From: an uncultured Bacilli bacterium
GTDB taxonomy: Bacteria; Bacillota_I; Bacilli_A; RF39; UBA660
Reading direction: 5' to 3'
Assembly: GCA_947628985.1 (NCBI GenBank)
Contig: CANRCA010000001.1
Span: 1 to 46,664 of the forward strand
DNA length: 46,664 nt
Under the pieces are notes generated by a model that worked only from the letters and a program-made list of their open reading frames with translations, was not told the origin of the DNA and did no database searches. Positions 1 to 46,664 of this stretch are shown piece after piece (position 1 is the first letter of the stretch; each line of letters begins with the position of its first letter). The position numbers and the translations under genes were made by a program.

Positions 1-20
1 CATTAAAGAAAACTATATAA
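1..20 (+). CDS. 3' end (partial) of a further upstream paralog of the TPKTG-anchored surface protein family
   Basis: nt 1-75 match 1906-1980 and 4576-4650, which are the last codons (..LKKTI, TAA) plus the downstream block of the two complete paralogs. Stop codon at 18-20. Confidence 0.7.
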
Positions 21-125
21 TATTAAAATTTAAATTTTAATATGTATATATACATGAGATGTAGTAAAACTACTTCACGAGGTGGCTGATTTTTTTAAAG
101 AGTTGGCATATATTTAGAATTCTAT
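1..125 (+). repeat. Conserved 3'-end/downstream block of surface-protein paralogs (copy 1 of 3)
   Basis: Near-identical to 1906-2030 with a few substitutions. The first 75 nt are also shared with 4576-4650. Contains the 14-nt palindrome atgtatatatacat (42-55). Confidence 0.85.
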
Positions 126-209
126 TAAATATATTGAATAAATTAATAATATTAGATAATAAGCAATTTTTTGAATATAATATTAATATAGATTATTTTG
201 TACTGAATA

Positions 210-238
210 TTGACTTTTAGTACAATTTGTATTATATT
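210..238 (+). promoter_or_regulatory. Sigma-A-like promoter for the antitoxin RNA/toxin operon
   Basis: TTGACT (210-215), 17-nt spacer, TATATT (233-238). Lies about 30 nt upstream of the repeat array. Confidence 0.5.
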
Positions 239-271
239 AATATTGCATTTGAAAAAGTGCATTAATTAGAA

Positions 272-376
272 AATGTTTCTCGCTCCCGGATGGTGCGAGT
301 AATAAATTATTCCGGACGACAATGTTTCTCGCTCTCGGGTGGTGCGAGTAATAAATTATCCCGAACGAAAATGTTA
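272..376 (+). ncRNA. Type III antitoxin-like RNA: 49-nt direct repeat x 2.1
   Basis: Repeat units begin at 272, 321 and 370 (the last partial). Each unit has a CTCGC/GCGAG hairpin (279-283/295-299; 328-332/344-348). The hairpin loop pairs with a downstream pentamer: CCGGA 286-290 with TCCGG 311-315, and TCGGG 335-339 with CCCGA 360-364. The two units differ by two compensatory base-pair changes. Confidence 0.8.
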
Positions 377-378
377 TG

Positions 379-412
379 AAAACTTCTATCGCTATGATAG
401 AGTTTTCTTTTT
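379..412 (+). terminator. Rho-independent terminator between the RNA repeats and the toxin ORF
   Basis: 11-bp stem, aaaacttctatc (379-390) with gatagagtttt (396-406), one bulged T, followed by cttttt. This is the position expected in type III TA loci. Confidence 0.7.
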
Positions 413-432
413 ATATATGAAGGAGTGCAATT

Positions 433-921
433 ATGAAAGTTAAAACAGGGTATTTATATCATATAAAAGATGAATTTTTTGAAAAAGTTAATGATGAAAG
501 TCTTATGACTAATCATGAACTTGGTAAAAAAAGACCTACATATTTTACTATTAAAGATAAAAATATTTTATGGTTTATTCCATTGAGTAGTAAAGTAGAA
601 AAATATGAAAGGATAATTGCTAAAAAAGTTAAAAAATATGGTAGTTGTAATACTATTCTTATTAGAAAAATTTTAGGTAAAGATTCAGTTATTTTATTAC
701 AAAATGCTTTTCCTACAATAGAAAAATATATAGATCATGTTCATTTACTTGATAATGGTAAACCAGCTAAGGTAATTGAATCATTAAAAGATGAAATATT
801 AGTAAATTTTAAATATTTATTAAAATTAAAAAAACAAGGAATAAATTTATTTTTTACAGATATTGATAAAATTGAAAAACTTATGTTAAAAGAATTAAAA
901 GAAATTAAAAATAGCAAATAA
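433..921 (+). CDS. Type III TA toxin, ToxN/AbiQ/CptN-like endoribonuclease
   Basis: 162 aa with RBS aaggag upstream. The N-terminus (YxIKDEFFEKVND ... WFIPLSSKVEKY) resembles the ToxN/AbiQ pattern (Y..YL..FD.KV ... Y.APL[ST]SPK) as I recall it. The gene context (repeats plus terminator) is diagnostic. Confidence 0.75.
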   Translation: MKVKTGYLYHIKDEFFEKVNDESLMTNHELGKKRPTYFTIKDKNILWFIPLSSKVEKYERIIAKKVKKYGSCNTILIRKILGKDSVILLQNAFPTIEKYIDHVHLLDNGKPAKVIESLKDEILVNFKYLLKLKKQGINLFFTDIDKIEKLMLKELKEIKNSK

Positions 922-956
922 AAAGCAAAAATAAAGCTCTAGCTGCATTCGTCGCA

Positions 957-1925
957 ATGCCATTAGTAAATGCTGCAGAACATGAATATGATGCTGCTCA
1001 TTATGTTGCAACTAGTAAAGTAAGCGAAGGTACAACAAAAGCTACTTGTACAGCAACAGCCAGCACAATGGAAGATAATACATTAGATGTAGTGTGTAAC
1101 GCAATAACTGATGTTGAATTAGAAAATGTTAAAGCTGCTGATGCTAAAGGATTTAAGACTGAAGGAAGAGGATATTGGCTTAATGTTCAAGTTGATTTAT
1201 CAGGTTTACATACAGATGTTTCATTAGAACATGCTGAATCTACAGTTAATTTTAATGGTCAAACTATAAGATTAAATAATGATAAATATGTAACTAAAAA
1301 TAAACTTGATTTATGGGTTAAATTAGATCCTAACAAAATCGGAACTAAAGAAAAAAGTAGTCCAGTAGTTGCAATCCTAAACTTCCGTGATACTAAAGAT
1401 AATGAAGGAAATGGAAAAACATATAGTCAAAAATTAAATATAAGAGTTGACTATACTAGTTCAACATCTAAAAATACTCCTAAAACATCAGGAGTATATG
1501 TACTTCAAATTGCAAAATCTTTAGATGGTAAAATTGGAAAACCAGAAACAGTATATGTACCATTTACTGAAACTGCACCAAAACTAAATAAAGTTAGTGA
1601 ACTAGATAAATATTTAACTGAAACTGGATATTTATTTAGAGGTGTAAAGGAAACTACAGATTTTCAAACTGCTACAACTCTTGTTGATTTAGCTGCAACT
1701 GATCTTACAGATGGTAAAAAATATGTAGTAGTATTTGAAAAAGATTCAAATTATGTAGCACCAGCAGATAAACCTGAAGAAACACCAGGAAGTAGTACTA
1801 CAAAACCAGCAGATAAAGATAAAGATAGTACACCAAAAACAGGAAATACTGATTTAATGGGATTCGTTCCATTGATGACATTACTTTCTTTAGTTGGAAT
1901 TGTAACATTAAAGAAAACTATATAA
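957..1925 (+). CDS. Cell-wall surface protein paralog A (TPKTG sorting signal); N-terminus apparently truncated
   Basis: The C-terminus is TPKTGNTDLMGFVPLMTLLSLVGIVTLKKTI, i.e. an (S/P)PxTG-like motif, a TM helix and a basic tail. Homologous to 3574..4596. The first ATG lies inside the signal-peptide region of paralog B. The upstream frame is open only back to TAG 912-914 and contains no ATG, GTG or TTG. Confidence 0.7.
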   Translation: MPLVNAAEHEYDAAHYVATSKVSEGTTKATCTATASTMEDNTLDVVCNAITDVELENVKAADAKGFKTEGRGYWLNVQVDLSGLHTDVSLEHAESTVNFNGQTIRLNNDKYVTKNKLDLWVKLDPNKIGTKEKSSPVVAILNFRDTKDNEGNGKTYSQKLNIRVDYTSSTSKNTPKTSGVYVLQIAKSLDGKIGKPETVYVPFTETAPKLNKVSELDKYLTETGYLFRGVKETTDFQTATTLVDLAATDLTDGKKYVVVFEKDSNYVAPADKPEETPGSSTTKPADKDKDSTPKTGNTDLMGFVPLMTLLSLVGIVTLKKTI

Positions 1926-2030
1926 TATTAAAATTTAAATTTTAATATGTATATATACATGAGATGTAGTAAAACTACTTCACAAGGTGGCTGACTTTTT
2001 TTAAGAGTTAGGAATAATATTTTGAATTCT
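1906..2030 (+). repeat. Conserved 3'-end/downstream block (copy 2 of 3)
   Basis: Matches 1-125. Confidence 0.85.
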
Positions 2031-2063
2031 TAATATCTTTAATAATATTTATTATAAAAACGC

Positions 2064-2097
2064 TTGATTTCCACCAGAAATTATCATATAATGATAA
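2064..2097 (+). promoter_or_regulatory. abiE promoter with overlapping inverted repeat (candidate AbiEi operator)
   Basis: TTGATT (2064-2069), 17-nt spacer, TATAAT (2087-2092). A perfect inverted repeat, TTATCAT-ata-ATGATAA (2081-2097), spans the -10 element. Confidence 0.55.
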
Positions 2098-2111
2098 ATA
2101 GAGGTGAAAAT

Positions 2112-2702
2112 ATGATAATAACAAGTAATATTGCTAAAAATTCTATGATTAACTATTCTAATAAAAATACTAAGTTATCAAGAGAAGTTAAAGAAGGAAA
2201 GTTAATCAAAATTATAAATGGATTATATGAAACAGATATTAATACACCTAGCTATTTATTAGCTGGAAGTATATATGGACCATCATATATTTCTTTTGAA
2301 TATGCTTTATCTTATTATGGATTAATTCCTGAAAGAGTAAATGTTATAACTTGTGCAACTTTTAATAAGAAAAAGAAGAAAATTTTTAATACGCAGTTTG
2401 GAACTTTTACTTATAGAGATGTTCCAATATTAGCTTATCCAGAAGAAATAATTTTAAAAGAAGAAAATAATTATTCATATCAAATAGCAACACCAGAAAA
2501 AGCATTATGTGATAAATTATATACTTTAAAGCCATTATTGAATTATAGTAATTTAGAAAAAATATTATTTGATGATTTACGTATTGGAAAAATTGAATTT
2601 GATAAATTAGATATTGATAAAATAAATAAATTAAGTAATTTATATCATTCAACAAATATTGAATTATTAGCTAAATATATGAGGAGAAATAAAAATGAAT
2701 AA
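2112..2702 (+). CDS. abiEi: AbiEi-family type IV TA antitoxin / transcriptional regulator
   Basis: Start moved to ATG 2112, behind RBS agaggtg. The TTG at 2064 in the ORF track is the -35 box. The motif GLYE...YLLAGSIYGPSYISFEYALSYYGLIPE is typical of AbiEi. Overlaps the downstream AbiEii gene by 8 nt. Confidence 0.75.
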   Translation: MIITSNIAKNSMINYSNKNTKLSREVKEGKLIKIINGLYETDINTPSYLLAGSIYGPSYISFEYALSYYGLIPERVNVITCATFNKKKKKIFNTQFGTFTYRDVPILAYPEEIILKEENNYSYQIATPEKALCDKLYTLKPLLNYSNLEKILFDDLRIGKIEFDKLDIDKINKLSNLYHSTNIELLAKYMRRNKNE

Positions 2703-3555
2703 TATAATAAATCAAATGATTTCGAAATATGAAATTAAAAATACTAATGATGAAATTAATGCTTTAAAAGAAATAATTCAAGAGATAGTTTTATCTAGTT
2801 TATCAAGAGGAAAATTTTTTGATGAAGCTGCATTTTATGGAGGTAGTGCATTAAGAATTTTTTATAATTTAGATAGATTTTCAGAAGATTTGGATTTTGC
2901 ATTAATTTCTTCTAATAATAATTTTGATTTAAATAAATATTTTGTATATATTGAAAAAGAATTAAAAGCATATGGATTAAATTTAGAAATAGATTCAAAA
3001 AATAAAAAATTAGATTCTAATATTGAATCTGCTTTTGTAAAAGGAGATACATTAAAACTTATTTTAAAATTTTTTCCAAATGAACAAAATCATAAATATA
3101 ATTACATTTTAAAAGATATTAAAATCAAATTTGAAGTAGATATTAATCCTGCAAAAGGAGCAACATATGAAGATAAATATAAATTATTGCCTAGTCCTCA
3201 TCAAATAAAATTATATGATAAAGAATCTTTATTTGCAGGAAAAATTCATGCTATTTTATGTCGTAATTGGAAAACTAGAACTAAAGGAAGAGATTTATAT
3301 GATTATATATTCTTTTTATCTAATTCTACTAAAGTAAATATAGAATTAATTAAAAATAAGTTAATAGCATCAAATTATATAGATCCTAATTGTGATTTTA
3401 ATATAAATTTATTAAAAGAATTATTAATAAAAAAATTTAATGAAATAGACTATAAAGAAGCTAAAGAAGATATTATGCCATTTATTAAAGATGTAAATAG
3501 TTTAAATTTATGGAATAAAGAATTTTTTATAAATATTACTGAAAATTTAAATTAA
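2695..3555 (+). CDS. abiEii: AbiEii/AbiGii-family nucleotidyltransferase toxin (DUF1814)
   Basis: FYGGSALRIFYNLDRFSEDLDFAL matches the GG[ST]AL...R.S.DLDF nucleotidyltransferase motif of AbiEii. Bicistronic with the AbiEi gene. Confidence 0.8.
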   Translation: MNNIINQMISKYEIKNTNDEINALKEIIQEIVLSSLSRGKFFDEAAFYGGSALRIFYNLDRFSEDLDFALISSNNNFDLNKYFVYIEKELKAYGLNLEIDSKNKKLDSNIESAFVKGDTLKLILKFFPNEQNHKYNYILKDIKIKFEVDINPAKGATYEDKYKLLPSPHQIKLYDKESLFAGKIHAILCRNWKTRTKGRDLYDYIFFLSNSTKVNIELIKNKLIASNYIDPNCDFNINLLKELLIKKFNEIDYKEAKEDIMPFIKDVNSLNLWNKEFFINITENLN

Positions 3556-3573
3556 ATTTATATTTTATAAATT

Positions 3574-4596
3574 ATGTCAAATAAAATAGCTCTAGCTGCA
3601 TTCGTCGCAATGCCATTAGTAAATGCTGAAGAACATGAATATGATGAAGATCATTATATTACAACTGTTGCTGCTGATGAAACAAGCACAGGTACTGGAA
3701 CATGTACAGCAACACCTAATGTGGCTAATGAAAAAGTTTTAGATGTAGTTTGTTCTAAATTAAATGTTAAATATACTAAGGTAGACAAAGCTGAAGGATT
3801 TAAAACTACAGGTAGAGGATATTGGTTTAGATTAGATGTAACATTACCAACAGATAGTAAAAAACATATTTCTTTAGATCACACAGATTCAAAAGTAACT
3901 TTGGGAAATACATCATTTAGATTAAATGATGAAAAAGTTGTTAATGGTGGAACAACAGCTTACTTGTGGTTAAAATTAGATCCAACATTAGTTGGAAGTA
4001 AGAAAACAGTTTCATTAGGTACAGCAACATTTGCATTCCGTGATACTAAAGATGGAGATGGAAAGACTTATACTCAAGAACTTAATCTTTATGTTAAATA
4101 TGATAATGGAAGTCAAGTAAAAGTAACAAATACAGCAAGTGAATCAGGAGTATACCAAATCAAAGTTGGAGAATATGTTGATGGAAAAGTAACAGATACT
4201 ATTCATACAGTAGAAGTTCCATATGTTGATGGAAACGAAACAACTAAAAAAGTTTCAGAAGTAGTAGGAAATGCTTTAGATCAATATATGAAAAAAGCTG
4301 GTTATACATTCAAAGGATGGTTCAGTAAAACTGGTGATGCAGTAGTAAAAACAAGTTATTTAAATCTTGCTGAAACAGCATTTACAGATAATTTAGAAAT
4401 AACAGCTGTATTCGAAAAAGATCCAAATTATGTAGCACCAGCAGATAAACCAGCAGACAAACCAAGTGATACAAAACCAGCAGATAAAGATAAAGATAGT
4501 ACACCAAAAACAGGAAATACTGATTTAATGGGATTCGTTCCATTGATGACATTACTTTCTTTAGTTGGAATTGTAACATTAAAGAAAACTATATAA
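3574..4596 (+). CDS. Cell-wall surface protein paralog B (signal peptide, Listeria-Bacteroides/InlB B-type repeat, TPKTG sorting signal)
   Basis: Signal peptide MSNKIALAAFVAMPLVNA. GYTFKGWFSKTGD is a Flg_new-type repeat. Same C-terminal TPKTG anchor as paralog A. Starts 18 nt after the abiEii stop, with no obvious SD. Confidence 0.8.
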   Translation: MSNKIALAAFVAMPLVNAEEHEYDEDHYITTVAADETSTGTGTCTATPNVANEKVLDVVCSKLNVKYTKVDKAEGFKTTGRGYWFRLDVTLPTDSKKHISLDHTDSKVTLGNTSFRLNDEKVVNGGTTAYLWLKLDPTLVGSKKTVSLGTATFAFRDTKDGDGKTYTQELNLYVKYDNGSQVKVTNTASESGVYQIKVGEYVDGKVTDTIHTVEVPYVDGNETTKKVSEVVGNALDQYMKKAGYTFKGWFSKTGDAVVKTSYLNLAETAFTDNLEITAVFEKDPNYVAPADKPADKPSDTKPADKDKDSTPKTGNTDLMGFVPLMTLLSLVGIVTLKKTI

Positions 4597-4650
4597 TATT
4601 AAAATTTAAATTTTAATATGTATATATACATGAGATGTAGTAAAACTACT
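4576..4650 (+). repeat. Conserved 3'-end/downstream block (copy 3 of 3, short form)
   Basis: Matches 1-75 and 1906-1980, then diverges after ..aaaactactt. Confidence 0.85.
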
Positions 4651-4686
4651 TTATTATTATGCTTAATTTTTAGTGAAATAATGTGT

Positions 4687-4917
4687 TTGACAATAAAAAG
4701 TAATTATGTTAAAATTTTTTTATTAAATGTGGAAGAAATATTAATAAATCTCTTATTATAGTGAGCATTAGGATAGTGAAAACTAAGCATAATATTTATT
4801 AATTCCTATCTTCGTTAACAGATGAAGAAAAACTTCATACGGATAAACCGTTATATAATAAAGATAAATAAAGGATGGTACCGTCTATATGACTCCTTGT
4901 GCTATCCTTTTTATTTT
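4687..4917 (+). promoter_or_regulatory. T-box riboswitch leader (proline specifier) with promoter and terminator
   Basis: Promoter: TTGACA 4687-4692, 17-nt spacer, TGtTAAAAT. Stem I elements: tagtgagc and aggatagtgaaaact. Candidate specifier CCT (4805-4807) followed by A. T-box sequence aaaggatggtaccgtc (4870-4885). Terminator aaaggat/atccttt followed by ttatttt. Confidence 0.85.
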
Positions 4918-4927
4918 GGGAGGTAAA

Positions 4928-6349
4928 ATGAAAAACGATAAAATTACTTTAAGAAGTGAAGATTTTGGTAAATGGTATACTGATATAGTAAAAGCTGCTA
5001 AACTTGCAGATTATAGTAGTGTAAAAGGCTGTATTATTTTTGAACCTAACGGTTATGCTATATGGGAAAAAATGCAAAGTATATTAGATAATATGTTTAA
5101 ATTAAGTAATCATCAAAATGTTTATTTACCAGTATTAATTCCAGAAGGATTATTAAAAAAAGAAGGAGAACTTATAAATGGCTTTGCTCCTGAATGTGCA
5201 TGGATTAGTGAAGGAGGACAAAATAAACTTGAAGAAAGACTTGCATTTCGTCCAACTAGTGAAACTTTATTTAGTGATTATTATAGTAAAACTGTTAAAA
5301 CATATAGAGATTTACCAAAATTATATAATCAATGGTGTAATGTAATTAGATGGGAAAAAGAAACTAGACCATTTTTAAGAAGTCGTGAATTTTTATGGCA
5401 AGAAGGACATACTGTTCATGCAACTTGTGAAGAAGCAGAAATGGAAACTCATAGAATGTTAGATACATATAAAGATTTTTTTGAAAATTATTTAGCTATA
5501 CCTGTTATAACAGGAAAGAAAACTGAAAAAGAAAAGTTTGCTGGTGCTGAATATACATTAACAGTTGAAGCATTAATGCAAAATGGAGTTAGTTTACAAT
5601 CAGCAACTAGTCATTACTTTGGTCAAAAATTTGCAAAAGCATATGATATAAAATTTATAAATAAAAATAATGAATATGAATATTGTTATCAAACATCTTG
5701 GGGTTCTACTACTAGAATGATTGGTGCATTAATAATGGTTCATTCTGATGATAGAGGTCTTGTTTTACCACCTAAAATAGCACCTAAACAAGTATGTATT
5801 ATTCCTATTAAAAATGATGAAAAATTATATAGTATATGTGAAAAAATTAATGAATCCCTACATTCAAAAAATATATCATCATATATAGATTATAGTGATA
5901 AAAGTGCAGGATTTAAGTTTGCTGAAGCAGAAGTTAATGGAATACCACTTCGTATTGAAGTAGGACCACGTGATTTAGAAAATAATGAAGTAACTATTGT
6001 AAGACGTGATACATTAGAAAAAGAAGTAGTAAAATTAAATGATATAATTAATGTTACAACTCAATCATTAGATAAAATACAAAATAATTTATATGAAAAA
6101 GCTCTTAAAAATATGAAAGAAAGAACTTATGAAGTAGAAACATTAAAAGAAGTAGAAGACATTATGAATACAAAACCAGGATTTGTTAATGCATATTGGT
6201 GTGGTAATGAAGAATGTGAACTTAAAATGAAAGAAATTAAAGGTACTAAATCAAGATGTATAATTGAAAGTAAAGATTATGAAGATAAAAAATGTGTAGT
6301 ATGTGGAAAAGATGCTAAACATAAAGTAGTATGGGGAATACAATATTAA
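4928..6349 (+). CDS. proS: Proline--tRNA ligase (archaeal/eukaryote-like type with C-terminal Zn-binding domain)
   Basis: Start at ATG 4928, behind gggagg. The upstream part of the track ORF covers the T-box terminator. Class II motifs (FRPTSE, REFLWQEGHT) are present, and the protein ends in ..VWGIQY. Confidence 0.93.
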   Translation: MKNDKITLRSEDFGKWYTDIVKAAKLADYSSVKGCIIFEPNGYAIWEKMQSILDNMFKLSNHQNVYLPVLIPEGLLKKEGELINGFAPECAWISEGGQNKLEERLAFRPTSETLFSDYYSKTVKTYRDLPKLYNQWCNVIRWEKETRPFLRSREFLWQEGHTVHATCEEAEMETHRMLDTYKDFFENYLAIPVITGKKTEKEKFAGAEYTLTVEALMQNGVSLQSATSHYFGQKFAKAYDIKFINKNNEYEYCYQTSWGSTTRMIGALIMVHSDDRGLVLPPKIAPKQVCIIPIKNDEKLYSICEKINESLHSKNISSYIDYSDKSAGFKFAEAEVNGIPLRIEVGPRDLENNEVTIVRRDTLEKEVVKLNDIINVTTQSLDKIQNNLYEKALKNMKERTYEVETLKEVEDIMNTKPGFVNAYWCGNEECELKMKEIKGTKSRCIIESKDYEDKKCVVCGKDAKHKVVWGIQY

Positions 6350-6375
6350 TGTCAACACATAATGTCAAAAAATTA

Positions 6376-6527
6376 TTGACAAACGAATATAATTAATATA
6401 TAATCTAAGTTGTTGAAAAAGAAAGAAAGAGAATCCACTCTTCACCAGATGTAAAAGTACATTGGTAAAAAGGCTTATTTAAATTATTAAATATGTTTTT
6501 AAAGTGGACTCTAGTTCCACTTTTTTA
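6376..6527 (+). promoter_or_regulatory. infC-rpmI-rplT promoter and L20-type attenuator leader
   Basis: TTGACA 6376-6381, 17-nt spacer, TATAAT 6399-6404. Terminator agtgga/tccact (6503-6521) followed by TTTTTT. A second TCCACT at 6435-6440 can compete for the AGTGGA arm as an antiterminator. Confidence 0.65.
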
Positions 6528-6550
6528 ATTAATATATGGAGGTGTTAGAA

Positions 6551-7072
6551 ATAGCCAAGAATAATGAAGTTCAAATTAATGAACAAATAACTTTACCTGA
6601 AGTTATGGTAATTGGACCAAATGGCGAAAAAATGGGCATCAAAAAGATAGAAGATGCTTTGACTTTATCAAAATATGCAGGATTAGATTTAGTTTTATTA
6701 AATAATGATCCTAAAAATCCAGTTTGTAAAATAATTGATTATAACAAATATCGTTATGAAAAACAAAAACAAATTAAGGAAGCAAAAAAGAAACAAAGGG
6801 AACAAAATCTTGAATTAAAAGAATATAGACTTAGTGTTAGTATCGATGTTGGAGATTTTGAAACTAAACTTAGAAATGCTAAAGCATATTTAGAAAAAGG
6901 TCATAAAATAAAAGTTACTGTTAGATTTAAGGGAAGACAACTATCTCATCCAGAGTTAGGTAAAGATGTTATTATGAAATTTGCAGATAGATTAAGCGAT
7001 GTTGCTGAAATCGAATCTATGCCTAAAATGGAAGGTAGAAGTATGCAGTTATTCTTAACACCAAAAAAATAG
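6551..7072 (+). CDS. infC: Translation initiation factor IF-3
   Basis: Clear IF-3 homology. GGAGGTG (6538-6544) lies 6 nt before ATA 6551. The ATG at 6536 overlaps the SD, so a non-canonical ATA start is more likely. The alternative annotation is 6536..7072. Confidence 0.9.
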   Translation: MAKNNEVQINEQITLPEVMVIGPNGEKMGIKKIEDALTLSKYAGLDLVLLNNDPKNPVCKIIDYNKYRYEKQKQIKEAKKKQREQNLELKEYRLSVSIDVGDFETKLRNAKAYLEKGHKIKVTVRFKGRQLSHPELGKDVIMKFADRLSDVAEIESMPKMEGRSMQLFLTPKK

Positions 7073-7089
7073 AAAGGAAGATGTAAATT

Positions 7090-7287
7090 ATGCCAAAAAT
7101 GAAATCACATGGTGGAATTAGTAAAAAAATTAAAGTAAGAGCATCAGGCTCTACCAAAATAGGACATGTTGGTGCTAATCATAATAGTGGAAAAAAACCA
7201 ACAGACTTCAATAGAAAATCTAGAAAAGGTTCTGTTTTAAGTTCAGCAGATAGCAAAAGATATAAGAGATTAGGGGGAATAAAGTAG
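7090..7287 (+). CDS. rpmI: 50S ribosomal protein L35
   Basis: MPKMKSH..., 65 aa and basic. Conserved position between infC and rplT. Confidence 0.95.
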
Positions 7288-7288
7288 T

Positions 7289-7819
7289 ATGACAAGAGTT
7301 AAAGGTGGTACAGTTTCTAAAACAAGAAGAAGAAAAGTATTAAAAAGAGCAAAAGGATATTTTGGAAGTAAACATAGATTATACAAGACAGCTCAAGAAC
7401 AATTATTCCATAGTGGAGCTTATAGTTTCAATGATAGAAAGAAAAGAGCTAATGACTTTAGAAAATTATGGATAACAAGAATTAATGCTGCTTGTAGAAG
7501 TAATGGTGTTGTTTATTCAAAATTTATTAATGGTCTTAAAAAGGCTAATATTGAAATTAATAGAAAAATGCTTAGTGAACTTGCAATTTTTGCACCAGAA
7601 GAATTCACTAAATTAGTAAATCTTTCTAAAGATGCTTTAGAAGGTAAAGCACCTAAAGTAGATAACACTAAAGCTGTTAAAGAAGTAGAAAAAGTTGTTG
7701 AAGAAAAGAAAGATTATTCAAAATTAACAGTTGCTGAATTAAAAGAATTATGTGAATCAAAAAATATTGATACAACTAACATGAAAAAAGCTGATTTAGT
7801 AAAAGCTTTAGAAAAATAA
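7289..7819 (+). CDS. rplT: 50S ribosomal protein L20 with a ~58-aa C-terminal SAP/HeH-like extension
   Basis: Residues 1-~118 align to canonical L20 (RVKGG..AKGY.G....Y..A..Q......Y...DR+.+...FR.LWI.RINAA.R..G..YS.FI.GL). Extra tail: ..[35 protein letters not shown]. Confidence 0.93.
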
Positions 7820-7824
7820 TTTTT

Positions 7825-7860
7825 AAAACAAGAATTGTTATTTATTAATTCTTGTTTTTT
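7825..7860 (+). terminator. Rho-independent terminator of the infC operon
   Basis: Stem aaaacaagaatt / aattcttgtttt, followed by a T-run. Confidence 0.8.
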
Positions 7861-7903
7861 ATATGTATATTAAGTATAATATGCTTGTTAAAGGAAGTTT
7901 ACT

Positions 7904-8167
7904 ATGAAAAATTATATTGATCCATTTTTATATAATGCACCTCAATTAGATATTCATGGATATGATAGATATGGTGCTATTGCTATGATTAAAAATTTTA
8001 TTGATAATTATTCTAAAATAGATACTAAAAAATTAGTTATTGTTCATGGAAAAGGTAGTGGAATATTAAAAAAAGCAACATTAGATTATTTAAAAACAGA
8101 TAAAAGAGTTCTTGAATTTAAAATAGATAATTTTAATGATGGACAAACTATAGTAATTTTGAAGTAG
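7904..8167 (+). CDS. Smr-domain protein
   Basis: Pattern LDIHGY...A......F......VIVHGKGSGILKKA matches the Smr domain. Confidence 0.75.
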   Translation: MKNYIDPFLYNAPQLDIHGYDRYGAIAMIKNFIDNYSKIDTKKLVIVHGKGSGILKKATLDYLKTDKRVLEFKIDNFNDGQTIVILK

Positions 8168-8175
8168 GAGGTAGT

Positions 8176-8901
8176 ATGCAACAATATTTTGCTAAAGATA
8201 AAAAAGATAATATTTTATATTTAAATAATGATGACTTAAATCATATTAAAAATGTAATGAGAATGAAAGAAAATGATAAAGTTATTGTTGTTTATGATAA
8301 TAAAAGTTATATATGTTCTTTAAATAATGATTTATTATCTTGTAATATAAAAGAAATATTTAAAGAAAATGAAAATAATAATTCATTTGTATGTTATGTA
8401 CCATTCTTAACAGAAGAAAAAATGGATTTTATATTTCAACATGGTACTGAACTTGGTATTAGTGAATTTATTGTTGTAATGTATGAACATTGTAAATATA
8501 AACTTCCTAAAAAAGATTATAAAAAGAAGCTTATTAGATGGAATAGAATTGTTAAAGAAGCTAGTGAACAATGCTATAGAATTAATAAACCAATCATAGA
8601 AAAAATAATTGATGTTAAAGATATTGATAGTATATGTAATGTAAATATTTTGTGTTCACTTGACAAATTAAATGTAAAAAGTATATGTCAAGTATTAACA
8701 ACTAAAAACTGTAATGATACAATTAGTCTAGTATTTGGACCAGAAGGTGGTCTAAGTAAAAAAGAAGAAGATTTTATTGTAGAAAAAGGTTTTATTAAAA
8801 CATCTTTAGGTGATAATGTTTTAAGAACACAAACAGTTCCACTTATGGTAGCATCTATAATAAAATATTTAAAGGAAAGTGTGAAGAATGGAAAACTTTG
8901 A
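8176..8901 (+). CDS. rsmE: 16S rRNA (uracil1498-N3)-methyltransferase
   Basis: C-terminal GPEGGLSKKEE...LGDNVLRTQTVPL is typical of RsmE. The rsmE-mtaB neighbourhood is also seen in Bacillus (yqeU-yqeV). Confidence 0.85.
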   Translation: MQQYFAKDKKDNILYLNNDDLNHIKNVMRMKENDKVIVVYDNKSYICSLNNDLLSCNIKEIFKENENNNSFVCYVPFLTEEKMDFIFQHGTELGISEFIVVMYEHCKYKLPKKDYKKKLIRWNRIVKEASEQCYRINKPIIEKIIDVKDIDSICNVNILCSLDKLNVKSICQVLTTKNCNDTISLVFGPEGGLSKKEEDFIVEKGFIKTSLGDNVLRTQTVPLMVASIIKYLKESVKNGKL

Positions 8902-9571
8902 TAGAATTATGGATAACTTTATAAATGGAGATTACTTTATAGTATTTTTGATATTAGTATTGATTATATTAGTAGTGTTAATAGCATTTTTAATTAAATC
9001 TAGATTTGAATATAATGAATTATTAAATGAAGAAAAAGATAAGAAAGATTTCTTTAATGATGATAAGGATATTATAGATGAATTTGATTTATTTGATGAA
9101 AATGATAGTCTTAAAGATGATATATTAAATGAAGAAGCATTAAAAGAAGAAATATCAAAAGAAATAAATGAAGATAAACCTATTATAAAAGAAGTAGATG
9201 TTCCAAATATTAAAACATATGATGATGTTATTAATGAATATGAAAGTAGTGAAGAAGAAAATGCAGTTATATCTGCAGAAGAATTAGAAAAAAGAACTAG
9301 AGAAAGAATGGAAAATTTAGGTTTAACTGATAATCAAATGGCTATACAAAAATATGAAGAAGATCAAGAGAAGAAAGCCATTATTAGTTATGAACAATTA
9401 TTAAAAAATGCATCTAATATTACTCTTTCTTATAAAAATGAGACTAAAGGTAAAGGTAGTCCTAAAGTAAATAAAGTAGAAGTAGAGAAAAAAGAAGTTG
9501 TGGGTACAGAAATTTATTTGGAGGAAGAAGAATTCTTAAAAATATTAAAAGAATTTAGAATATCGTTATGA
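8888..9571 (+). CDS. Hypothetical single-pass membrane protein with a highly acidic cytoplasmic/extracellular tail
   Basis: N-terminal TM helix (FIVFLILVLIILVVLIAFLI) followed by a D/E/K-rich region. Overlaps rsmE by 14 nt and mtaB by 4 nt. Confidence 0.6.
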   Translation: MENFDRIMDNFINGDYFIVFLILVLIILVVLIAFLIKSRFEYNELLNEEKDKKDFFNDDKDIIDEFDLFDENDSLKDDILNEEALKEEISKEINEDKPIIKEVDVPNIKTYDDVINEYESSEEENAVISAEELEKRTRERMENLGLTDNQMAIQKYEEDQEKKAIISYEQLLKNASNITLSYKNETKGKGSPKVNKVEVEKKEVVGTEIYLEEEEFLKILKEFRISL

Positions 9572-10833
9572 AAACATTTTTAATTAAAACACTAGGTTGT
9601 AAAGTTAATTCTTATGAAAGTGAATTTATAAGAAATATACTTTTAGATAATAATTATGAAGAAGTATTAGAAAATGCAGATATTTGTATTATAAATACTT
9701 GTACTGTTACTAATACTGCTGATAATAAAAGTAAACAAGTTATAAACAATATAAAGAAAAATAATCCTCATGCAATTGTTGTTGCCATGGGGTGTTTTTG
9801 CCAATTTAAAAAGGATAATATTTTAGATTATATAGATGCAGATATTATAATTGGTAATAAATATAAAAGTAAAATATTAGATTTATTAAATGAATATAAT
9901 AAAAATCATGAAAGAATTGTTAGATTTGATGATATGGAAGAATCTGTATTTGAAAATATGGAAATAAAAAAATATGTTCATCATCATAGAGCATTTATTA
10001 AAGTAGAAGATGGATGTAATAATTTTTGTAGTTATTGTATTATTCCTTATGTAAGAGGAAGAGTTAGAAGTAAAGATTTTAATAAATGTATTATGGAAAT
10101 AAATGATTTATCATTAAATGATATTAAAGAAATAGTTTTATCTGGTATACATACTGGACAATATTTTAGTGATGGTAAAAGACTTGCTGATTTAATAAAT
10201 GAAATATCAAAAAATAAATTAATTAAAAGAATAAGACTTTCATCTGTAGAAATTGTTGAATTAGATGATAAAATGATGGATGTTTTAAAAAATAATGATG
10301 TATTTGTATCACACTTACATATTCCTCTTCAAGCAGGTAGTGATAAAGTATTAAAATTAATGAATAGAAGATATGATAAAGAATATTTTAAAAATAAAGT
10401 AAATGAAATTAGAAGTATTAGAAAAGATATAGCTTTATCTACTGATGTAATAGTAGGTTTTCCTGGTGAAACAGAAGAAGATTTTAAAGAAACTCTAGAT
10501 TTTTGTAAAGAAATAGGATTTTCTAAAATACATGTATTTCCATATTCTGATAGAAGTGGAACAGTTGCTTCTCGTATGGAAAATAAAGTACCTGGAAATA
10601 TTAAAAAAGATAGAGTTCATAGATTAATTGAATTATCAGATGAATTAGAAAAAAAATATTTTAATAAGTTTGTAGGTAAGTATGTAGAAGTATTAATAGA
10701 AGAAGAAAAAAATGGATATTATTTTGGATTTACAGATAATTATATTCCTTTAAAATTAAAAGGTAATTATAAAATAAATGAAATTTATAAAGTAAAATTA
10801 AATAAAGATGATATAAATTTTGATATGAATTAA
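9568..10833 (+). CDS. mtaB: tRNA t6A37 methylthiotransferase (radical SAM MTTase)
   Basis: TLGCKVNSYESE N-terminus, a CNNFCSYCIIPYVRG radical-SAM cluster, and a TRAM-like C-terminus. Confidence 0.85.
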   Translation: MKTFLIKTLGCKVNSYESEFIRNILLDNNYEEVLENADICIINTCTVTNTADNKSKQVINNIKKNNPHAIVVAMGCFCQFKKDNILDYIDADIIIGNKYKSKILDLLNEYNKNHERIVRFDDMEESVFENMEIKKYVHHHRAFIKVEDGCNNFCSYCIIPYVRGRVRSKDFNKCIMEINDLSLNDIKEIVLSGIHTGQYFSDGKRLADLINEISKNKLIKRIRLSSVEIVELDDKMMDVLKNNDVFVSHLHIPLQAGSDKVLKLMNRRYDKEYFKNKVNEIRSIRKDIALSTDVIVGFPGETEEDFKETLDFCKEIGFSKIHVFPYSDRSGTVASRMENKVPGNIKKDRVHRLIELSDELEKKYFNKFVGKYVEVLIEEEKNGYYFGFTDNYIPLKLKGNYKINEIYKVKLNKDDINFDMN

Positions 10834-10911
10834 ATAAGTTTACTAGTGAATTGTTAAAAAAATATTGAATATCAAAAATATTTTTGATATAATTAACTAC
10901 GTAACTCAAAT

Positions 10912-10988
10912 GGCGATGTAGCTCAGTTGGCTAGAGCATCTGGTTCATACCCAGAGGGTCGAGGGTTCGAATCCCCCCGTCGCTACCA
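10912..10988 (+). tRNA. tRNA with anticodon CAT (elongator Met, or Ile2 if lysidinylated); CCA encoded
   Basis: Cloverleaf folded by hand: acceptor ggcgatg/cgtcgct, D arm gctc..gagc, anticodon stem tctgg/ccaga with loop ttCATac, T loop ttcgaat. It lacks the three G-C pairs characteristic of an initiator tRNA. Promoter TTGAAT-17-tgaTATAAT lies at 10866-10893. Confidence 0.85.
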
Positions 10989-11318
10989 AAATTGATATAA
11001 ACTCATTTTTGAGTGAAAATAGAGAACGTACTTGATAAAAGTGCGTTTTTATGTTATTATGTATTTGTCAAGGAAACTTGAATAAAATAAAAAAGGAATA
11101 CCTAATTTTGTAGAGTTAGGTACTATTCCAAAAAAATTTGTATTAGTACCGACTTATACAGCTGGTACTATTTTTATTAATATGATTATAATCACAATAA
11201 TAAGAAGGTTGATTATATTGAAAATATTAAAAAACAATATAAGTGATAGTGAATTTTATAATTATATTTGATGATGACAATAAAAATGACATAATGAAAT
11301 ACAAGAAAGGAAACTATT

Positions 11319-11897
11319 ATGACAGAATGTAAACATTGTGGAAAAGAAATAAATAAAAAAGCAAGTATATGTCCTAATTGTGGAGTTAAAACACACCCTA
11401 TAAAAGATATAGTAAAAATAGTTGTAATTGTGTTTACAGTTCTTATAAGTATAGTTTTTGTTGGATTTATATTAAAAGGTGGTTTGTTTAGTTCAATTAA
11501 AGAAAATTTAGAAGAATCTGAATATAAAAAGTATATTGGTAATTTTGAATTAGTAGGAAATATTGAAGATTATAAAAATAATTTTAGTGGAACTGTATAT
11601 TTAAGTGATGGATCTAAAATGAATAAAACTTATAAAATTGAAGATATAAATAAAACATTAAGCTTAGAAAGAGAAGAAACTGATTTTTATAAATATACTG
11701 ATTTGTTTGACTATGAGTTTGTGTATAATACAAAACAAGAATATGCAATATTAAATATTGGTAGTATCGATAATGATAATATTTGTGCTTGTTTTAAGAT
11801 TGATAAAAGTAATTTAATACAAACAAATTGTATTGCAGAATTAACAAATGGTTTATCATATATAGAAAATTTAAATTTAATTTATGAAAAAAAATAA
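11319..11897 (+). CDS. Zinc-ribbon membrane protein, function unknown
   Basis: CKHCG...CPNCG zinc ribbon followed by a TM helix. Confidence 0.6.
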   Translation: MTECKHCGKEINKKASICPNCGVKTHPIKDIVKIVVIVFTVLISIVFVGFILKGGLFSSIKENLEESEYKKYIGNFELVGNIEDYKNNFSGTVYLSDGSKMNKTYKIEDINKTLSLEREETDFYKYTDLFDYEFVYNTKQEYAILNIGSIDNDNICACFKIDKSNLIQTNCIAELTNGLSYIENLNLIYEKK

Positions 11898-11912
11898 ATA
11901 ACATTAGATTAT

Positions 11913-12713
11913 ATGTTTAAAAAAGGAGTATATAGCTTGAAAAAGAAATTTAGTTTATTTATATTATGTGGAATAATATTATTTTATGTATGTGGTTGTG
12001 ATAAAAATAATAGTGATATTAAAACAAAAGATTTAAAAATTGATAACCTAAGAAAAATGTCAATAGTATGTGATGAACTAAAGGATATAATTGATTTATC
12101 TTTAGATAGTGAATATTTTATTACTAAAAATGGCGAACTTTATGAATTAAATACAAGACAGTTATTTTCAAATGATAAGAATTGTAGAAAAGTTAATACC
12201 AATATAAAAATTAGTAAATTTTATAGAACTTATGTTTTAAGTAGTGATAATGAATTATATAATATTACCAATAATTCATTAAGTCTTGCTGATAAAAACG
12301 AAACATTTTTGGATGAAATAATTATGATAGATAAAACGTTAAGACCAAACTTGTTTAGGGGTGGGGATAATATTTATTATTATAAAGATAAAAATATATA
12401 TTCTACTGATAAAATTGATAAATATCATTATAATATAAGTGATACTGTTGTAATAAGTCTTGATGAAGATGAAGATGTAATTTATGTAATAGATAATACT
12501 ATAATGACTACAAAAAGAATATTTAGTTATGAAACAAAAATAATTAATCAAGAAGAATGTAATAAATATGTTGATATAGAATGTAAGACACAAAGTAATT
12601 GGTTTGAAGTTAATGATAATATAAAAAATCAATTATCAAACATATTACTTTATAAAGCTGGTTATGCAATAGATAAAAAAGGTAATTTTTATAGTAGTAC
12701 TTATGCTGGTTAA
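11913..12713 (+). CDS. Putative lipoprotein, function unknown
   Basis: Signal peptide with lipobox ..LFYVCGC. Confidence 0.6.
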   Translation: MFKKGVYSLKKKFSLFILCGIILFYVCGCDKNNSDIKTKDLKIDNLRKMSIVCDELKDIIDLSLDSEYFITKNGELYELNTRQLFSNDKNCRKVNTNIKISKFYRTYVLSSDNELYNITNNSLSLADKNETFLDEIIMIDKTLRPNLFRGGDNIYYYKDKNIYSTDKIDKYHYNISDTVVISLDEDEDVIYVIDNTIMTTKRIFSYETKIINQEECNKYVDIECKTQSNWFEVNDNIKNQLSNILLYKAGYAIDKKGNFYSSTYAG

Positions 12714-12828
12714 TAGATAATTTATTTAATTAAAGTGTATATTTTTATATGCTTTTTTTATAAACTCAAGTTTTATTTCATGTTAAAAAATTTTAAATAA
12801 TATAAAATTTAAATTGAAAGGAGGAAAA

Positions 12829-13539
12829 ATGGATCAAGAACGTATTGGAAAGTTTATAGCAGAACAAAGAAAATTAAAAAAATTAACTCAATCAGATTTA
12901 GCAGAAAAATTAAATGTAACTGATAGATCTGTTAGTAATTGGGAAAATGGTAAAAATATGCCAGACTTATCTTTATTTAAGCCATTATGTGAAATACTTG
13001 ATATTACAATTAATGAATTATTAAGTGGAGAAAAAGTTAAAGAAAAAGATTATCAAGAAAAATTTGAAGAAAATATTGTAAATACAATTAATTATTCTAC
13101 TAAAAAAATAGTTAAATATAATCAAATTATTTCTTTAATTTTAATTATATTTGGATTATTTATTTCTATATCAGCAATAATGATTTTTCCAAGTGAAAGT
13201 AGTTGGGGTTCTATTTATTCAGTATTCGGAATATTTGTATTTATGATAGGTATTTTTAAAACTTTAAAAACACTTAAATGGTATAAAAAACTAATATTAA
13301 TGATTATAATTTTTATTTTTTCAATTGGTATATTATTATTTACTGATTACATAAATGTAAAATTAAATCATGAAGCTCCAATGTTTAGAACTGTAACAAC
13401 AACTACTGGTAATGTTATTTATTATGATACTTTATTTTATGATGTATATAGATGCTATTTTGATCAAGATAATGAATATTGGGTTATTGAAAAAAATAGT
13501 AAAAAAACTGTTAAAGATTTATTAAATTATTGTAAGTAA
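12829..13539 (+). CDS. XRE-family HTH regulator fused to a multi-pass membrane domain
   Basis: Start at ATG 12829, behind aggagg. The HTH is LTQSDLAEKLNVTDRSVSNWENGKNMP. Three or four hydrophobic helices follow. Confidence 0.8.
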   Translation: MDQERIGKFIAEQRKLKKLTQSDLAEKLNVTDRSVSNWENGKNMPDLSLFKPLCEILDITINELLSGEKVKEKDYQEKFEENIVNTINYSTKKIVKYNQIISLILIIFGLFISISAIMIFPSESSWGSIYSVFGIFVFMIGIFKTLKTLKWYKKLILMIIIFIFSIGILLFTDYINVKLNHEAPMFRTVTTTTGNVIYYDTLFYDVYRCYFDQDNEYWVIEKNSKKTVKDLLNYCK

Positions 13540-13575
13540 TCAATAAAAACTTTATAATTGTTTTAGAGGTTTAAA

Positions 13576-14025
13576 ATGATTATAAGAAAAGCTATTTATG
13601 ATGATGTTAAAAAATTAAATGAATTACTTACATTATTAATTCAAGATGAAAAACAATATGATGAAGGTATAAATGATAATTTTGTAGTAACTAATATGTA
13701 TGAAAACTATATTGAAGATAAAACTAAATTAATTTTAGTTGCAGAAGAAGATAATAATATAGTAGGATATTTATATGGAAAATTAGAAGAAAGTGATGAA
13801 ACTTATAAATATAAAGTTGCTATTTTAGATGCATTATATGTAATAGAAGAATATAGACAAAAAGGTATTGCAGATTCATTAATTAATGAATTTAAAAATT
13901 GGGCAAAATTAAATAATGTAAATTTATTAAAAGTAAATGTATGTAGTAAAAATATTAAAGCCAAAAAATTATATGAAAAACATAATTTTATAATGCATTC
14001 AGAAACTTTAAGGAAATTTTTATGA
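13576..14025 (+). CDS. GNAT-family N-acetyltransferase
   Basis: Acetyl-CoA motif YRQKGIADSL, and the size is typical for the family. Confidence 0.75.
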   Translation: MIIRKAIYDDVKKLNELLTLLIQDEKQYDEGINDNFVVTNMYENYIEDKTKLILVAEEDNNIVGYLYGKLEESDETYKYKVAILDALYVIEEYRQKGIADSLINEFKNWAKLNNVNLLKVNVCSKNIKAKKLYEKHNFIMHSETLRKFL

Positions 14026-14675
14026 AAAAAATAATTATAGTTATAATATCAATAATTTTAATTGGAATTATTTATGTATTTGGAATAAATGCTTATGTAA
14101 AATTATCAACTAAATCAAGAATAATTACTAATTATGATGATTTAAATGATATAGATTGCATTATAGTTCTAGGAGCAGGAGTTTGGGGAGATGAACCAAG
14201 TCCAATGTTAAGAGATAGAATACTAAAAGGAGTAGAATTATATAAAAATAATATTTCTTCAAAAATAATTATGAGTGGAGACCATGGTAGTAGTGATTAT
14301 GATGAAGTAAATATAATGAAAAATTATGCTATTAAAGAAGGAGTAAAATCAGAAGATATATTTATGGATCATGCAGGATTTTCTACTTATGATAGTATTT
14401 ATAGAGCAAAAGAAATATTTAAAGCTAAAAAAGTTATAATAGTGACACAAGAATATCATTTATATAGAGCATTATATATAGCTAAGAAGTTAGGACTTGA
14501 TGCATATGGAGTAAATGCAGATCCTATTAAATATAGTGGACAATTATATAGAGAAATAAGAGAAATATTAGCAAGAAATAAAGATGTAATAAAAGTTATA
14601 TTTAAACCAGAACCTAAATATTTAGGAGAAAGTATACCAGTATCAGGAAATGGTGATATAACAAATGATAAATAG
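14022..14675 (+). CDS. SanA/YdcF (DUF218) family protein
   Basis: N-terminal TM helix, then VLGAGVWGDEPSPMLRDR...IMSGDHG...DHAGFSTYDS...VTQEYHLYRA. Confidence 0.75.
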   Translation: MKKIIIVIISIILIGIIYVFGINAYVKLSTKSRIITNYDDLNDIDCIIVLGAGVWGDEPSPMLRDRILKGVELYKNNISSKIIMSGDHGSSDYDEVNIMKNYAIKEGVKSEDIFMDHAGFSTYDSIYRAKEIFKAKKVIIVTQEYHLYRALYIAKKLGLDAYGVNADPIKYSGQLYREIREILARNKDVIKVIFKPEPKYLGESIPVSGNGDITNDK

Positions 14676-14744
14676 TAAAAACTAATTTACTATTTTTTAT
14701 TTAGTGTTATAATAGTTTTATACGATTTTTTTAGGGAGGTTATT

Positions 14745-15917
14745 ATGAATCGTTTAGAATTTGAAGAAATTTTAAAAACACTAAATATTAGTGAATCAAG
14801 ATTGTTTATTAAGAAAGATAAATTTGGTAATTATAGACCAGTTTATAATTGGAATGATTTAGAAATAAGTTTTAATAAAAATAATTATGCTATTATCGAA
14901 GGAAAAATACCTTTTGATTTTGCACAAAAAATTTATGATAAATATTCTAAATTTAATGATATTAAAATAAATGGTAATAATAAAGGACCAATAGATAATG
15001 CTATTGATGATATTTATTTAAATGAAATAAATAAAAATACAAAAAGAAAATTACAAAAAAATCAATATCAAGAAGAAAAAAGAAATTTAAAACAAAGACC
15101 TAATGAAAATAAATATATTACTTCATATTATGTATACTCTAAAGAAGCACTTGTAGCTTTATTATTAGAAATGATGAATTATTATAATAATACAGAAATA
15201 AATTCAGATAAATATAATGATTTTATAGCACAATTAAATAATAAAATTTTAAATAGAGTAAAACCTAATGTACCAATTAATAAATGGGTTAAAATAAATA
15301 ATAAAAATACTAGTTTACTTGCAAATACAATGGTAAAAATGAATAATTCATCTTATGGAAAAGAAATAAGAAAATTACTTGATGAATTTGATAAAACAGT
15401 AAATCCATTTATAAATAAAGATATAGAATTAGATGATCCTATTAATTATACTAAAAATGTTAATATTGAAGTTTTTGGTAATAAAGATATATATAGAAAT
15501 CTTAAAAATACAAATTATTATATAGAAATAACTGATTTAAATAGTGATATAACTTATTATCCATCAGATGAAAATTATTATATACAAAAACAAAATTATG
15601 TTAAAAATTATGTAAAACCTAATGGATTTTTATATGAATTAGATACTTTAATAGATAAAGGAATTTATTATAATTTAAAACATTATTATAATGTAGAAGA
15701 AGGAGAAATTATAGAAATTACATATTATGGATTAAAAGAATATCAAATTAGTTATAATTTATCAAAAGATATAATTACTATGTTAAATGATAATTTAGAT
15801 GAAGAAGAAAAGAAAGAAATTATAAAAAAAGAATTACAAAAAGCAATTTATTTAACATCTAAAATAACAACAAATAATATGATTAAAAAAGATAATAAAG
15901 TTAAAATATTAAAATAA
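14745..15917 (+). CDS. Hypothetical protein (N/K/Y-rich), no recognisable domain
   Basis: Long ORF with RBS gggagg. No motif recognised. Confidence 0.55.
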   Translation: MNRLEFEEILKTLNISESRLFIKKDKFGNYRPVYNWNDLEISFNKNNYAIIEGKIPFDFAQKIYDKYSKFNDIKINGNNKGPIDNAIDDIYLNEINKNTKRKLQKNQYQEEKRNLKQRPNENKYITSYYVYSKEALVALLLEMMNYYNNTEINSDKYNDFIAQLNNKILNRVKPNVPINKWVKINNKNTSLLANTMVKMNNSSYGKEIRKLLDEFDKTVNPFINKDIELDDPINYTKNVNIEVFGNKDIYRNLKNTNYYIEITDLNSDITYYPSDENYYIQKQNYVKNYVKPNGFLYELDTLIDKGIYYNLKHYYNVEEGEIIEITYYGLKEYQISYNLSKDIITMLNDNLDEEEKKEIIKKELQKAIYLTSKITTNNMIKKDNKVKILK

Positions 15918-15926
15918 GAGGAAAAA

Positions 15927-16616
15927 ATGGAAAAAGTATCAATGTTTTTTATACTTTTTATGATATATGCATTTTGTGGTTGGCTAATGGAAGTAATAGT
16001 TACAATAATACATGATCATAAATTAGTAAATAGAGGATTTTTAATAGGACCTTATTGTCCTATATATGGTTATGGTTTTCTATTATTATACTTTTTATTA
16101 AATAGATATTTAAGTGATCCAATAATTTTATTTATAATGGCAATACTTATTTGTTCTATACTTGAATATTTAACTAGTTTAATATTAGAAAAAATATTTA
16201 ATGCAAGATGGTGGGATTATAGTAATAGAAAGTTTAATATAAATGGTAGAATTTGTATAACTAATATGATAGCATTTGGTGTACTTGGATGTTTAATATT
16301 ATATATAATAAATCCATTCTTTATTAAAACATTATCATATATACCTAATTTAATATTAAATATATTAGCAATTATATTATTTATAATTTATATGACAGAT
16401 AATATAATATCAATTAATATTATTAAGAGTTTTAAAGGTGAACTTAAAGAAGCAGAAAAAGATCAAACTGAAGAAATATCTAAAAAAATAAAAAGTATTT
16501 TATCACAAAAGAGTATATTACATAAACGTTTAGTAAAAGCATTCCCACATATTAAAACTACAAAAGAAGTATTAAAAGAATTACAAAAAAAGATAGAAGA
16601 AAAAATTAATAAATAA
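15927..16616 (+). CDS. Membrane protein of the putative ABC-transporter type IV (PF06541-like) family
   Basis: FCGWLMEV...RGFLIGPYCPIYGYG signature, with multiple TM helices. Confidence 0.65.
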   Translation: MEKVSMFFILFMIYAFCGWLMEVIVTIIHDHKLVNRGFLIGPYCPIYGYGFLLLYFLLNRYLSDPIILFIMAILICSILEYLTSLILEKIFNARWWDYSNRKFNINGRICITNMIAFGVLGCLILYIINPFFIKTLSYIPNLILNILAIILFIIYMTDNIISINIIKSFKGELKEAEKDQTEEISKKIKSILSQKSILHKRLVKAFPHIKTTKEVLKELQKKIEEKINK

Positions 16617-16667
16617 CTTCTACTTTTTTTAATTTATTTTATATTATATAATATTTATGGTGGTAAT

Positions 16668-16916
16668 ATGAGAAGAGTAAAAATTAATGGAATTTATAAA
16701 CATTTTAAAGGAGACTATTATTTAGTAGAAGATATCGCTATTAATTCAGAAACTAATGAAAAATATGTAGTTTATAGAAGTTTATATGGAAATAATAAAT
16801 TATATATAAGACCTTTAAAAATATTTTTAAGTAAAGTAGATTCTAATAAATATCCTGATATAAAACAAAAATATAGATTTGAATTACAAAAAATAGAAAG
16901 TAAAAATAATAATTAA
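16668..16916 (+). CDS. DUF1653-like small protein
   Basis: The pattern YKHFKGDYYLV......ETNE.YVVYRSLYG is characteristic of DUF1653, as I recall it. Confidence 0.6.
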   Translation: MRRVKINGIYKHFKGDYYLVEDIAINSETNEKYVVYRSLYGNNKLYIRPLKIFLSKVDSNKYPDIKQKYRFELQKIESKNNN

Positions 16917-16929
16917 AAAGGAGTGTTTT

Positions 16930-17664
16930 ATGTTTAATTTAGAAAATAAAGTAGTTATTATAACTGGTGGAACTAGGGGAATTGGTTTTGAAACAGCTAA
17001 ATCTTTTTTAGAAAATAAAGCTAATGTTATTATTTTTGGTTCTAAAGAAGAAAGTGTAAAAAAAGCAAAGGAAGAATTAAATAATAAAGTAGATGGATAT
17101 TATCCAAATTTAAATAATTATGAAGAAATAGAAAAAACTATAAAAGAAATATATGATAAATATGGTCATATTGATATATTAATTAATAATGCAGGAATGT
17201 CTGATAATAAAAAGATAGAAGATATTAAAAGTGAAGATTTTGTAAATATTATGAATTTAAATGTTAATGCAGTATTTAATATGTCAAAAGCAGTTATACC
17301 ATATATGAAAGAACAAAATAAAGGTGTTATTTTAAATACAAGTTCTATGGTTAGTATTTATGGTCAACCATCAGGAGTAGGTTATCCTGCTAGTAAATTT
17401 GCAGTAAATGGAATAACTAAATCATTAGCTCGTGAACTTGCAAGATATAATATAAGAGTTAATGCTGTAGCACCAGGTATTATTAAAACAGATATGGTAA
17501 GTAGTTTACCTAAAGAATTAATAGAGCCATTAATAAAAACCATACCACTTGGAAGAATAGGAGAACCTAAAGATATAGCAAATGCTTTTTTATTCCTATC
17601 TAGTGATATGGCAAGTTATATTACAGGAGTTATTTTACAAGTTGATGGTTGTGCATATAATTAA
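16930..17664 (+). CDS. Short-chain dehydrogenase/reductase (FabG-like)
   Basis: TGGTRGIG cofactor motif, NNAG, and catalytic YPASK. Confidence 0.85.
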   Translation: MFNLENKVVIITGGTRGIGFETAKSFLENKANVIIFGSKEESVKKAKEELNNKVDGYYPNLNNYEEIEKTIKEIYDKYGHIDILINNAGMSDNKKIEDIKSEDFVNIMNLNVNAVFNMSKAVIPYMKEQNKGVILNTSSMVSIYGQPSGVGYPASKFAVNGITKSLARELARYNIRVNAVAPGIIKTDMVSSLPKELIEPLIKTIPLGRIGEPKDIANAFLFLSSDMASYITGVILQVDGCAYN

Positions 17665-17696
17665 AAAAAACAAATTTAATTTATTTGTTTTTTTTA
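17665..17696. terminator. Bidirectional terminator between convergent genes
   Basis: aaaaaaaacaaat-ttaat-ttatttgtttttttt, A/T-flanked on both sides. Confidence 0.7.
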
Positions 17697-18110
17697 GTCC
17701 CATTCTTTAAATGAATGAATTATTTCACCAGTTGTTGCATTAATATAGTATTCATATTCATATTGATTATATTTAAAATCTACTTCATAAACATATAGAT
17801 TATATTTATAATCAAATTCTATATCAATATCATATGTCTTAGATTTACTTGCATCAATATTTTTAAGAGCTATATCTAATGCTTCATCTTTAGTAATATA
17901 ATTATCATCAGTATTAGTGTTATTATCATTATTTATATTATTAGTATTATCATAATAGTTATTATCATCATATAAATGATTATCAAATCTTTTAGATAAT
18001 AATATAGCAATTAATATAACTAATAATATAATTATACAAATTAATGCAGGTATTACAATTTTATAAATAATTTGATTATCTTCTTTTTCTTTTTTATTTT
18101 CTTTTTTCAT
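17694..18110 (-). CDS. PepSY-domain membrane-anchored protein
   Basis: Start at the ATG behind GGAGGT (18110). TM helix, an N/D/Y-rich linker, then a C-terminal PepSY-like segment: ITKDEALDIALKN...YEVDF......YYINATTGEII. Confidence 0.7.
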   Translation of the reverse strand: MKKENKKEKEDNQIIYKIVIPALICIIILLVILIAILLSKRFDNHLYDDNNYYDNTNNINNDNNTNTDDNYITKDEALDIALKNIDASKSKTYDIDIEFDYKYNLYVYEVDFKYNQYEYEYYINATTGEIIHSFKEWD

Positions 18111-18188
18111 TTCTACCTCCAAGATGATTATAACACTCACATAAAAATTAATCTATATAATTATAAATTTTTATGATATATTAATATT

Positions 18189-18566
18189 ATGGAAAAAAAA
18201 TATATTATATTTAAGTTTATATTTAATTATTTAGTTCTTATATTAATTTTTAAAAATATTCATTATTTAATATCAATTAATTTTAATGATTTAAATAATT
18301 TTATTTTAGTATATATACCAATATGTTATTTAGTTATAAAGTATACTTTTATAAATATATTAAATAAATATAATTTAAATAAGAATGAATATATAAAAAT
18401 AGTTATTATTAGTTATACTATTATTAATTTAATATTTAGAATGCCTATATTTTATACATTATTTATTATATTATTTATAATTATATTAAAAGATAAATCT
18501 TATATAAATAATGAAACTCAAAAAAGAATAGATGATTATTTTAAAAATAAATCTAATAAAAATTAA
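18189..18566 (+). CDS. Hypothetical small multi-pass membrane protein
   Basis: Hydrophobic ORF, but extremely AT-rich and with no clear RBS. Confidence 0.35.
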   Translation: MEKKYIIFKFIFNYLVLILIFKNIHYLISINFNDLNNFILVYIPICYLVIKYTFINILNKYNLNKNEYIKIVIISYTIINLIFRMPIFYTLFIILFIIILKDKSYINNETQKRIDDYFKNKSNKN

Positions 18567-18612
18567 TTTGATAATAAATTTAGTTATGCTATAATAATTA
18601 CAGGAGATAAGT

Positions 18613-19065
18613 ATGAAAAAAATTATGATTATTTTATTACTTTTATTTATAGTTTGTGGATGTAAGAAAAAAGAAGTTAATTTAGATAAGGAATATACTA
18701 TTGAAACAAGTGAACTTTCAAATTGTACTCAAGAAATATATGATTATTTAGAAATAGATGGTCAAAAAGTATTTCTTTCATGTTTAGATGAAGTATATTT
18801 AAAAGATAATGAAAATAAAATTACACTTAGTGATTATTTAAATCAAGATGGATATTCTATTGATATATTTGCAAGTGAACTATCATATAAATTAGTAGAA
18901 GAAGAATCTATTAGTGATGAAGTTAGAATATTTAGAGATAATGGTCCAATTAATTATTCTAATAATGGACTTACTTTAATTATGTGTAATACAATTAATG
19001 GTAATAGAGATGTATATATTGGAAATGATAGTTTAGAATATAGTGAAGAATTATGTGTTGAATAA
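18613..19065 (+). CDS. Putative lipoprotein
   Basis: Lipobox LFIVCGC, with RBS aggaga. Confidence 0.65.
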   Translation: MKKIMIILLLLFIVCGCKKKEVNLDKEYTIETSELSNCTQEIYDYLEIDGQKVFLSCLDEVYLKDNENKITLSDYLNQDGYSIDIFASELSYKLVEEESISDEVRIFRDNGPINYSNNGLTLIMCNTINGNRDVYIGNDSLEYSEELCVE

Positions 19066-19110
19066 TATATTTATATATTATAAAATAAAATAAGAAAGAA
19101 GAGGTAAGGT

Positions 19111-19578
19111 ATGAAAATATTTAAAAAAGTTATTGCTTTTGCATTTTTAGGGGTTATGTTATTTAGTATTATTGGTTGTGGTAAAAAGAATGTTGAAGGT
19201 AGTTTAGAAGATATAATGACTACATTACAAGCTAATATTGATAGTGAAATGCTTTCTAGATTAGAAAATCATGAAATTACAAGTGAAAATATATCTCACT
19301 ATGTAGGAACTGATGATATTAAATTTACAGAAGGAATCGCATCAGAACATTTAACTGGTTCAGTTGCATATTCAGTAGTTTTATTAAGAGTAGATGATAA
19401 TGATGTTGAAAATGTAAAAACAAAAATTAAAGAAAATATTGATCCTAGAAAATGGATATGTGTAGGTGTTGAACCAGAAAATGTTATTATTAAAAATAAA
19501 GGTAATTTAGTAATAGCAATAGTAGTTGAAAATGAAGAGTTTAGAAATTCTATTTCTACTGCATTTGATAATTTATAA
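19111..19578 (+). CDS. Putative lipoprotein (DUF4358-like)
   Basis: Lipobox SIIGCG, with RBS gaggt. Confidence 0.6.
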   Translation: MKIFKKVIAFAFLGVMLFSIIGCGKKNVEGSLEDIMTTLQANIDSEMLSRLENHEITSENISHYVGTDDIKFTEGIASEHLTGSVAYSVVLLRVDDNDVENVKTKIKENIDPRKWICVGVEPENVIIKNKGNLVIAIVVENEEFRNSISTAFDNL

Positions 19579-19648
19579 GAGTTAAAACTCTTTAATTGAA
19601 AAAATTATATTAATAAAATATAATAATATTATGAAAGGAAAAATGAAA

Positions 19649-20521
19649 ATGGAAAAATCAAAAGTTTATTTTACAAAAGAATTAACTCCTGAAGCAGTAG
19701 TTAAAATGTATAAAGCTTTAGGAATAGAATTAAAAGGAAAAGTAGCAGTTAAAGTTCATTCTGGAGAAGAAGGAAATCAAAATTATTTAAAACCAGAATT
19801 TATGAAAGACATGGTAGAATATGTAAATGGTACTATTGTTGAATGTAATACAGCTTATGAAGGTGAAAGAAATACTACAGAAAAACATTTAAAATTAATG
19901 GAAAATCATGGATGGAGTAAATATTTTGATGTAGATATAATGGATAGTAAAGAAGATTTAGAATTAGAAATTCCAAATGGAAAAGTAATTAAGAAAAACT
20001 ATGTAGGAAAAAATATTGAAAATTATGATTCAATGTTAGTGTTATCTCATTTTAAAGGACATCCAATGGGTGGATATGGAGGAGCATTAAAACAATTATC
20101 AATAGGTGTTGCATCAGGAAGAGGAAAAAGATATATCCATTGTTGTGGACATGATGGAAGTTATGAAGATATGTTTCATCAAAACCAAGAAGAATTTTTA
20201 GAATCAATGGCAGATGCTGCTTCTTCAGTAGTAAAATATTTTGATGGTAATATTGCTTATATAAATATAATGTGTAATATGTCAGTTGATTGTGATTGTT
20301 GTAATGTAGCAGAAGATCCATGTATGAAAGATATTGGTATTTTAGCTTCACTAGATCCAGTTGCAATAGATCAAGCATGTATTGATTTAGTAAAAAATTC
20401 AGATGATCCAGGAAGAGATCATTTACTTGAAAGAATTAATTCAAGAAAAGGTACTCATACAATAGATGCAGCATATGATTTAGGATTTGGAAATAAAGAA
20501 TACGAATTAATTGAAATGTAA
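19649..20521 (+). CDS. DUF362-domain protein with Cys-rich cluster
   Basis: The N-terminus KVYFTKE...VAVKVHSGEEGN and the CDCC..C cluster are consistent with DUF362. The start is uncertain among ATG 19631, 19643 and 19649. Confidence 0.65.
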   Translation: MEKSKVYFTKELTPEAVVKMYKALGIELKGKVAVKVHSGEEGNQNYLKPEFMKDMVEYVNGTIVECNTAYEGERNTTEKHLKLMENHGWSKYFDVDIMDSKEDLELEIPNGKVIKKNYVGKNIENYDSMLVLSHFKGHPMGGYGGALKQLSIGVASGRGKRYIHCCGHDGSYEDMFHQNQEEFLESMADAASSVVKYFDGNIAYINIMCNMSVDCDCCNVAEDPCMKDIGILASLDPVAIDQACIDLVKNSDDPGRDHLLERINSRKGTHTIDAAYDLGFGNKEYELIEM

Positions 20522-20526
20522 TTAGA

Positions 20527-20680
20527 TTGACAAAAAGGCAAAAAAGTGGTATAATTAACATCGTTGAAAGGGAGTAGTTCTCCAGTTTAATTCGTCATTA
20601 CGATTTTATATCCGGATTAAACGATAACTTAGTTATTGAACAAGACTTTCACAGTAATTGTGAGGTCTTGTTTTCTTTTT
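20527..20680 (+). promoter_or_regulatory. Promoter plus yybP-ykoY-like (Mn2+) riboswitch with overlapping intrinsic terminator
   Basis: TTGACA 20527-20532, 17-nt spacer, TGgTATAAT. P1 is GAAAG (20566-70) with CTTTC (20646-50). Conserved GGAGTAG (20571-77) and CAAGAC (20641-46). The terminator stem 20641-53/20659-70 plus ttttcttttt reuses the 3' strand of P1. Confidence 0.55.
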
Positions 20681-20706
20681 ACCTCACAATATTTAAGGAG
20701 GTTTTT

Positions 20707-21159
20707 ATGGAAAAGAAAAAATTCTATTTTGCTTCAAAAATAATTGATGAGCTTGAACTTATTGAGCCTTGGGTACAATATGATACAGAGGGACAAATTG
20801 ATCATACTATTTATATTTCTAAAAATAAAATACTTGTTTATGGTGTAACAGATGATTATGGAAATACAGCTTTTTATCTTTATCCTAGTGGTGAAATGGT
20901 TACTGAATCAAATGAAGAGTTTTCTTATAGCACTGAAGCCTTTTGTGGTTGGACTATATATTATCCTGATACTATAAAAGAATCTAAAGTAGGATACTTT
21001 ATTCCTATTGAAGAATACTTTGGATTAAGTAATGAAGTAACATCACCAGTTTTAGCAAATATACTTTTAAGATTAGCTAATTTAGGTAAAAGAGGGAATA
21101 TACAATTATCAACAAATAGAGAAGAAGCAAAAGAACAAATATTAAAATTAAAAAGATAA
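20707..21159 (+). CDS. Hypothetical soluble acidic protein downstream of the Mn-type leader
   Basis: Start at ATG 20707, behind aaggagg. No TM segment and no recognisable domain. Locally less AT-rich than its neighbours. Confidence 0.65.
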   Translation: MEKKKFYFASKIIDELELIEPWVQYDTEGQIDHTIYISKNKILVYGVTDDYGNTAFYLYPSGEMVTESNEEFSYSTEAFCGWTIYYPDTIKESKVGYFIPIEEYFGLSNEVTSPVLANILLRLANLGKRGNIQLSTNREEAKEQILKLKR

Positions 21160-21261
21160 ATTTTAAAAATCAAAATTAAATAAAAATATAAGTTTTAATC
21201 ATGACTTATATTTTTGTTTACACTTTTTATGTAAAGTAAAATAAAAAAATTAAAAAACCCC

Positions 21262-21289
21262 TTGAATATATATATATACGTGATAAACT
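21262..21289 (+). promoter_or_regulatory. Promoter of surface-protein paralog C with an AT-dinucleotide tract in the spacer
   Basis: TTGAAT (21262-67), 16-nt spacer atatatatatacgtga, then TGaTAAACT (extended -10). Confidence 0.5.
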
Positions 21290-21319
21290 AATCTTATAAA
21301 AATAGAAGGGAAGTTAAAA

Positions 21320-22324
21320 ATGAAAAAAATATTATTTTCAATAATAACATTAATGATGGTGTTAGTACCATTAGTAAATGCAGATGAACCAAGGGATGAA
21401 AATTCTTATGCAATAGTAGAAAATGGTGATGTGAATAAACCTTTAGGAACTAACTTTCATTGTAATATTACTAATGAAAGTGGTTCAAAAGAAAAAATTA
21501 AAGTGGAATGTAACCAATCAATGACAATTCAACTTGTTGATAAGAATGAAGATGGAACAAGAATTCCAGGGTATTGGTATGGTGTTGTTTTTAAACTACC
21601 AACTGATTCTTATATTAAATTAGATGAATCAACCCTTACAGTAGGAGATACTACATATAAAAATTTGAATGATATTATAGATGGAGAAGATGATGGAAAA
21701 AAATGGATTGGTATTTGGAATAAAATAGACGAATATAAAAAAGAAAAAAAAGAAGGTCAAGACACAAGAACATATACTTTTAATTGGATTGATAAAAATA
21801 ATGGTAGTTCATATCAGCAAATTATAACTATTAGTATAAATTATGAAAATGCAGATAAATTTACTCTTTCGCCATCAGAAGAATTCTATAAAGTTGAAGT
21901 AGAAGTAGATGCTGATGATTTAGTTGATAATGAGATAATATATATTAAAAAAGAAGAAGGTAATAAGACTATTGCTGATATAACTGATGACTTAAAAAAA
22001 TTAATGAAAGATGGTTATAAAATAGATTATTTAGAAGTTGATGGAGAAAAATTAGCAAGTGAATCATCATATAGTACAAAAGAATTGTCAACAGGAGAAT
22101 CAACAAAAATAAAGATGGTATTGAAAAAAATATCAACTTCATCAGGTTCAACTTCAACAACTACACCAGATCCAGAACCAACACCAGAGCCAGAAGATAA
22201 TAAACCAACAGATACAAATAAAGATGCAACTCCAAAAACAGGAAATGCTGATTTAATGGGAATTGCTTCAATGATGACATTATTATCATTAGTAGGAATT
22301 GTAAAATTAAAAAAATCAATGTAA
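21320..22324 (+). CDS. Cell-wall surface protein paralog C (signal peptide, TPKTG sorting signal)
   Basis: MKKILFSIITLMMVLVPLVNA signal peptide. A Ser/Thr/Pro linker, then TPKTGNADLMGIASMMTLLSLVGIVKLKKSM. Confidence 0.85.
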   Translation: MKKILFSIITLMMVLVPLVNADEPRDENSYAIVENGDVNKPLGTNFHCNITNESGSKEKIKVECNQSMTIQLVDKNEDGTRIPGYWYGVVFKLPTDSYIKLDESTLTVGDTTYKNLNDIIDGEDDGKKWIGIWNKIDEYKKEKKEGQDTRTYTFNWIDKNNGSSYQQIITISINYENADKFTLSPSEEFYKVEVEVDADDLVDNEIIYIKKEEGNKTIADITDDLKKLMKDGYKIDYLEVDGEKLASESSYSTKELSTGESTKIKMVLKKISTSSGSTSTTTPDPEPTPEPEDNKPTDTNKDATPKTGNADLMGIASMMTLLSLVGIVKLKKSM

Positions 22325-22397
22325 TTTAAAATGAAATTAACACATTCAAAAAAATGAGTGTGTTTTTATTTACTTTACAAAAAATTGTAAAAAACTC

Positions 22398-22427
22398 TTG
22401 CAATATATATATATATAGTTTTATAAT
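22398..22427 (+). promoter_or_regulatory. Promoter of surface-protein paralog D with (TA)7 in the spacer
   Basis: TTGCAA (22398-403), an 18-nt spacer beginning with (TA)7 (22404-17), then TATAAT (22422-27). Confidence 0.5.
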
Positions 22428-22459
22428 GAAAGTATAAAAAATAGAAAGGAAGTTAAAAA

Positions 22460-23536
22460 ATGAAAAGAATATTATTTTCTATAATAACATTAATGATGGT
22501 ATTTGTACCATTAGTAAATGCAGAACAAAAAGCAGAGGCACCAACTGATACAAAATATTATGCAACAGTAACAGATGGAGATGTAGGTGAAAGATTAGGA
22601 GCTAAATTTGAATGTGAATATTCACCAACTGCAGCAGCTAGTATTACTGCAGAATGTAGTTCTATAACAGTTCAACTTGTTGATAAGAATGATGCTGGAA
22701 CAAGAACTCCAGGATATTGGTATGGTGTTGTTCTTACAATGCCAGAATACTCAAAATCAGAATATTCAGGACAAAAAGAGCTCGGAAATGGATATATTGA
22801 TTTAGAAAAATCAACATTAAAAATAAATGGAAAAGATGCAGGTTATGTTAAAGATATTTTAGATGGAATAGATAGTGATAGTCCAAGATGGGCTGGAATA
22901 TGGCAAAAAGTAGATGAAATTAAAATGGCACAAAAAGAAAAAGGAGAAGATGTAGAGCCAGATAGTATAGTATATACTTTTACTTGGGTTGATGGTAATG
23001 ATGATAATAAGACATATACTCAAACTTTAACTGTTAGCTTAGATTATAAAGGAACTATTACTTTAAAACAAGAAAATCCAGAAGCAAAAAATTTACATAA
23101 AATTACAGTAGAAGTAGTAAAAGGTAATACAACTTCTAAAGAAGTACTATACTATAATTCAACTGAAAGAACAAATTTTGGGGATTTAAAAGCAAACGAA
23201 TTGGCAAAATTTGATACAGAAACTAGTGACTATAAATTTTTAAGATTTACTAAACCAGAATCACGAGATGAAGAAATATCTGAAAGTGAACCACTTGAAG
23301 GTTGGGGTGAAGATGATGGTATAGAAATAGTAGCGATATATGAAAAAAAATCAACTTCATCAGGTTCAACTTCAACTACAACACCAGATCCAGAACCAAG
23401 TGATACAGAAGATAATAAACCATCAGAAGATAAAGATAGTACACCAAAGACAGGAAATGCTGATTTAATGGGAATTGCTTCAATGATGACATTATTATCA
23501 TTAGTAGGAATTGTAAAATTAAAAAAATCAATGTAA
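22460..23536 (+). CDS. Cell-wall surface protein paralog D (signal peptide, TPKTG sorting signal)
   Basis: Signal peptide and C-terminal anchor are near-identical to paralog C, while the central region has diverged. Shares the GYWYGVV motif. Confidence 0.85.
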   Translation: MKRILFSIITLMMVFVPLVNAEQKAEAPTDTKYYATVTDGDVGERLGAKFECEYSPTAAASITAECSSITVQLVDKNDAGTRTPGYWYGVVLTMPEYSKSEYSGQKELGNGYIDLEKSTLKINGKDAGYVKDILDGIDSDSPRWAGIWQKVDEIKMAQKEKGEDVEPDSIVYTFTWVDGNDDNKTYTQTLTVSLDYKGTITLKQENPEAKNLHKITVEVVKGNTTSKEVLYYNSTERTNFGDLKANELAKFDTETSDYKFLRFTKPESRDEEISESEPLEGWGEDDGIEIVAIYEKKSTSSGSTSTTTPDPEPSDTEDNKPSEDKDSTPKTGNADLMGIASMMTLLSLVGIVKLKKSM

Positions 23537-23631
23537 TTTAAAATGAAATTAACACACTTTATTGAGTGTGTTTTTTCTTGATTATATTACTTAAATAATG
23601 TAAACTTAATATAGATTATTAAGGAGATAGC

Positions 23632-25011
23632 ATGATATTTTCAAGTATAACATTTATATATTATTTTTTACCAATTTTATTAATTATATATTTTATAATG
23701 CCAAGTAAATATAAAAATTTAGTATTATTATTTTTTAGTTTGTTATTTTATTTTTTAGGTGAACCTAAATATATAATTATATTAATATTATCATGTATAA
23801 TAAATTATTATTTAAGTAAATTAATAGAAAAAAGTAAACATAAAAAAATATATTTAATTATTGCATTAATATATAATATAGGTCAATTATTAATTTTTAA
23901 ATATACAGATTTCTTTATATCAAATATTAATTCAATATTTAAATTAAATATAAGTTATTTATATTTAGTAATGCCAATTGGAATTAGTTTTTTTACATTT
24001 CAAGCTATTAGTTATATGGTTGATGTTTATAATAAAAAACATAAAAGTGCAAATAATTTAATTACTTTTATGACTTATTTATGTTTATTTCCACAATTAA
24101 TCGCTGGTCCTATTGTAAGATATTCTACAGTAGAAAAAGAACTTAAACAAAGAACTCATAGTTATGATAAAATAGGTGAAGGTATTAAAAGATTTATAAT
24201 AGGTTTATCTAAAAAAGTATTACTTGCTAATGTATTAGGAGAATTCTCTAAATCAATAATTAGTGAAACTGTTTTATCATCATGGTTAAAACCAATTAGT
24301 TTTACATTACAAATATATTTTGATTTTAGTGGTTACTCTGATATGGCAATTGGTCTTGGATTAATATTTGGATTTAAATTTTTAGAAAACTTTAATTATC
24401 CGTTAATAGCAAATTCTATAACAGATTTTTGGAGAAGATGGCATATATCTTTATCTAGTTGGTTTAGAGATTATGTATATATACCATTAGGTGGAAATAG
24501 AGTAAGTAAAATAAAATGGATTAGAAATATATTTATAGTTTGGTTCTTAACAGGATTTTGGCATGGAGATAGTTGGAACTTTATTATATGGGGACTTTAT
24601 TTTGGAATACTTTTAGTAATTGAAAAATTATTCTTAGGAAAATATTTAGAAAAAACAAAAGTATTAAAATACATATATACAAGTATTATAGTTATTATAA
24701 GTTTTATGATATTTAATTCAACTAGTGTAAGTGAAATATTTATAAATTTAAAAAATATGTTTATGTTAAATAATCTTAAATTTATAAATAGAGAAACAAT
24801 ATATTATTTAAGAAATTATTTATTTATATTTATTATTTCTATTATAAGTGCGACACCATTACTTAAAAATATTGTTAACAAATTATCAAAAACTAAATTA
24901 TCAAAAGCATTAAATGTACTTGAAGTAATAGTATTAATTAGTTTATTAACATTATCAACTGCATTTTTAATAGATGAATCATTTAATCCATTCTTATATT
25001 TTAGATTTTAG
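23632..25011 (+). CDS. MBOAT-family membrane O-acyltransferase (AlgI/DltB/PatA-like)
   Basis: FWRRWHISLSSWFRDYVYIPLGGNR and GFWHG motifs, in a polytopic protein. Confidence 0.9.
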   Translation: MIFSSITFIYYFLPILLIIYFIMPSKYKNLVLLFFSLLFYFLGEPKYIIILILSCIINYYLSKLIEKSKHKKIYLIIALIYNIGQLLIFKYTDFFISNINSIFKLNISYLYLVMPIGISFFTFQAISYMVDVYNKKHKSANNLITFMTYLCLFPQLIAGPIVRYSTVEKELKQRTHSYDKIGEGIKRFIIGLSKKVLLANVLGEFSKSIISETVLSSWLKPISFTLQIYFDFSGYSDMAIGLGLIFGFKFLENFNYPLIANSITDFWRRWHISLSSWFRDYVYIPLGGNRVSKIKWIRNIFIVWFLTGFWHGDSWNFIIWGLYFGILLVIEKLFLGKYLEKTKVLKYIYTSIIVIISFMIFNSTSVSEIFINLKNMFMLNNLKFINRETIYYLRNYLFIFIISIISATPLLKNIVNKLSKTKLSKALNVLEVIVLISLLTLSTAFLIDESFNPFLYFRF

Positions 25012-25019
25012 GAGTCAAT

Positions 25020-26084
25020 ATGAAAAATAAAATAATTACAATAATATTTATTCTTTATATATTTATATTTTCAATATTAGGAATAATAATGAAAGATAAA
25101 TTAATAAGTGAGAGTGAAAGAAGAAAATTAAAAACTTTTCCTGAATTTTCATTTACATCAGAATATGTTAATTCATTAGATAAATATTTTTTAGATCATT
25201 TTCCATTTAGAGATAATTTTAGAAGTATTAAAGCAAACTTTAATTATAAAATATTAAATAAACTTGATAATAATGGAATTTATTTAAAAGATAATTATAT
25301 ATTTAAAACAAATTATCCAGATAATCAAAAATATATTAATAATTTTATAGATAAAACTAATATTATTAAAAATAAATTAAATGAAAATAATAATGTTTAT
25401 ATAATGATTATTCCAGATAAAAATTATTACTTAAAAGATAAATATTTTTTACAACTTGATTATGATAATTTATATAAACAAGTAGGTACATTAAATATAA
25501 AAAATATAGATATTAAAGATATAATGAATTTAAATGATTATTATGAAACAGATACTCATTGGAAACAAGAAAACTTATTAAAAGTTGTTAAAAGAATGAG
25601 TGAAGTTATGAATTTTAATTATGAAAATATAGATTATAAAATAAATGAATACGATAATTTTTATGGAGTTTATTATGGAGAATCTGCTATTAACAGAGAT
25701 AGTGAAAAAATACATTATTTAACAAATGAAGAATTAAATAATGTAAGTGTTTATTATTTAGAAAATAATGATTTAAATAAAATATATAATATAGAAAAAC
25801 TTAATAGTTTAGATGCTTATGAAGTATATTTAGATGGAGCGAGTAGTTATATAGAAATTAGTAATGATAATGCAAATAGTGATAAAGAACTTGTAATATT
25901 TAGAGATTCATTTGCAAGTTCAATTACACCTTTACTTATACATTATTATAAAAAAATAACTATTATAGATAATAGATATATTAATAGTGATAATTTCTTA
26001 AAATATATTGAATTTAATAATCAAGATGTATTATTTATGTATAGTACACTTATTGTTAACAATAGTGTTACTTTGAAAGGATAG
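25020..26084 (+). CDS. DHHW-family extracytoplasmic protein (partner of the MBOAT)
   Basis: N-terminal anchor and a YYETDTHWKQ (DHHW-type) motif. Lies immediately downstream of the MBOAT gene. Confidence 0.7.
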   Translation: MKNKIITIIFILYIFIFSILGIIMKDKLISESERRKLKTFPEFSFTSEYVNSLDKYFLDHFPFRDNFRSIKANFNYKILNKLDNNGIYLKDNYIFKTNYPDNQKYINNFIDKTNIIKNKLNENNNVYIMIIPDKNYYLKDKYFLQLDYDNLYKQVGTLNIKNIDIKDIMNLNDYYETDTHWKQENLLKVVKRMSEVMNFNYENIDYKINEYDNFYGVYYGESAINRDSEKIHYLTNEELNNVSVYYLENNDLNKIYNIEKLNSLDAYEVYLDGASSYIEISNDNANSDKELVIFRDSFASSITPLLIHYYKKITIIDNRYINSDNFLKYIEFNNQDVLFMYSTLIVNNSVTLKG

Positions 26085-26086
26085 TT

Positions 26087-26680
26087 ATGGATAAAGATAA
26101 ATTATTAAATGTTTTAAAAAATGGTGGTATTGCAATTATTCCTACTGATACTACTTATGGTATAGTTTGTGATGCTTTAAATGAAGAAGCAGTTAAAAAA
26201 GTTTATTATGCTAAAAAAAGAGATTTTAATAAACCATTAATTATATTAGTAAGTGATATAGAAATGTTAAAAAAATATACTAAAGATTTAAATGATTTAG
26301 AAATTAAAATAATAGAAAAATATATGCCTAATAAATTAAGTATGCTACTTAAGAAAAATGATTTAATTAGTGATTTAGTTACAGCATCATCTAATTTAGT
26401 TGGAATTAGAATACCAGACTCAAAAGAATTAAGAGATTTTATTTCTATATTAAACTCCCCAATAGTAGCAAGTAGTGCTAATATATCAGGTAGTGATATA
26501 GTAACAAATTTAGATAATTTAGAAGAAGAATTAAAATCAAAAATTGATTATATTTATAATGGTGGTATAATTGATAGTGTTGCATCAACTATTATAAAAG
26601 TTGAAAATAATAAAATAAAATTTATAAGAGAAGGAATTTTAACAAATCAAATTAAAGAAGATTTTAAAGATTATATTTAA
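26087..26680 (+). CDS. tsaC: L-threonylcarbamoyladenylate synthase (YrdC/TsaC type)
   Basis: IPTDTTYGIVCDA...KKRDFNKPLIILV...IR.P...ASSANISG. Confidence 0.85.
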   Translation: MDKDKLLNVLKNGGIAIIPTDTTYGIVCDALNEEAVKKVYYAKKRDFNKPLIILVSDIEMLKKYTKDLNDLEIKIIEKYMPNKLSMLLKKNDLISDLVTASSNLVGIRIPDSKELRDFISILNSPIVASSANISGSDIVTNLDNLEEELKSKIDYIYNGGIIDSVASTIIKVENNKIKFIREGILTNQIKEDFKDYI

Positions 26681-26691
26681 AAGGAGTACAT

Positions 26692-36282: not shown

Positions 36283-36334
36283 TTACTATTTAATTTAAAT
36301 ATTATTTATGTTAAACTAATATTAGGATGATAAT

Positions 36335-38272
36335 ATGAGTGTGGAAGAAAAAATTAAATATTATAAAATGGATACTAAAGGTATTATTAATAATTTAATA
36401 TATGATATAGAAAATCGTAATGAATTACTTAAAGATAAAGTTATTAAAAATAAAATTATTAATGATAAAAATTATAATAATTTATTAAAGTTATTAGATT
36501 TTTTAGATGAGTATTCTTTTAATATTTTATTTGATGAAATAGGTATTAGTATATTATCTAAATCATCTAATTTAAGTAAATATTTAAATAAAATACTTGA
36601 AAAATATAATATTGATTATTTCTTTAAAAATAATGAATTTATACAAGCATTAATATTAAAATCTAATACAATAATAAATAGTTTACCAATAAAATATATA
36701 TTATTAATTATAAATAATATTGATAATATGCAAATTTATAATTTATTTAGAAATTTAGATGATTTAAAACAATTAGAATTAATTAAAAATTATAAAATTC
36801 CAAATGAAATGTTAAAACTTTATGTAATTAATTCTAAAAGTAATACATTAGAATATTTATTATATAATGATTTAAGAATAAATTTTATAAATGATTTAGA
36901 TTATAATCAATTATATAATTTATTTAATAAAAATATAAAATTACCAAAATATATATTAAATGATAATGAATTTATAAATAAAATAGTAACTATAATAAAT
37001 CCTAAGGATTATAGATATTTAATAGATACTTTAAAAGAAAAAAATGATATAGAATTTATAGAGAAAAAAAGAAAAGTGTACTATTTAAATAAATTAAATA
37101 AATTTAATTCAGAAACTAAAATGTTAGATTTTTTTGATAAATTATATAATGAAATAATAGATTTATCTAAATATAAAGAAAAAGATATTTTAAATAAATT
37201 TAATGATATATTGAAAAAATATATTAATCAATTTGGATCAAATGATGAAATAATTAATAATATAATAGAAAAATTAAATAATCCTAATGAATTAAAATTA
37301 TATTTTCAAAAAGAAAGTAATTATTTATTAACAGAAATGATAATTGATTATTATTTTGAACAAAATTATTATAATTTCTTTTTAGATTTAAATGAACTTA
37401 TTAGATTTCAAAGTACAGAAGGTAAAACTATTAATGATGAAATGATAGAAATATATAGTAATATTTTAAATTTAGATAAATTACCTTATGAAGAAAAATT
37501 AAATTTATTTAATAAGTTAAAAGAATTAAATATTAGTGAAAAATATTATGATGATTATAGAAGTGCTAAAAATAAAGAAGCTTTACTTATGAAAGAACAA
37601 ATGTTAAATTTTGATAATATTGATAAATATAAAAATCAAGAATTAACAAATAAATATAGAGTAGATGTATGTGTATTAGATGGAGAACCATTTTATGCAT
37701 TAGTAAAAGGTTTAAAAATATTTAAGACAGAAGCACTAACTAAGGAAAGAATAAGTACACCTAGAGTTGATGGTTCATCATATTCATTAGATAGTTCATA
37801 TAAATTAGATACTTATTTTGATCCTAAAATTAATTATAATATTATATATGGAGACTTTAATATTGATAGTATTGTTCATATGTGTAGTACAGATTCTTAT
37901 TCAAGATATTATCATTCAGCAGAATTTGGTCTTGGAACAGAGTATCTAAATGAACTTAAAACACCATATGAATTTGTAACAAAAAGTCCTATGTATAATG
38001 AAATAATATATGCTCAAAGAAATTATGAAAGGAATGATGAAGTTAATAATAATTTAGATGTTCCTAAAATACTTGGAATATATGTTTATGATGAAATAAC
38101 ACTATTAGATATAGAATCTGCTAAAAATTTAAATTGTAAAATAGTATTAGTAAATACTAAAAAATATCAAAGTACATTAGAAAATAAAATGAAATATTTT
38201 GAAAATAAAAATAGTGAAGAAATTAATTATTATTTAAATGAATATAATATGGATCATAGAAAAGGAAGATAA
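36335..38272 (+). CDS. Large hypothetical protein (645 aa), predicted helical-repeat N-terminal two-thirds plus a distinct C-terminal ~200-aa domain
   Basis: Long uninterrupted ORF in an AT-rich background. No motif recognised. Confidence 0.6.
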   Translation: MSVEEKIKYYKMDTKGIINNLIYDIENRNELLKDKVIKNKIINDKNYNNLLKLLDFLDEYSFNILFDEIGISILSKSSNLSKYLNKILEKYNIDYFFKNNEFIQALILKSNTIINSLPIKYILLIINNIDNMQIYNLFRNLDDLKQLELIKNYKIPNEMLKLYVINSKSNTLEYLLYNDLRINFINDLDYNQLYNLFNKNIKLPKYILNDNEFINKIVTIINPKDYRYLIDTLKEKNDIEFIEKKRKVYYLNKLNKFNSETKMLDFFDKLYNEIIDLSKYKEKDILNKFNDILKKYINQFGSNDEIINNIIEKLNNPNELKLYFQKESNYLLTEMIIDYYFEQNYYNFFLDLNELIRFQSTEGKTINDEMIEIYSNILNLDKLPYEEKLNLFNKLKELNISEKYYDDYRSAKNKEALLMKEQMLNFDNIDKYKNQELTNKYRVDVCVLDGEPFYALVKGLKIFKTEALTKERISTPRVDGSSYSLDSSYKLDTYFDPKINYNIIYGDFNIDSIVHMCSTDSYSRYYHSAEFGLGTEYLNELKTPYEFVTKSPMYNEIIYAQRNYERNDEVNNNLDVPKILGIYVYDEITLLDIESAKNLNCKIVLVNTKKYQSTLENKMKYFENKNSEEINYYLNEYNMDHRKGR

Positions 38273-38276
38273 ATAT

Positions 38277-38954
38277 ATGAAATATAATGATGGAAAACCT
38301 CATATAGATTTTTATGATAGAAAAGATGAATATGAGAGTATAGCTGGATCTTTTTCAGAAGGAGATTCTTTACTTAAAGATGTATTACTTAACTTATGGA
38401 ATAATGGTATTCAAACACAAGCTTGTTGCAAGGGACATGAAAATAATCCTGCGTATATATCAATTATAGTTAATGGATATAGTTATTATATGATTCAAAG
38501 AATTTGTGATTCCATATTTAAACTAAATGATGAATTTGAATTAGAATTTATTTCTAATGGAATTGAAGATTATTCTACATTTAGTATTTATATGAAAGAT
38601 GAAGATTCTAAAAAAGTTTTCTTTGATTTTATTAATAATATACTTAAAGAAAAAATAGATAAAGATAATCTTATAGGAAAACAATATAATTATGCTGCAT
38701 ATTTATTTAGTTTAGCTAAATCATTAGATTTATGTTGTACATATCAAATATCAAAAGATGAAATGATATTTAGTTTTTCTAAAAAAGGAACTATATATAA
38801 TATAAAGCCAACTTTATTTAATGAAATAAAAGAATTATTAGATAATAACCAAATACCACTTGGTCCTATAAGCTGTACAAAAGAAGAATTAGAAAAATTT
38901 ATTAACAAGTTTTTCTCTAATGCATTTGAAGAGAGTGATAGTCATAAAATGTAA
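38277..38954 (+). CDS. Hypothetical protein (225 aa), probably co-transcribed with 36335..38272
   Basis: ATG 38277 lies 8 nt after aaaggaag and 5 nt after the upstream stop. The track start at 38238 overlaps the previous gene. No motif recognised. Confidence 0.55.
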   Translation: MKYNDGKPHIDFYDRKDEYESIAGSFSEGDSLLKDVLLNLWNNGIQTQACCKGHENNPAYISIIVNGYSYYMIQRICDSIFKLNDEFELEFISNGIEDYSTFSIYMKDEDSKKVFFDFINNILKEKIDKDNLIGKQYNYAAYLFSLAKSLDLCCTYQISKDEMIFSFSKKGTIYNIKPTLFNEIKELLDNNQIPLGPISCTKEELEKFINKFFSNAFEESDSHKM

Positions 38955-39000
38955 TTTTTTATGACTTTTATATATATTTAAAAAATGCTATAATTAATAT

Positions 39001-40590
39001 ATGGTGTTTAAAATGAAAAAAAATAATAATTGTAATTATGAATATTATAGTCATGTAGAAATTAATAATTTAGAAGAATTATTAATTTTAGGATACAATA
39101 ATTATAGTAATAATATTGCATTTAGTTATAATTATGATGATAAAAGAATAGAAAAAACTTATAAAGATGTATATAATGATGTAACAAATTTAAGTAAATA
39201 TTTTAATAAAAATTATAAAAATAAACATATTGCTCTTATTGGAGAAAATTCATATAATTGGATTATTACTTTTTTATCTATTATTTTAAGTGGAAATGTT
39301 TGTGTTGTAATAGATAAAGATATAGAAGAAAAAGATTTAAATTCTTTATTAAAAAAGAGTGATACTAAAATAATTTGTTATTCTAAAAAATATAATTCAT
39401 TTATTGAAAATTTAAAATATAAAAATATACCTATTGATAATTTATATTCATATATAAATGAAGGAAAGCATTTACAAAATAAATATAAAGTTGATAATGA
39501 TAAAGATGCTGTAATATTTTTTACATCTGGTACAACTGGTGCTAATAAAGCAGTTTTATTATCTCAAAAAAATATTGCTAAAGACATATATGCGGCTTCA
39601 TCTTTATATAAACCAAATGGAAATACTGTAAGTATGTTACCATTTCATCATGCATTTGGAATAATAACAGGAATATTAATGCCATTTTATTATGGAGTTG
39701 AAACTTATATAAATAATAGTTTAAAACATATAAAAGAAGATTTAAAAAATAATGCTCCTGAAACAGTATTTGTAGTACCTGCTTTTATAGAAACATTTTA
39801 TAGACAAATATGGAAAGGTATAAGACTTAAAAATAAAGAAAAAATATTAAAACATACAATAAAAGTAAGTAATAGATTATTAAAAATAAATATAGATATA
39901 AGAAAAAAATTATTTAATGAAATTTTAACTGAATTTGGGGGTAATTTAAATTATATTATTTGTGGTGGAGCATATTTAGATAAAAAATATGTTGAATGGT
40001 TCAGAAGTATTGGAATTGAAATTTTAAATGGTTATGGTATTACAGAATGTTCTCCAGTAGTATCTGTAAATAGAAATCATTTTCATAAAGATGGAAGTGT
40101 AGGACAAATATGTAAAGATGTTAATATAAAAACAATAGATGGAGAAATATGTGTTAGTGGAGATATAATTATGAAAGGTTATTATAAAGATAAAAAATCT
40201 ACTAACAATGTACTTAAAGATGGATATTTTTATACAGGAGATTTAGGATATGTCGATGAAGAAGGATTTTTATTTATAACAGGAAGAAAAAAGAATATTA
40301 TAATTTTAAGTAATGGTGAAAATATTAGTCCTGAATATGTAGAAAGTGAACTTATGAAATATGATGGAATACAAGAAGTAATAGTATGTGAAGAAGCAAA
40401 TAAATTAATTGCGTATATTTATCCTACAGATGAATATATAGCAAATCAAGCATATTTTAATAATATGATATATAATTATAATAGAAATAAACCTAAGAAT
40501 CATCAAATAGCAATGGTTAAATTAAGAACAAATGAGTTTATTAAAAATCATAATGGAAAAATATTAAGAGATAAAATAAGAGAGGAATGA
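39001..40590 (+). CDS. AMP-dependent acyl ligase (FadD/acyl-ACP synthetase-like)
   Basis: FFTSGTTGANKAV (A3), GYGITECSP (A5), YTGDLGY..EGFLFITGRKKNIIILSNGENISP (A7/A8) and NGKILR (A10). Confidence 0.85.
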   Translation: MVFKMKKNNNCNYEYYSHVEINNLEELLILGYNNYSNNIAFSYNYDDKRIEKTYKDVYNDVTNLSKYFNKNYKNKHIALIGENSYNWIITFLSIILSGNVCVVIDKDIEEKDLNSLLKKSDTKIICYSKKYNSFIENLKYKNIPIDNLYSYINEGKHLQNKYKVDNDKDAVIFFTSGTTGANKAVLLSQKNIAKDIYAASSLYKPNGNTVSMLPFHHAFGIITGILMPFYYGVETYINNSLKHIKEDLKNNAPETVFVVPAFIETFYRQIWKGIRLKNKEKILKHTIKVSNRLLKINIDIRKKLFNEILTEFGGNLNYIICGGAYLDKKYVEWFRSIGIEILNGYGITECSPVVSVNRNHFHKDGSVGQICKDVNIKTIDGEICVSGDIIMKGYYKDKKSTNNVLKDGYFYTGDLGYVDEEGFLFITGRKKNIIILSNGENISPEYVESELMKYDGIQEVIVCEEANKLIAYIYPTDEYIANQAYFNNMIYNYNRNKPKNHQIAMVKLRTNEFIKNHNGKILRDKIREE

Positions 40591-40595
40591 TAAAA

Positions 40596-40823
40596 ATGAA
40601 AGAAGAAATAATAAATTTAATTGCGAGTACTTTAGAAATATCAAAAGATATGATTAATGAAAATACTAATTTAACTAAAGATTTAGATTTAGAATCATTA
40701 GATTTAGTTGATTTAGTAGTTGCTTTTGAAGAAAAATATGGAATAGAAGTATTAGATGAAGATATTAAAAATCTACAAACTGTAAAAGACATAATAGAAT
40801 ATATAGAAAAGAAACATGTATAA
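40596..40823 (+). CDS. Acyl carrier protein (dedicated, cluster-encoded)
   Basis: DLDLESLDLVDLVVAFEEKYGIEV contains a (D/E)SL phosphopantetheine attachment site. About 75 aa. An alternative start at 40587 overlaps the ligase stop (ATGA). Confidence 0.8.
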   Translation: MKEEIINLIASTLEISKDMINENTNLTKDLDLESLDLVDLVVAFEEKYGIEVLDEDIKNLQTVKDIIEYIEKKHV

Positions 40824-41259
40824 ATTATATATTGAAAAAAATATATCTAGTAAAGAATTATTAAATAAAGTTTTAAATGAACTTAATATTAAAGATGAAA
40901 TCATTTATAATGAATATGGAAAACCATATCTAAAAAATAATGAAATATTTTTTAATATTAGTAATTGTGATATTTATACTGTATTAGTTATTTCATCAAA
41001 AGAAGTAGGAGTTGATATTGAAAAAATAACTATTAAGGAAAATATTATTGATAAAATATGTAATGAAAATGAAAAAAAATTAATTAAAAGTCCTATAGAT
41101 TTTACATCAATTTGGGTTAAGAAAGAAAGTTATGTAAAATATTTAGGAGTAGGCTTATCTTACGGACTTAAAAATGTAGATACAACTAAACTTAATTACA
41201 TAATTAAAAAATTTAATAATTATTTAATAGCTATTTATGGTGAAGATTTAACTAACTAA
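40816..41259 (+). CDS. 4'-phosphopantetheinyl transferase (short Sfp-like)
   Basis: YGKPYL, FNISNC, GVDIEKI and W.KKESY.K motifs, in the canonical order. Confidence 0.7.
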   Translation: MYKLYIEKNISSKELLNKVLNELNIKDEIIYNEYGKPYLKNNEIFFNISNCDIYTVLVISSKEVGVDIEKITIKENIIDKICNENEKKLIKSPIDFTSIWVKKESYVKYLGVGLSYGLKNVDTTKLNYIIKKFNNYLIAIYGEDLTN

Positions 41260-41271
41260 TGGAGGAATAAG

Positions 41272-42096
41272 ATGAATTTACTTTATTGTGGAGATAAAAA
41301 TATACTAGATGGACTTATAATATCTATTTTATCTATTTTAAAAAATACAAAAGATAAATTATGTATATATGTATTAACAATGAAATATAAAGATGATAAA
41401 AAAACATATTCACCTTTAACAAATAAAGATATTAAAGTTTTAAATGAAATAATTCAAAATAAAAATAAAGATAGTTTTATTAAATTAATTGATATAACTG
41501 ATTATGTAAATGAATGTGCACCTATATCAAATCTAGATACTTTGTTTACTCCTTATTGTATGCTTAGATTATATGCTGATTTAATTAGTGATATTCCAGA
41601 TAAAATACTTTATTTAGATAATGATGTAGTTTGTTTAAAAAATCCTAAAGAATTTTATAATATAGATAATTCTAATTATGAATTAGTTGGTGTTCTTGAT
41701 TATTATGGTAGTCATATTTATAAAAAGAATTTATTAAAAAAAGATTATATAAATTCAGGAGTTTTACTTTTAAATATGAAATTAATAAGAGAAACTAAAT
41801 TATTTGAAAAGTGTAGAATTATGTGTAGAGATGTAAAAAGATTACTACCAGATCAATCTGCTCTTAACAAATATTCAACAAAAAAGTTAATAGTATCAAG
41901 AATTTATAATGAACAAAAGCAAGAGAATGATGAAACTGTATTTAGACATTTTAGTACAACATTTAAATTTTGGCCAAGAATTAGAAAACAAACTATAAAG
42001 CCATGGCATATTGATAAATTACATGAAGTTTTAAAAGTACATAGTTTTGATGATATTTTAGAAGAATATAAAAAAGTTTTAGAAAGGATGAAATAA
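41272..42096 (+). CDS. Glycosyltransferase family 8
   Basis: YLDNDVV (DxD), NSGVLLLNM and PDQSALN motifs. Confidence 0.8.
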   Translation: MNLLYCGDKNILDGLIISILSILKNTKDKLCIYVLTMKYKDDKKTYSPLTNKDIKVLNEIIQNKNKDSFIKLIDITDYVNECAPISNLDTLFTPYCMLRLYADLISDIPDKILYLDNDVVCLKNPKEFYNIDNSNYELVGVLDYYGSHIYKKNLLKKDYINSGVLLLNMKLIRETKLFEKCRIMCRDVKRLLPDQSALNKYSTKKLIVSRIYNEQKQENDETVFRHFSTTFKFWPRIRKQTIKPWHIDKLHEVLKVHSFDDILEEYKKVLERMK

Positions 42097-43046
42097 TGAA
42101 AACAATACCCATATTTTTTACAATAGATATAGAATATGCTCCTTTTCTTTCAGTAGCAATAGAATCATTAATTGATAATGCTTCAAAAGATTATAATTAT
42201 AATATTCATGTGATATATGAAACTATAACAGATGATATAATTCAAAGATTAAAAAAATTAGAAACAAATAATGTAAAAATTATATTTACTAAAATGAAAG
42301 ATAAATTAGAAAGTATTACTAATAGAAAAGAAAATTTACTTAGAAAAGATTTATTTACTTTAACTATATATTTTAGAATTTTTATTCCTTTTATGTTTCC
42401 GGAATATGATAAAGCTATTTATATAGATAGTGATACTTGTATTAATGCTGATATTAAAGATTTATATAATATAGATTTAAAAGATAATTTATTTGGAGGA
42501 TGCACTGATATATCTTGTAAAGATAATAAAATATTATGTGAATATTTTAAAGAAAATGCTGGTGTAGAAATAAATGAATATATAAATTCAGGTGTTCTTT
42601 TAATGAATATGAAAAAATTAAGAGAAGTAAATTTTGAAAAACATTTTTTATATTTATTAAATAAATATCATTTTGATACAGTATGTCCTGACCAAGATTA
42701 TATTAATGCTATGGCTTATGGTAAAATTCTTCTTTTACCAAATGAATGGGATGCTATGCCTACAAATGGATCTTTAGTTTTTGATAATCCTAAAATAATA
42801 CATTATAATTTATTTTTTAAACCTTGGCATTTTGATAATGTTGACTATGAAGAATATTTTTGGAAATATGCTAATAAATCATTATTTAAAGATGAAATTT
42901 TAAAAGAAAAAGAAAACTATACAAAAGAAGATCAAGAAAAAGATAAAGAAGGATTAGATGTTTTAATAAATAGAGCATCTCAAATTATTAAAAATGATAT
43001 AACTTTTAAAAAAGTATTTGAAAGTGGAATAGAAAAAAGGATTTAG
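42096..43046 (+). CDS. Glycosyltransferase family 8 (second copy)
   Basis: YIDSDT (DxD), NSGVLLMNM, CPDQDYIN and IIHYN..FKPW motifs. Confidence 0.8.
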   Translation: MKTIPIFFTIDIEYAPFLSVAIESLIDNASKDYNYNIHVIYETITDDIIQRLKKLETNNVKIIFTKMKDKLESITNRKENLLRKDLFTLTIYFRIFIPFMFPEYDKAIYIDSDTCINADIKDLYNIDLKDNLFGGCTDISCKDNKILCEYFKENAGVEINEYINSGVLLMNMKKLREVNFEKHFLYLLNKYHFDTVCPDQDYINAMAYGKILLLPNEWDAMPTNGSLVFDNPKIIHYNLFFKPWHFDNVDYEEYFWKYANKSLFKDEILKEKENYTKEDQEKDKEGLDVLINRASQIIKNDITFKKVFESGIEKRI

Positions 43047-43051
43047 ATATT

Positions 43052-43915
43052 ATGATAATAGGTGGTAGTAAAAAAGAAGTAATTAAAAATATAAAAAGAA
43101 ATATAGAAAATAATGAATTAAATAAAAAAGTAGAAGTAAATGATCCTGTTTTAAGTGATAAAGAAATAGAAGATGCTTTAAATAAATTTTATAATTTAAG
43201 AAAACATAAAATATTATATTTTTTTGAAAATAAATTTGCATATTTAATTGTTAATTTAGTAGAGAAAAAAATAAATAAATCAATTGAAATAGAAGGATTA
43301 GAAAATATTAAAGATATAAATAGTGGTGCTATAGTTACAAGTAATCATTTTAATCCTTTAGATAATTTAAATATTAAGAAATTGATAAAAAAACGTTATA
43401 AAAAGAATGTTTATATAGTAATTCAAGAAACTAATCTTAAAATGGGTGGAATTATTGGATATTTAATGAATAGTTTAAATACTATACCAATATGTAAAAG
43501 TCCTAATTATATAATTAATACTTTTAAACCAGAATTAAATAAAATTTTAAAAAATAATAATTATGTATTAATTTATCCTGAAGAAGAAATGTGGTTTAAT
43601 TATAGAAAACCAAGACCTTGTAAAAGAGGAGCATATCTTTTTGCAGCTGAAAATAATGTTCCTATTATATCTTGTTTTGTTGAAATACAAGATACTCTTA
43701 AAGAAGATAATGAAGAATTTAATGAAGTTAAATATATTGTTCATGTATTAAAACCTATTTATCCTGATTCATCTAAATCAATAAGAGAAAATAGTAAAAT
43801 TATGGCAGAGCAAGATTACAAACAGAAGAAAGATGCTTATGAAAAATTTTATAAAACTAAATTAGATTATAAATTTTCATTTAATGATATCGCAGGATTA
43901 AAAAAGAAAAATTAG
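43052..43915 (+). CDS. Lysophospholipid (PlsC-type) acyltransferase
   Basis: SNHFNPLD (HX4D), IYPEEEMW and PCKRGAYLFA motifs. Confidence 0.75.
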   Translation: MIIGGSKKEVIKNIKRNIENNELNKKVEVNDPVLSDKEIEDALNKFYNLRKHKILYFFENKFAYLIVNLVEKKINKSIEIEGLENIKDINSGAIVTSNHFNPLDNLNIKKLIKKRYKKNVYIVIQETNLKMGGIIGYLMNSLNTIPICKSPNYIINTFKPELNKILKNNNYVLIYPEEEMWFNYRKPRPCKRGAYLFAAENNVPIISCFVEIQDTLKEDNEEFNEVKYIVHVLKPIYPDSSKSIRENSKIMAEQDYKQKKDAYEKFYKTKLDYKFSFNDIAGLKKKN

Positions 43916-43919
43916 AGTT

Positions 43920-44675
43920 TTAATTTTTCTTTTTGTATGTTATATATTCATAAGTATTTAATTTACTTCTTTCTTTCATTGTATTATAAACTTTATCATG
44001 TAAATTTATAATATTTTCTTTTTTATTTAAAAGAGTATCTATAGTAAATGGACCATCTATATATATTGTTATATTTGGTTTTTTAAAAATTTTTGATTTT
44101 GAATAAGTAGTAGTAGATGTAAATACTTTCTTTTTATTTTCATATGGAAAATGAAAAGATGTATTAGGAAACTCTCTTATAAAAGTTGCATAAGGCCATA
44201 AATGAGCTTCCGGATATATTATAATAGGATTAGATTTATTAACATGATAATTTATAGATTCTTTAAATTTAATCATATCATGTATATTATTAGGAATAGG
44301 TAATGCCCCTGCAATTGGTAATATTTTTCCTAAAATTGGAATACCTAAATTAGATGAACTACAAATAATATAAGGATGTTTAGAAAAACAAATTAAAAAT
44401 GGATTAAAAACATCACCTAACATTTGAGTATGATTACAATATAAGAAATATCCTTTTTCTTTTTTTAATATCTTTTTATTTTTAATTTTAACGTGTAAGA
44501 ATAATTTACAATAAATAAATGAAAATAATATAACAAAAATATAAACAAAAAAAGAAAGTATTTTATAAAATATATTAGTATGAATCCATTTATAATTACT
44601 TTTAAGTTTATAATCTTGATTTTTAGATTTGACTAAATCATCATCTAAAGAACTATAATAATATATTTTTTTCAT
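43920..44675 (-). CDS. Membrane-anchored acyltransferase (LPLAT-superfamily-like), convergent with the cluster
   Basis: N-terminal TM helix, CNHTQMLGD and IIIYPEAHLWPY motifs, RBS aaaggag. Confidence 0.65.
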   Translation of the reverse strand: MKKIYYYSSLDDDLVKSKNQDYKLKSNYKWIHTNIFYKILSFFVYIFVILFSFIYCKLFLHVKIKNKKILKKEKGYFLYCNHTQMLGDVFNPFLICFSKHPYIICSSSNLGIPILGKILPIAGALPIPNNIHDMIKFKESINYHVNKSNPIIIYPEAHLWPYATFIREFPNTSFHFPYENKKKVFTSTTTYSKSKIFKKPNITIYIDGPFTIDTLLNKKENIINLHDKVYNTMKERSKLNTYEYITYKKKN

Positions 44676-44936
44676 TATATTCTCCTTTAAATATTAGAAT
44701 TAACTAAAAACATTATATCATAATTTAGGCATTAATTATTTTAATTTTTTTAACATATAACTAAAATAAATAGACAATTAATACTAATACTTGATATAAT
44801 TAATTAAGAATGTGTATACTGAAATCAAAAAAAGTTTTATTTAGATTATTTAATTTGATCGTCAGTGTCGACCAAATTAATTTAAACACTTTAAAATCTA
44901 ATTATAAATGGATTAAATAACAAATATACTGATAAT

Positions 44937-45169
44937 ATTTTTGAGAGTATAAAACATTTAGATGATTATGGAAACGAATATTGGTATGCACGCGATTACA
45001 AAAAGCATTAGACTATAAAGAATGGAGAAATTTTATAAAAGTAACAGATAAAGCAATTATATCATCAAATAATAGTATTTCAAATAAGGAAGATTGGGTT
45101 GTTGAAGTCAACAAGCCAATAAAATTGGTAAAGGAAAAATTAATGAATATCAACTTTCTAGGTAATTAA
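44937..45169 (+). pseudogene. DinD-like (DNA damage-inducible protein D family) gene remnant, frameshifted and truncated
   Basis: IFESIKHLDDYGNEYWYARDYKKH* continues in another frame as ..LQKALDYKEWRNFIKVTDKAIISSNNS...VVEVNKPIK. This resembles the DinD N-terminal half as I recall it. Confidence 0.55.
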
Positions 45170-45605
45170 TTAGAAAAGAATTAAGAAAAGTGATTATTTC
45201 CAAAATGGAAAATACCACTCAATATAAAAAATATAGATTGCAAATGAAATAATGAATAAAAGAGAATATAAAGTATAGTTAAAGTTACCGAGGATTCCTC
45301 GGTAACTCATTAGATTAAAAATTTATAAACTAAAATTTATAATTTTGATGATATATAGCATTTATATAATCAAAATTTTAAAGTGTTCAAATCTGAACAT
45401 TTTAGATTATAATTGCTAATTTAAACCATATAAATAAAATAATAATATGATTTAATAGTTTCAGATTTTGATAAAATTCATAAAAATGTTAAAATAATAA
45501 TAGAAATTGAAAAAGTGATAAAAACAAATTATAAATTTTAAAAAAGAAGAAATAATGATTTTATAGATAATATGAATGAAGACAAATTAATTGCCAATTT
45601 ATTTA

Positions 45606-45717
45606 GAATAATGAAAATGAATTGGATAAAAATGCAGTACGTTCCAAAATGGAACATACTGCTGAAGATGGAAAAAAATATCAAATAGAATATTATAATT
45701 TAGATGCAATAATTTTT
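45606..45717 (+). pseudogene. RhuM-family gene fragment (central part only)
   Basis: NNENELDKNAVRSKMEHTAEDGKKYQIEYYNLDAII parallels residues ~50-95 of the intact copy at 46209 (NSYELDESATSKKFLLVQHEGNRQVKRNVQYYNLDLVI). No start codon, and flanked by stops. Confidence 0.6.
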
Positions 45718-45852
45718 AAATATTTCGTATTTTTATTGAGTAATGATTAAAATATTTAAAAATTAGTAAGATTATAGTAATTTTAGTGAAATTTATATTA
45801 AAAATTAGAAAGGTGATTACGATATTTAAGAACATATGCAAGGAGATAAAAA

Positions 45853-46085
45853 ATGAAAAAATTAGAAGAATAAAATAATTTATTAATATATAAAAATAAA
45901 GATGGTAATATAGTTGTTGATGCAATCTATAAAGATGAAACTCTATGGATTACCCAAAAAAGAATGTCTAAAGTTTTTGATTGTTCTACTGATAATATAT
46001 CATTGCATTGAAAAAATATATTTAAAGAAATGAACTTGATAAAACTTCAACTTATTCCGAAATGGAATTAGTTCAATTAGAAGAA
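45853..46085 (+). pseudogene. RhuM-family N-terminal remnant with in-frame stops
   Basis: MKKLEE*NNLLIYKNKDGNIVVDAIYKDETLWITQKRMSKVFDCSTDNISLH*KNIFKE.. It contains TAA and TGA in frame, then loses frame. Confidence 0.65.
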
Positions 46086-46208
46086 AATAAAAGCTAGAAA
46101 TAAAGAGATGAAGGAGTAATGATTTTAGATGAGTATAATTACAAGTGCCAGTCGTAATTAATTATTGATAACGATTTAATTAAAAATAAATGCAAAGGAG
46201 ATGAAAAA

Positions 46209-46664
46209 ATGGCAAAAGATTTAATTATAAGAAGCAGTAGTGCTGAGTTTATTATTTTTGAAAGACAAACGCATGATAAAGGAATTCAAGTTCGATTTGA
46301 AAATGGAGATTTGTGGTTGACACAGAAAGCAATTGGAGAATTATTTAACACAACAAGAAATAATATAACAATGCATATTAATGAAATATATAATAGTTAT
46401 GAATTGGATGAATCTGCAACTAGTAAGAAATTCTTACTAGTTCAACACGAAGGAAATAGGCAAGTAAAAAGAAATGTTCAATATTATAATTTGGATTTGG
46501 TAATATCTATTGGTTATAGAGTAAATTCGGATAGAGCAATTCAATTTCGTAGATGGGCTACTAATATATTAAAAGAGTTTTCTAAAAAGGGATATATTAT
46601 TGATAAAAAAAGAATGGAAAATGGAGCTTTCTTTGATGAAGACTATTATGAATCATTACTTGCT
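46209..46664 (+). CDS. rhuM: RhuM-family protein (5' part; runs off the window)
   Basis: ATG 46209, behind aaaggag. Open to the window end (152 codons). ..VRFENGDLWLTQKAIGELFNTTRNNITMHINEIY...YYNLDLVISIGYRVNSDRAIQFRRWAT is typical RhuM. Not in the supplied ORF track because it has no stop. Confidence 0.8.
   Translation, partial: MAKDLIIRSSSAEFIIFERQTHDKGIQVRFENGDLWLTQKAIGELFNTTRNNITMHINEIYNSYELDESATSKKFLLVQHEGNRQVKRNVQYYNLDLVISIGYRVNSDRAIQFRRWATNILKEFSKKGYIIDKKRMENGAFFDEDYYESLLA

Follow-up and report, generated by a model that had tools for sequence, protein, structure and literature searches.

Type III toxin-antitoxin modules fall into three families that are set apart by toxin similarity (Blower 2012, PMC3401426). 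In ToxIN (Pectobacterium, Bacillus) and AbiQ/antiQ, as predicted for the locus described here, the antitoxin is a pseudoknotted RNA encoded as tandem repeats, a terminator intervenes before the toxin gene, and the toxin is a self-processing endoribonuclease; ToxI units measure 34-36 nt, are stabilised by triplexes and assemble into 3:3 heterohexamers with their toxin. TenpIN of Photorhabdus luminescens shares the type III layout, with about two longer repeats of 39-57 nt (PMC3401426). For the third family, cptIN, the 2012 survey recorded 1.9-3.4 repeat copies of 40-48 nt (Blower 2012, PMC3401426). A cptIN toxin is expected to halt growth unless neutralised by its own repeat RNA, and to process the repeats into single units bearing a 2',3'-cyclic phosphate. 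The structurally characterized member of the family, CptIN of Eubacterium rectale (E. rectale; 4RMO), forms a 2:2 heterotetramer in which loop L2 of the RNA adopts an A-minor twist, and its toxin lacks the kinked helix of ToxN. The active site of this CptN holds a Ser-Ser/Thr-Arg triad, with Asp81, Ser85 and Tyr104 specifying adenine; the scissile A is specified by Tyr104, which also stacks against G44.

Here, we analysed 46,664 nt of an uncultured Bacilli bacterium (contig CANRCA010000001.1; hereafter, the window), stemming from a very AT-rich, RF39-like gut Bacilli genome. Positions 210-921 very probably constitute an intact chromosomal cptIN module (198-921 in its extended form), as judged from sequence. 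The locus joins the established cptIN family, from which it departs in a slightly greater repeat length, and does not found a new antitoxin class.

Anatomy of the locus and its relatives

The preliminary description of this DNA had proposed a complete type III locus in canonical layout, and promoter, repeats, terminator and toxin were all recovered, each at the position given or within at most 1-3 nt of it (Table 1). The same layout of promoter, ~2.1-2.2 tandem repeats, terminator and toxin is found in E. rectale CptIN. An AbiE system is encoded 1.1 kb downstream, in a defence-island-like setting.

Table 1 Features of the cptIN locus, in window coordinates
Feature	Position	Strand	Details
Inverted repeat	198..225	+	arms 198-207 / 216-225, -35 box within loop
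Sigma-70-type promoter	210..238	+	TTGACT 210-215, 17-nt spacer, TATATT 233-238; 10/12 matches
Leader hairpin GCAUUU-GAAA-AAGUGC	245..260	+	predicted transcript 5' end; MFE fold
cptI repeat unit 1 (49 nt)	272..320	+	covariance model (CM) R1, 76.0 bits, E=3.6e-21
cptI repeat unit 2 (49 nt)	321..369	+	CM R1, 75.9 bits
Third-unit start AATGTT (6 nt)	370..375	+	TRF array extends to 375
Intrinsic terminator	378..412	+	between antitoxin and toxin; 12-bp hairpin 378-407, one bulge
Shine-Dalgarno AGGAG	421..425	+	7 nt upstream of ATG; SD-like motif in most relatives
cptN, 162-aa CptN-family toxin	433..921	+	NCBIfam, PDB, AlphaFold/Foldseek

Taken by itself, a promoter scan does no better than chance in DNA of 22-27% GC (9 sites vs 9.3 expected). 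The promoter claimed at 210-238 is borne out by the presence of both boxes and by their conservation: of 72 related loci, 64 keep TTGAC[TA]-17-TATATT with unchanged spacing to the repeats. The stretch covering the inverted repeat (188-233) folds with -10.2 kcal/mol (z=-3.9), and palindromes with differing arm sequences occupy the equivalent position in ~19 of 59 distinct relatives; this element possibly belongs to the module. The leader hairpin, too, is kept in relatives, including in compensatory variants such as GCACUU/AAGUGU and ACAUUU/AAAUGU. Scanning for a simple terminator consensus returned no site; the stem is AT-rich and bulged. Folding supported the terminator placed at 379-412 in the preliminary description, with 378-384 and 386-390 pairing with 396-407 around a loop at 391-395, ahead of the T-run TTTTT (408-412). 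So did conservation, as nearly all related loci possess an equivalent hairpin and T-run whose stem changes are compensatory.

Relatives of the locus are numerous among uncultured Bacilli of the gut, with 400 hits in genomes and, at E<=0.001, 2648 clusters of proteins at 90% identity. In addition, 56 related loci reside on IMG/VR viral contigs, and CptN homologues are present on 17 PLSDB plasmids. A tblastn search of 50,697 records of cultured phages returned nothing. The ~70 related loci used for comparison were drawn from gut Bacilli MAGs; 69 have exactly two full units upstream of the toxin, with periods of 48, 49, 50 or 51 nt. One homologous ORF devoid of upstream repeats (L015) was checked as a potential refutation. 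Its contig ends ~560 nt upstream, and the toxin is immediately preceded by a TnpB-like IS end. Displacement of the array, as opposed to its loss, may explain this case. In another relative (L027), the array is found ~310 nt upstream of the toxin, and the gap holds sequence resembling the IS end of L015.

The toxin ORF matched the NCBIfam equivalog model NF047359 ('type III toxin-antitoxin system CptIN family toxin') at E=2.2e-47, its 160.7 bits lying well above the curated cutoff of 90 and the match spanning profile positions 1-149 of 150. CptN of E. rectale (4RMO_A), 29% identical to the window protein and homologous to it, was the sole meaningful PDB match of the single sequence (E=4.1e-17), and in a search with a 99-sequence profile 4RMO scored E=2.6e-50 and no other PDB family was matched. 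An AF2 model of the ORF (pLDDT 93.8) supports the Kid-like fold of CptN, in which a twisted antiparallel beta-sheet is combined with four helices, and Foldseek returned 4RMO_A as the best match (TM 0.82/0.85, rmsd 2.2 A, 158 columns), followed by AbiQ (second, TM 0.72), MazF, CcdB and ToxN-Bt (TM 0.64) as the next fold neighbours. The initial hunch that the locus is closest to cptIN was thus right. The 162-aa ORF at 433..921 likewise stands, in contrast to the ToxN/AbiQ-like N-terminal motifs ascribed to it: Pfam-A (E<=1) yielded no match for the toxin, ToxN included, ToxN/AbiQ chains were absent from the PDB sequence searches at E<=10, and structural alignment with ToxIN/AbiQ toxins gave 15-18% identity in a related fold that lacks sequence similarity. 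We therefore rejected ToxN/AbiQ membership; these proteins are more distant structural neighbours only. As for TenpIN, the NCBIfam and PDB searches found the window toxin similar to CptN alone. PADLOC gave no match at E<=1, the family being absent from both the Pfam and PADLOC libraries.

Ser52-Ser53, Arg34-Pro35, Lys57 and Ser85 align with E. rectale Ser51-Ser52, Arg30-Pro31, Lys56 and Ser85, and at least 90% of a set of 99 homologues retain S52, R34, P35 and K57. The two toxins differ in that Tyr104 is replaced by His104, Arg53 by Lys54, and Asp81, part of a one-residue insertion in E. rectale, is absent here. Because of the changes at Tyr104 and Asp81, cut-site specificity may differ from that of the E. 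rectale enzyme.

Fold and covariation of the antitoxin RNA

TRF delimited a single array at 269-375 (period 49, 2.2 copies, 89% matches) directly upstream of the toxin, and an independent repeat search retrieved two 49-nt copies with 90% identity, in agreement with the direct repeats described earlier as starting at 272, 321 and 370. The period exceeds the 2012 range for cptIN by 1 nt. A linker GA(N0-2)AAUGUU is seen three times (269-277, 318-326 and 367-375); the base preceding AAUG is not uniformly A, being C at the boundary between the units. The truncated third copy provides unit 2 with its conserved 3'-side linker and presumed processing site.

Each unit is predicted to form an H-type pseudoknot. 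In unit 1, the strands of stem S1 (279-283/295-299) interleave with those of S2 (286-290/311-315), with L1 at 284-285, a UGGU junction at 291-294, an A-rich L2 at 300-310 and a linker (316-320) running into the next unit. Unit 2 repeats this arrangement (S1, 328-332/344-348; S2, 335-339/360-364) with two compensatory changes. The units differ at five positions, namely 271/320, 286/335 (C>T), 290/339 (A>G), 311/360 (T>C) and 315/364 (G>A), four of which make up two S2 pairs: C286-G315 becomes U335-A364, and A290-U311 becomes G339-C360. Five random differences would include two complete pairs of the ten with p=0.001, complementarity not yet being required. Both compensatory pairs named in the preliminary description as internal covariation are real.

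The pseudoknot itself is real as well, being backed not only by these changes but also by covariation across the ~70 related loci. Among 86 distinct units, 93.5% of cells were paired and 116 cells compensatory, and double changes affected 8 of the 10 predicted pairs, with all five S2 pairs covarying. The covariation score was 0.367, compared with 0.185 for shuffles (0 of 500 reached 0.367) and at most 0.168 for slid controls, and the predicted helix pairs were those of highest mutual information. Outside the helices, the UGG of the S2-S1 junction and A302 are invariant in the clade, U303 is conserved in at least 90% of its units, the L2 core AUAAAU is conserved, and positions 285/308 form a covarying L1-L2 contact. 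In 40 of 55 distinct loci, S2 differs between the two units through compensatory changes.

Relation to crystallised CptI and alternative readings

For comparison with the crystal structure, the E. rectale CptI unit was taken from gut contigs; it agrees with the residue numbers used by Rao 2015 (PMC4627078). Both RNAs present their elements in the same order and share a 5-bp S1, a short L1, a 5-bp S2, a long A-rich L2 with an AUAAAU core and aligned A-U residues, and a 3' tail ending in GA; the 5' tail reads (A)AUGUUU in the window and AAGUUU in E. rectale. In a MAFFT alignment, S1 of the two RNAs shares columns, and S2 of E. rectale is shifted by a single column owing to an L2 that is shorter by 1 nt. 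The crystal-derived helices are themselves supported in E. rectale-type and 46-nt-class units, where 9 of 10 pairs covary (score 0.642 vs 0.307). Window residues A302/U303 align with A29/U30 of E. rectale, either of which abolishes antitoxicity when mutated (PMC4627078). Dimensions differ, in that the unit comprises 49 nt here and 45 in E. rectale, L1 2 nt and 1, L2 11 nt and 9-10, and the S2-S1 junction 4 nt (UGGU) and 1-3 depending on the terminal pairs counted; the longer junction may alter coaxial stacking. Moreover, the E. rectale repeats are identical, whereas those of the window carry the compensatory S2 differences.

A bridging covariance model built solely from the window's clade identified repeats upstream of toxins that are 31-45% identical (E 1e-15 to 1e-3) and gave marginal scores with E. 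rectale-type variants (E 0.006-0.14); the canonical E. rectale unit was not reached at E<=1, nor did nhmmer produce a significant match between clade repeats and E. rectale CptI in either direction. Since both methods miss this unit, we base the RNA homology on intermediates and on the alignment of architectures. Such intermediates include cptIN loci with 46-nt repeats, hitherto uncharacterised, from IMG/VR contigs (L175-L212; toxins 31-41% identical), whose unit reads AAUGUUU-GUCGC-UG-CUAGA-UAU-GCGAC-UAAUAAAUAG-UCUAG-UUCA. They share with the window the AAUGUUU tail, an NNCGC/GCGNN S1 and a UAAUAAAU L2, and were detected by the clade model at E about 1e-6. Compared with the window, their junction, L2 and linker are shorter, the repeats of any one locus often show 100% identity, and their contigs are predicted to be viral. 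We count the window locus in the known cptIN family because 44-49-nt intermediates bridge it to E. rectale CptI, the helices align and the A-rich loop is kept together with its A-U kink.

The preliminary description had instead regarded the 49-nt unit and its fold as distinct, and as perhaps representing a new class of antitoxin RNA. An RNA with a fold of its own, partnered with a CptN-like toxin, would account for the unit lying just outside the 2012 length range, for the lack of nhmmer similarity to E. rectale CptI and of any Rfam match, and for an invariant UGG and a 4-nt junction that E. rectale lacks. We nonetheless judge it highly improbable and reject it. The H-type topology and element order are those of the crystal structure, the helices align, the L2 core and the residues at A29/U30 are kept, and the repeats of CptN relatives grade continuously in length from 44 to 51 nt, with the covariance model reaching into distant loci. 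Type III families are, besides, defined by their toxins (PMC3401426). Nor does Rfam speak to the matter: searching window positions 1-3000 at E<=10 gave no match, and a genuine E. rectale CptI control produced chance matches only, so that the miss is uninformative, as Rfam 15 contains no CptI model.

Two further readings were rejected as well. That the locus is a non-working cptIN, i.e., a decaying relic or a toxin without nuclease activity, might be suspected from the altered active-site neighbours (His in place of Tyr104, no Asp81), from CptN genes of the family that are known to be short or partial (PMC3401426) and from insertions between repeats and toxin that disrupt some relatives. Yet the ORF has its full length and shares 69-83% identity with 80 homologues that are intact; His104 is the majority residue at this position in the branch and therefore no private lesion; promoter, repeats, terminator and Shine-Dalgarno sequence are intact and conserved; and the RNA fold is still under selection, as indicated by the compensatory changes in S2. 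Decay or inactivity is accordingly very unlikely. Still harder to uphold is a purely cis-acting array that would serve as a transcriptional or translational leader of the downstream gene and yield no trans antitoxin. As in attenuators, the array occupies a 5' leader and precedes a terminator, but tandem complete pseudoknot units with conserved single-stranded linkers are a hallmark of type III antitoxins, inspection of the related loci revealed no conserved antiterminator pairing between repeats and terminator, and the E. rectale toxin is neutralised by just one processed repeat when this is provided in trans (PMC4627078). We give this cis-only reading hardly any credence.

Proposed mechanism, role and meaning

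By homology with the E. rectale system, we infer the following course for an intact cptIN module, including toxicity, self-processing, the exact cut site and the stoichiometry of the complex. A single promoter would drive a transcript from near 245, comprising the short leader hairpin and then the two 49-nt CptI units. Most transcripts would stop at the terminator, a minority reading through into cptN, and antitoxin RNA would consequently be in excess over toxin. CptN, an endoribonuclease of Kid/MazF-like fold, would cut the precursor in the single-stranded linker GA(N0-2)AAUGUU, the counterpart of UUGA|AAGUUU in E. rectale CptI. Each freed unit would then fold into a pseudoknot of a 5-bp S1, 2-nt L1, 5-bp S2 and 11-nt L2, with the A-rich L2 sitting in the minor groove of S1, and folded units would bind CptN via their single-stranded tails to close an inactive protein-RNA ring. 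Upon a stop in transcription or decay of the RNA, free CptN could cut cellular or phage RNAs and thereby arrest growth.

What such arrest serves is a finer balance. Phage defence by abortive infection, which the preliminary description attached to this layout, is a putative role suggested by analogy, since ToxIN, AbiQ and TenpIN abort infection; the AbiE neighbour with its defence-island-like setting and the related loci on viral contigs point in the same direction. Stabilisation of the genomic neighbourhood, or dormancy under stress, comes only a little short of an even chance: CptN homologues occur on plasmids, and the cptIN loci tested in E. coli conferred no phage protection (PMC3401426, PMC4627078), although these negative tests paired E. 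coli with coliphages, remote from the native hosts.

Conceptually, the locus is ordinary: its protein is already named as a CptN toxin by an NCBI family model, and its RNA folds like CptI. The gut-Bacilli cptIN clade might carry a structurally distinct CptI variant, characterized by the invariant UGG in its 4-nt junction, the L1-L2 contact and units divergent in S2, a proposal that we consider rather unlikely. If true, units might fold without mis-pairing between neighbours, and two toxins might assemble asymmetrically with one RNA from unit 1 and one from unit 2, or the complex might adopt a stoichiometry unlike that of E. rectale CptIN. As a by-product, the analysis has brought to light a large, previously unnamed cptIN clade in uncultured gut Bacilli. 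Its variation suffices for a covariation-supported alignment of CptI RNAs, which was not possible in 2012 (Blower et al. 2012, PMC3401426), and the UGG junction, A302/U303 and the 285/308 contact offer guides for CptI mutagenesis.

Anatomy of the locus and identity of its toxin

Scans, folding and repeat finding located all elements of the type III toxin-antitoxin locus named in the preliminary description, i.e. promoter, repeats, terminator and ORF. Tandem Repeats Finder reported one array at 269-375 (period 49, 2.2 copies, 89% matches) and a repeat search two 49-nt copies of 90% identity, with cptN as the sole long ORF downstream; the window held no second cptN or repeat array. The promoter scan is uninformative by itself in this DNA (9 sites versus 9.3 expected), and a simple scan found no terminator, the hairpin being identified by folding. 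The leader hairpin may act as a stabilising 5′ stem-loop, while the inverted repeat could be an operator, an insulating terminator or a cruciform.

Features of the cptIN locus and its downstream neighbours (window coordinates)
Feature	Position	Strand	Remarks
10-bp inverted repeat	198-207 / 216-225		-35 hexamer in loop; z=-3.9
Promoter-like site TTGACT-17-TATATT	210-238	+	promoter scan
Leader hairpin GCAUUU-GAAA-AAGUGC	245-260	+	predicted 5′ end of cptI transcript
Helix S1 (CUCGC...GCGAG)	279-283/295-299; +49 in copy 2	+	read from sequence
Helix S2	286-290/311-315	+	loop pentamer and its complement 21 nt downstream; read from sequence
Terminator	378-407, then T5	+	bulged 12-bp hairpin; folding
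cptN ORF	433..921	+	162 aa
322-aa ORF	957-1925		directly after cptN; Thr/Pro/Lys-rich region, hydrophobic C-terminal segment
AbiEi and AbiEii	2064-2702 and 2695-3555		complete AbiE pair (type IV TA / abortive infection), 1.1 kb downstream of cptN

The evidence points to the ORF product being a CptN-family toxin. Since neither Pfam-A nor PADLOC returned a match, the earlier label of 'ToxN/AbiQ-like' motifs is unsupported; the similarity is to CptN. In phmmer searches of PDB sequences, the sole match was CptN of Eubacterium rectale (4RMO_A; E=4.1e-17, residues 5-147 versus 4-149), the NCBIfam equivalog NF047359 ('type III toxin-antitoxin system CptIN family toxin') matched over its full length (160.7 bits versus a cutoff of 90), and a 99-homologue profile retrieved 4RMO_A (E=2.6e-50) and nothing else meaningful from PDB. 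The AlphaFold2 model (pLDDT 93.8) was likewise nearest to 4RMO_A (TM 0.82/0.85, rmsd 2.2 Å, 29% identity), followed by AbiQ (TM 0.72), MazF, CcdB and ToxN-Bt. Using the active-site roles reported for the E. rectale toxin (PMC4627078), Ser51-Ser52, Arg30-Pro31, Lys56 and Ser85 are kept as S52-S53, R34-P35, K57 and S85, whereas Arg53 is replaced by Lys, Tyr104 by His (the majority residue of the window's branch), and Asp81 sits in an insertion missing from the window protein.

The pseudoknot and its covariation

The two units differ at five positions (271/320, 286/335, 290/339, 311/360 and 315/364), four of which form two compensatory pairs, C286-G315 to U335-A364 and A290-U311 to G339-C360, exactly as first described; the probability that five random differences contain two complete pairs of the ten is P=0.001. 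In 40 of 55 distinct loci, compensatory changes set the S2 of unit 1 apart from that of unit 2, and thus the internal covariation of the window is typical of its clade.

When 86 distinct units were aligned with MAFFT and scored against this pseudoknot, the alignment contained 93.5% paired cells, both-side changes in 8 of 10 pairs and 116 compensatory cells. Its covariation score of 0.367 exceeded both shuffles (0.185 ± 0.009; 0/500 reached 0.367) and slid controls (≤0.168), with all five S2 pairs and three in S1 covarying. The top mutual-information column pairs were helix pairs; beyond these, columns 15/41 (window 285/308) and 8/34 also stood out. At 285/308 (and 334/357), a base in loop L1 covaries with one near the 3′ end of loop L2 (C:U 44, U:G 30, U:A 10 in the 86 units), and the two positions align by MAFFT, ± 1 nt, with G13 and G35 of E. 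rectale CptI, which in the 4RMO crystal structure make the stacking contact between L1 and L2 (PMC4627078). The UGG at 291-293 (and 340-342), in the junction between the S2 5′ and S1 3′ strands, is invariant in 86/86 distinct units and a candidate protein or tertiary contact; the clade's junction is longer than that of E. rectale CptI. In the repeat arrays of the related loci L001-L080, the 10 S2 columns hold 40% of intra-locus differences between units, and mean S2 pairing is 4.1 bp across units versus 4.8 bp within them. This divergence between neighbouring units could reflect selection against mis-pairing.

Relation to known CptI

The preliminary description had suggested a new antitoxin RNA class. 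Rfam gave no match for the window RNA, and nhmmer no similarity between E. rectale CptI and the window repeats. However, a genuine E. rectale CptI locus also went without an Rfam match, and hence there is no CptI model in Rfam 15. Gut contigs supplied the E. rectale unit (45 nt x 2.1). Written in the Rao 2015 register it is AAGUUU-ACCAC-UG-ACCGA-UAU-GUGGU-AUAUAAAUGG-UCGGG-UUGA, in agreement with the published G13 (L1), A27-G35 (L2), U30 kink and G44-A45 3′ end (PMC4627078). The window unit owes its extra length to 1-2 nt in the linker and ~1 nt in each of L1, L2 and the S2-S1 junction. A protein-alignment scan of viral contigs yielded 56 loci, in which toxin identity is 31-78% and repeat length 44-49 nt; their commonest unit, AAUGUUU-GUCGC-UG-CUAGA-UAU-GCGAC-UAAUAAAUAG-UCUAG-UUCA, is visibly intermediate between E. 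rectale CptI and the window repeat.

In MAFFT alignments, S1 of E. rectale, the 46-nt class and the window share columns, and the S2 3′ strand of the former two, owing to an L2 shorter by 1 nt, is shifted one column from the window's. Helices taken from the crystal structure show covariation in the E. rectale plus 46-nt set (9/10 pairs, score 0.642 versus 0.307). A covariance model built solely from the window's clade detected distant CptN-linked repeats (E 1e-15 to 1e-3) and, marginally, E. rectale-type variants (E 0.006-0.14), in every case at the expected location and strand. A302 (invariant) and U303 (nearly invariant) align with E. rectale A29 and U30, mutation of either of which abolishes antitoxicity (PMC4627078). 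Given the aligned helices, the 44-49-nt intermediates and a covariance model that bridges them, a new class is not upheld, and we conclude that the window RNA is a CptI.

Relatives, neighbourhood and proposed role

Clustered at 90% identity, the proteins related to the window CptN number 2648, none informatively named; clustered at 50%, they number 1001 (E<=1e-3). One-genome-per-species contigs yielded 400 stretches encoding a relative. With few exceptions, the top 80 (69-83% identity) come from MAGs of the rabbit, roe deer, sheep, chicken and human gut that carry the labels uncultured Bacilli, Tenericutes or Erysipelotrichaceae. Among loci with sufficient upstream DNA, the array comprises exactly two complete units of the window's repeat in 69, with periods of 48 nt (11 loci), 49 (17), 50 (27) and 51 (14). 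The promoter TTGAC[TA]-17-TATATT lies at a fixed distance in 64/72 loci, followed by the conserved leader hairpin with compensatory variants, and nearly all related loci have a terminator hairpin plus T-run with compensatory stem changes. A palindrome occupies the site of window 198-225 in ~19/59 distinct related loci, with different arm sequences; in another subset, GTATACTAT...ATAGTATAT bracket the -35 and -10.

The preliminary description held that homologues lacking upstream repeats would count against its reading. The apparent exception, locus L015, is not such a case, since a TnpB-like insertion sequence (IS) end and then the contig end lie upstream of its toxin, and its array may have been moved away; in locus L027 the array stands apart from the toxin. 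The intact L015 cptN is directly preceded by a GC-richer stretch (~367-457) and by the C-terminal end of a TnpB-like protein (ORF 16-321) that has zinc-ribbon motifs; the contig, with no repeats left on it, ends ~560 nt upstream of the toxin. The L027 array lies ~310 nt upstream of cptN, and the gap (538-848) contains sequence resembling the L015 IS end; L027 and L028 have two arrays each. Seventeen plasmids (PLSDB) from Clostridium perfringens, Megamonas, Fusobacterium, Weissella and others carry CptN homologues (33-43% identity), each annotated 'hypothetical protein'; a 2012 survey did not find plasmid-borne cptIN (PMC3401426). The 56 related loci on viral contigs noted above are from IMG/VR; 50,697 cultured-phage records contain none.

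The window has 17-28% GC and nearly all genes on one strand. Downstream of cptN follow a 322-aa protein, without a family in Pfam or PADLOC, that may be surface-anchored, AbiEi (PADLOC E=3.7e-62; no Pfam match), AbiEii (PF08843 E=1.7e-29; PADLOC E=5e-97), then proS, infC and rplT. The cptIN locus is therefore chromosomal and forms, with AbiE, a small toxin-antitoxin/defence islet adjoining proS-infC-rplT. In an unusual fusion, ribosomal protein L20 (7289-7819) ends in a SAP domain, a DNA/RNA-binding module (PF02037 E=6.5e-07).

Alongside the observed anatomy, family membership and structural conservation of the locus, we infer every mechanistic step, from promoter activity to nuclease release, by homology with E. 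rectale CptIN (PMC4627078) and the general type III model (PMC3401426). The promoter would drive the repeats, with read-through into cptN limited by the terminator; CptN would cut the precursor in the conserved linker GA(N0-2)AAUGUU at three sites (269-277, 318-326 and 367-375), and the released pseudoknots would bind CptN in an inactive closed ring, such that loss of the labile RNA would free the nuclease. The cptIN loci assayed were toxin-antitoxin pairs that stabilised plasmids and gave E. coli no protection from coliphages (PMC3401426, PMC4627078). Abortive infection, named in the preliminary description as the action of such systems, is at most a candidate role for the window locus. The window locus is a new member of this known family, and the clade around it is a large new branch within that family.
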